Counted from the stretch's first letter, positions 1 through 64,000 are shown. The stretch: 64,000 bases of DNA from Octopus sinensis (GCF_006345805.1 NC_042997.1:165850001-165914000), one strand, 5' to 3'. The notes: generated by a model not told the origin, from the sequence alone. Made by a program: numbers and translations.

Positions 1-2195
1 CAAATTCCGTGAAGGTCGACTTGGCCGTTAACCCTTTCAGAGTCGATGAAATAAGTACCAGTTGACCGCTGTGGTCGATGTAATCGACTTAACCATCTCT
101 ATAAATTATTATTGGTGATTATTGTTGATATTTTTGTATTGCATGAAAGAGAAATATATTTTCAATCAATTCTGTCAACATGTGTTGACTTGCTTATGCA
201 CAAGACAATATCGCGCTATGTAAAATTATTATCTAAAATTATTTCGGTAGTTTATTTGATTTTCTGTGTATATCATTTAACTATATTAATATCAAGACAA
301 AAATGTTTTAAGAGTTCATTTTATCCGTCTTATTAAATTTCTGTTGCAGTTGCTTTAAAATATTTTATATATACATTAATTGATATTACTTATAATTTGT
401 TATCTAGTGATATTTTGATCTGTAACCCATAAAGGACTGGGATTTGCACAGCACATTTTATGAAAATGAGACTACCGTGCACTCATAAAAAACAAAAAAT
501 AGTTAAAATATCTTCTTAGTATGGTGGCAAGTTTTATGCCATCTGAAAAGTCATTAGTTGAACTATTAGTTCTCTTGCATTCGGGGGAGCGGGGTATCGG
601 AGCGTTTGAGTGACATTAGACCCCAGCAAACGCCCATAAATTAAATACATCTATTAGGGCCACGATCATGGCCTGTCAACCTGTGCTTGACGGCCAGGAT
701 TGTGGCCCGTCACAATTTATGTGTTAAATACAGGAAAACAAAAATTTTAACAACTATAATCTAAAATAACTGAAACTGGAAAAACGGCTCCTATAACATG
801 AAAAATATGAATATAGAATTAAAGATACCAAACTAAATAATGTAACGTGTTTATTCATAATGTCTAATGTAACATGTTTATGTGCTCTCCTGACAAACTT
901 GTATGCGCAACACTGGAGAAAAATAAATAAGTAGAAAGGTAAAATGTATCACAGTAACTAGCCTTCCTCTCCTGAGCAAGTTCTAGTCTGATGGACTACT
1001 GTGAAAGATATTCTATCTGGTCTCATGACTTGCTAGAAGTAGCAGTAAATCTCTCTCAAATTATACCCTACCATTTTTAAAAAATGTACAACTACATTGT
1101 GTACTATAGTTTAAGGTATACTAAAAGACAAGATGGTGAAGATGAATGCTTTTGATCATATATCTGTCTACTTACTTCAGGGCTGACTTGGGGCTAAATA
1201 ACAATATCCTAGACTTTATCCTCACAAAGCCATCTGATTGATTGATAAAGTCTCAGTCACCAGTGCTCTTCAACTTCTAACCTGTAGAATTCTTTACCTT
1301 TTCTATTGCAACTACAGTAGTTTTTTTTTTACTTTTAGAACTATCTAGCTGCATGCCAACTCTGTCCAAGATTTCCCCTCATCATTCACACTGTTTCACC
1401 TTCACACCAGTATACACAATTCTCCTTAGAACATCAACCCAGTGAAATTCTTTTACTCCCATATATTATCCTGTAGTTGTTGACTTTCAGATATTTAAAC
1501 TGAATACCAGTTGTATCAATCTCCAGATTAATGGAATGCCAGTGAAAGTGAAGGTCACAGCCCTATTCTTGCTGATTAAACATAAAAAAGATAGCATTTG
1601 ACCTATAAAATGTATAAAAATATTGTATCAATAAAAAGAAAAGTTTCAAAAAAATGAAAGGAAAGACGAGCAGTTTTCTAAATTTAATCATCATAGATAA
1701 AAATTATTTCAACTTTCTAGCTCCAGTAGTTTCTCTCACATAGGAACAGGCAATCAAGCAATGAACCAAACAAACCTGGTTAAGATAGCAACACTGAATT
1801 TTATGATGGTTGAACATGGTGGATGTGGAGAAGGATGGTAATGGTGTGTGACAACCGATATTTACTTGAAAACTTATTTTATTTCTGTGTGAAATGTTGA
1901 CAGTAGGTTAACTTGTGTAAAACAATTCTTATCTTACTGCAGTGACTACTCTTTTGTCTTCCTCCTCCCCCTCCTCTTTACTTTTCACTATCTCTCTCTC
2001 CTTACTTTGCTTCTTATTTCTTAATGTATTGTAACTCACTTGTTACAATCATGTTAGTGATAATTAACTTTTAGATATGAATTGCTGGGGTTAAAGAGAT
2101 TATGAAACTGAGAGTTACTTTCCAAGAGCATCATTAAAAGATTAAATTCTTAAACAAGTTGATTGATATATTCAGTTTACTGCTAACATTGTGAA

Positions 2196-2526
2196 GGTGC
2201 ATGATTCAGTAGTTAGAGCACCAAGCTTACAATCGTGAGGTTGTGAGTTCGAATTCTGGACCAGGCTGCGTGTTGTGTTCTTGAGCAAGACACTTTATTT
2301 CACGTTGCTCCAATTCACTCAGCTGTAGAAATGAGTTGCGACATCACAGGTGCCAAGCTGTATCGGCCTTTCCCTTTCCCTTGGATAACACTGGTGGCGT
2401 GGAGAGGGGAGGCCGGTATGCATGGGCGATTGCTGGTCTTCCATAAACAACCTTGCCCAGACTTGTGCCTGGGAGGGTAACTTTCTAGGTGCAATCCCAC
2501 GGTCAGTCATGACCGAAAAGGGTCTC
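2196..2526 (+). mobile_element. tRNA-derived CORE-like SINE family C
   Basis: GGTGCATG..TCAGT.GTTAGAGC (A box), GAGTTCGAATTC (B box) and TGTGTTCTTGAGCAAGACACTT. Other copies at 3220-3545 (+) and 31721-31985 (-). Confidence 0.88.
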
Positions 2527-4303
2527 AGCATCAACTGCTAACAGTGCTTTATCAAAATAACAAACACCATTGGAAAACTAAATTAAACCAGTGCTTGACG
2601 GGTAATTATTTTATCTAACATGGAAAGATAAAAAGCAGAATTAATCTTGGTGGAATATGAACTGAGAATATAAAAAGCATAACTAAATATTGGTTTCAAA
2701 TTTTAGCACAAGGCCAGTAATTTCAGGGGAGGGACTAAGTTGATTACAGCAACCTCAGCACTCAGCTGGTGCTTATTTTATCAACCCCAAAAGGATGAAA
2801 GGCGAAGTTGACCTTAGAACATAAGGATGGACAAAATACCACTCAGCATTTTGCCTGGTTTGCTAATAGTTCTGTCAGCTAGCTTCCTTAGCACAACTTA
2901 ATATTGTGAGATATTTCATCTAACAATGAACTAATTCCACATTCTATACCCTTGTAATAATAATGGTTTGGGGACTTAGGCACAAAGCAAGTGATTTCTG
3001 AGGGAAGGGATAAGTTAATAACACTGACTCCAGTACTTGACTGGTATTTTAATTAAAGGGATAAAAGGCAAAGTTGGCCTTGGTAAAATTTGATTTGAAC
3101 TCATAATGTAAAGAGCTAGAACAAATATTCTACGATATTTTGTCCAGTACTCTAATGATTCTATGAATTCATCACTTTTAAATTTGATGGGAGGGTCAAC
3201 TGTATCCGCTCTAAAGCAAATGGCTCAGTGGTTAGAGTGTCAGGCTTCCAATCATATAGTAGCGTGTTCTATTCTAGGACCAGGCTGTGTTGTGTTTTTA
3301 AGTAAGACTCTTTACTTCACATTGCTCCAGGTCACTCAGTTGTAGAAATGAGCTGTGATGTCACTGGTACCAAGCTGTATCGGCCTTTGCCTTTCCCTTG
3401 GTTAACCTGAGTGGTGTGGAGAGGGGAGACTGGTATGCATGGGCGACTGCTAATTTTCCATAAACAACCTTACTTGGATTTGTGGCTTGGAGGATAACTT
3501 TCTTGGTGCAATCCCATGGTCATTCATGACTGAGTGGGGTCTTTACCTTTTCTTAGTACTTGACTGGTGAGTTATTTTATTGAACCTAGAAGGATTAAAG
3601 GCCAAGTTGAATTTAGTGGGATTTGAAATTAGAATGCACAGAACTGGAAGAAATACCACAAAGCATTTTATCTGACATTAATGATCCTGCAAATCCACCA
3701 GCTTTAAATTTTGTGGGAGGGTTCAAGTTAATTACATTGACTCTCATGCTAGACCAGTACTTAATTTTATTGACTGATTTGAACTCAGAATGTAAAGTCA
3801 TAATTAAAGAATGAAAGGCATGTTGATAGGGTTCTCTAAATTATGATAATAAAACTCATGGCTTCCATGCTAATTCATGCTAACAATTCTGCAGGCAGTG
3901 AGCTGGAAGAATTGTTAGCAAACTGGGGTCAATTTTGACTTATGTCTTGTTGGGGTTGATAAAATAAATACCAGTTGAATACTGGGATCAAAATAATCAA
4001 CTCACCCCTTCCCCCAAAATTTTGGCCTTGTGCTAAAATTTGAAATCAATAATCATGGCTTCTAATTTAAGCACAAAGCCAGTAGCTTCCAACTCATGTG
4101 AGCATGGAAAAGTGGATGTTAAAATGATGATGATGTCTATTTTTTTTTGTGCTACTCTATCAGAAACATTCTTTGTCCAAGTGTTTCAGGTTCCATTCTG
4201 AACAGGAATTTGATGTTTCATAGTTTTTTTCTGTTACTGTAAAGTTGTGCAAAGTAAAAATGTTTGTTAAATAAAGTTGATCTACGTATTTCATTAATTA
4301 TAG

Positions 4304-4391
4304 TTGAACATAAAAATGAAGAATATACCAAAGTGAATTGTTTCCAAAAAGTTCCAGCAATTGATGATGATGGTTTTGTTCTTCGAGAAAG
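4304..4391 (+). CDS. GSTT: Glutathione S-transferase theta-class, internal coding exon (equivalent to vertebrate GSTT exon 2)
   Basis: Acceptor ttatag| and donor AG|gtataa. Encodes EHKNEEYTKVNCFQKVPAIDDDGFVLRES (thioredoxin-like domain, cis-Pro loop KVP, ES motif). 88 nt, phase 1 to phase 2, joins 11037 in frame. The upstream exon carrying the catalytic Ser was not found. Confidence 0.9.
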
Positions 4392-4960
4392 GTATAAATA
4401 TATTATTTTTGCTTAACTCCTTATTTTTTTCAAAGTATTTTTTATTTGCTGTATTGTTTTGGGATAACACCCAAGACTTCTTGTAGTGTGTAGTTATTTC
4501 TGTAAGTGACTGTCTTTTCGTTAAGTATAGCAACAGCAAAATGTTAAACTTCTTTCTGTATCTGATAAAACACTTGTCAATTTTTCAGTGCTTCTTTTGA
4601 TTTTTATATCATCTTCATCATTATTGTTATTGTCATCATCATCACTGTTGTTGTTATCATCATATAGTTCTACATACACTATGTGTTAAATAAATTGGGA
4701 TATGCAACCATGAGTGTAATGCCTTTCAATCAAAAACTGATCAGTATTGAACTGGAATGAAACAACACACTTGATAACATGACATAAGCCACTGATCTGT
4801 TGCCTGACTGATTATCTAGTGCTGTGTCCTTGTCGCTAATTCTGTATTTATTTATCCTTTCATTCATTTTACAAGGTATTTTGTTATATTTATACTGGCT
4901 TTAGTCTTTGGACTGCAGGCATACTGGGATAATATGCTGAAAGGTTTCTAGATGTTTATA

Positions 4961-7900
4961 CTGGGTCATCCCATAAATTATGTAGTTTTTTTAAATACTT
5001 TTATTGTTCTTAATTAAGGTAAACAAAGTTCTTTTTTAATCTAAAATATACTCTCCTTCATTTTCTACAATGCTTTTCCATTCGTCTGGTATACTTACAA
5101 GGCCCCTCTTCCAAAATTCATTTGTTTGTGATGAAAAAGCTTCCTCCAGTACTGTTCTGACCTTGTCTACAGAATTCATATTTTCTCTGTTTAAATGATT
5201 TTGAAGACAGCAGAATAAATGATAACCAGATGGGGTAACGTCTGGCGAATATGGTGGCTGGGGCATTGTTTCCCATTCAAACTGCTCCACCCTTTGGAAT
5301 GTCATCGTCACTGTATGTGACCAAGCATTATCCTGATGGAAGAACACAGATAACAACACCTTACATGGGTGAAGACCTTTAACCTGGGATGCTGGTGTTT
5401 TCTTCTTTCCCTACCCACTGTCTTCAGTGCTTGACTTTTTTATAGAGAACCCATTTCTTATCACCAGTCACTGTTCAGTCCAAAAAAGGTTCATTCATGA
5501 GACGTGACAGCAAAGAAGAGCAATACATTCACTCTCTGAATGTGATTAGTCTTGGAAAGTTTGTGAGGAACCTATTGACCCAATTTTCTGATTTTTCCGA
5601 TGGCACGCAGGTATTGATGAATGGTTGAATGACAAAATCCAAGCTTCTCTGCTAGTTCCTCAACAGTTACAGTGGAATTTTGTTCCACCAGGGTTTACAG
5701 GACATCCTCATCAAGCTCTACAGATCTTCCAAGACAAGGCTTGTGTCTTGTAGACTGTAGTTTCTGGCACAGAATTTCTGGAATGACCGTTGACTAGGGA
5801 TGTCACTGATGGGTTTTTCCACCCATATCTGGGTTTTTTTGAGCAATTATAGGTTTATGGGTTTTAATTTCCAAATTTACATTAAATCTGGGTTTTTAAG
5901 TTAGTTTTGGCTGCAAACTTATCTTTTATATATCATCTATAATCATCTTACATAATCAATTTATCGATACAAATATTATATGTGACATAATTAGCGATCG
6001 TACGCATTCATTATTTGTTTATACTTGTATCATACCAGACAACGACAAGTTACAACACGTTGGTGGCTGCTTGTATACTTGTCTTAAACTCTGACACCGC
6101 CAGATTTCGATTGTTACTCGTGATTTAAAATTTGTGTAACAACATTTTAAGTGAGTGTTTTTGTTTTGTAACCCTTTGCGAAGTAATGGCAGACAATAGT
6201 GTGTACAAAAAGAGGAAGTGGTACACTCAAACTTTCACGAAGTCGTGGTTGGAGGATGCTGAACTCAAAGATTCGGTTATGGCAAGATGATAAAAATCTT
6301 GACACTTGCTACGTTGTGTTGAAAATGCTAACAAACCAATGCTGTTAGTTCGTAAAATCACCGCCAAACACAAGAAAGCTTTTGGTTGTGCGAAATCTAC
6401 TATTAAAGTAAATCTGTTTATTGTTAGGAAAACAGATGATATATTAAATGAAAAATTGTTAAGGCAGGCTTGCTACTAACAGGTTATGTTGCTGAACATC
6501 ACGTACCTTTCGTCCATATAAATCATTTAGCTGAAATTTGTAAAAAGCCCTTTCCCGATAGTGAAATAGCTAAAGATCTACAAATGAAAAACGACAAAAT
6601 TAACATACATTACGAACGAAATGAAATCTTAGAAATTCTCAAGAAACAAGTTTTCATTATTAATAAATGAGAGTAGACATCTCAGTGACACAAATCTTAG
6701 CAATAGTTGTTCACTTTTTTGATGAACAATCGCTTAATGTCAAGGATGCTCTTCTGGATGCAAATGTAGTAGAAAATCAGGGTTTGTATGATGCTGTCAA
6801 GTCTACGCTTACAAAAGATGTATCTATGAGCAAACATATTTGGATTTGCCAGCGATAATTGCTCAACAATGATGGGTAACAAGAGCGGGTTTCAAAAGTT
6901 ATTGAGAAACGATATTCCAACTGTATTTACAACAGGCTGTGTTTGCCATTCATTTGCACTTTGTTCAAGTCATGCAGTGAAGGTGTTACCTTCGTATCTC
7001 GAGTCCTTTTTAAAAGACTTCTTACTTTTCTCGAAGTAGCAAACGTCAAAATGACTTCAATATGATACAGTGTTGTTGGTACAAACGAAAACAAGATTCC
7101 AAAGCTTTCGCAAGCTGTCACGTGAAACTGTAATTAACGTTATAATAGAACAGTGGGATGCTCTTGTACTTTATTTTCAGTCAGAGGCTAAAGTAGAAAA
7201 AGTGGACGGAGCAAAAAGGATCTATGAAACAATGATTAACAAAGGGACGGAGAACATGCTGCTCTTACTTTATATATTAAAGAAAGTAAATACTCTTAAT
7301 GTCGAGTTTCAATCGGAATACTTTTGACTGCATCTGTGGCATAGACTCGTATTCAGTGACTATAAAAGTATCCTTAGTTGCTTTTATAAAAGAGGATGTT
7401 TTAGCTGTATCTAAATTATTAGATATTGATCTTAATAACACAACAAATCACAAACATATGAGTGATATTTACCTCGGTGGACTTGCAATGAGATATCTCG
7501 AACAAAACCCTATCGTTGGTGACTCAGCTAGATTCAAAACTGATTGCAAAAAATTTTCAGTAGAATTATGCTCTCAAATAAAAATGTGCTTTCCACTCGA
7601 AGAAACTGGAGTGTTCGGCCTCTTAGAAGTACTTGATCCAAAAGTAGCGTGCGATCTCTCTAACTCTCCAGAAAACACTTGATGAAATAGATGATGGGTG
7701 GAGATTATTTTGGCAATATAAAGATATTCTTGTTTCCTCAAAAAGCATCCCTGAATTTTGGTATTCCATACGCAATCTTAAAGACATGTTTGACCACTGT
7801 AAATTTGAGAAGCTGTCACAATTCATGACTAATTTAACGGTGTTACCTCATTCATTAGTGTGCGTGGAGCACATATTTTCCCAAGTAAATTGCACAAAGA

Positions 7901-8530
7901 CAAAGTTCACTAATTGGCAGAAACGATCACTGATCGTCTACTCACTAAACAAGCAATTACAAGAAAGGGAGCGTCATGCATTTCTTTGGAGCCAAACGCT
8001 AAACTTATTAAAGATGTAGAGGATGGGTCTTGTCATCGTAGAAAATGAGTCTATCACCATTGAAGGAGTGACTGAAGATAATGTGGATATGTATGAAATT
8101 GACAATTAGTTGCCATATGATATAAAGTACGTATTAAATTCTGTATTCATTTTGTCATATATTTTATCATTAAATTACCAATTATATACCTATTTTCTAG
8201 CATCTGGGTGTTTTATTTGATGAGTGGCAACCCTGCTGTTGCCATGGCTTATGCTTATAGTGCATTAATATTCCTCGCACTTTCCATTGCTTTGTTGCCT
8301 TTATTGAACTCATAAAGCAAACTATACCGAATATGCTCTTTTGTCACTTCCAATATAGCTTTGAAAAAATAACTGCTAAAATCGAACTGCACTCTTCAAA
8401 ACTTGCACAAAGAATAAGGACAACGTAAAATTACTACCTGCTTTTATAGCAAGTTAATGCAGGTAGTTTATCCCCTTCTGACTTTAATTCATGCAATGGA
8501 GAAAACCGTATTGTTTATGGGATGACCCAA
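4961..8530 (-). mobile_element. Defective mariner (Mos1/Hsmar-type) transposon, split by a hAT insertion; in GST intron
   Basis: TIRs CTGGGTCATCCCATAAA (4961) and TTTATGGGATGACCCAA (ends 8530), each flanked by TA. Decayed transposase: EVTKEHIRYSLLYEFNKG (HTH, ~8240-8360), VPHKL, TGDKKW, HQDNA and PPYSPDVTPSGYHLF (5036-5790). Confidence 0.92.
5795..8235 (+). mobile_element. Defective hAT-superfamily transposon (probably Tip100-like)
   Basis: Imperfect TIRs TAGGGATGTCACTGATG and (revcomp) CAGGGTTGCCACTCATC. 8-bp TSD ccgttgac/ctgttgcc (6 of 8 match). Frameshifted transposase fragments from ~6186 to ~8100, including a hAT dimerisation-like segment LPHSLVCVEHIFSQVN. Confidence 0.88.
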
Positions 8531-9087
8531 TATAAATCCCTGCATTTATCCATTTGCTAAAATGATTAGTCACTGAATGAAGGGAGTTAACTCCCTTCTG
8601 TAAATTTACGTGCCTAACATCTGTATATATATATATAAGGCAGGATGTGTGCGTGTATATGTGATTGTAGTTTATACATATCCACAAATTAGCACGCATG
8701 TTGCTCAAATTTTAGGAGGACATTTGTTACGAACATAGCTGTATTTTCGTCAAATTATTTTCCCCCAAGGCACCCGCGAATAGCGGTAAATGATTTTGAG
8801 TCATAACTTCAATTTTCACAGTGGAGAAATCCACTGTAATGACGCCATTATTGTTGACAAGACATAAGTTAAGTCCCCTTCTAGCGACCGTGTAAAGAGA
8901 GGTAGGGAGAGAGAGAGAGAGATAACAGATTAAAAAAATTTCTTTTTAGTGAGTGATTGACAGACAAAAACAGACAGACAGGTATTGTTATGTATGTATG
9001 TATGTGTGAATGGCTTCAGTCACACACACACTCATACGAGCATTTATGCGTACAAAACAGATGCATGCAATGTGTGTGTTGACCGTG

Positions 9088-9489
9088 TATATATATATAT
9101 ATATATATATAAAGCTGAAGTTGTCTGTGTATGGCAGGTTTGGTAGCCTTCAACTAACACTATCTCTTCCAAGACCCTGCTGCACAAGTTGACCAAAATT
9201 GAGAGTATGATAGAAGAAGGCTTGCTCTTCCTTCCATAGAAGAAAAAATTCAAATCAGACCATGTTAACACCAAAAATTATTTACATCAGAAAGGTGCTT
9301 TTTTTCTATGAAAATCCCTATTTTTTACAATTTTTTTCCTGTTGTGTCACCATTTTTCGGTGTATTTCAACCAGAAAAGTGTTCACTTAAAGAGAATAAC
9401 AAGCTACATGTTGCAAAATTTTTACTTTTCAAAAATTCCAAATATAAAGGGTCGAAACAAACCCGAGCAACGCAGAGCGATACTGCCAG
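9088..9489 (+). mobile_element. Non-autonomous Helitron-like element
   Basis: 5' (TA)n-AAAGCTGAAGTTGTCTGT. The 3' end AAACCCGAGCAACGCAGAGCGATACTGCCAG is a diverged version of the termini of the 43688-44204 family; the interior is different. Confidence 0.7.
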
Positions 9490-10381
9490 TACACGGCTAA
9501 TAATACACACACAGAAATGTACATACATACACATCATTATCATCATCATCACCACCAAAACCACCTATGTTCACTTCTGTATGCTGTCATGGGTTGAACA
9601 GGTCTCAACATCTCATCATCTGGTACACAGCAAAATACAAAACTGCCATCTTCTATATGTATGATTTTTACAGCAGGATGTTCTTTCCTCCACCAACCAC
9701 ATTACAGCATAAACTTCGAGCATAAAAATATTTTATTATGCCACTGTATTAAAAATGTTGCCCCCCAACAAGACTGAAGCAAACTCTGTCCTTTATCTCC
9801 TCTATTCCTTGTTTTTTTTTTATAGTTGGATACCCTTCTTACTGTCTCTCATTTTATGACATGAACTGGTTATATTCTATTGTATCACTAGCACTAAAGA
9901 CATTGTCTCCGACAAGTGTCCCCTCTACTTTATATTGCCTCTATTTGCTCCAACCTATCATTAACCATCATATATAATTGCAGTTTTAATTCAGAGTTAA
10001 CACTCTGGCTTGTGGCAGAATCCCCATATCCTCCATGTGATTAGGGCAGAGCTCTTTCCATATTCTGTTGGGATTGTGCAAATTATCCAGCTTTTTTTAT
10101 AACTTGCCTTTACTACTTTGGTGGGAATTAGGGTCTGTGTTTATTCTTGCTTGTAAGGAAAATGGGTATATTGTTGTTTCAGTAATGAAACAGAGAAAAG
10201 CTTTTACAAGAGTAGTTAGCACTTTTGGATAAAAACATAGTATGGATATTACATGTATGGTGATGCAAACAAGAGAAATATGAGTTCTGTGGGTAGGCAC
10301 TTTTAATATTTAGTGGAAGCAACAGAGTGACTCAAGGGTCGAGAGTTTCATGCATTGGCTTATCAGTTTCATAAGTGCCTC

Positions 10382-10891
10382 CCGTAAATCCTTGAGTATA
10401 ATCTGCATTTTTTTGCCAAAATTTAAAGGTCAAAATCCCTAGTGCGTACTATATACGAGGTTAAAAACGAAAATTATTTTCAAAGCAATGTCAGAGACTA
10501 TTTGCTGTCCAGCAATGTTTATTCCGACGCATTTTGTGATGTTGGGCGTGAAAATACCTTAAGGTAAGCTTGAAAGCAATGAGGTTGTAAAAGAATCATC
10601 CATAACTTGCAATAACTGACATTTATTAAATGTTATTACTGTTATTTCTTTATTTTCTGCAAACAAAATGCACAAAAAAGCTACATGTTTGCATTATGTT
10701 ATATATACAATAATAATAAAGGACGTTACTGTATACAGTTTTACAAACCAAGGATGTTATATAGACCTCCTTGACTCAAGATAGAGAAGGGGTGCGTATT
10801 ATACACAAGGTTTAGGCTTTTCAGTGGTACAGCCCCCTAAAAATCCCCTGTGTATTATACTCAAGGGCAGACTATACTTGAGGATTTACGG
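10382..10891. mobile_element. Tc1/mariner-superfamily (Tigger/pogo-like) MITE
   Basis: TIRs CCGTAAATCCTTGAGTATAATCTGC and (revcomp) CCGTAAATCCTCAAGTATAGTCTGC. TA flank on the right, TC on the left. No ORF. Confidence 0.75.
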
Positions 10892-11036
10892 TATGCATTA
10901 AATTCTTGGCTCTTGAATCATTCTATTGTTTCTACTAAATATTAATAAAAATGTAGTATGGATATTAGATATAAGAAAATGTCTCTGTTACCGCAATAGT
11001 TTAACTTTTGCCTGATTTTTATTGTTTCTTTTTCAG

Positions 11037-11187
11037 TGTGGCCATTTTAAAGTACCTTACGATCAAAAATAATCTAGCTGACCATTGGTACCCAAAAGAT
11101 TTCCATACTCAGTTGCGTGTTGATGAATACCTCCACTGGCAACATTTTAACACACGCCTCAATGCTGCTATGGTGTTTCGGAATCTG
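11037..11187 (+). CDS. GSTT: GST theta internal coding exon (151 nt)
   Basis: tttcag|TGTGGCC...AATCTG|gtatga. Encodes (S)VAILKYLTIKNNLADHWYPKDFHTQLRVDEYLHWQHFNTRLNAAMVFRNL, with the theta-class HWYP...RVDEYLxWQH motif. Confidence 0.93.
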
Positions 11188-11573
11188 GTATGATGTTTTA
11201 CTACTTTTAAAAAACAAAATTTTAAAACCTACAAAACTAAATGATATTTGTACTGTATGTTAAGTATGATCATTCTGGTACTAGATTTTATAGACACTTG
11301 AGAAATAAAAGGCAAAGTTGACTTTAACCATGGCAGAATTTGAACTCAGAATGTAATGAGTTGGGAAAAGTATTGCTACGCATTTTCTCTGATGCTCTAA
11401 CTATTCTGCTAGCTTACCTCTTTTAATAATTGTTTCTAATTTAGGCTTAAATCCAGTAATTTTGTAGAGAAGGGGGCCAGTCATGTCAGTACTTGACTAG
11501 TTCTTATTTTGATCTTTGCAGTACTTGAACTTAAAAATTAAAGAGCCAGACCAAATATCTCAAGACATCTGTT

Positions 11574-11622
<49 letters not shown>

Positions 11623-12499
11623 CCTTCCTACTAAAGGCGCCAAGCTTGAAATTTTGGGAGAGGAATAGCTGATTGCTTCAACCCTAGTACTTGACTGGTA
11701 CTTAATTTATTGACCCTGAAAGGATGAAAGACAAAGTCGACCTTGCTGGAATTTGAACTCAGACATAAAGACAGATGAAATGCCACTAAGCATTTTGCCC
11801 AGTGTGCTAACGATTCTGCAAGCTTGCCACTTTTGTTGATAATAATGGTTTCAAATTTCGCTACAAGTGCAGCAATTTTGGGGAGGGAATGAGTCAATTA
11901 CTCTGACCCCAGTGTTCAATTATACTAATTTTTTCAACTCTAAAAGGATGAAAGGCAAAGCTGACCTCAGTGGAATCTAAACTCAGAATGTAATAACGGG
12001 CAAAATACCGCTAAGCATTTCATCCAGTGTGCTAACAGTTCTACCAGTTTGTCACCTTCTCAATGATAATAATAATAATAATGTCTCTGATAAAAGTACA
12101 AGGCCAGCAATTTTTTGAGGAGTGGGGTTAAATTGATATCATCAACACCAGTACTTGATTGTTACTTTATTTACAGTGGGATGAAAGGCAGAGTCGATCT
12201 TGGCAGGGCTTGAATTCAGGATGTAAAGAGGTAGAATGAATACTGCAAAGCATTTTTTCAATACTTTAGTGATTCTGCCAGCTCTCCACCTTACTATTCA
12301 TAATGTTTTCATATATGGGAGAATTATCTCAACTCTGTAGAAGTGGTGAAATAGGAAGTTGCGTGTGCACACACACACAGACTTTTACACACATATGCAC
12401 ATGCAGAACTACATTCATGCACATACATACACAAGCACATGTGTGTATCAGTTACTTTCAAATCAATTTGTAAATAATTTCAATCTATTTTTCTTGCAG

Positions 12500-12838
12500 C
12501 TGCTGGAACCCCAGCTGACAGGGAAACCAATTTCCTGGAAAAGAGTCGAGTTTTTTAAAAATGAATTGGCAACAACTGTTGAACACTTAGACAAAGCTTT
12601 TCTCCAAGACGGACCATATTTAGCTGGTCAGAAAAAAATATCAATCTGTGATATTCTTGGTGCTTGTGAACTGATGCAGCTCAATGCTGTTCATGAAGAA
12701 GCTTGTTATGAAAGTAACAGTAATGTTAACTCTTGGATGCAACGAGTGAAGAAAGATTTGTCCCCGCATTTTGATGAAGCTCACAAAATTGTTTATAGAG
12801 CAAGAGAAGTATTTGGTGAATCTAAAAGTAAGCTATAA
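12500..12838 (+). CDS. GSTT: GST theta terminal coding exon
   Basis: ttcttgcag|CTGCTGGAA, phase 0. Encodes LLEPQLTGKP...FLQDGPYLAGQKKISICDILGACELMQ...WMQRVKKDLSPHFDEAHK...KL-stop, the GST C-terminal helical domain. Confidence 0.93.
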   Translation: MLEPQLTGKPISWKRVEFFKNELATTVEHLDKAFLQDGPYLAGQKKISICDILGACELMQLNAVHEEACYESNSNVNSWMQRVKKDLSPHFDEAHKIVYRAREVFGESKSKL

Positions 12839-12918
12839 ATGGTAATAGGAATGTATGTTGCTGTCTTATTCAGTAGTTCCTAAACTATTTTTTAAAATCT
12901 GTACCTTGCTTTGGAGCA

Positions 12919-12947
12919 AATAAAAATATCAAAGAAATATCAATAAA
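12919..12947 (+). promoter_or_regulatory. Candidate polyadenylation signals of the GST gene
   Basis: AATAAA at 12919 and 12942, 80-105 nt after the stop codon. Confidence 0.55.
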
Positions 12948-14785
12948 AGTTATATTCATATATAAAATTGTATTCTTCGATTTGAAGAAAGTTACTGAGA
13001 ACTTATTTTTCATTAAATTAAGATGCTTTCCAAACAAAGAAAATGTCTTGATTTAAAAAAAATTTTTTTGCAAAACATCTTGATTTAAAAAACAAAAAAA
13101 ATCAAGACTTTATATATAAAATTTCAGTTTAATTTTTAAATATAATTTTTTATTATTCTTGTGGTACACCTATCTACATCTTGCAGCACCTAAGGGTACA
13201 ATATTCACTGATTCAAAATCTAATCGCCATCAAAATAAATACAATCATTTCAATCCCTTAAAACAATAATGTTTAAAAATAAAATGCATATAATATAAAG
13301 AATGTATGTATATACACACATGCATATACTCAAGTCATGCCATAACTTGCATTATGATCTGTAATTAAAAATATTAATTTCTGCAATGGTGTTCTCAATG
13401 CTAAATAGTTGTCAATATTAAATGTGTTTGCAAGGTGGCAAACTGGCAGAATCATTAGCATGTTGGGAAAAATGCTTTGTAGTATTTTGTCCATCTATAT
13501 GTTCTGAGTTCAAAAACTGCTGAAGTTGACTTTGCCTTTCATCTTTGCAGGTTGTACTGGGGTTGATGTAACTGACTCGTCCCTTCCCGCAAAATTGTTG
13601 GCCTTGTGCCAAAATTTGAAATCAGTATTAAATGTGTGTGTGTAAGGCGGTGAGCTGGTAGAATCGCCAGCATACTGGACAAAATTCTTAGCAGCATTTC
13701 ATCCATCTTTATGTTGCGAGTTCAAATTCTGCTAAGGTTGTCTTTGCCTTTCACCCTTTTAGGGTCAATAAAATAAGTACTAGTTGAGGACTGGGGTCGA
13801 TGTAATCAACTAGCCTGCCCCCTCAAAAATTTCAGGCCTTGTTCTTATTAGTAGAAAGGAATATTAAATGCATGTGTGCTTGTATATATATATACGTTTG
13901 CACACACACACACACACATTATACAGAAAAAGAAATATTTTGAACATAAAAAGCACCACGTGGCCGTTGCCAGCGCCGCCCCGACTGGCCTCCGTGCCGG
14001 TGGAACATAAAAAGCACCATCCGATCGTTGCCATTGCCAGCCTCGCCTGGTCCCCGTGCCGGTGGCACATAAAAAGCACCATCCGTCCGTGGCCGTTTGC
14101 CAGCCCCGTCTGGCACCTGTGCCTGTGGCACGTAAAAAGCACCCACTACACTCATGGAGTGGTTGGCGTTAGGAAGGGCATCCAGCCGTAGAAACATTGC
14201 CAGATCAGACTGGGCCTGGTGCAGCTTTCTGGCTTCTCAGACTGTTAAATTAAATGCTGAATATCATAGCTTTGGAATTCAACAACAATTTTATGTATAC
14301 AAACTTTTTGTGATTTTGGAAGCGTTGAATGTGTTTTGTATTATACAGACAAGAAAGTAATATTTCAAATGCAGTATAGCTGAGAACAGCAGAATGTTTG
14401 ACAAAGTTTTCCATCTTCACAGCATACCCAACCAAAGGACATAACTCCTAAACTAATCTCCTGGCCCCTTTTTTGTTCCACCACCTTTTTCACAGCAACC
14501 GCTGACCAGTTGTGCTAATCCACTTCCAACAATGGAGAGCAGTCAGCATATTCCCTTCTATATTGACTAACTCTGATGAGCATAAAGTTATATAATTGGT
14601 TTGTTACCTAACATTCCATTGCATTCTTTACACAAAACCGATTGGTAAGACCAGCTGTGATGGATATTTAATACTATACATTTTGGATAATATACCCACT
14701 CTACTGACAGATACACGAGTGCATCTTTTCCCTGACTTATGGTCTCTTTGACGATTCATGCATGCATGCACACGCTGCCTGTATG

Positions 14786-14829
<44 letters not shown>

Positions 14830-15829
14830 TAAGTAATTAAGATTCAGTTGAATTAGGTACTTAAGTTGAAGCACCAAGTCAGTCCAGTATTATCTGCATA
14901 GCTCAAAGTAATAGGATTTCAGGTAGCAATGCAGTACGACTGTCTCAAGTGGCTCCATTTAATTGAACAATGCAATCATTACATCAATTTTAAATACAAC
15001 ACTATCTTCAGCTGCACAGATATGGAATTTCAACAGACAAGTTACATTGATATAATTTTTCTTAAATATTTTAACAGAGCAAGAGGATGGAAGAAATTCA
15101 TGTTGTGGCTATTGTAGCAGGAATAACTAAGAGAACAGGCTACAATTTATTTATAGAGTGACATGGAACACAGTGGGGGTTTTAGAGTTATAATTCATTT
15201 CCAAATATTATCTATTTCCTTATCATTCAACTATGATAAACGGTTGTACTGCATTTCTACTTGAAATCCTGTTACTTACTTTGATTATATATATACATAT
15301 AATGTGTGTAGAAATTCCTGCTTCACTTGTGAAGATACGTAGGCTAGTGGTTAGAGTGTTTGACCCATGATCACTCATGTCCTATGGACATCTTGAGTCT
15401 CTTGTGTCTGTGAATGATATCAATATAAAACAAACTAGGAGACAGTTGATTCATCATTCAGGAGCAAGTTTTATCCAAACAGTATATGTACACCCAATTT
15501 CACTCTTTGGTCAACAAGAGAGAAAACACTTATGCAAGATGTCATGTAGAGATTGAACCAGGAACCTCATAGTAGTGATGTAAAATTTTATGCTATGTAT
15601 GAAATAAAATACTGATATCATTAGTGAATATGCTACATTATTTCTATCTTGAACTTAGAAATTTTGCTTTCATTTTCAACAAACCTAGGTCTTTTACAAG
15701 ATTATTTGATTCATCCTGATAATGTTTATGTAGCTGATAGATTCACATAAAGTCTGATGGACAGTCTTCATGCTTCTTGCTTTCTGAATCCACAATGAGA
15801 ACTCTAGTGATATGTGAGACTGCCATAAA

Positions 15830-17425
15830 GCTGAGAATAAATTGGGATATTTGGAGTATATCCATTTGGGAAGCAGAGAGTATGCCTGCAGACTTCTGAG
15901 ATATCACAATAATTACACTCTACAAGAACGAAAGAGCCAAATCAGACTGGAAATTACAGGGGCATTTCCCTGATTTCCAATACTGGAAAAATCCTGGTCC
16001 ACATTCTCTTCAACAAGCTCATCACTAGTGTCTCTGAGAACAACTTGTCTGAAGCTCAGTAGACGTGGTATTTACTGTGTCAAGTCAAGGAGAAATGCAT
16101 TGAACAATGGGTAGATTTGTACTCTGTGTTCATAGACCCGACCAAAGCTTTTGACACAGTCAATAGAGAAGCTTTGTGGACCATCCTAACCAAGCTGGGC
16201 TGCCCACACAAGTTCACCACATTGATAAGACTCTTTTATGACATTATTACTGGTCAAGTTCTTTGCAATGGTGACTCAGTAACTCTTTCAACATTTCCAA
16301 TAGCATGAAACAGGCCGCTGTCTTGTTCAACTTGTTCTTCCCACTTGTACTGCCTTACACATTGAAAGATCTAGACCTGGGTATATACATCAAATATCTC
16401 TCAGACTTCTCTGTTTTTGACCTCTGCCAACTCTCTGCACATACCAAGATGGCGGAAAAGCTTATAACTGAAGCCCTATTTGTAGATGACTGTGCCCTTA
16501 TGGCACACAAGGAAAATCACCAGCAGACTATTGCTGATCACTTTGCAGAAGCATCAAGGCCCTTTCGACTGATCATCAGCCTTGAGAAAACACAGGTCCT
16601 AGTCTAAGCAGCCCCAGAAACAGTTCACCCCCAGCCAAACATCAATCAAGGAGTTCAGATTAAGTGTGTGGAGAGTTTCAGGTGCTTTGGCAGCTGATGA
16701 ATCATTGGACAATGAACTATTATCCAGAATCCTCAAGGCTAGCCAAGCACTTGGAAGACTGAAAGTGGAGGTCCTCCAGCATAAAGGCGAAAGTCTATTG
16801 ACAATGCTCAAGATCTACAAGGCTGTAGTAGTTTTTACACTATGCTATGGCTGTCAAACATGGACCCCATACTGTCAGCACATTGAACAGCTGGAACAAT
16901 TTCACACAAGGGCACAGTGGAGGATTCACTGACAGGACAGTGTAACAAACCAAAAAGTACTGGACAGAGCTTGCTCAACAAGCATTGAGTCAATGCTGCT
17001 GAAGGCTCACTTATGCTGGACTGGCAATGTCATCAGAATGACTGTCAACTGTGTACCCAGACAGCTGTTGCAGGGTGAGCTTGCACAAACATAAAAAAAA
17101 CCTAAACTGAGGTACAAAAACACTCTGAAAAGTAACCTCAAATGGAGTGGTATTAGCCCATGTGAACTCAAAACATCTGTTGCAGACAGATCAGTGTGGA
17201 GGTCTCTCACCTCACAATCAGCAGCTGCCTTCGAAGAGGTCCAGTGACAGTATCTTGATGCTGAAAGAAAAGACATCGCAGAGCAGCATCCACCACAATC
17301 CAGTCAACAGGTCATCACTGACATCTGTGGGTGCCTGAGTGCCTCCAGCTTTGGACTGGAGTTACATGCACTCTCATCACTGAGAACACAGACCTTGTCA
17401 TCATCAGACACCGATGGACTACCTA
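15830..17425 (+). mobile_element. Decayed RTE-clade (BovB-like) LINE, reverse transcriptase to 3' end
   Basis: Fragments NYRGIS, VFIDPTKAFDTVNREALW, LFVDDCAL, ISLEKT, YGCQTWT and LEQFH, with many stops and frameshifts. Ends in catcatcagacaccgatggactacc. Confidence 0.9.
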
Positions 17426-18389
17426 GAAAGTGTTCTTTGCTTTCCTTCTTTTTTTTTTATATATTCCACCTTTTAGAAATGTTGGGGGTCATGTGAAAAT
17501 AGTTTTTGATGTGCTTTCCATATCATAACTATTATGAAAGGCTTGCACTTCTACCAGCCATTTATACACATTTTTAAACACTCTGAACAAATGGAGCTGC
17601 AACAAATGGAAGAGGGAGTTCTTTATAAGATTAAGATATTGGGCAACCAATGAGACTTCCATATTCAGCAATATTTCAATGGGCTCTTCATTGCTTGTTA
17701 CAAAAGCAGATTGGTGTTCATGGTGCATAAGATTAACAATTGCAGAAAGTACTTTCACTGGAAAAATAATATAACTTTTCTCACTAATACAAATTTTGAA
17801 AAACCTTTAGCAGCAAAGAACACAGAATAAATAGATTAATAAATTTAAAATGTTATTTCATAAAAGAATTTTTTAATCATGCAGTTAGTATTTACATTTA
17901 TTTAAATAGAAGAAGCTAAACTAGAAATATTTTGTAAAATCTGCAATCATCAGTAAGCATACATATATATATAAATATGTATGCATATATACATATTTGT
18001 GTACATATGTATGTGTGTGTTTACAACTATAGAAGAGTCAGTTCATGTTACTAAAAATTTAAAAGTCACTCAAAAGCACACAAGATGGCTGAATTCATTA
18101 CATCTGCCTCATCCAATGTGGAAAAAGAAAAAACAAAAAAGAAAAATAGATTTATACATTGCATTTTTTCTTTGAAACAGATTAAACTAATGTTTTCTAA
18201 GTACTTTGGATTTTAGTTTTTCTCGACATATTTATATCATGGTATCTTCAAAATTTTATGCAACGTTTTTTCAGAATGTGTTTCTCTAATAAACAATCAG
18301 TTTTCTTTTTTTTCTTTTTAATTTTCTGTTTCTCTTTCATCAACTAATCTTTCTTCTACTGACCTTTTGTGTTGCTTTTAAAGCCACAA

Positions 18390-18605
18390 TCAAAGATAAT
18401 TTTGATTGATGGAGAGTTTTGTTGATTTTGTCATTTTCATAGTGAAATTTACTGGTGAATATCCCATTGTTAGTTGATTTAAAGAAATCACATCTATGTA
18501 ATCACTGCAGTAGTCTACCAACAAATCTTCGGGAATGTCACCACTGATTTCTATCATTACATCAGGGAAACGTTGTTTCAAACTTTCAGCATATTTTTTA
18601 GCAAC
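18390..18605 (-). CDS. QPRT: QPRT-like terminal coding exon
   Basis: tttcag|GTTGCT. Encodes VAKKYAESLKQRFPDVMIEISGDI...IDVISLNQLTMGYSPVNFTMKM...-stop, equivalent to human LKAQFPSVAVEASGGI...IDVISMGMLTQ...DFSLK. Confidence 0.9.
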   Translation of the reverse strand, partial: VAKKYAESLKQRFPDVMIEISGDIPEDLLVDYCSDYIDVISLNQLTMGYSPVNFTMKMTKSTKLSINQNYL

Positions 18606-18984
18606 CTGAAACACAAACAAACCAAAAGTCAAAAATAAATCCAAAATAGAAATTATATAGTTTCTTGATGTATGTTTACTTTTTATCTTTATCATATTTG
18701 TTACAAGCTGACAGATGCAAGAACATCAAAGATAGAAAAGGAATTCCAGAGTCTGACATTCTGAGGAACATGAATTGGACATAGGAGTTCATGTGGGGCC
18801 AGGTTGAAGAGACACAATTTGGGTCACCAGTGGAAAGAGTGAGTCAGGAGTGCTTGAAAAGAAAAGTGATCACTGTAAAATCGCTAATAAAACATAGAGA
18901 GGAGATAGTATACTTGTGGGATGCCAACCAGGTGAGTAGCTGGCAGAACTGGCAGAAACTTGTGGGATGCCAATCAGGTGAGTA

Positions 18985-19219
18985 AGGCGGTGAGCTGGCA
19001 GAAACGTTAGCACGCCAGGCAAAATGCTAAGCGTTTTTTTGTCTGCCGTTATGTTCTGAGCTCAAATTCCGCTGAGGTCGACTTTGCCTTTCATCCTTTC
19101 GGGGTCGATTAAATAAGTACCAGTTGCGCACTGGGGTCGATATAATCGACTTAATCCGTTTGTCTGTCTCTGGTTGTCACCTCTGTGTGTGGCCCCTTGT
19201 GGACAGTAAAGAAATAAGA
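18985..19219 (+). mobile_element. tRNA-derived SINE family A (head AAGGCGGTGAGCTGGCAGAA, core CCTTTCGGGGTCGATAAATTAAGTACCAG), tail type 1
   Basis: Pol III A/B-box-like head and ~13-bp TSD. More than 20 further full or partial copies, for example 1-97, 2690-2885, 11620-12060, 13430-13862, 26940-27400, 29215-29415, 35545-35722, 47258-48040, 48385-48578, 55545-55762, 57215-57390, 59760-59930 and 61895-62105. Confidence 0.9.
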
Positions 19220-19871
19220 AACCAGGTGAGTAGCTCTTTTTCAAGAGTGGAAGTTGGAGGTGGAGTGAGGGTGAACTAAAATACCTGTATATGTAGCAGC
19301 TGCACCATCTCATGCACAGAAACTGCGCTCCATTGTGGATCTTGCCTGAGCTTTGTGGAGGCTTAGTTGTCATTGGTCCTGAAATGGGTTCTAAAGAGGA
19401 AGACTAGTACTCAGTGATGCAGTCATTGTTGCATCAACTCTCCTGATGTTGCTACAACTGTTGTTCTTTAACCCAGCATCAGCTCTGATGAAACAGACCT
19501 CCAACCAAATGCAATTCAATTATGACCATTCATCCCTTTTTATATTAAAACTATATATTCAAACCAAGCACACATCTAAAACCTCTTTTCAGTGCAATTA
19601 TAATTACTTCATTAATTCATTTCATTATCTGTCTGTGTAAAGACAGTTTCGTCTTCCATGTCGTATGTTTAGAGAAAAAAACTTAAGATCCCTTCGCTCA
19701 ACCCAACTCTACCCCCTTTCTCCCTCTCTTTCATGCTCATTTATTATTGTCCTTTATTCGTTCATTTATCTAATTTTGTCACAGTTTTGCTGACTGAAAA
19801 CTGTCAGTTATAGCTCTAGTTTAGAATTCAAATGCCCAATTCTATCTCATTATTATCATAATGTTCTGCGT

Positions 19872-19959
19872 CATGGGGATTAGAAAAGAACTTTATCTTA
19901 ATTATGAAAAATAAAAGAAGTATAAAAAAAAAGCGCATTATTTATGGGATGACCCAATA
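19872..19959 (+). mobile_element. 3'-terminal fragment of the same mariner family as 4961-8530
   Basis: TTTATGGGATGACCCAA+TA, preceded by sequence matching the reverse complement of 4980-5040. Confidence 0.75.
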
Positions 19960-20424
19960 GTTATATTTGGAATACCTTTAATTGTATGTCTCCTCAGTCA
20001 GGGCTGACTTGACCTAAGGAACAACAATAACAACTTCATTCAAAGTTATCTTATTTCTGAAAGCATTTCCTATTGCCATAGACTAAGAGGTTAGCTTGCA
20101 ACATGTCAAGTCTGTGACCTAGTTCTTATTTCTAATTTCTTTAAATATTTAATTGGAAAAGACATGATTATCTCAGCTTGAATTTCTCTACTTTGCTATT
20201 CCGAAGATGTCATATAGGTATATTCAAAGCTCTGACCTCTCCACTACTTCCCTCCTCTTCCTCTTACACAGATTTAAACCTTAACACCACAAGGCACCAT
20301 TTTCTCTCACCACAGAACTTAAAGTTTGACTGCTGACTACTTGACCATCATTAATTTCAGCATGTTTCCTGATATGCCTCAGTCTTCAGGCCTGCTTGAG
20401 AAGGTGCCTTTCCAGTGGCAGTGG

Positions 20425-20662
20425 TAAATAATAATAATAATAATAATAAACATTGTGTACAGTGCTCAGGTGCACTACAACTCATTGAAAGTGTATATAT
20501 AATCAGGTGTAGTTCGACGGATTTCGGAAAGCATGAGGGCCTTAAAGGATGCAGTGTCATGGCAGTCAACAACTGACGCAGGCAGTTTATTCCATGCTTC
20601 AGCAACTCTGAGTGTGAAGAAATGTTTCCGAAAGTCATGGGAGCTGTGTTGTTTTCTGACTT
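20425..20662 (-). mobile_element. CR1-clade LINE 3' fragment (diverged subfamily)
   Basis: Antisense match to HDFRKHFFTLRVAEAWNKLPASVV plus a 3' UTR and (ATT)n tail. Confidence 0.8.
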
Positions 20663-21133
20663 TAGGAAAGAGTTTTATTGCTTGACTTAAAAATTACAGC
20701 TAAATCTTCATGTAAAGTATGAAATATAAAAGGCATTGGAGAGTTTTTTTATAACTCTATAGGTTATGGATCACACTAATGCCTTTTATATTCAATGCAT
20801 TATAAGTACTTCTGTATGAAATAGCTGTAAAATGTTAAATATATATATATAAAAAATCATCATTGTTGTTAGTGATGGAAGTGTTGGCAGCATTGTTGTC
20901 CTCTTCCACATCATCAACACCACCATTGAAAACAATGACAACAGCAACAACAATAAGAACCACAACAACAATAACAATAGCAATATTTCTTGTTAGCTTT
21001 TCTGTGATGGCATAGTTTGGAAGGTTTTACTGAGGCAGTGGCTTATGATTCAATGCCTTCCTATAGCCAACTAACTCTTTTAGTCACCTCTTACAGCACA
21101 GGAATAGGATGATGTGCCTATTCTAAAATAAAG

Positions 21134-21597
21134 TGCCATATTCTGAATGCCTTACTTCCCTGGGCATGGATACATTGAAACTCCAGCGTCTGGCAGCTGA
21201 CTTGGCAGACACCCATAAAATTATTAACCATCTTACTAACAATAACTCTGAGCACCTTTTCAAACTCCACCTGTCTAACACCCCCGGACATGTTTACAAA
21301 GTCAGAAAACAGCACAGCTCCCATGACTTTCGGAAACATTTTTTCATGCTAAGAGTTGCTGAAGTATGGAACAAACTGCCGGCATCAGTTGTTAGTTGTC
21401 GGAGCACTGCATCCTTCAAAACTTCCAAGCTTCCTGAGATTCGCCAACACTACACTTGATTTTCTTCCCTCTATACACACGCAAGCATGTATCTGACTCA
21501 TACACTGTCCACGTCCCAGACATTTGTACATTACTGCATATGCTTTATATGCACTTTTGACAAGTTGTGGTGCACCTGAGTACTGTATACAATAATT

Positions 21598-21640
<43 letters not shown>
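21134..21640 (+). mobile_element. 5'-truncated CR1-clade LINE
   Basis: YSECLTSLGMDTLKLQRLAADL...FRKHFFMLRVAEVWNKLP...RQHYT-stop, a 3' UTR, then an (ATT)n tail. Confidence 0.9.
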
Positions 21641-21712
21641 CATCATTATATAATAATCAAACATAAAAGAAATTGAAGAATTTGGAAATATAATTAAAAC
21701 TTTATTTCAAAC

Positions 21713-21844
21713 CTCTGCTGTTGGGTTTTCAAATAATATAACATCACAACCAGCATTAGCTGCTTCTAAAGCATCTTCAAGATTTCTGCATTCTACTTCA
21801 ATTTTCATGGAAAACCCACTAACAAGCTTAGCATCTTTCACAGC
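21713..21844 (-). CDS. QPRT: QPRT-like coding exon 2 (132 nt)
   Basis: aaacag|GCTGTG...GCAGAG|gtttga, phase 0-0. Encodes [44 protein letters not shown], equivalent to human AVRAARQ...KVEVEC...LVLLDNFKPE. Confidence 0.92.
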
Positions 21845-22454
21845 CTGTTTTCCATATTCAAAAACAAATAAAAAATAATACAGAGCAGAGTAAGTACAGA
21901 CGTAGCAAATTCCACAAAATAAGAATATAATAATTTAGCAATAACTAATAACTTATACATAAAAAAAATGAATGTAAAAAATTTAATGATTTATATGGGA
22001 AAACAAACAAGGAAAACATATGAAAACTGTTTATTTCTGATTAAATGAAAATAATTAGAGAAATAAAATATATTTAAAGTAAGTAGGCATGTACTGTATA
22101 CAAGAAACAAGATGGAAGTGAGTCTCAGCTAGACTCCTTGAGGTTAAGGAACTTACAAATCCTGGGTAGATAACAAAGACGGAGAAAGTGGATTCAGTAA
22201 ATTATTTGCAGAGAAATGGATTAAGTAACAAAGGTAGTTAGAGAATGTGATACATTTATCAGGTTTAACCTAGTCATGAACAACACAACTGTGACATTTA
22301 TCTGTACACATGCGTTACAGTCAGAGGTGGCAGATGAACAGAAAGACTACTTCTGTGTGCTCCTCCCGCAGATAACCTTGAGTAATGAATGGTAGCAATG
22401 TCTTATTGTATTTGGTGATTTTAATGGACTTATATATATATATATCAAATTCGA

Positions 22455-22862
22455 TGATTGGCATCCATGCTAGTGTAGCACTAAGAGCACCACCCGAGTG
22501 TGATCGTTGCCAGAGCAGCTAACTGGCGTTTGTACCAGTGGCACGTAAAAAGCACCATTTGAGCGTGATCCTTACCAGTGTCACCTTACTAGCATTTTTG
22601 CCGGGGTGCAGGTGACACGTAAAAAAAACCCACGATGTTTTCATAGCCGTAGCCAGTACTGCCTGACTGGCCCTTGTCCTGGTGGCATGTAAAAGCACTC
22701 ACTACACTCTCGGAGTGGTTGGCATTAGGAAGGGCATCCAGCTGTAGAAACTCTGCCAGATCAAGATTGGAGCCTGGTTCAGTCATCTGGTTCACCAGAC
22801 CTCAGTCAAAATTGTCCAACCCATGCTAGCATGGAAAGCGGATGGTAAACGATGATGATGAA
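22455..22862 (+). mobile_element. SINE-like family D with internal GGCACGTAAAAAGCACC tandem units and an RTE-type (GAT)n tail
   Basis: GGCATTAGGAAGGGCATCCAG and tail GCATGGAAAGCGGATGGTAAACGATGATGATG. Other copies at 13937-14240, 29740-29925 and 39150-39330 (-). Confidence 0.75.
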
Positions 22863-23553
22863 CAACGATATAACCTTTTACATGAAGTCTGAAGCAAAGT
22901 ACTTTAAATTTTATAAAGAAAGTCAAGTTATAAATCATTGGTTAATGTTTTCTGATATCTAAGATGTATTTTCTAGTTTAGCCTGTTAAGCATGTTCAGC
23001 TTTAGCAGTTATCACAGTATGAGATCACTATTAATAATTTTTATCTCTTCTTTACAGTTGCCAAGCAATCATGGAATGTATTCCCTGCATTATGTTTATT
23101 ACAATTAATACACTTGTCACAGCTTAACAATCACCAAATTAATGAATATTTTACAGTCAGTCTTTCTTTCATGCAACATAGTCTTTAGAATTATTTCTGT
23201 TGTTTCTTTAACCACAGCAGTTCAGAATATTTATATATCAATAAATTATTTGCCTAAAGTATTTAGTGGATATTTTAAAAGATTGCTAAAAGTAGACAGC
23301 TAAGACAAGTTTGTTTTCATAGCTTTATGTTCTTCCAAGCTTCCTGCTGCTCTCTTTACTCTTTTACTTGTTTCAGTCATTTGACTGTGGCCATGCTGGG
23401 GCACCACCTTTAGTCAAGCAAATCGACACCAGGACTTATTCTTTGTAAGCCTAGTACTTATTCTATCAGTCTCTTCTGCTGAACCACTAAGCTACTGGGA
23501 CGTAAACACACCGCCATTGGTTGTCGAGCGATGTTGGGGGGGACAAACACATC

Positions 23554-23590
<37 letters not shown>

Positions 23591-23601
23591 ACACACATAC
23601 A

Positions 23602-23637
<36 letters not shown>

Positions 23638-23928
23638 TATATATACATACATATATACGACAGGCTTCTTTCTACTGATTCTGCTAAACTATATCGAAGC
23701 AGGATCCATCAAACTGACTGACATGAATATCTAAGCTATTCTGAAAATGAAATGGTGGTGTTGAAAGCATTTTAATAGTTATTTTCTTTTTCTCATTTAA
23801 AGAAGTAACATGCGCCTTTTAAAAAAATGTATTAATGACATAATGTTGAAGCTAGAATGGATGTGGATTATTTCGATATACTTTCTTTGTCTTCTTTTAC
23901 TGGTTTCAGTCATTGAACTGCAGTCATG

Positions 23929-24530
23929 CAGGTGGAAGGCAAAACTCACCTCACTGCATCACCGGTCTGGAACCCCTATCTTGCCCAGGATATCAATCGT
24001 CTGGAAGCCGTTCTGCGACGTGCAACCAAAAGAATACCCTCCATCGGGCATTTGCCATATTCTGAATGCCTTACTTCCCTGGGCATGGATATATTGAAAC
24101 TCCGACGTCTGGCAGCTGACTTGGCAGACACCCATAAAATTATCAACCATCGTACAAACAATAACTCTGAGCACCTTTTCAAACTCCACCCATCTAACAC
24201 CCGTGGACATATTTACAAAGTCAGAAAACAGCAGAGCTCCCATGACTTCAGGAAACATTTTTTCACGCTGAGAGTTGCTGAAGCATGGAACAAACTGCCG
24301 GCATCAGTTGTTAGTTGTCAGAGCACTGCATCCTTCAAAACTTCCATGCTTCCTGAGATTCGCCAACACTACACCTGATTTTCTCCCCTCCATACACACA
24401 CAAACATGTATCTGACTCATGCATTGTTCGCTTTCCAGACATTTGTACATTACTGCATATACTCTATACGCACTTTCGGACAAGTTGTGGTGCACCTGAG
24501 CACTGTATACAATAATTTTATTATTATTAC
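23929..24530 (+). mobile_element. 5'-truncated CR1-clade LINE
   Basis: SPVWNPYLAQDINRLEAVLRRATKRIP...WNKLP ORF2 C-terminus, same 3' UTR, ATT tail. Confidence 0.92.
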
Positions 24531-26090
24531 AGGTAGAGAAAATATTACTGGACACTAGTAATAATAAGGCAGCACACCACAGTATAAATAGCAGATTACA
24601 ATTGCAGAGATTAAAGTACTGAACTGAAATCTTTTCATGAATAAAACATGCAATGGACTAGTAACTTCCTGTTTAAGAGCAGAAATGTTTATCATCCACT
24701 TCACACTCATTTTGAATGGTATACTTAACCAGGTACCTAGTTAAACATCACCACCTAGTTCTTGGGTTTTTAGTTCACTTTGTTGCAAGCATTCAGGCCA
24801 TGGCTTTGGTTTCAGTTTAACTTCTTCCCTTCTTCTTATCAATCATTGGTGCCCTGAAAAAATTTTTTAAAAAAGAGGGTGATGGGTATGGCCCTTCTAT
24901 CCCTGACTAAGCAGTGAAAAAAGAAAAAGATAACTATGATTAATTGCAACACATTTTGCACCATCAGGTAAAAGGTAACATGTTAGATAAGTAAACATCT
25001 CTCCCATCACTATTATGCTGTAACTGATTTGTTTAGGAGGCAAAGACTGTGAAACTATGACTTATCATTAGTGTGTTAGTTTGTGTGTGTATGTAAGGTC
25101 ACGAAGATATCCGAAGTGAATTGTCAAGTTGTCACGGAAACAACTGAGGTCTTGCTATGGTTTTGTCGAGTTAAAACAAAGGAACGCTCAACGGGCTTCT
25201 TTCAGTTTCCACCTACCAAATCCACTCACAAGGCTTTGGTCAGCCCGAGGCTATAGTAGAAGACACTTACCCAAGGTGCCACACAATGGGACTGAACCTG
25301 GAACCATGTGGTTGGGAAGCAAGCTTCTTATTTCATTACTGCCCACAAGGGAAAGCAAGCTTCTTACCACACAGCCACTTCTATATGACACTAACAACTC
25401 TGTCACTTCACCATATCAATGAATCTATTAAACATAGTGATTAATGAAATCCTGTGGTCTATGAAAACTGTAATCATATCAACATTTTCTATTTTAATAT
25501 GATCATGAGAATATATTATATTATCACACTGTGATAGCTGGATTAGTTAGAGATTATAATGTTTGAGCTGATAAGTTGTTGGTCTCTGGGTAATAGTTTC
25601 ATGAGTTCATATTCTTTAACCAGACACTTGTAGTTGCTAACCAACATAATGGTGTCCTAAGCTGAAGAGTTTCTTTCATTTTTTACTTCTTCCAGTCACT
25701 GAACTGCAGTCATGCCTCTCCATATTCAATCTCCAACATCATTCTTATTGTTCTACCCCACTTTCTTCACCATCCTAATACATTTCAAACAAGGGATTCC
25801 ATCATATCTCTTAATACCTAAAAAACTCCACCATCACACTTCTGTAATGCTAGCCATCACTCCAACTTCACTTATGATTGACATACATCACTCTCAATGA
25901 GAGAGAGAGAGAGAGAGAGAGGGCACCTAACTCTAAGACTATCCATTGCCTCTCTCTCTCTCTTTTCCTACCAAACATGTAATTGCCATGACTGTCTCTT
26001 TCCCATTAACTTCTGTCATTACTATCTTCCTTCCATTACTCCTCCCAGTATTATCCCTTCCGTTAATCCCACTTCAACCATCCTCTCACC

Positions 26091-26249
26091 CCAACACTAC
26101 ATGTGATTTTCTCCTCTCTATACACACGCAAGCATGTATCTGACTCATACACTGTTCACTTCCCAGATATTTGTACATTACTGCATATGCTTTATACACA
26201 CTTTTGACAAGTTGTGGTGCACCTGAGCACTGTATACAATAATTTCATG

Positions 26250-26293
<44 letters not shown>

Positions 26294-26305
26294 CATTATT
26301 ATTAT
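26091..26305 (+). mobile_element. CR1 3' UTR-only fragment
   Basis: ccaacactac...gtggtgcacctgagcactgtatacaataatttc followed by (ATT)n. Confidence 0.8.
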
Positions 26306-27133
26306 AAACAAAAATTTAGTCCAAAATAAATATAAAGAAACACTAACAAATAGACTAAGAAGACAATGAACATTTGAGATATCAGTAACAAACGAGTAAT
26401 TAGGTCACTAAAAATCATTAATACTTCACTGGAATTGGCAATGTTACTAATTTATTTTAGCCAGTCTCCTATTTCTTTAACCCCTCATCTCATTTTAACT
26501 CTGCTGAGTTTCTCTCTGTTCTATCTACTCCCATTCTTTTCTGAACAACAACAGCAGTTGTTTTTTGTTTTTGTTTTGTTTTTTTTTCCAACAAGGTTTT
26601 CTACTCAACAAAGTCAACAGGTTTCTTCAGAGGTAAGTTACATTCTTGTTGTACTGGAAGTTCATAGTAGTTTGACATCAAGTATGTTTGTTTTGTGTAA
26701 AGAAAAATAAAGGCGTTAATCATTGTGCATTATTTATAGTCTCTAAAGTCTAAAGATAAACAAAGGAGTTAGGAACAAGAAGGATTGGTAAAGTGTGTTC
26801 CTGTGCATGCATGCACACATGTGTGTGCTTATGTGTGTGAGTGTGTATGTTGATAACTAGTATATTAACTAGCTTTACACACTTTGCTGTAATGCTACAA
26901 CAAAAACAACAACAACAACAAAAACAGTAATAATAATCCTTTCAACTACAGGTACTTTAGGAAGGAACTAGTTGATTGCATCAACCCCAGTACTCAACTG
27001 GTACTTAATTTATCGATCCTGAAAGGATGAAGGCAAAGTTGACCTTGGCAGAATTTGAACTCAGAACATAGTGACAGGTGAAAAACTGCTAAGCATTACA
27101 CCTGGAGTGTTAATTATTCTAATAATAATAAAC

Positions 27134-27174
<41 letters not shown>

Positions 27175-28719
27175 TAACAATAATAATAATTCTCTATAAT
27201 TTTTGGCACAAGACCAGCACTTTTCTGGGGAGGAGCAAGTTAGTTACATCAAACCCAGTGCTCACTTGCTTAAATTGACCATGAAAAAATGAAAGGCAAA
27301 GTTGACCTAGGTGAAATTTGAACCTAGAACGTAAAGGCAGATGAAATACCATTAAGCATTTTGCTTAGGGAGCTAATGATTCTGCCAGTTCGCTATCTTA
27401 ATAATAATAATAATAATAATGATGATGATGATGATGATAATAATAAAAATGATAATAATAATAATGGTTTCAAATTTTGGCACAAGGCCAGCAATTTCGT
27501 GGGAGCAGGTATGTCAATTACATTTTGCTCGCATATATATATATATATATATATATAATACTGGTGAATCCTAAGACCCAGTTTTCAGTGAGACAGCTGG
27601 TTAATAATACAATAACTAAAATAATTAGGAGCCAACTACTGAACCTCTAAGCAGTTGCTCAGCCTGCTAGCTATAGCAACCAAGTTTGTACTCAAATCAC
27701 ATACGGCTGTCTTAAAAAAAGGATAAATTGGATAATGTGGGCCTAGATACAGAAGAAAAGAGAGAAAAAAATTGGAATGGTCTTGGCTTGAACAACTTTG
27801 ATTATAGGTTTGATTTATTAGGGCTGACCAGGGGCTAACAAAATATAGGATAATGGATATTTACAAAATCAGCAACAACTACAAGTAAAATTGCAAAATG
27901 AGGGCCATACATGGTCAGCATATCTGCTAGAGATAGCAGCCAAATCTCTCCCAAATTACTCTCTGCTGTTTTGAAAAGGAGAAGGACATATATTAAGTAA
28001 TGTAATTCTAGAAAACTTCAGAAAATCTGGGATGGCCATGACTGGAATGCCTTTAATTGTAGGTTTGTTTGATCAGAGTTTCACACAGAATGAAATAATA
28101 ATAACAACTAGAACAGTAATTTTGACGGTAACAGCAGCAACAGTATCTATAGAATAAATATCTACATGAGTGGCACACTAGCAATCTTTTTGCCTTCACT
28201 TACTAATAGATAGATGGAACAAACTTCTCTTTGAAGAGAACAAATCAAATAGCATTGAAATATTAAATTACTGGAGTTAAGTTGCAGACTCCAGGCTATG
28301 GACAAACATTCTCTAAATTCATACATATAATATTGGTAGCATGTCCAGACCTATGCTTAACCACCCTATATTATGCCCTCAAGTATATACAGAAGCTTCT
28401 ATGTAATATCATAACCTGCTAATGATTGCAGTCAAATGGAACTCATATCACATGTCCTGCTATCTTTAAAAGAAAGAAGAACCTACTGAATAATAAAGTT
28501 AGATATGTTATGAAGGAAAGAAAAAAGGATGGTCATGGCTAGAATGCTTTTGGGTTTGGTTTGTTTAATCAGAATTCATCTGATGCTAAACAACAGCAAC
28601 TACAACAATAAAAATAACAACAACCTCAAACTGCTCTGCATCTCACTTTTAAATTATATTGTATTTCCTTTCTTTAGTATTCCTCTATAATGAGCTATGT
28701 TACACTCTACTATATTACA

Positions 28720-29135
28720 TTAACCATCACATGGTTCAGTCCTTTTGCAGTGCCTCAATGACCCTGGAGGTTATGCCAATAGTGCACAAACTCCTGGTTG
28801 TGACTTCTGTACTGGATAGGATAGATGCCAGGCTAATACAGACCACCTCTCTCTAGAGGTAAAAATGAGTTTGCATAGGGTCAACACCCCTACCTATGAA
28901 AAAAAAACAAAACCAAGTTACAGAAGCATCAACAATAATTCAAAACCAACAAGAACTAGAAGAGGAAGGCTTTCCATGAGGGAATAATAGTTTTAGTGTA
29001 CCAAAATCTGAAAGGATGCTTTAAGGAAAAGGCAGGGATCCAACTGGAGACAAGTAGAAAAGACAACCCAGGGTCGAGAACCTATGGAGAAGAGTGGTCA
29101 ATAGCCTATGCCCCATAGGGAACAAAGTGTTTAAA
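28720..29135 (+). mobile_element. Probable non-autonomous or internally deleted LINE-derived repeat
   Basis: GC-richer block ending GGTCAATAGCCTATGCCCCATAGGGAACAAAGTGTTTAAATAAAT, a 3' end typical of LINE tails. No intact ORF. Confidence 0.4.
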
Positions 29136-29940
29136 TAAATAATATTACATTACACAACATTATACAACATCCCATTACATTGCGTTCTGTAACACTGCAA
29201 TACATTACATAACATTGGCACAAGATCAGCAAGTTCGGGGAAGGGGACTAGTCGATTACATCGAACCCAGTACTCAACTGGTAATTATTTTATCAACCCT
29301 GGAAGGATGAAGGACAAAGTTAACTTCAGCAGAATTTGAACTCAGGATGTAAGTACAAATGAAATGTCACTAAGCACTTTGTTTGGTGAGCTAATGATTC
29401 TACCAGCTCACCACCTTATATACATTACATAATATTAGACTACACTACATAATATAATTACACTTTACTCCACTACATCACATAGCACTACATAACTTTG
29501 TTATATTCTACACTACAATTTAGTACAGTATGCTACACTATATCATATTGTATTAAGAAAAGAAAAGCTACCAGCTTGGGTGGTCATTTATTTCCTCTAG
29601 AGCAAGAAATCTGTTCCTATCTCTCTATTATACTCTTGTCTTTCAATGTCTAGCATAAACTACCACCATTAATGCTACAACCCCACTCAATCAAAGGGTC
29701 TAGTCTTGTGAGCAATTAGGCAGTCTCATTAGTATTGATGGGGAGGGGTACAAAAAAAGCAACCAGTATACTCTGTAAAGTGGCGGTGCTAGGAAGAGCA
29801 TCCAGTCATAGAAACCATGTCAAAACAGACATAGAATCTTGACACAGTTCTCTGATCTGTATGACCCTGACAAACCATCCAACCTATTCCAGTATGGAAT
29901 ATGGATATTAAATGATGTTGGTGATGATGTACAGCTTCTT

Positions 29941-30163
29941 ATTTCTTTATTGCCCACAAGGGGCTAAACATAGATGGGACAAACAAAGGGATTAAGTCGT
30001 TTAGATCGACCCCAGTCCATAACTGGTACTTAATTTATCGACCCCAAAAGGATGAAAGGCAAAGTCGACCTCGGCGGAATTTGAACTCAGAATGTAACGG
30101 CAGACGAAATACAGCTAAACATTTCGCCCGGTGTGCTAACGTTTCTGCCAACTCGCAGCCTTA
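29941..30163 (-). mobile_element. SINE family A, tail type 1
   Basis: 14-bp TSD ATGTACAGCTTCTT at 29927-29940 and 30164-30177. Confidence 0.92.
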
Positions 30164-31237
30164 ATGTACAGCTTCTTACTACAAACTCAATAACAACTTC
30201 AACAAAAGCAATTCCAGCAATAAAAACAATTACATCAACAGCAGCAACTGAATGGCATCAGTAGCTACAACTAAAAAGGCAAATTATTTTAAAAACACCA
30301 GTTTGTGTTGTCCAAGAGAGACTTAATCAACCAGTTTATATTCTATATTCCTTGTCAACATCATAAAATTTCTAAATGATACCACAAAAGCCTTATACCA
30401 TTTTATGCATCAGTATTCAAAAGGTGTATTTGTCTTTTAACTGATACCCAGTTTTTTTTTGTTTTTTTTTTCTTGGCTCTGGCTGGTAAAATAATTTCTT
30501 TTCAGCTAGTCTCAAGGAAATTATTCAAAGGGACAAAAACTTTATTCCTTTACAGGTTTCAGTTATTGAACAGCAGCTGTGCTAGGAAAGCAGCTTCAGC
30601 AGCTTTAATTGATCATATTGATTACAGTACTTAATTCAATCTGGTATTTTTTATTTTTATTTTGAATTCTGTTTAACCAGTAAATTAAGGGAGAGATTAT
30701 AAACAAAAACAGTTTTTTAGACTGGTGTAAATATAACCACAGATACAGATGAATACACACAATCATCATCATTATCGTCATCACCAGCAGCAGCACCACC
30801 AAAAACAACAAGATTATCTTTTTACATCTACTTTCAATACTGGTGAGCTGCTACTCCCATAGACTGTGGTGTTCATAAATGTTATTTGGCTAATTACTTC
30901 ACTTCTACTGCCAGATGCCATTTCTATTGCCAGCCACTATACAGAGAGTACTGGGTGCATTTTCAAGGGGCAGTTGAATAGTCATTGGAGAGACAGAATT
31001 ATTGGAATCACACAGCCTTCTGCTTTCTCTGCTTATTTGCAATCATTTTACAGAGCGTAGAGAAAGCATTTTTCATGGTATCAACACTAGAAAGAATATG
31101 TTTACCTGTCCCTCTAAGAGCAGCACAATTTGGAGGTTTTCTCATGGCACCAACACTGGAGGTGGTGTAAAGGTGCTTTGTATACAGGAAATGAAAAGAA
31201 TATTTAATATCCTGAGATAGTGGACTGAGGAGGAGAG

Positions 31238-31242
<5 letters not shown>

Positions 31243-31330
<88 letters not shown>
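31243..31330. repeat. (GA)n microsatellite
   Basis: Uninterrupted GA tract. Many other microsatellites: (TA)n 14780-14830 and 53490-53610; (CA)/(CATA)n 23555-23655 and 55240-55355; (AAT)n 11575-11622 and 27120-27190; (CCA)n 62425-62478. Confidence 0.95.
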
Positions 31331-31334
<4 letters not shown>

Positions 31335-32809
31335 AGTCACAAATAGGTAAGTACCCAAAAATCTGGCTGATGAAACAAAAGAGTAGGCAATAGCTGGAAA
31401 TATAGATGGCAAACTCTACAAGTTAAAAGACTTAATGACATTCATTAATACAGCATCTGATCAAAGTAATCTTTGACATCTTTTAAGACCTTTTGTTTTA
31501 TGAACATTTTATGGCTGAGAGCAAAGTGAAAAGAAGTGGTATAAATGTGATAAAGAAATCCCCTAATCTTAAATAATCTGCAATATCTAAAAATCGTCAA
31601 TAAAATGAAATTGAATGTGGATCTTGTTATTTTTTCTTCTGAGTATTCCTTCCAAGTATTTCAAATTTTTATAAGATATTTTAAGTTTCTACATGTAACT
31701 TCTTTATTATTAATTATATTGAGACCCCCTTCGGTCATGACTGACCATGGAATTGCACCTAGAAAGTTACCCTCCCAGGCACAAGTCCGGGCAAGATTGT
31801 TTTATGGAAGATCAGCAGTCACCCATGCATACCGGCCTCCCCTCTCCACACCACCAGTGTTATCCAAGGGAAAGGCAAAGGCCGATACAGATTGGCACCT
31901 GTGACATCGCAACTCATTTCTACAGCTGAGTGAACTGGAGCAACGTGAAATAAAGTGTCTTGCTCAAGAACACAACAGGCAGCCCCTGTTGTGTTACATA
32001 TATATATATTGAATGTAACTTTTGTCCTCAGCATGCAAAAACTACATTTAAAAATAAAAAAATAATCTGGTGAAAATTTGAAATGTTTCAAATTCTTGGA
32101 AGCAAGTTAACAAGATTACCGATTTTTATTTTTCAGTGAAAGTGCAAGTTTAGAAATGGTTGAATTTGGCAAACCGAAAGCTGTACAAATCGGGTGGAAC
32201 TTAATTGGTGATTAATATCTCAGAGGAAAGAATTATCTACTAGAAGATATTTACCGTATATCTAGTAATCATAAGAGATATTCAGTCAACTACTACATCT
32301 GATGCATCGTTGGAATAATTCATTGGCGTGATGTAATCAACCAATGCGTTTCGTTTACTTTCACACATAAATCAAGTTTCTTTCAGTTTTATTTTATTGT
32401 CGATTATGAATTATTAAAGTTTTATTTAACCTTCATCTATTCATCTTTCTTTCACTTTATTATCCGTCATTATATGTCCATCAAGCGAAAATCTTCGTGC
32501 CTGTTGACACCAGCATGTTTTGGACGAAATACTGTTACTGGGGGGGGGGGGGGAAGGAAATGTGTTACTAGCTTATTGATCTGAAAGATGGTGACACGTT
32601 TGTTTGTGCTAGCTTGTCAGCTGTTAAACAGGTGTTGACAAAAGGGGGCACTATGAATACGACATGAGATATTCACCACAATAACATCTTTCGACCATGT
32701 CACTATACACACCTCCATTCAACTCAACACAGACTCTTTATAATACGATATATTCAGCTTCTTCACAACTACGACGCCAAACTACAATTTCTGATGAAAT
32801 AACGATGGG

Positions 32810-33010
32810 AACCTTTAAGGGTCGCATGGTCTGCTAGAAATAGCATCTACATCTCCCTCAGATCACATCCTATTGTCTTAAATAAAGAAATGACACAGGA
32901 GTTAAGGTAGTACCACATACTCCTAAAAAGACAGGGTGGTCACAGCTGGAATACCTTTGATCATAGGTCAACTCGATCGAGATTAACCTAAGCTAAACAA
33001 CAAGAGCAAC
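32810..33010 (+). repeat. Interspersed repeat family E (CTGCTAGAAATAGC...GGTCAYRGCTGGAAT.CCTTTGATCATAGG...CTAAACAACAA)
   Basis: Related copies at 950-1205, 27620-28110 and 28380-28620; unclassified, with a CAA tail. Confidence 0.7.
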
Positions 33011-33071
33011 ATAGTTTCGGATAAAGACAAGAAATTGCTTATGGTATTAGGGAAATCACAAGTTTACTTAC

Positions 33072-33683
33072 CTTTTGGATACTTCCTGCAGTCCATATAT
33101 GGTTGTCTCGCAAGATAATCATAGAAGATAAATCGTACCTGTGGGTTGCTAAACCCCCAACAAGAAGAGAATACTTCTCTACTAGACGGAATCCCGGAGT
33201 AGTTCTGCGTGTATCAGCCAGTTTCCCTTTCCAGCCAACCCCTTCAGCTTTCAGGGCCAATTTGCGGGCCAAAGTCGCTAGTCCACTTGCCCTGCACGCA
33301 CAGTTGAGGGCTACACGTTCTCCGAGCAACAAGCACCGTACTCTGCCTTTGATAATCGCAACTGTTTGGACTGGATTCAGGTATGTTCCTTCCGGATAAA
33401 GCCATTCAATTTCACACTCCAGCTCTTTAAATACAGCATCTATAAATGGTCTTCCTGCCAAAACACCAGCCTGTCTCATGATCAAGGCAGCGGTTACATT
33501 TTTCTCCCCAACTACGAACCCACCGAAATCAAAATTTGGCGAATCTTCTTTAATCCATTCTCTGGCTAAATGTTGTACAGTAACAGGTGATAATGCATGG
33601 TAAGTTTCAGGACCCGAAGTAATCCGAGAATGGTTATTATTGTAATGTAAATAGTCCTTCCTTTGGTCGTAATAAGCAGACAT
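33072..33683 (-). CDS. QPRT: QPRT-like (nicotinate-nucleotide pyrophosphorylase family), coding exon 1 (204 aa)
   Basis: ATG at 33683 and donor AAG|GTAAGT at 33072/33071. Contains WIKEDSP, GVLAGRPF, LLLGERVALN and DTRRTTPGFRLVEKY...HRYDL...LRDNH, which align with human QPRT residues ~10-183. Confidence 0.92.
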
Positions 33684-36600
33684 TTTATTCAAAACATATC
33701 AGAAACAGAACGTCTTTGCCTTTCCCCTTTATTTTACACTGACCTACAACACACTACAACGCAGGTTGTTCCGAAGTTGTTCTATCTATGTAGACACCTG
33801 CGAAATGGTTGTGTAAAGGCGTGTGTGTGTGCATGCGTATCGTGCTTGTATAGGTGTATTTTGTGTAGTTTGACTGACACACTGACTGGTACATTATTTA
33901 TGGAGCGCTCTTTCATAAAACTTCAATAACATACAGAAAGCAGATAATAAAACTTCAATAAGACAGTAGCAAATAAATCTTACTAGAGGTTTTATACATA
34001 CAAGTACACTCGCTGAGTGAAATAATTTTGTTTCATTGGAGAATTTCTCGACTGTCCATCAAGCATTCCTTTAATTACATGTTGTTTTTCCTGAGGTAAT
34101 CTAGTTTGTTTTCTCAAAAACATAAATCACTCCATCTGAGATAAATAGACAGACAGATAGATAGATAGAGAGGGGGGGAGAAAGAGAGGAGGGGGCGAGG
34201 GGGTTGGAATTGTGTCAGTGTTGCTATTATATATTGCTAAGAGACAATAGTTTTTTAAAAAAATTTTTTTATTAAATACTGATATTAATATCTCTGTTGG
34301 TAGGAATAAGCTCAATTAGTGTGTAGTCGGACAAGTGGATTTCCCTCTACGCATATGGTTTTTATAAATTATATCTATAGGTACTTTTAATGATCAAAGA
34401 AACAGGTTTGTAATGAATTCGACAACCACAAAACTTGCTTATTTATCACTGTCTATTGGTGCTGTGTGTATGTGTGCGTGGTTGTGTGTATGTACGTATG
34501 TAGGTGTGTGTATATATGAATAAATGTACGTATGTATGTCTATGTATATGTACATATGCGTCTACACATGTATTTGCGTGCGTATGTATCTATGTGGATG
34601 TATGTATGTACCAACCTTCTTCAATATCCATCTTCTTGCTCTTTTCTCTGCCTTTCTTCTTTCTCTTCACTTTCCTAGTCTAAGTATCGTTTTGAGATAC
34701 CAAAGAAAACTTATATTTGTGCTTCCAGACACTATACAGCGGAAAAGTTCCCTGCTGTTTGTACCTGACAAACAAGTGGCTATGATGGTATGATTTATTA
34801 CAGAAACAACTCTGGCTTACATGACAAATAGTTGAAAGTTTATGCGTCTCTCTCTCATGGTACTCTTCACTATGTTAACATAGAACTAAATGACTTAGTT
34901 CAAGCGAATGGAGAAGTGCAGTTTACTCCTGAAGCATTGTATAAGTATTTCTAATATAGGCACTCAGCCAGAAGTTTGAGATGAATGCATAATCAATTAA
35001 GCTGACCCAAGTGGAATAAAAGGCAAAGTTGACCTCAGAATGCAAAAGGCTGTAATTGGATGCAAGTATGGCTGTGTGGTTAAGAAGTTTGTTTCACAAC
35101 TATGTTGTTTTATATTCAATCCAGTTAAGGTATGCAGCTTAGTGGTATTTGACTCGTGACTAAGGTTGTGTGTTTGATTCCTGGCAGTGTATCTTGTCCT
35201 TGAGCAAGATGCTTTATTTCACATTGCCCCAGTCCATTCAGCTGGTAAAAATGAGTTGTACTCTCTTAAGCACCACCACCTGGCCCTCAGATTTTAGTAG
35301 AGTCTACTCTAGGGTAAACATTTGGGCCAGGTCTTTGTTGAGGATAACTTCCTCACTTTCATCTTCCAATCTCAAAGACTTTCAAAAGGTTCATGGATGC
35401 TGCTGTTCCTCCTCTCACTAAGTCATTAACCCTTCTGTTACCATACTTTCATTAAAATATACTGCCTTTATTTCACTCAATTTTCAAAAATAATGAAGAA
35501 CTTACAAAAGTAAGTTTGTTATTATTAAGCTGAAGTAAGATGGTCAGCCGGCAGAATCGTTAAGCATGCTGGATGAAATGCGTAGCAGTATTCTACCCAT
35601 CGCTACATTCTGAGTTTTTTGGGGGTCAATAAATTAAGTACCAGTGAAACACTGGGGTTGATGTAATTGACTACTCTCCTCTCCCCAAATTTCAGACCTT
35701 GTGCCTTTAGTAGAAAGGATTATTAAGCTGAAGTTTGGAACCTAAATTAATAGGAAATTATGATGCAAGGTGACTTTAAAACATGAAATTTTTGTTATAG
35801 AACCAAGGTTAGTCTCATGTGGTTTGGTATTAAAAGAGTTAAACTATATCAAAACTAAAAAATGCAAGGCATTTTGTCCAATACTGTTATAACTGTTATT
35901 GGCCAGGTACAATTTTCTAATGCATATCATAAATCTGCTTTTCTAAGCTTAAAACCTGTTATGCAAGGCAACAAGAAACCACAATAGTTTCCAGATTCGA
36001 GTGGTATCTCAACAGAGTAAGTCATGGATGCTGCCTTTTCTCTTGAGACTAAACAAATCATTATTAAAGGTTATTGTAAAACAGTGAGCTGGAATCTTTA
36101 GCACACTGGACAAAATGCTTAGTGGCATTTCATCACTGCTGAGGTGATTTTGCCTTTCATTTTTTTCAGGGTTGATTAAATAAATACCAGTTGAGTACAG
36201 GGGATGATATAATCAATTTATCCCCTCCCTGAAATTGCTGGCCTTGTGCCAAGATTTAAAATTATTATCAAAGGTTACTGGAGAGGCAAAAACAGCAATA
36301 AAGCATTGGATTAAATACATAACAGTATTTTAATGTTTCTCTACAGTCTGGGTTCAATTCCTGCAAAAGCGAACTTTACTTTTTAGCTTTCAGAGGTTGT
36401 TTAAATTGTATCTATATTTTGCTGCAAAAGTTGAAAAAACTGCTCCCCTAAAGCTTATATACCATCCTTACCAAAATATGGTGTTTAACCACCTTTACAC
36501 ATATTTCATACTAACATCACAGTTATATAATTTCGGGTGGTTAAGCAACAGCATCATTAGTTATAGGTTTCCAGTGAGACAATCAGTGGTTCCCAACATT

Positions 36601-38889
36601 TCTGGCAGAAAGAGTAACAAGGAAGATCTGTGAAACTTAAGTGGAACAAATAATGCATAAAGTATTTTATTTAAAAAATCACTAGTTTTTCTTTTGTTTC
36701 TTACTGATGTTATTTATAACTTTTGCGAATATACATCCACAAAAATATGCAGACACACATACACATGTATGTCTGTGTGTGTGAGTGAATTTGATAGACA
36801 AAAACTATTGTAAGCCAGTCATATGTACATAAACACATGTGTGCGTGCAAATGTGCATGATTGTTGGTATTTTGTTTGTCACCATTTCAATCAAATGGTG
36901 ATTGATATTTACATTCCTTGTTGGCATTTCAACATGTCACTGTGATTTTGAAAACCTGTAGAATAAATAAATTCTATGCCTGATAAACAGGTTAGGGTTT
37001 ACAAGAGAAAAAGCATCCATCTGTTTTAAAGTCCTGCCTCAGGAATTGATTTATACTGAAGCCATGTTAGCATATGAAAATGGACTTTAAGATTAAATTA
37101 ATGAATGAACATATGCTTTAATATGTATGTGTGTATGTGTGTGTGTGTGTGTGTGTGCATGCATATATATGTGTAAAATTCCAATCACAAAGTATTGGTT
37201 AATTCAAGGCTTTAATGCTAAAAGTACTGCACAATAGGATTGAATTCAGAACTAAATGATCATGAAATAAACATGTGGTTAAAACCACATGGTCATACCT
37301 TCATGTATATGAAGGTATGATTGTGAGGTGCAGGCATGGATATGTGGTAAGTAGTTTACTTCCTAAACACATAGTTATGGGTTCCATTCCATTGTATGAC
37401 CCTTGAGCAAGTGCCTTCTACTATAGCCTTGAGCCAACAAAGACTTGTCAATGGATTTGATAGATGGAGACTGAAAGAAGCACATTATATATATATATAT
37501 AAAATACGAAAATGGGACAAGAATGCAAAACATCCAGACAGTTAGGTGAAACAAAAAAAGGGAAACAAAATATCCAGACAGACGATACAAGGAAAACATG
37601 GACGGATCATTCAGAGTTTTCTATCCTCAGTCAAGTTCCAGATTATCTTTGCAATTTCGGCTGGTTATACCCGAGATTGCTCCAATCTGGCCAGCCCCAA
37701 GGAAAAATAAGCTAAGAGCATTACACTTCTTGGAAGAAAGCAGCGAATGTACCCCAGAAATATTACACAAATATAAATAACAGGACATAACAACAGGTGT
37801 CTTTCGACTAGGAACGAATTAAATTAAGGTGGCAGTGTGGAAGTAAAGCCTTGCGGCAGGGACATAACTTTTAATAAGCACAGGATGGAATATAGATGTT
37901 GCACGGACAGTAGTCTAACCAAGAAAGGTCAGGCCTGGCCGAACACTGGTCACGTGGGGAGAGAAGAGAGAGATGTAGAGGCAGAGGGATAGAAGAATTA
38001 AGGAGGGGTGAGAGAAAAATGAAAGAGACACAGTGAAGTGAAAGAGGAAAAGTGAGCATGAAGAGAAGGCCAGGTAATATAAATACATATGTGTCTTTAA
38101 GTCTGTGTTTGGCCACCACCATCACTTGACATCTAGTGTTTGTGTGTTTATGTCCCTGTAATTTAACAGTTCAGTGAAAAGAGACCAGTAGAATAAGTAT
38201 CAGGCTTTAAAGATGGAAATAAGTACTTGGGTTGATTCATACAGCTAAAAAATTCTTCAAGGCAGTACCCCAGCATGGCCACAATCTTGTGACTGAAACA
38301 AATAAAAGATAAGATATATCTCCTCCTTTTTGACTCATATTAAACTACAACAGCCCGCCACTATTTTTTCCCTGATGGCCGAGCATCACATTATCTGTAT
38401 GAGAATCCTGAGTGGCTGTGTAGTAAGTAGCTTGTTTACCAACCACATGGTTCTGGGTTCATTCCCACTGTGTGGCACCTTGGGCAAGTGTCTTCTACTA
38501 TAGCCTCGGGCCAACCAAAGCCTTCTGAGTGGATTTGGTAAACAGAAACTGAAGGAAGCCCGTCGTATATATGTATGTATGTGTGTGTATATGTTTGTCC
38601 CCCACCCAACATTGCTTGACAACCAATGGTGGTGTGTTTACGTCCCCATAACTTAGCGGTTTGGCAAAAGAGACCAATAGAATAAGTACTGGGTTTACAA
38701 AGAATAAGTCCCAGGGTCGATTTGCTCGACTAAAGGTGGTGCTCCAGCATGGCCACAGTAAAATGACTGAAACAAGTAAAAGAGATATAAATAAGTATTA
38801 CAATCAAAAAGACCCAAAGCTAAATATGTACAAACACAGACATCTTGAGTTAAACCTAGAGTTTAGGTATCACTATTTTCTATTGGCTT

Positions 38890-39060
38890 ACTAACATTAC
38901 TCATCCAGTGGAGCATACTGGCTTCATTCCTTGCAAGCTTACACATGTCCTCAGCAGTCACAGCCCATGTTTCACTGCCATGTAGCATGACTGTTTGTAC
39001 AGATGCTTCATACAGTCTACCTTTTACTCTGAGTGAGAGGCCCTTTGCCACCGGCAGAGG
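38890..39060 (-). mobile_element. RTE-clade LINE ORF fragment
   Basis: LSLRVKGRLYEASVQTVMLHGSETW...LARNEASMLHWM. Confidence 0.8.
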
Positions 39061-41956
39061 TAAAAATAAAATCAAAACAAAAGAAAGAAAGAAAAGTAAA
39101 AATTGGATTTTATGAGAGGAGTTAGGTAGCCTTGAAGCAAAACATTTAACACCTATTTTCCATGCTGGTAGGGGCAAGACAGTTTGACAAGAGCTACACC
39201 TGGTTCCATTTGTCTGTTTTGGCATGGTTTCTACAGACAGATACCTTTCCTAATGCTAACCACTTTACAGAGTGTACAGGATGCCTTTCATGTGGTATCA
39301 GCACAGGTGCTTTTAACATAGCACCAGTACCTGTGGGTTGCCAAGTAGCTTGCAAGACAAAGACCTCTCAGCTGAGAGAGAAAGTGGAACCAAGGGAAGT
39401 GGCTGTGTGCGGTAAGAGGTTAGACTATAATAGAGAGATAGAGATAGTTGTCTTACATTAAAGCAGATACTTGGCTACCCCAGTAGGATGAAGAAGGAGA
39501 GAAAGATAGGGTAAGAGTGAGAGAGAGAGAGAGAAATATAAATAACATATAATAAAAATATAAAAGTTACATTGGATATTTGCAGTATAGTAGAAAATTT
39601 GTAAATGACCACTACTCCAAAGGCTATTTCATCGAGATAATCTATACTGCTACAATATACATATTCTTTTATTTGTTTTAGTCATTTGACTACGGCCATG
39701 CTGGAGCATCACCTTAAAAGGCTTTAATCGAAGAAATCAACCCCAGGACCTATTCTTTGTAAGCTTAATACTTTTTCTATCGGTCTCTTCTGCCAAAATA
39801 CTAAGTTACAGGGACATAAACACACCAGCATTGGTTGTCAAGTGATGGCAGGGGGACAGACACACAAATATATACAACAGGCATCTTCCAGTTTCCATCT
39901 ACCAAATCCACTCACAAGGCTTTGGTTGGCCTGAGGCTATAGTAGAAGACACTTGCCCAAGGTGGCACGCAGTGGGACTGAACCCTGAACCATGTGGCTT
40001 CTTACCACACTGCCACACCTACACCTGTTTTTAGGCGCAGGAGTGGCTGTGTGGTAAGTAGCTTGTTTACCAACCACATGGTTCTGGGTTCAGTCCCACT
40101 GCGTGGCACTTTGGGCAAGTGTCTTCTACTATAGCCTCGGGCCGACCAAAACCTTGTGAGTGGATTTGGTAGACGGAAACTGAAAGAAGCCCGTCGTATA
40201 TATGTATATATATATATATATATATACGTGTGTGTGTTTGTGTGAGTGTGTTTGTCCCCCTAGCATTGCTTGACAACCGATGCTGGTGTGTTTATGTCCC
40301 CGTTACTTAGCGGTTCGGCAAAAGAGACCGATAGAATAAGTACTGGGCTTACAAAAGAATAAGTCCCGGGGTCGAGTTGCTCGATTAAAGGCGGTGCTCC
40401 AGCATGGCCGCAGTCAAATGACTGAAACAAGTAAAAGAGTAATATAACATTTAAAATAGAGGTATCGATAATGCAAAGACATGAGACTATCAAAAAACAT
40501 AGCTTTATATAAAGTGAGGTTGATGGAGGTAACAAGAGTAAACATTTTTACAAAGATCGTCTTCCAGGTAAGTGATAGAATCTGCTTTTCTTGCTGATAT
40601 CAGGACAAACATGTCAAAAAATTATAATTTAATAGCTAAGGTTTTCAGTATATGATCACTACCATGAAACATGTTTTAAGGAAGAAAATAATTAATGTTG
40701 GCCACAGACTTCATACGTAGAAATCTCACCAAGATAGTGACAAGAATTAATATTTCAAATATGAAGAATTTTATCTGCAGGGCTAAATATCTTTGTTTCA
40801 GTCATTGGACTTTGACCATGTTATGACACCATCTTGAAGGGTTCAGTTGAACAAACCAATCCCAGTATTCTTTTTTTTCGCCTGGCTCTTATTCTATCAG
40901 TAATGTTGCTGAACCATTAAATTATAGGAACATAAAGAAACCAATACCAGCAGTGAAATAGTGGTTGGGGACAAACATGATGTATATATATATATATTGT
41001 TTTCCAAAATGGAGGTGAACACCTTTCTCCATGTGATCAGCTTGAAATATTAAGATACTTGGATATTTTCCTACTCTTCTTAACATGAAACCAATGGTAG
41101 CCTTAATTCACAAATAAAGAAATTATTTATCCACTAATGCGGTGTTGAGCACTCATTCCAATGTGTAACATTTACATATATATATATATACACACATACA
41201 CATGAGCTTCTTTCAGGTTCCATCTATCAAATCCACTTACAAGGCTTTTGTTGTCCAGGGGCTAAAGTAGATGACCCTTGCCCAAGATGCCATGCAGTGG
41301 GATTGAATCCAGAACCATGAGATTGGGAAGGAAACTTTTTCTCCATACAGCTACGTCTGTAATTAATAATTTCAGTATATGTTCCCATGCCTAAGTAGAA
41401 CAAATAATGAAAGCAAAAAGCCTTTTGAATATTATAATACAAAAACAAAGCTTTTTAAAACAACTACTCATGCATAAAATTCTCCTAGGAAACTCATTCA
41501 CAAGATGGCATTCTTTCGATATAACTCGACAAAATCAAACCACTTCGCTTCGGGTATTTCCGTGGAAGCAAATGACAGTTCGATTCTGTTTTCTGCTCGG
41601 AAATTTGCAGATTTTACATACACATATGAAACAGGTAAGAACAAATATGGAAGGCTTTTTTTCTTCAAGTTTAAAACGAGACGTTGCTGGCATAATTTCG
41701 TTATATCTATACTCCACAAACCACGGAAATACTCGAAGTGATATGTCTCGACCTTGTCGAGCTCTATCGAAGGAATGCCCACAAGATTAAACTATAGATA
41801 GTCAACATTAAAAAAACAAACTAAAGTCTGGCATTTAGAGTGATCGTTTAAAGAATATATTCTTACTATGTTTACTTTTGTTAAAAATTTGTACAACTCA
41901 AAGACCTCCTTAAGAAAGGTAAAATTTATAGTTGCTTAATCAGAAAATAACACAAA

Positions 41957-43252
41957 TTATTTATCATGCTTTTCAGATCTGTGTTTATGTTTCTTGTGTT
42001 TTTTTGATTTTTTGTGTTTCTGTTTGTGTTTAAGGCCAGCATCTTCAGTGTCTTCTGTATCATCATCTGCACTGAGTGGTCTTTTTAAGCTATATCTACT
42101 TTCGGGTAACACATAATCACTGATTACGGTAGTTTCTCTAGTTTGTTCGCATCCACGACTCGTGTCTTCTCTCGCTTCTTGCATAACTTTTATTGAAGAC
42201 TTACTTTCTGTCAAAGATACATTCTTTGATGCAGAGCTGATTTCAGAGTCAATTTTATCACTTTTCCTTGATTCTTTTCTTATATCAGATGTATTTTTAT
42301 CCCTGTGTTTATAATCAGAACTTCCTCTTGAACTCTTTTCGCCGTCTCTATGCCTTGCTTCGTGTTTTTCGTGACTACTTTTTTTGTTGTCCGATTTAGA
42401 TTTTCTTGACCGATCACGATCGTCTTCCCGCCTACTACTGGAATGAGAACGTCTATCGCTTCTCTTTGATGACTGGACTTCAGCAGATTCGACTTCAGAC
42501 GAATCTTTCAACAACGTCTGTAGCAATTCTACCTGATTATGAATAACTTCTCGTATGATCTCTGTATAAGTTTTTTTCGTAATGTGGACATTTTTAGCAC
42601 GGTACGATTGCCTTCGGCGTTTATAGTCGCGCATCGCAGCCCATTTCTCTGTTTCGGAGGAAGGTTCATTAAGCTCTCTACCTTTGGCAGCCTTCTTGAT
42701 GAGAGTTTCGAAGTCTGTAGTAAGAAGAGTATCTTCTGGTAAGGACTGCATGCGCTGAAATTCTTTAGCGACTCGAACCACATAGTCATATATTGCTCGT
42801 CTCTCATCTACACTGTAATCTCTCTGTTGAATTTCAAGTGTCTGTGGTACTTCCCTTTCATAATTTACCGACATCGTGCCATTATTTCGATGAAACTCCT
42901 TCAGTATTGATTGTAAGTTACTTTTTTCTAGTTTAATTGTCATAATATTAGTTTTCTCGTAAAAGAAACTTGAAGATCCAGGAACATTAGCAAGTTCATC
43001 AGATGTATATCCAAGTTGTAACCACTTACAGCATTGTTCATGTTTCTCCAGCGAATTTCTTGGCAGTCTGTGGTTAACATTGTATGAACACGGAACTTTT
43101 TCTGAGTCTTGTTCAAAAAAATGCTGAGGCGTCCATTGCACCCTTTCAAAAAGTTTACCCAAATCATCTTCACATCCCTTTAAATATTCATCTAAGTCAG
43201 TTATATAAGTTTTACGTTTCTTTAACAGATCTTCGTTTACAGTAGTAACCAT
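41957..43252 (-). CDS. SNRNP48: U11/U12 snRNP 48 kDa protein, single coding exon (431 aa)
   Basis: CHHC zinc finger CSYNVNH-x9-H-x3-C, and the family signature RDYKRRRQSYRAKNVHITKKTYTEIIREVI, followed by an R/S/K-rich low-complexity tail. The first in-frame ATG (GAAATGG) is at 43252; the ORF-track start at 43270 is TTG. Confidence 0.95.
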   Translation of the reverse strand: MVTTVNEDLLKKRKTYITDLDEYLKGCEDDLGKLFERVQWTPQHFFEQDSEKVPCSYNVNHRLPRNSLEKHEQCCKWLQLGYTSDELANVPGSSSFFYEKTNIMTIKLEKSNLQSILKEFHRNNGTMSVNYEREVPQTLEIQQRDYSVDERRAIYDYVVRVAKEFQRMQSLPEDTLLTTDFETLIKKAAKGRELNEPSSETEKWAAMRDYKRRRQSYRAKNVHITKKTYTEIIREVIHNQVELLQTLLKDSSEVESAEVQSSKRSDRRSHSSSRREDDRDRSRKSKSDNKKSSHEKHEARHRDGEKSSRGSSDYKHRDKNTSDIRKESRKSDKIDSEISSASKNVSLTESKSSIKVMQEAREDTSRGCEQTRETTVISDYVLPESRYSLKRPLSADDDTEDTEDAGLKHKQKHKKSKKHKKHKHRSEKHDK

Positions 43253-43687
43253 TTCGACATCAGTTTGCAATTTTAATGTAATTAACGCGAGAGTTATTGC
43301 TCTTACCGGTGTTCATACATAATTGTTCCTTCTACAAATTTGAGTGAAGATAGTTTAAGTAAAGACAATTCATGGAAGGTAATAATAAGTGTTTAGTGAA
43401 CGAATAGAATCAATGTTTATGTGTTTTGCGATATAGAAAAAATAAATAATTTACTAGAACAGTGAAATTGTTTGCTCGTTCATGAACTAAATTATGTGCA
43501 TAGAGATAAAGTTAATGAACAAAATTTCGAAAATTTATTTTTTTAAGCACATTTTTATGCTATGCAACAATGTATGTGTTTTTCTTCTGTGTGTATAAAT
43601 TTACATGCCGGTGTGTATGGATGAAGTGTGTTGAAGTAAATAGTTAGAGAAAAAATAAAATATAAATAAAACTGATAAAGTTCTATA

Positions 43688-44204
43688 TCTATATATATAA
43701 AACTGTAGTTGTGTGAGTGTCTGTCTCCTACGATTTAGATTCCTAACTCCTCCCACATTTTGTGGTGCAGTTTAACCAAAACCGGGTATCTTATAGTCGT
43801 GATTCATATCGAGCCCGTCTGGCTATTAGCGCGCGTCTACGATGAGTCTACGATTTTAAAAATAATTTACCATAATTTTTTATTCCATTTTAATGCATAA
43901 TTTTTCGTGTGTCGATGGCGGCGGAGTTGGCGTCCACGCTCAAACACCTGCACCTGTGTTTGCTTCTCCCCCTTCTTCCCTCCCTCATGAAGCTGTGGGG
44001 AAGGGAGTTTAAGGAAATCAACGTCGTAATGCGTTGTCAAGGAGACCAGCGTTCTTTTAGAACAACGACTTCATGGCTTGAAGACACCAAAACAGAAATG
44101 GCTAAGAAAGCCCGAATTGGCATCTATAAGGGAAGTAACTCTCTAAAAATGCTTATATAGTTATTTCCCTTACAAACCCGAGCAACGCCGGGCGATACTG
44201 CTAG
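43688..44204 (+). mobile_element. Non-autonomous Helitron (517 bp)
   Basis: A|TCTATATATATAAAACTG...CCCGAGCAACGCCGGGCGATACTGCTAG|T: 5' TC, 3' hairpin plus CTAG, insertion between A and T with no TSD. Confidence 0.9.
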
Positions 44205-45197
44205 TTTCATATAAAACAAAGATTAGAGGTAAAGAACTCTGTACACTTGTTACGACAGTCCGTTTTCCTAGTAAACCAAAATACTGAATATACTACTGCC
44301 AAATTGTTTTTTTTATTTTAATCTGGGGTGTGAAATTTATTTCAGAAAGTAGATAAAAAAATATTTTCTCAAATCAGTCACAACTATGTATGACTCGAGA
44401 TACATTTATTCAATTTGATAGAAGATTTCTTCATTTACTATTTCCCTTCAATATTTTTACATGAAATAATAATCAGTTTTTTTTTTAACTTAGAAAAGAA
44501 AAAATTTATTTCAAATATAACATCGATATGTACATCGTCTAGAACATTGTCATTTTATAAGATTTTGCTGGCAAATTTTTTAATTTGCGCAGTTGGTGTA
44601 AGGGAGATAATTTAGAATATTTGCCCTTATTATTTCCCTTGCTTTGACAGCCTATTAACAAGATGTTTTTACTTTCATTTTGGCTGTATGAAAATCATTA
44701 TCGAAGTATATATTGTTTGGCTTTTTTGATGTACGTTCGTCCGAACATTTAATGTTGGCAACAATAATTCCAGGCACCTCTCAGGATGCAGTGACTGAAG
44801 ATGCTCAGGCAGTCACTGAGATGGACACATATACAAATTTCCTGGTCAGTAAACGCTTGTGATTGTTAATCATATATATTGTTTTGCGCTTCATCTCTTT
44901 GACCAACTCTATTTATTAATCATGCACGGAACTATGCTGAGTGCTTGGTACCTGGCTATAAGCCAAGCCTGTAGTAGTTCTTTGACAAAGAAGAACGTGT
45001 AGACTTCCTCGTGGTGAAGAAAGTTGTCTAGTAGATGCGGTAGAAATATTAGTGAAAAGAACTTTTCCTTGGAGCCAAATACTCCTCAATGCCTTTATGC
45101 GCCATTTGAAGACAGAGGGGGAGAATGGAGAGGGAAGGAGGGATACAGGCTTCCAGTTAAATTTTATAAGTGGAGTGAATCCTGGAATTCTCTGCTA

Positions 45198-45666
45198 GGC
45201 ATTTGCCATATTCTGAACGCCTTACTTCCCTGGGCATGGATACGTTGAAACTCCGACATCTGGCAGCTGACTTGGCAGACACCCATAAAATTATTAACCA
45301 TCTTACAAACAATAACTCTGAGTACCTTTTCAAACACCACCCATCTAACACCCGTGGACATGTTTACAAAGTCAGAAAACAGCACAGCTCCCATGACTTT
45401 CGGAAACATTTTTAACGCTTAGAGTTACTGAAGTATGGAACAAACTGCCGGCATCAGTTGTTAGTTGTCGGAGCACTGCATCCTTCAAAACTTCCATGCT
45501 TCCTGAGATTCGCCAACACTACACCTAATTTTCTCCCCTCCATACACACGCAAGCATGTATCTGACTCATACACTGTTCACTTCCCAGACATTTGTACAT
45601 TACTGCATATGCTTCTTATGCACTTTTGACAAGTTGTGGTGCACCTGAGCACTTTATACTATAATT

Positions 45667-45710
<44 letters not shown>
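45198..45710 (+). mobile_element. 5'-truncated CR1-clade LINE
   Basis: Near-identical to 21134-21640, with an (ATT)n tail. Confidence 0.9.
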
Positions 45711-45711
45711 G

Positions 45712-46045
45712 TAATAAGGCACATGTAGGATAGCACAAATAAACCGAAAAGAAGACTGAATATGAGAGGATACTGTTGCAATGTACAAGAGAGAAGACTG
45801 CACCAGTACGAGAATGTAAAGTGAATAGAAGGTGACAGTTGGGTAAAGAGGTACTAAGTGATCCGTGTGAAAAGATTGTGCAGAAGAAGAAGACTAAGGA
45901 ATATTAAGGGAAGAATAAAGAAGGCTGAATCTCATGAAGAAGGAAACTGATGATTTTAGCAAATGGCGAGAGAATGTCATCGAGCAGACCAGAACAACTC
46001 TTGCAAGTATGGAAAAACAGACAAAATGATGACGACGACGTCGAC
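45712..46045 (+). mobile_element. Heavily decayed RTE 3' end
   Basis: Degenerate WVK/EG-like C-terminal coding. The tail gcaagtatggaaaaacagacaaaatgatgacgacg resembles the tail of the SINE at 22455-22862. Confidence 0.55.
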
Positions 46046-46113
46046 GATGATAGTGTTAGATATTTATTATTACGTTTTTATTGTTATTATTGGTTTAACA
46101 CGTTTATTCAATA

Positions 46114-46628
46114 CTAGCAGTATCGCCCGGCGTTGCTCGGGTTTGTAAGGGAAATAACTATATAAGCATTTTTAGAGAGTTACTTCCCTTATAGATGCCA
46201 ATTCGGGCTTTCTTAGCCATTTCTGTTTTGGTGTCTTCAAGCCATGAAGTCGTTGTTCTAAAAGAACGCTGGTCTCCTTGACAACGCTTTACGACGTTGA
46301 TTTCCTTACACTCCCTTCCCCACAGCTTCACGAGGGAGGGAAGAAGGAGGAGAAGCAAACAGGTGCAGGTGTGACCATGGACGCCAACTCCGCCGCCATC
46401 GACACAAGATGCATTTTATGCATTAAAATGGAATAAAAAATGATGTTAAATTATTTTTAAAATCGTAGACTCATCGTAGACGCGCGCTAATAGACAGACG
46501 GGCTCGATATGAATCACGACTATAAGATACCCGAATTTGGTTAAACTGCACCGCAAAATGTGGGAGGAGTTAGGAATCTAAATCGAAGGGGACAGACACT
46601 CACACAACTACAGTTTTATATATATAGA
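46114..46628 (-). mobile_element. Non-autonomous Helitron, unit of a tandem dimer
   Basis: Reverse complement of the 43688-44204 family; CTAG end at 46114, TC start at 46628. Confidence 0.9.
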
Positions 46629-47140
46629 CTAGCAGTATCGCCCGGCGTTGCTCGGGTTTGTAAGGGAAATAACTATATAAGCATTTTTAGAGAGTTACTT
46701 CCTTTATAGATGCCAATTCGGGCTTTCTTAGCCATTTCTGTTTTGGTGTCTTCAAGCCATGAAATCATTGTTCTAAAAGAACGCTGGTCTCCTTGACAAC
46801 GCATTACGACGTTGATTTCTTTACACTCCCTTCCCCACAGCTTCACGAGGGAGGGAAGGGGGAGAAGCAAACAGGTGCAGCTGTGAGCGTGGACGCCAAC
46901 TCCGCCGCCATCGACACAAGATGCATTTTATGCATTAAAATGGAATAAAAAATGATGTTAAATTATTTTTAAAATCGTAGACTCATCGTTGACGCGCGCT
47001 AATACTCAGACGGGCTCGATATGAATCACGACTATAAGATACCCGAATTTGGTTAAACTGCACCGCAAAATGTGGGAGGAGTTAGGAATCTAAATCGAAG
47101 GGGACAGACACTCACACAACTAGAGTTTTATATATATAGA
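46629..47140 (-). mobile_element. Non-autonomous Helitron, unit of a tandem dimer
   Basis: Directly abuts the previous copy with no spacer (CTAG|TC junction on the minus strand). Confidence 0.9.
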
Positions 47141-47257
47141 TAAATCGCCAACCATATATCCTCGTGTATTTCACTGTTCCAATGAACTCGCGTAACTTAT
47201 AGAAGAAATTAGTTTGTATCTTGAAATCACAGTGTGTTCTTAATATTTTGGCCTTCT

Positions 47258-47828
47258 AAGGCGGTGAGCTGACAGAATCGTTAGCACACCGGGCGAAATG
47301 CTTGGTGGTATTTCGTCTGCGCTATGTTCTGAGTTAAAATTCCGCTAAGGTCGACTTTGCCTTTCATCCTTTCAGGGTCGATAAATTAAGGACCAGTTAC
47401 GCCCTGGGGTCGATATAATCGACTTAGTCCGTTTGTCTGTCCTTGTTTGTCCTCTCTGTGGGTAGTAAAGAAATAGGTATTTCGTCTGCCGCTACGTTCT
47501 GAGTTCAAATTACGCCGAGGTCGACTTTGCCTTTCATCCTTTCGGGGTCGATAAATTAATTACCAGTTACGCACTGGGGTCGATGTAATTGACTTTTCCG
47601 TTTGTCTGTCCTTGTTTGTCCCCTCTGTGTTTAGCCCCTTGTGGGTAGTAAAGAAATAGGCATTTCGTCTGTTTTTATGTTCTGAGTTCAAATTACGCCG
47701 AGGCCAATTTTGCTTTTCATCCTTTCGGGGTCGATAAATTAAGTACCAGTTACGTACTGGTGTCGATATAATCGACTGGTCCCCTCCCCAAAACTTTCGG
47801 GCGTTGTACCTTGAGTAGAAAAGAATAT
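47258..47828 (+). repeat. Tandem trimer of SINE family A
   Basis: Units restart at GG(T/C)ATTTCGTCT at 47307, 47476 and 47659. Confidence 0.85.
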
Positions 47829-48102
47829 TTTGGCCATCTAAGGCGGCAAGCTGGCGGAATTGTTATCGCGCCGGGCAAGATGCATAATAGCATTAGGTCC
47901 CTCTTTAAGTTCTGAGTTCAAATTCCGCCGACGTCGACGGTGGCTTTTGTGGCTCGATAAAAAAAGTACCAGTTGAGAACTGGGGTCGATGTAATCGACT
48001 AACCCCCTCCCCCGGAATTGCTGGCATTGTGCTAAAATTTTAACGCACTATTTTGGACATATAAGGCGGCGAGCAACATGTTACAAAGGTATTACAAAAT
48101 TG

Positions 48103-48223
48103 ATACAAAAAGACGTGGGGAATACATAGACAAAGATATGGGGAATACATAGACAAAGATATGGAATATATATAGACAAAGACGTGGGCATACATAGACA
48201 AAGGCATGGGAATACGTAGACAC
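48103..48223. repeat. Minisatellite, ~22-bp unit x5
   Basis: ACATAGACAAAGA(T/C)(A/G)TGGG(G)AAT repeated. Confidence 0.85.
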
Positions 48224-48903
48224 TAGTCTGCATTTGGGAATTTATTTTATGGATGCGATCTGGGTTGCTGATTTTAAATATCTAGGCCGTTTGCTCTATC
48301 ATGTAAGGATTTTCAATGAAATATAAATTAATGATAATTAAAAAAAATGTGAATTTTTAATAAATTGCTACTTTATTATTTCTTTTTCTACTCTAGGCAC
48401 AAGGCCCGAAATTTTGGGGGAGGGGGCCCAGTCGATTAGATCGACCCCAGTTCGAAGCTGGTACTTAATTTATCGACCCTGAAAGTCAAAGTCGACCTCG
48501 GCCGAATTTGAACTCAAAACGTAAAGACCGCTAAGCATTTCGCTCGACGTGCTAATGTTTCTGCCAGCTCACCGCCTTAAATTGTTACTTTATTAAAATG
48601 AAGTAAGTAATCATGGATAAAGCACATTCTGTTAGTTTCAAGAACGTATGTATTCCAAATCAGCATGAAACGAATCATGTTCATCATGAATCATCCACAT
48701 CAAATCAAATGAATGTAACAAAAATATGGTCCTATAGGCGTAGGAGTGGCTGTGTGGTTAGTAGCTTGCTTACCAACCACATGGTTCCGGGTTCAGTCCC
48801 ACTGCGTGGCACCTTGCGCAAGTGTCCTCTACTATAGCCTCGGGCCGACCAAAGCCTTGTGAGTGGATTTGGTAGACGGAAACTGAAAGAAGCCCGTCGT
48901 ATG

Positions 48904-48945
<42 letters not shown>

Positions 48946-49229
48946 TTAAAATTACTAAGTCTCGCTAAAGGAGATTACGGTAGCGTTACTGGATATTATA
49001 TGTGTGTGTGTGTGTATATGTTTGTGTGTCTTTGTCCCCCCAACCGATGCTGGTGTGTTTAGGTCCCCGTCACTTAGCGGTTCGGCAAAACAGACCGATA
49101 GAATAAGTACTAGGTTTACAAAGATTAAGTCCTGGGGTCGATTTGCTCGACTAAAGGCGGTGCTCCAGCATGGCTACAGTCAAATGACTGAAACAAGTAA
49201 AAGAGTAATGATTAGCCTACATATTGATT

Positions 49230-51016
49230 CAAAGGAAGGAATTCCGCTTGTGCTGTGCATCCGGACCATTTGCCCTGATATCGAGTTTCCATGGAGCAAA
49301 TATCCCGATGGAAGCGCTCCTTGTTCCTCACTGGAAAAATTGTCAAGACGTGAGTGCAAAAAGTACATCTTGACACTCATTCTAGACGTAAGTTGTTGGA
49401 AACTTGAAATCAAGTCTTGGATCATTTTTTTTTATATTCTGGGGAGCGGCTGTTTTCCAAGAAGTTTTGGACAATCTGCATGAAAGAAAACCAGGCATTC
49501 ACTTTGACACCTGTTAATGTTTCCTCAAAATGCTTTTCCTTTATCAGTTCCCGAATCTGAGGGCCAACAAAGAGTCCTTCCTTTGGCTTCCCTTCACCTA
49601 TACGAGAAAACTTTAACTCCGCGTACTTGAAAGCAACTCCAGCCTTGTTCGGGCCTTCAAAAAACTTTTCGTAAGCCTTAATTTGATGTGGTGTGGTGGC
49701 AGCAGAATTTTCTTGGAGTCAACACAGCTTTCATGTTGTGATTTCCGGGTAAGAAGCTGGTTCTTGGTGGCCAGTCTTTTTGTTCATAGTGATGCCTGTC
49801 TGCCCTACTATCTCAAAGACAAAGGAAACAGAGAAACTTGGTGTATCTTCCTTGAAGATCTTGAAGATCAACAACTTTTAACTCACCACAAATGAGAAAA
49901 TTGTGATTATGGCATTTGATAGCAGTTATTAGTGTCCTCATATTTTCATAAGTTTCTGACATTTGGACACTATGGCCATTTGGCACAGATACAGCTGTGT
50001 TGCCATTGTATAGAAGAACAGCCTTTAAACTTCTGTTGGACGAATCAACGAAGAGCTTCCATTCATCTGTGTTCAATAAAGTCAGAAATATTTGAATAGA
50101 AAGCCAAAGAATCCTGATTCTTAAAGAGCTGAGTGAATTCGACGAATGCTGTCCCAGGAGCTAGAAGCCTGTGTTCCTTCAGTCTAGAGCAAAGTAACTG
50201 TGCATTTTCTTTTGAAATGTTAAGTTATCTCACCAAGTCATTGAGCTCAACTTGACTGAAGAGGTTGGGATCGTCATTTGTTGGTAGTTCATAGTCTACG
50301 TCTTATTTCTTTATTGCCCACAAGGGGATAAACATAGAGGGGACAGGCAAGGACAGACAAAGGGATTAAGTTGATTACATCGACCCCAGTGCGTAACTGG
50401 TACTTAATTTATCGACCCCGAAAGGATGAAAGACAAAGTTGACCTCGGCGGCATTTGAACTCAGAATGTAACGTCAGACGTAATACCGCTAAGCATTTCG
50501 TCCGGCACGCTAACGTTTCTACCAGCTCGTCGCCTTATAGTCTACGTCATAGTCTACTTCTATCTTATTAGTATTACTAGTATCAGACCCTGACGAAATT
50601 TCTCATGTCTCAGGTGGCACAGGTACAAGAATATCAGCTGAGTGTGGAACAGATCTGATTGCTGATGGAATATTTGAGTATATTATGCGATTCGTAGTCT
50701 TCCTGTTGAATCCAGCTACTTTAGTCATACAGAACTAGCAGTCATTATGGTGGTTTATCTGCTCCCGCTATACCATTAGTACCCCAAAGGGAACACATTT
50801 TAGTTTTCAAACTGACCACATTTGGAGCTTACTAATGAAACTCTTTTAAGCTTTGTGAGGGACAAATCGCTTGTCTTGGTCTCCCAGTTTGTGGCCAAAA
50901 TAAGCTAAATAGCAGCGCTTCAACAAAAGAGTAATATTGTTCCGGGAATCTGAAGGGCTGATTTGCTCACAGACAGAGCAAAATATGCCTGGTGAATTTA
51001 TGCAGCTTGTAGACAT
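49230..51016 (-). mobile_element. Decayed Chapaev3-like (CMC superfamily) DNA transposase, interrupted by a SINE at 50303-50536
   Basis: N-terminal SCINSPGIFCSVC...YLAYFGHKLGDQDK..VPH...NDCxFC; core EWKLFVDSSNRSLKAVLLYNGN, ICGELKV, YTKFLCFLC; C-terminal SEEQGERFHRDI..METRYQGKW. The family assignment is from memory of these motifs. Element ends are not resolved. Confidence 0.75.
50303..50536 (-). mobile_element. SINE family A, tail type 1, inserted into the Chapaev-like transposase
   Basis: 12-bp TSD ATAGTCTACGTC at 50291-50302 and 50537-50548. Confidence 0.92.
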
Positions 51017-51131
51017 ATTCCCAATCTAAAAATAACGAAAAATATATTAGATCTAACATTTAAATAAATATAAGATAAGCATTTTCATTGGTAATATACT
51101 TTATCATTGACTTATGATATACAGTTGACAG

Positions 51132-51716
51132 AACAATTTTGTAGAGGAGTAATCTTGCAGGAAAAGTCCTAGCAAGATTACTCCTCAACAGGCTTGTTCT
51201 GTCCATCGTCGAAAATCATCTCCCAGAAAACCAATGTGGTTTCAGAGCCAACAGGGGTACAACAGATATGGTTTTCATTCTCAGGTAGCTCCAAGAAAAG
51301 TGCCGGGAGCAAAGCAAAGCACTTTGCGCACCATTTTTCGATCTGACAAAATACGCTTGACACAGTGAGCAGAAAAGGTCTGTGGCAGAAGTAAGCTTGA
51401 AAGGTCTGTGGCTGGAAGTACGCCTGAAAAAGACTGTAGTCCTACACCAACCAGCTCCTCAGGAAGAATATAGCCCGTCCAACATCACCATTGCCGAAAC
51501 AGAACTGAAATCAATATAGCAGTTCACTTATCTTGGATGTACCATCTCATCAGATGCGAGTATCGACAAAGAAATTGACAACAGACTTACAAAGGTAAAC
51601 AAAGCATTTGGCGGACCGCAACGTCTACAGGGCCGACTGCTATCATCTAAGACTCTTCGAACGTTTTCACCAACGCTGCCTCAGTACCATCCTCAACATT
51701 TATTGGATCGACTACA
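51132..51716 (+). mobile_element. Internally deleted RTE (BovB-like) RT fragment
   Basis: AGKVLARLLLNRL, LPENQCGFRANRGTTDM, LQEKCREQ, FTYLGCTISSD and EIDNRL. Confidence 0.88.
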
Positions 51717-51987
51717 ATACTTGTGATCGAAAAAACATTTTGAAAAAGTTTCTATTTTTTGCTAACAATTAACCTTAAATTTATTATTTGAGTTAATTTT
51801 TTAATTGCAGAGTAGCTAATAAAAGCTAATATTTTTAGTTTTTAAATCTAAATATATTTTTGAATTTTAACTATAGTTGCAATATGTTATGTATAAATAT
51901 GCTTGTCCTGTGCTTTTCCAGGTTTAATAACTTAAGAATATTAACCTCCCTGTGTCCGCATTTTTCGATGTAATCCACTTTTTCCCC

Positions 51988-52046
51988 AGTGACAATAATT
52001 TATAATAGTGACAATAATTTATAATAGTGACAATAATTTATAATTT
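51988..52046. repeat. 19-bp tandem repeat x3
   Basis: AGTGACAATAATTTATAAT three times. Confidence 0.9.
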
Positions 52047-53483
52047 TACCTGATTAAAAAATTTTCATTTATTTAATACTTTTGTTGAATAATTTTTCAA
52101 TTATTTTTCATGTTTGATGATTGAATTAAAATAAGAATAATTATTAATCTAAAAAATGCTGAATTATAAGATCACTTTAGTTACACTGGCTCATGAAAAA
52201 ATCGAAAATTGTAACTAAGATTTGAAAATGAGCGAATGCATCCACCCTCGGGAACGTGGAGCCATGCTCTCATGGCAGGGTACCCACCACCTTTGTAGAG
52301 AAAATTATTGGAATAAATTAATAAAAGTAGATTTATGATAGAAAAGTGATACGTATTTACAATTTGATGTTGGACTTCAAGCAGTGTTAGATTGCCAACA
52401 CATTGAATAAGTTGTAAATAAGTATTAGTTTGTTAGATCATACGAAAAAAAAATCGGTGACAGGTGAATTTTTTTTCGTTGTAGTAGTCAAAAAATGCAA
52501 GTTGCTGCACTGGAAATGCTAAATATTAATCCAAACTACCTAAATGCAAGATATAAACAATCAATATATTAGTCAATCAAACTACAAAGTTAATTAATTA
52601 TGGGAAATATAATTGCGAGTTTAATTAAGTAATCAATCATTAATTAGTAATTAAAAGAAGCAAAAAAAAAAAAAAGAAATGCACCTATTTGATTCTAACC
52701 ATTCATACGTTTTTGTTTTACTTTTATTTATTTTTTAACTCGCATTTGTTTTTTGATTTTGAAATAAGAAAGTTACTTTGATTCAAAGTCGATTTTTCGC
52801 CTTACTCTCATATTTTGACGTAACTTTTTTTTCCACAGAACCAAATTTCAATAGTTTTATGCTAAAATGTAGCTTTGGAGGTGCCTATTATAGAACTGCT
52901 AACAGTTTTGAATTTCGTTGAGAAATGAGTTAGTAACAAAGCTTTGAAGAGGCTGAAAGTGAGTAAATGTCAACCTTAAGAATATTATTCAATCACTTCC
53001 GTTGTTGAAAGATATATATACATATACATACGGAGCAAATAAATAATTCAGGAGAAAATACTTGTGAAGATATTATTGACTCTATTATTATCTAGTGTAA
53101 CAATTAAAAATTATAATAAAAGAACCAATAATAAAGGCGATTGCAGGCTCAAAAAGCATTAAATAGCTGAAGGATTAAAATTAATCAAAAGTCATACTAA
53201 GTATGTCTACTTGCTGGAAATAAAAGTCAAAACTCTTATTTAAATCGTGTTCTTTTTTCTTTTCGGCGATTTAAATAAGAGTTTTGACTGTTATTTCCAG
53301 CTGGTAGACGACGGGCCTCTTTCAGTTTCCGTCTACCAAATCCACTCACAAGGCTTTGGTCAGCTTGAGGCTACAGTAGGAGACACCTGCCCAAGGTGGC
53401 ACGCAGTGGGACTGAGTCTGGAACTTTGTAGTTGGGAAGCAAACTTCTTACCACACAACCGTATGTATATTTATGTATGTATG

Positions 53484-53610
<127 letters not shown>

Positions 53611-53709
53611 ATTTCAACAATTGAGGGTAAAATTAATTAATTAATTAATCAATTCACCAAGTATTCAGTATGCAAAGGGACCATTTAAGGCAAATTCAAA
53701 TTATTACAT

Positions 53710-53900
53710 TATATAAAAGGGCTTAGTAAAATAAATTACTTTGCCGCATACTGAACTCGTTAGAAATAGCAGCTAAAATTGAATTGAGCAAACACTATAT
53801 GAGAGAGTTTTCTTTAAGTGTTAGAAATAGTTTTTTAGCTGCTATTTCTAACGAGTTCAGTATGCGGCAAAGTAATTATTTTACTAAGCCCTTTTATATA
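53710..53900. mobile_element. Foldback/MITE-like element with ~68-bp near-perfect inverted repeats
   Basis: 53710-53778 is the reverse complement of 53833-53900 except for one extra A; spacer 54 nt; set among (TA)n. Confidence 0.7.
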
Positions 53901-54523
53901 TATATATTAATATATATTATATATATATATATTATATATATATATATACATACACACACACACATAAATATATGCACGCGCGCGCGTGTTTTATGACTTT
54001 CGGTTGAATTAGAGACTAAGGGGTCCAATTGAAATGATTCTTATATACGTATACAAAACTATTAACTTTTCTTTTGTTTCCATAACAACTATTTCTCTTT
54101 TTCTCTAGTTTATTTCATTACGACCAAGACTCACATTTAAACTTGATTGACACGTTCCTGAGTTAATATTTCACAATAAACAACAACGCAAACAAACAAA
54201 ACTAACTGGGCCTCAAAATCGAAATGAATGACACGAAGCGATATAGTGAAATAAGAACTAGGAAACATGCAATGCCGCTGCAGTAATTTTCAATTATCCC
54301 ATCTTCATCCGGTAACCTGAACATAATTTCAAGCTACTTCCCGTTAGCCTGAAATCTTTTCCAAGTTACCAGGAAGTAGAATGAAATCTATCTCGAATTA
54401 TCACCGAGACTTAGAATGAACGTAATTTCATATTAACTCCAATGATTTCAAATTACACCGTCAAACTCTTTCCAATGTCTTCCGTTATCTTCTGGTTAAA
54501 AAGAGATCATTATTCATTAGTCA

Positions 54524-54937
54524 GGCGCAGGAGTGGCTGTGTGGTAAGTAGTTTACTAACCAGCCACATGGTTCCAGGTTCAGTCCCACTATGTGGCACC
54601 TTGGGCAAGTGTCTTCTGCTATAGCTTCGGGCCGACCAAAGCCTTGTGAGTGGATTTGGTAGATGGAAACTGGAAGAAGCCTGTCGTATATATATATGTA
54701 TATGTATATATGTATGTGTGTGTATATGTTTGTGCGTCTGTGTTTGTCCCTCTAGCATTGCTTGACAACCGATGCTGGTGTGTTTACGTCCCCGTCACTT
54801 AGCGGTTCGGCAAAAGAGACCGATAGAATAAGTACTGGGCTTACAAAGAATAAGTCCCGGGGTCGATTTGCTCGACTAAAGGCGGTGCTCCAGCATGGCC
54901 GCAGTCAAATGACTGAAACAAGTAAAAGAGTAAAGAG
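54524..54937 (+). mobile_element. tRNA-derived CORE-type SINE family B (GGCGCAGGAGTGGCTGTGTGG...GGCACCTTGGGCAAGTGTCTT...GTAAAAGAG tail)
   Basis: A/B boxes, a CORE-like GCACCTTGGGCAAGTG segment and an internal TA/TG microsatellite. Other copies at 23366-23660, 25195-25380, 37340-37500, 38410-38790, 39664-40025, 40034-40440, 41190-41350, 48737-49206 and 53310-53470. Confidence 0.9.
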
Positions 54938-55022
54938 AGTAGTCATAGTAATATAATTAGTACTGGAATATATTTAATGTACTAAATCCTTACCACAAAT
55001 TTCTAACTTCGTGCCTATACGC

Positions 55023-55521
55023 TTTACTCTTTACTCTTTTACTTGTTTCAGTCATTTGACTGTGGCCATACTGGAGCACCGCCTTTAGTCGAGCAAATCG
55101 ACCCCAGGACTTTGTAAGCCTAGTACTTATTCTATCGGTCTTTTTTGCCGAACCGCTAAGTTACGGGGACGTAAACACACCAGCATCGGCTGTCAAGCGA
55201 TGTTGGGGGGGACAAACACAGGCACACAAACACATGCACATACATACATACATACATACACACATACATACATACATACATGCATGCATACATGCATACA
55301 TGCATGCATGCATACATACATGCATACATACATATATATACATACATACACATATACACGATGGGCTTCTTTCAGTTTCCGTCTACCAAATCCACTCACA
55401 AGGCTTTATTCGGCCCGAGGCTATAGTAGAAGACACTTGCCTAAAGTGCCACGCAATGGGACTGAACCCAGAACCTTGTGGTTCGTAAGCAAGCTACTTA
55501 CCACACAGCCACTCTTACACC
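55023..55521 (-). mobile_element. SINE family B, inverted relative to 54524-54937
   Basis: Reverse-complement match over the whole length apart from the microsatellite. Confidence 0.9.
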
Positions 55522-55786
55522 TCTGTTAAAAACTATTTATAATAATAATAATGGTTTCAAATTTTGGCACAAAGCCAGCAAGTTTGAGAGAGGGATGAAT
55601 CGATTGCATAAACCGATTCAACTGGCACTTATTTTATTGACTCCGAAAGGAAGCAAAGCAAAGTCTACTTCGGAAGAAATTGAACTCAGAACGGAAAGTC
55701 GGTCGAAATACCGCTAAGCATTTCGTTCAGAGTGCTAACGACTTTGCCAGCTCGCCGTCTTAATAATAATAATAATAATAATAATA

Positions 55787-55848
55787 ATTTCTTTTATTGG
55801 CCACAAGAGCCCAAAACATGGAGAACAATATCAAAGGACGAGATACAG

Positions 55849-55890
<42 letters not shown>

Positions 55891-56830
55891 TACACACACA
55901 AACAGGTGGGGTTTACATCGATCAAAGGTAGACACTACAAAATTAAAGTATATAACAGAAATTAGAAAATTAAGTAATTAAGTAATAGTATCCCCAAGAA
56001 ATCCACTCAGTCTCAACAGTCTTGCCACTCTCATCCACCTTTTGATAAACATACTAGAAGGCAGAACCTCCTTCTCTATCCTCACCTTCCTCTTCAAATG
56101 ATTTTTGGAGAAATTGATGAGAGCTTGACCAGATAGAAAAGTACCTGTCTTCAAACGTTTCAGATAAGTCCACCACACAGCCTCTTTTGTCACAGACAGC
56201 TTCTTTTTTCACCACACAGCTACTACGCAGAGAAAGAGCTGCCTTCCGCCTCTGCTAAAGGAAGGTGGTGCGTCGATCTTCAGTATACGTTTGGTGGACA
56301 ACTGGATTCGCCTTACACAAGACAACAACTGCTCAATATAAGCCCACAAATCTTTAATGCTGAACGATTTCATGCAGGACGGTTTCGTCCCCCTTGCATG
56401 CATCTCGAACAGGTTCGGCTGTTGGCACTTCCATGCCTGAAGACCTTGTCTCGAACAGGCAATGCCCTACTGTAGCACTGTCGTGCCAAAGACTTTTGGA
56501 AATTGTCCATGATCTCCCCATAAGTCCTCCAGAAGAGACCACTCAGACTGTTCATGTTGATGTCCAGATTCAATTCCCGGCCATCGTCGCTCATGCCCTC
56601 AACTAGTACCCTATAGGTTGTTTTCCCGCTAATGGTTTTGTCCAGCTGGAAAAGTGCAGTGAGGTTGTGGAAACACTTTAGATGCCAAACGCCCAATCTT
56701 GGTTCACGCTTGACCCATGACTGCAGCTCCGAGGCCAATGAAACAGCTTGTAAGCTCCCTAGAAAAATGTGCCAGGATACATATATGACTGGTCGGTCAA
56801 GTTAGCTCTCTATGCCGCGGACTCATATAT
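55787..56830 (-). mobile_element. 5'-truncated L1/Tx1-clade LINE (ORF2 C-terminal zinc finger, 3' UTR, tail)
   Basis: ALPVRDKVFRHG...TCSRC..GDETVLH....IKDLWAYIEQLL (zf-RVT-like, frameshifted), then a 3' UTR with (TG)n, ending cttgtggccaataaaagaaat plus (ATT)n. Confidence 0.75.
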
Positions 56831-57409
56831 TACTGGTCGGCCAGGTTAACTCTCTACGCTCCAAACCTTGTACAAATCTCTCACCCACTTCACAGAATTT
56901 CTCCCCCACAAAGATAGCAGCAACAAGACTAGCAGATTGAATACTGCCGGTCCACTTTCTATGGCTATAAAATGTAATGAACACAAAGAAATGAACAATA
57001 ACACCTCTAAACAACAATGACAACACAGTGCAAAAACAACAGCAGTAACAATGGTCTGCGAAAGGACAACAATATCAACAAAACTACCGTGGCCACGAGA
57101 AATAGTAAAAATAGCTAATACAACGTAAATAATAAGAAAGACAATAGGAACAATACTGTCTACAACAGTACTACCGCTACGACTGACAATTACAATACAA
57201 GCAAATAGTATTGGATACAAATTTTGGCACGAGGCCAGCAATTTCAGGGAGGGGATAAGTTGATTACATCGACTCCAATGCTCAACTGGTACTGATTTTA
57301 TCGATCTCGACAAGATGAAAGGCAAAGTGGAATTTGAACTAACCTAAGCATTCTGCCTGGCGTGTAAACGATTCTGTTAGCTCGACGCCTTATACAAACA
57401 AATGATATA

Positions 57410-59760
57410 TTCTAGGTATAGCATGAAAAGGTATACGGTTGTGGCCTCCCGACGTGGGGATAATGAGGTTAACCTTAACCACAACTACCTTCAGGTCACT
57501 GTTGGGTAAGGCGTGAGACGGTGAGACTGAAGTTGAAATAAATTAGCAATTTGGAATGGACCAGACCCTGGTGGAGTACAAAGCTACTGGCTGAAGAACT
57601 TTATACAATTACATGAAAAGATCACTACACAACTGGATGAATGCCTGCAGCATGGTCATGTCCCTATCTAAATGACAAGTGAACGAATACTGTTATGTCT
57701 CAAGGACCACATTGAAAAGTAAATTGGTATCAAATTTTCGACCTATAAACTGCTTGCCACTTAGGCGGAAGCTTATAACCAGTGTCTTGGTGAAAAAAAC
57801 CCAAAACAATCTATTTCCAGAAGAACAGAAAGGTTGCAGGAAAGTAGAGCAACTAAAAATCACTCATTAATTGATAAAATGATAGTTAGAAATTGTAGAC
57901 GCAGATTGACGGGACTGGATGTAGCATGGCTGGATTGCAAGAAAGAGTATGTCATAGTACCACACAGTTGGGTAAGTAAAACAATGAGTATGTTTGGAGT
58001 GGTAGAAAATATGGAGAAAATGGTTACTGAAAGTAAGAAACATTGGAATATTGAATTGACAGGAGGAAAACAAAGACTTGGGAAAGTGAACACTGGATGG
58101 GGTATATTTTGAAGTGACAGCTTATTGCCACTATTTTTTGTATTGGCCATGATACCGCTCAGTTTGATATTATGGAAAGTTAAAATAGCTTATGATCTGG
58201 GAAAAGGATATGGTCAGATAAATCATCTCTTTTTTATGGATGATATTATGACATTATACGAAAGATGATAAGCAGCTTGTACATACTGTTCGAGTTTTCT
58301 CAAATGATGTTGATATGGAATTTGGGATTGAAAAGTGCGCTATATTAAAAATGGAACGAAGAATATCTGAAGGAAAATAGGGAATTGAAATGCCAAATGG
58401 GCAAACAATGAAAGCGGTTTAGAAAGGACAGTGTTATAAGTATTAGGGGATACTGGAGGCAGATGAAATAAAACAGTAAAAGATAAAACAAATTACCAGT
58501 AGGGAGTATACAAGGAAGGTGAGAAAAATATTACTATGGAAGACGAAGTAAAAAAAAAACGTTATTGAAGCAATAAATAAAAAAAAAAGCAGTTCCGGTT
58601 ATCAGATGTGGAATTGGAATTGTAGATGTGACGAAAAACAACATACAGAATCTTGACAGAAAAACTAGAAAGTTGTTGACCGTGTACGGAGGCTACCTTA
58701 CGAAAGCTGGTATGAACCGGTTGTACTTTAAGAGAGAGACCAGGGTGGAAGAGGCTTAATTACTGTGGTAAAGTGTGTATAGATGGAAAGAAAAAGCCTA
58801 CTAGAATATTTACAGAACAACGCAGAAAAACTACTAAAGACAGTAAATAAGGAACAGAGGATCAAGTGTGGAATAGGAGAAAAGGACAAGAATGAAATTC
58901 AAAGAAGGAAAAGGTTAAACAGATTGAAGAGAAATCTTTGCATGGTCAGTTTTGGAAAACCACTGAGGATGTATGTGAAACAAAAACTTGAGCTTGGTTA
59001 AAAAAGGAACTGTTAAAAAAAAAAGAAACTGAGAACCTTGTTACAGCAGCTCAAGATCAATCGAGGAAAACAAACAACCTGAGAAAATAAGTATATGGGG
59101 AAAAGGAATTAGAAAAATATAGAGTCTGGAATTTGGAATGAGACAGTGACACACATTGTTGCAGAATGACCCAAGTTGGCCAGGGAGAATATAAGAAATG
59201 GAGGCACGACCGTTGTGAAAGTTTTACACTGGAAGCTTTGTCAGAAGTGGGGATTTGAAGCTGGAGGTACATGGTATGACCATCAGGTAGATAGAGTGCT
59301 GGAGTAGAAAAACAAAATTTCATGAGATTTCTCTATTCAAACGGATAAGAAACTAGAAAATAATAGATCAAACATGACAATAATAGGTTAGGAAAAACAT
59401 AGTTGCTTACTACTTGATCAATCATGTCCGTTTGATTTCAGGATTGTAAAGAAACAAGATGAAAAAATTTTTAAATGCTATCTTTTACAATTTGAAATTG
59501 CAAGAATTTGGAGCATGAAAACAGTAAAGGTTATGCCGATAATAATTTGTGTATTGGGTACTGTGAGCAAAGATACATATAGACAAATGGATGACGAAAA
59601 CTGGAATTTGACGAAAACTGTAAAATTTGCCTCTTATGAACAGGAAAAATTATCAGAAGGGTTTTAAGCACTTGAAAGACTATTGAAAGCTTGTGGATAC
59701 CATACGAAGTAAATTCTACCAGGAATCAAATCAAACTTGAGTCAAATCACATAATAATAA
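57410..59760 (+). mobile_element. Decayed R4/Dong-clade non-LTR retrotransposon (RT plus restriction-like endonuclease)
   Basis: PDGVQSYWLK, NFRPINCLP, FPEEQKGC, AWLDxKK..VPHSW, GIFxSDSLLPL, NHLFFMDD, ETVTHIVAExPKLA, RHD, and a decayed DFSIQTD/RPD-type endonuclease region. Ends in (TAA)n. Confidence 0.85.
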
Positions 59761-60047
59761 CAGACAAAATTCTTAGCGACATTTCGTCTTTATGTACATT
59801 CTGCGGGGTCGACTTTGCCATTCATCCTTTCAGGCTCGATAAATTTAAGTACTAATCGAATACTATGGTCGATGTTAATGGACTAACATCTCCCCTGTAG
59901 TTGCTGGTCTTGTGCCAAAATTTGAAATCATTATTCTTACTTATTTCCATATCTAGATATGTCTCAAATGCTCCGTGAGTTTTTGCATTGTTTCCGTTAT
60001 TAGAAAGATATTAGAAGTGTTTGTAGATAGGTGTCCTCATCTGTTAT

Positions 60048-60089
60048 CACAACGTTTCGGCTGACATACTCTCCAGTCTTCATCAGGTG
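60048..60089 (-). ncRNA. Hammerhead ribozyme variant, second copy
   Basis: Reverse complement reads CAC-CTGATGA-A-GACTG(gagagtatgt)CAGCC-GAAACGTT-GTG. The ACGT palindrome is kept; stem II has one mismatch. Confidence 0.7.
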
Positions 60090-60913
60090 TTCTGGTGGAA
60101 TTTCGAATCTAACCCTTTATTTGACTAATGGGGTACACTGTTCTCATTCCTAAAGTACGTTATTTTTCTGTTGATATTATCATAATAATATATGATAATA
60201 TCAACAGAATATTATTTTAAAGTCCCTTCCTGTGATTGAACTTACAATCCGAGGGTTAGTACTCCGCGCTCTTACCCACTGCGCTATATGCTCGTGGGCA
60301 ATTATAGAGTGAATTTTAGGGCTTATAAACCTAGTATCTTATCTTTTCTTCATACTGGTTCTCATATTACACTCATATCTGCACAAGGTCTGCTTAGGTC
60401 TGCGTGTACTCTATCCCATGCAGTTGTGGTAGGCTATATAAAGGTGGAACATGCGTTCCCTTAAAGGAAGGGTAAAGGAATATCGTAAAGCTGTGACACG
60501 AGGGGATGTTGAAAAATTGGGTATAGCCGATCATGTATGGAAAAACGGAGACCATCTCCCGCTGTGGGATGAAGTTAAAATAATCGACAAAGAACATCAC
60601 TGGCAAATACGAAAATTAAAAGAGGCTGCACATATGCTAGGACACAATAACCTCCTAAGCAGACCTAGTGCAGATATGAATGTAAAATGGGAACCAGTAT
60701 TAAGAAAAGATAAAATACTAGGCTTATAAGCCCTAAAATTCACGGGCATATAGCATAGCGAATAAGAGCGCGGCTACTAACCATCGGATTATAAGTTCAT
60801 TTCCAGGAAAGGGATGAACTTAGAAAATAATATCCACAGAAAACTAACATCAGCAACATTCCTTACGAATGTGAATAGTATACCCCATTAGTCAAATAAA
60901 GGGTTGGGTTCGA

Positions 60914-61614
60914 GGATCTTTTCGGTTTGAACGGCTAGGTTGTGCCTAGCCATTCAGCTGATTACTAATATGATCAGAGCTAACGTGAAGTTTCTCAGTC
61001 ACAACAAATTGTTTCATTTTCAATGTAATAAAACATGTCCAACATTATTACTCCTGCCTTAATGAATATACAATAAATTGTGTTATATCACACAATAAAT
61101 TGTTTCGAAAGTAGTTTAGTTTAACAGTTCATCATTTATATAAGTTACAATGATTGCAGCTGCTACCATCGATGCGACTGTAGTATATAAAACAGCTAGG
61201 CTCTTTTCGGTTTGAACGGCAGTTTTTCCTAGCGATGTCATATGAAATTGTCACCCATAATTATGACCCTAGTATCGATCTATTGCATTTCAATCTGTTT
61301 TAGGGTTAGGACTAGTTAGGGTTAGGGTTAGAGGTGGGGGGAAGGGTATCTTTTTTTCTTCACAAATGTAAATAAACCCAATCTGTTTCTTAAACGGCAC
61401 AAAATGCTTTTTAACTCAATAGACGTCACTGATTGGTTGAAATTGCAGAAATTGAAGAAAAAAAACAACAAATATCTTACAAACTATAGAATTTTCTCAA
61501 TAAAGCCAAGAGAAAAAGATGTTTTATAAACACATTCTACCAGCATACGAAGTTTAAAATTTTTTAGTTACCTAGAAATTATGTTAAAAACTGCCGTTCA
61601 AACCGAAAAGATCC
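60914..61614. mobile_element. Composite non-autonomous DNA transposon (GG-start TIRs, 8-bp TSD; superfamily unresolved, possibly Merlin-like)
   Basis: TIR GGATCTTTTCGGTTTGAACGGC at 60914 and inverted ending at 61614, with a third internal copy at 61199. TSD GGGTTCGA/GGATTCGA. Confidence 0.85.
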
Positions 61615-61635
61615 GGATTCGAAATTCCACCAGAA

Positions 61636-61675
61636 CACCTGATGAAGGCTGGGGAGTATCAGCCGAAACATTGTG
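61636..61675 (+). ncRNA. Hammerhead ribozyme variant (type I, minimal) in the Penelope pLTR
   Basis: CAC-CTGATGA-A-GGCTG(gggagtat)CAGCC-GAAAC-ATT-GTG: catalytic core, 5-bp stem II and 3-bp stem I. The ACGT palindrome has decayed to ACAT. Confidence 0.7.
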
Positions 61676-62559
61676 ATAACAACTCACAAGATGAGGACAC
61701 CTATCCGTCCATTGTACATGATGTACATAATTCCTCATCTCAAAAATATAGAATAATAGAAGTGTTTCGTTGATTTCATTTATGTGTATTGTTGTCTAAG
61801 ATCACCAGAACCACAAAGGTATGATCAACCGCTTCAGTTACTTGCCCTTCGGGGAAAAAAATTCGAAAAGAAAATATTTTCTTTCCAAAATATTGGATTC
61901 AAATTTTGGCACTAGGCCAGCAATTTCGGGGAAGGAGTAAATCGATTACACCGATCCCAGTGATCAACTGGTTCTTGTTTTATCGATCCCAAAAGGATGA
62001 AAGGCAAAGTCGACCTCAACAGAATTTAAGCTTAGAATGTAAGCATGGATGAAATGCCTCTAAGCATTTCGCCCGGCATGCGAATGATTCTGCCAGCTCG
62101 TTGCCTTTTCTTTTCGAAATATTAAAAACACTTTCAATATGGTGTGACTTCGTCGCCAACCAAAAGAAGAGGTGAGAAAAGGCTTTGAAAGGGAAATTGC
62201 TTTTCACCGTCAATTTCTCATCTCAAATTTTTCACACACACACGCACGCACGCACGCCCCCCACTCACCACCACATACATACACAGTATTGTAGTATCAA
62301 CAGTAATAAGAGCAGCAGCAGTTGTAACAACAATAACAACAACAACAGCAGCAATGATCAAGAAAAAAACAAGATGAAAAAACAAATTGTTCAAACAACA
62401 CACCTGCAAATTCGCTCGCCGCTGCCACCACCACCACCACCACCACCACCACCACCACCACCACCACCACCACCACCATTATAATGCCAACAGTAATACT
62501 CAAAACAACAAAAGTTACAAGTTCTGTGTTGGCAGTTTCGCCACTGTTGTGCGCTAGTC

Positions 62560-63850
62560 ACGTGGAAGCATAAAATTATCTGGATGATTTTAAGAAGTTG
62601 GAGAATATGACACTGTAGAAATGAAATTCTCTACGAAGGACAAGGGTAGGAAACATTGAACATGAACAATATGAAATGACGAACTGGATCTCATATCTAT
62701 ATAACTTGGCCACTGAGTGGTGAAAGCAGAAACTGGGATGTGCTCCTAGAAATAGTCATCTGCTGGTTGATGGCGACTGTCCTCCTGGCCATAAGAGAGA
62801 AACCCAACATCCTGCGGGTTCAGATTCTGCAGAAACATAACTGGTAGGGCAAAATGATGGGAGTTGTTAATCTAGACAGATCGAGAAAATGTCAAATCAA
62901 TCTCAGACTAAATAAACCTGTTAGACGGCACAAAATTTGACGAGGTGGTTGAGAGCAGAAGGTCGAGGCGTTACCTGTTTTGTGCAGTGACACAAACTAC
63001 CTCAAGGCTTTCTGCCCTATAACAAAGGAGAAAAGAGAGAGACTGCCACGACGACGACGACGACGACCACACCACCACCACCACCACCACCACAGCAACA
63101 ACAGCAGCAGCAGCAACAACAGCAGCAGTGAGAGTAGCAACAGTACAAACTGAGGCAAGTGGTCACAGAAGCAGGAATAAAACTAGCAGTCATGAAAACA
63201 GCAGTAACAGCAGCTGCAGCAATAGTTACTGCAGCTTCTACAGTAACAACAGCAGCAAAAACAACAGCATCAACAGTGGAAAAAAAGCAGCAACTAAAAG
63301 AACAGAAAACACACCTGCATCAAGGGCCACTGCATCACAGATAGCAACCGCGACATCAAGCTTCAGAAACCTTCAAAATAACAACAATTTCATATAAAAC
63401 CACCAAAAACCTCCTCTTAGACATGCTCCTCCCCGTTTCGGATCACTTAGACAGGTTGTTGTTGTTGTTGTTGTTAAGCAACAAGACGGGTAAGGGTTAT
63501 TAGGTGATGGTCTAGGGCTTAGGGGCGGGAGACCCCAGACCTTGGGGAAAAAAAAAAACTTTGGTCGTCTTGTTGTAGTCGAGGGCTCTTCGTTGACGCC
63601 CGACACCACTGGGAGGTGGCCCTCGAAGTCGCTGGAAATGGAGATCACCAGGTCCAAATTTTTGAACGGCACTTAGACAGGTTGTATAATGAAGGAGACG
63701 GTGAGGTGACTAAAAGGCAAAAAGTTACCAAGGTAAAGCAGAAAGGAAAACGAAACACACCTACACAAAATGATATGAACAAATGGCACATGTGAACAAA
63801 AGAGGAGTGCCTTTGAGCAACAATACTCAAACACCACTCACAAAAGAAAC
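62560..63850 (+). mobile_element. Probable decayed LINE ORF1 (gag-like) remnant
   Basis: Frameshifted CX2CX4(H>Y)X4C knuckle at 62976-63015 (CFV-C-SDTN-Y-LKAF-C, needs a 2-nt repair), an A/T/Q low-complexity tract and a basic EGDGEVTKRQKVTKVKQKGKR segment. Confidence 0.45.
63460..63669 (-). mobile_element. Short retroposed insertion with (CAA)n tail
   Basis: Flanked by a perfect 16-bp direct repeat CACTTAGACAGGTTGT (63444-63459 and 63670-63685). Confidence 0.7.
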
Positions 63851-64000
63851 TACACCAATACTGTCAACAACATCACCACCATCACCGGTGATGATCTTAT
63901 TGATTGAATAATAAAATAATTTTATTGATCTTTCGATTTCAAAGTTTTTAGATTTAATATCTATTAAAGGTAGAATTCCTATTAAATTTAATTCTAATCC

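Follow-up and report, generated by a model that had tools for sequence, protein, structure and literature searches.

The genome of Octopus sinensis encodes a protein resembling quinolinate phosphoribosyltransferase (QPRT, EC 2.4.2.19), the type II phosphoribosyltransferase of NAD synthesis that converts quinolinate and PRPP to nicotinate mononucleotide (NaMN), CO2 and PPi. At three positions that do not vary in other real QPRTs, its residues have been exchanged for others of the same charge and then held by strong selection. The reading we tentatively favour, at a little under an even chance, is that this protein is a single-copy orthologue with a pocket remodelled in steps, which would still bind ligand and is most likely still catalytic with altered kinetics. 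The pattern of residues described below points to a chemistry that was probably retuned and not abolished.

The gene was identified on the minus strand of the window, the 64-kb stretch of DNA analysed, to which all the coordinates refer. A previous reading made from the sequence only had described an intact QPRT-like gene of three exons joined in frame to 319 residues without stops. The gene model confirms this: it has three coding exons and no internal stops, and its spliced product is 100% identical to XP_029639121.1, the nicotinate-nucleotide pyrophosphorylase isoform X1 of Octopus sinensis. Coding exon 1 (33072-33683; 612 nt, codons 1-204) opens at 33683, the earliest in-frame ATG, and ends at the donor GT at 33071-33070. 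Besides the N-terminal extension and the QRPTase_N domain, it carries ERVALN (R123), TRRTT (R159, R160), HR (H181, R182) and LRDNH (R192), the motifs for quinolinate binding. Intron 1 (21845-33071; 11.2 kb) contains interspersed repeat copies and microsatellites. Coding exon 2 (21713-21844; 132 nt, codons 205-248) encodes E222, the equivalent of human E201, and the LFENP motif, in which E243 and P245 correspond to human D222 and F224. Following intron 2 (18606-21712; 3.1 kb), coding exon 3 (18390-18605; 216 nt including the TGA, codons 249-319) encodes EISGDI (D271, human G250), SLNQLTM (N291 and M295, human G270 and Q274) and VNFT (N301, human D280). Both introns have canonical GT..AG splice sites and every exon junction is in phase 0.

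The possibility that the gene is a decaying pseudogene, or an artefact of the gene model, is highly improbable. It draws on the finding that a search of the protein collection gave no full-length spliced octopus transcript, octopus being represented there by genomic Logan contigs. Besides the canonical splice sites, it is opposed by the open frames and by an exon structure that does not vary across four octopods and the Sepia mRNAs. The same exon junctions recur in the spliced Sepia mRNAs and in the Argonauta and O. bimaculoides loci, and Sepia QPRT transcripts are fully spliced in at least 12 RNA-seq assemblies. For Octopus against Argonauta, dN/dS is 0.04-0.06 (about 0.05) over a dS of about 0.9 (0.83-0.94); two Sepia sequences give 0.02. 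Within the catalytic core (residues 122-229) a single residue differs between Octopus and Argonauta. A dN/dS near 1, named beforehand as a result that would speak against a retained role, was not seen, and the selection analysis effectively refutes a decaying pseudogene. Purifying selection on this intact and correctly spliced gene is strong. Insects and ostariophysan fish have lost QPRT altogether (bioRxiv 10.64898/2026.06.05.730449), so that a useless copy would be expected to vanish rather than persist.

In a neighbour-joining tree the cephalopod sequences form a clade within the mollusc QPRTs, sister to gastropods, which answers the phylogenetic check proposed along with the first reading. 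The canonical mollusc QPRTs (Patella, Lottia, Mizuhopecten, Lymnaea and others), among which this clade is nested, are orthologues sharing 54-63% identity with the octopus protein. Unlike the cephalopods they keep every canonical catalytic residue. The cephalopods also sit on a longer branch, with a root-to-tip distance of 0.52 where the median is 0.42. Among the best 120 matches there is no further QPRT-like protein from a cephalopod, and no second QPRT copy is present in the 64-kb window. Judged by the tree, the best 120 matches and the window, the octopus gene is the single-copy cephalopod orthologue of QPRT/NadC.

Both Pfam domains, QRPTase_N (PF02749, 1.6e-17) and QRPTase_C (PF01729, 3e-46), are found in the protein. 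Its AlphaFold model has a mean pLDDT of 83.7, and Foldseek superposes it on human QPRT with a target-normalised TM of 0.93-0.96 and an rmsd of 1.6-1.7 Å. The same two-domain type II PRTase fold is shared with human and pig QPRT (PDB 2JBM, 4KWV, 5AYX-5AYZ, 4I9A) and yeast Bna6 (3C2E), with target-normalised TM of 0.90-0.96. The QPRT fold is therefore intact in the predicted structure. Disorder is predicted for the N-terminal extension, residues 1-25 having a pLDDT below 50. The first reading had recognised it and put its length at about 23 residues; it is 21 residues in comparison with human QPRT and only about 10 in comparison with other molluscs.

Residues 31-307 of the octopus protein align without gaps to residues 10-286 of human QPRT (offset +21, E = 6e-83), with about 45% identity. 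The equivalents of human R102, R138, H160, R161 and E201, earlier read by eye as kept, are all found in the alignment. N223, S248 and G249 are further retained, as are the motifs TTPGF and DNH, and human and pig QPRT and yeast Bna6 are alike in all of these. The substitutions previously read at 139, 171, 222 with 224, 250, 270 and 280 are likewise all present, with their codons confirmed. In the quinolinate-binding cluster R102/R138/K139/H160/R161/K171, four residues are identical and both lysines have become arginine, so that the canonical set is broken while all six positions remain basic. The first of these, codon 160 (AGA, 33204-33206; human K139), is specific to Octopus, Argonauta and Sepia having AAA for Lys; at the second, codon 192 (CGA, 33108-33110; human K171), Argonauta likewise has Arg (CGG) and Sepia Lys. 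The acidic pair for Mg and ribose also departs from the canonical one, with E201 kept and D222 replaced by Glu at codon 243 (GAA, 21728-21730), a state common to Octopus and Argonauta; Sepia has GAC for Asp. F224 is replaced by Pro in the same motif. The 5-phosphate loop retains S248 and G249. Human G250, which is the second Gly of SGG, is Asp at codon 271 (GAC, 18537-18539) in all the coleoids examined (Octopus, Argonauta and Sepia), and human G270 is Asn at codon 291 (AAT, 18477-18479), where other QPRTs have Gly or Ser and Sepia has His. Human D280 corresponds to Asn at codon 301 (AAT, 18447-18449). The swaps at charged pocket positions, two of Lys to Arg and one of Asp to Glu, all conserve charge.

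Seven further changes, which the first reading did not contain, affect columns conserved to 98% or more: M169I, M220L, L221F, Q274M, S282T, L23I and K49R. The isoleucine at codon 190 (33114-33116; human M169) stands where Sepia has Ser and at least 98% of other sequences have Met. The methionine at codon 295 (ATG, 18465-18467; human Q274) is specific to octopods; animal-type QPRTs have Gln there in at least 98% of cases, and the bacterial LTHS motif has His. The octopus protein differs from the human, pig and yeast enzymes in K139R, K171R, D222E, G250D, M169I, L221F, F224P and Q274M along with its disordered 21-residue extension.

The rarity of these states was assessed in 118 non-cephalopod animal-type QPRT homologues and in a wider set of about 150 diverse QPRT representatives. 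K139, K171 and D222 are unchanged in 118 of the 118 homologues. Outside the cephalopods, the only full-length proteins of the wider set altered at these positions come from parasitic flatworms and the mildew Blumeria, together with one unnamed protein, and all of them are plainly degenerate; departures are also seen in a few fragments, among them a partial, otherwise canonical sawfish model with K171R. Of 76 columns with at least 98% conservation across the 118 homologues, the octopus protein departs at 11; the homologues themselves depart at a median of 0 and a mean of 0.6. Human QPRT, a proven enzyme and the only mammal of the set, departs at 9 such columns, none of them catalytic. Position 250 is Asn in 15 of the approximately 150 representatives. 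Of the 118 sequences, 70 have Gly and 48 have Ser at position 270; at position 280 there are 83 with Asp and 35 with Asn, the latter a common natural variant and uninformative. K139R, K171R and D222E are truly unusual in these alignments, and sites 250, 270 and 280 are not invariant. The near-invariance that had been assumed for all six sites consequently stands at K139, K171 and D222 and fails at the other three.

Bacterial NadC proteins provide a parallel at position 250. The solved enzymes of T. thermophilus (1X1O), S. pyogenes (5HUP) and F. tularensis (3TQV) have SGN, and one otherwise canonical spirochaete enzyme (Spirochaetales MAG) has SGD. Like the octopus protein they bear a side chain at 250, which shows that the family can do without G250, and its tolerance in the deposited SGN structures favours retained activity. 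Unlike the octopus protein they keep K139, K171 and D222.

Coleoids recode their transcripts extensively by A-to-I RNA editing, and editing might restore canonical residues in the mRNA, in which case the genome would overstate the divergence. The octopus codons at 250, 270 and 280 are each one or two A-to-G steps from canonical: Gly would be obtained at 250 through GAC to GGC, Ser or Gly at 270 through AAT to AGT or GGT, and Asp at 280 through AAT to GAT. We consider this very unlikely. The AGA at 139 and the CGA at 171 cannot revert to Lys, the GAA at 222 cannot become Asp, and positions 270 and 280 are variable anyway. In Sepia, GAC at 250, CAC at 270 and AAG at 161 are unchanged in at least 12 independent RNA-seq assemblies, and editing is therefore not dominant in Sepia.

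The distribution of the substitutions among cephalopods indicates that the pocket was altered stepwise. Octopus, Argonauta and Sepia have in common G250D, L221F and a substitution at M169, which would have appeared with M220L on the coleoid stem. K171R, D222E, F224P and Q274M are octopod-wide; they would have followed in octopods together with G270N and D280N. K139R is restricted to Octopus and would be the last step, in that genus, after which the new states appear to have been frozen. Sepia has its own changes, R161K and a one-residue insertion in TRKTT, beside K139.

Episodic change followed by long stasis is typical of a functional shift, and one possibility, though a rather unlikely one, is that the protein is still a phosphoribosyltransferase whose pocket (M169I, K171R, L221F, F224P, Q274M, G250D) prefers another anionic N-heterocycle. 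The candidates would be nicotinate or another pyridine or quinoline carboxylate of the 3-hydroxykynurenine/ommochrome branch, 3-hydroxykynurenine being diverted to ommochromes in cephalopods. The changes cluster at the base-binding and phosphate pocket lining, which in human QPRT includes two residues touching the nicotinate ring, M169 and K171 (PMC4726147), and Sepia has independently altered other base-binding residues. Nevertheless, all five basic residues that grip both quinolinate carboxylates are still basic, which points to a dicarboxylate ligand.

Charge is kept at all the charged pocket positions and the other ligand-contact motifs are untouched, from which we infer that the pocket would still bind a pyridine dicarboxylate and PRPP with Mg. 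In the retuned enzyme favoured here, quinolinate and PRPP would most likely still be turned into nicotinate mononucleotide with altered kinetics, for example a different Km, kcat or substrate inhibition. L221F and F224P around D222E, and M169I next to K171R, may represent compensatory repacking. The charge-conserving swaps, the strict retention of the other pocket residues and the low dN/dS together suggest a still-used, retuned pocket, and a dead enzyme appears to fit this pattern less well.

Several observations run counter to this. That Lys is so deeply invariant, to the exclusion of Arg, suggests that Arg is no equal substitute in normal catalysis, and G250D places a negative charge beside the 5-phosphate pocket. 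The mutants of the two lysines known to be inactive are exchanges to Ala, K139A and K171A serving as the catalytically inactive forms of human QPRT (PMC5517448; bioRxiv 10.64898/2026.04.01.715697). The kynurenine pathway has been reported in a preprint to be truncated in Cephalopoda, and endogenous quinolinate may therefore be scarce.

These points, with the replacement of three positions invariant in all the bona fide QPRTs sampled, make it conceivable, if somewhat doubtful, that the octopus protein is a pseudoenzyme, which would keep the binding of quinolinate and/or PRPP, or of a partner such as a caspase, and would have lost turnover for a sensing, buffering, regulatory or scaffold role. 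Purifying selection despite the altered site is compatible with such a role, and isoform X2 predicted by NCBI, in which exon 2 is skipped with the frame kept, cannot be catalytic. Caspase-3 regulation by human QPRT does not require catalysis (bioRxiv 10.64898/2026.04.01.715697, a lung cancer preprint), so that selection can act on a non-enzymatic function. This precedent for a selected function other than NaMN formation is known for the human protein only and has no tie to the cephalopod substitutions. The conservation of charge in every change at charged positions weighs against loss of turnover. The constraint on the remaining first-shell and PRPP-loop residues is very strong, which is unexpected for a purely surface or scaffold function, and the best 120 matches include no active paralogue to be regulated.

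Clearly dead derivatives of the QPRT fold do persist in flatworms (Dicrocoelium, Calicophoron, Mesocestoides), in which the whole pathway is said to be lost, and in Blumeria graminis, the fold being kept in lineages with reduced NAD/kynurenine metabolism. Like the cephalopod proteins they carry L221F and a residue other than Gly at 250; some have Arg at 171 and that of Mesocestoides has Glu at 222. In these dead relatives R102, R138, K139, H160, KDNH and D222/N223 have been scrambled non-conservatively, whereas the octopus protein keeps the same charges there. Three of the proteins are overlong, at 466-537 residues, as is one Mesocestoides cluster member of 577 residues; the two Blumeria proteins (303 and 308 residues) and the Mesocestoides representative (296 residues) are degenerate at normal length.

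The QPRT gene of Octopus sinensis is made up of three coding exons on the reverse strand (33683..33072, 21844..21713 and 18605..18390), with GT..AG introns and phase 0 junctions throughout. The spliced product of 319 residues is identical to XP_029639121.1, the nicotinate-nucleotide pyrophosphorylase isoform X1 of O. sinensis, and the window therefore holds the QPRT locus of this species. Both QRPTase_N and QRPTase_C domains of Pfam are detected in the product, and residues 10-286 of human QPRT align to it without gaps (E = 6e-83), the octopus number being the human number plus 21; human numbering is used here unless mentioned otherwise. The AlphaFold model has a mean pLDDT of 83.7, with residues 1-25 predicted to be disordered, and matches human QPRT with a target-normalised TM of 0.93-0.96 and an rmsd of 1.6-1.7 A. 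No second QPRT-like sequence is found within the 64-kb window. In an NCBI predicted isoform, X2 (XP_036362313.1, 275 aa), exon 2 (21713-21844, reverse strand) is skipped in frame, and in the absence of E222 and E243 (octopus numbering) this isoform is predicted to be incapable of catalysis.

The sequence-only reading had described an intact QPRT-like gene with a rewritten catalytic site. The alignment to human QPRT and the codons bear out K139R (AGA), K171R (CGA), D222E (GAA), F224P, G250D (GAC), G270N (AAT) and D280N (AAT), and R102, R138, H160, R161 and E201 are retained as had been claimed. An N-terminal extension, put earlier at about 23 residues, is present and measures 21 residues against human QPRT and about 10 against other molluscs. 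Additional changes at highly conserved columns, overlooked in that reading, are M169I, M220L, L221F, Q274M and S282T. M169 in the human enzyme touches the nicotinate ring (PMC4726147).

The changed sites had also been regarded as nearly invariant, which holds for K139, K171 and D222 and fails at 250, 270 and 280, three of the six sites, since natural variants occur there in the family. The comparison is based on 118 homologues from outside the cephalopods, retrieved in the initial protein search, and on 150 representatives of 50%-identity clusters, out of 8151 family members, aligned with MAFFT in its fast mode. K139, K171, D222 and R161 are unchanged in all 118 homologues and position 250 is Gly in 117 of them; position 270 is split between Gly (70) and Ser (48), and position 280 between Asp (83) and Asn (35). 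Asn is found at position 250 in 15 of the 150 diverse representatives (12 inspected, all otherwise canonical), and a Spirochaetales enzyme of this set, otherwise canonical, carries Asp. The solved QPRTs of T. thermophilus, S. pyogenes and F. tularensis have SGN at the phosphate loop, where octopus has SGD. Judged from these alignments, K139R, K171R and D222E are the genuinely unusual changes of octopus QPRT. Highly conserved columns are changed at 11 of 76 in Octopus as against 9 of 76 in human QPRT, where no change falls on a catalytic residue; the tally is therefore no test by itself, and what counts is which conserved columns have changed rather than their number.

Full-length exceptions at K139, K171 and D222 in the diverse set come from the trematodes Dicrocoelium and Calicophoron, the cestode Mesocestoides, the powdery mildew Blumeria graminis (two paralogues) and the protein P0254, and a partial sawfish model also carries K171R. 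Such a distribution shows that Arg is no normal stand-in for K139 or K171. The full-length exceptions show non-conservative loss of R102, R138, K139, H160, the KDNH motif and D222/N223, whereas charge is kept in octopus. From their sequences they are clearly dead derivatives, and they look so different that the octopus QPRT does not resemble a dead QPRT. The cephalopod QPRTs share with these degenerate proteins L221F and a residue other than Gly at position 250. The degenerate proteins, which lie outside the window, are P0236, P0242, P0231/P0281, P0254, P0249 and P0240 of the comparison set; three are 466-537 aa long and the Mesocestoides cluster member P0281 has 577 aa, much above the normal length of QPRT. 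No literature was found on such flatworm or Blumeria proteins.

Cephalopod orthologues have been identified in O. vulgaris, O. bimaculoides, Argonauta hians, one further octopod (genomic contigs) and Sepia, for which the runs SRR19578108 and SRR20545809 are RNA-seq of S. esculenta. All coleoids examined (Octopus, Argonauta, Sepia) have in common L23I, M220L, L221F, G250D and the loss of M169; Octopus and Argonauta have in common K171R, D222E, F224P, G270N, Q274M and D280N; and K139R (AAA to AGA) is limited to Octopus. Sepia alone has R161K, G270H and one inserted residue, by which TRKTT becomes TRNKTT. This lineage pattern, in which basic residues always stay basic and acidic ones acidic, shows that the coleoid pocket was altered repeatedly and independently. 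The Sepia transcripts L001, L002 and L005-L014 carry the insertion, in an otherwise invariant motif, together with R161K (AAG), by which a further invariant arginine is replaced through a change of the G-to-A type. Restoration of canonical residues in the mRNA by A-to-I editing is conceivable on paper for octopus codons 271, 291 and 301 (human 250, 270 and 280) and is limited to these; with the genomic codons unchanged in at least 12 assemblies of Sepia mRNAs, it is considered highly improbable.

Cephalopod QPRTs form a single clade within Mollusca in a neighbour-joining tree, with gastropods as sister group and a root-to-tip length of 0.52, compared to an invertebrate median of 0.42 and about equal to that of human (0.524). 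No other cephalopod QPRT-like protein is present among the 120 best matches, in a collection that covers Argonauta and three Octopus species with their annotated proteomes. A squid QPRT (loliginid, sepiolid or oegopsid) is absent from the matches listed, though the Sepia transcript is present, which may mean that squids have lost the gene or that the collection is incomplete.

For the analysis of selection, the loci of Argonauta and O. bimaculoides supplied coding sequences. A dN/dS near 1, set beforehand as the value that speaks against the sequence-only reading, is not observed: the Octopus-Argonauta ratio is 0.04-0.06 at a dS of about 0.83-0.94, and two Sepia sequences give 0.02. The ratio of about 0.22 between O. 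sinensis and O. bimaculoides comes from 16 differing codons only. Octopus and Argonauta differ at 28 amino acids, with R160K (octopus numbering) the only difference inside residues 122-229, the catalytic core. The low ratios and the single core difference indicate that the gene is functional and that the remodelled pocket is itself conserved. For the coleoid stem, the site of the first changes, no dN/dS value results, since dS is saturated when octopods are compared with Sepia. The selection analysis, together with an exon structure that is conserved, effectively excludes a pseudogene or an artefact of the gene model.

The observation made in the sequence-only reading is confirmed, and its interpretation as a pseudoenzyme or new phosphoribosyltransferase is partly supported. 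We rank first, at somewhat below even chances, an octopus QPRT that is still catalytic with altered kinetics. Its pocket would still serve anionic ligands of the same kind, being retuned and not abandoned, and the neighbouring packing changes look compensatory (L221F and F224P around D222E, M169I beside K171R); the pocket changes were followed by long stasis. A retuned pocket is the best explanation of a single-copy orthologue under very strong constraint concentrated on the ligand-binding core, with charge preserved at every ionic position, compensatory-looking neighbours and stasis. Two rivals stay in consideration in view of the deep invariance of K139, K171 and D222 elsewhere, the negative charge that G250D brings to the phosphate loop and the kynurenine-pathway truncation reported in cephalopods: a non-catalytic ligand-binding protein, which seems rather unlikely, and a phosphoribosyltransferase that uses a new acceptor, which is less likely still. 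K139A and K171A serve as catalytically inactive mutants of the human enzyme (PMC5517448; bioRxiv 10.64898/2026.04.01.715697), and a role of QPRT in caspase-3 regulation is reported to be independent of catalysis (bioRxiv 10.64898/2026.04.01.715697). The octopus QPRT is a so far undescribed variant of a well-known enzyme family; the literature search found no publication on QPRT in cephalopods or on pseudoenzymes of the QPRT family.

Tryptophan feeds into NAD solely by way of QPRT, which also removes the excitotoxin quinolinate. The search on octopus or cephalopod QPRT, HAAO and kynureninase returned only a 2026 preprint on more than 5,000 eukaryotes (bioRxiv 10.64898/2026.06.05.730449), which reports truncations of the kynurenine pathway in Cephalopoda, loss of QPRT in insects and ostariophysan fish, loss of the entire pathway by flatworms, and routing of 3-hydroxykynurenine to ommochromes in coleoid cephalopods. 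Its text names no missing cephalopod genes. It is possible, at less than an even chance, that octopod QPRT no longer forms NaMN and is now a quinolinate/PRPP-binding regulator or an enzyme of another heterocycle, having evolved alongside the pathway truncation. If NaMN synthesis is lost, octopod QPRT would represent an early, charge-preserving stage of a recurrent route, with flatworms and Blumeria as the late stage in which the fold outlives the pathway, and this would imply that the fold has an ancient second function.

As a natural variant tested by selection, with residues of the same charge in place of the two lysines and the aspartate that are otherwise invariant, the octopus gene separates the chemically necessary from the merely conserved features of the type II PRTase site. 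If active, it offers a compensated set of substitutions useful in enzyme engineering and in the reading of human variants. If inactive or of new substrate, coleoid cephalopods would depend on vitamin B3 salvage, and the fold would have a second conserved function, hinted at also by the flatworm and Blumeria relatives.

Other features of the window include an interspersed repeat with copies at 21134-21600, 24053-24518 and 45204-45669 and a partial copy at 26091-26247 (92-94% identity). Its ORF (LPYSECLTSLGMD...) has no Pfam match; three of the four copies are intronic in QPRT, and only the one at 45204-45669 is situated beyond it. Di- and mononucleotide microsatellites (AC/GT, CT/AG and A/T runs) at about 23458-23734, 31008-31412 and 26214-26369 account for long low-complexity ORFs in QPRT intron 1. 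An open exon of 437 aa (41957-43270, reverse strand) encodes a CHHC zinc finger like that of U11-48K and a tail rich in Lys, Ser and Arg; it probably belongs to a neighbouring U11/U12 snRNP 48K gene. An ORF at 12359-12838 on the forward strand may be an exon of a GST-like neighbour, as it weakly resembles the glutathione S-transferase C-terminal domain (E = 0.0016, which falls short of the Pfam cut-off).
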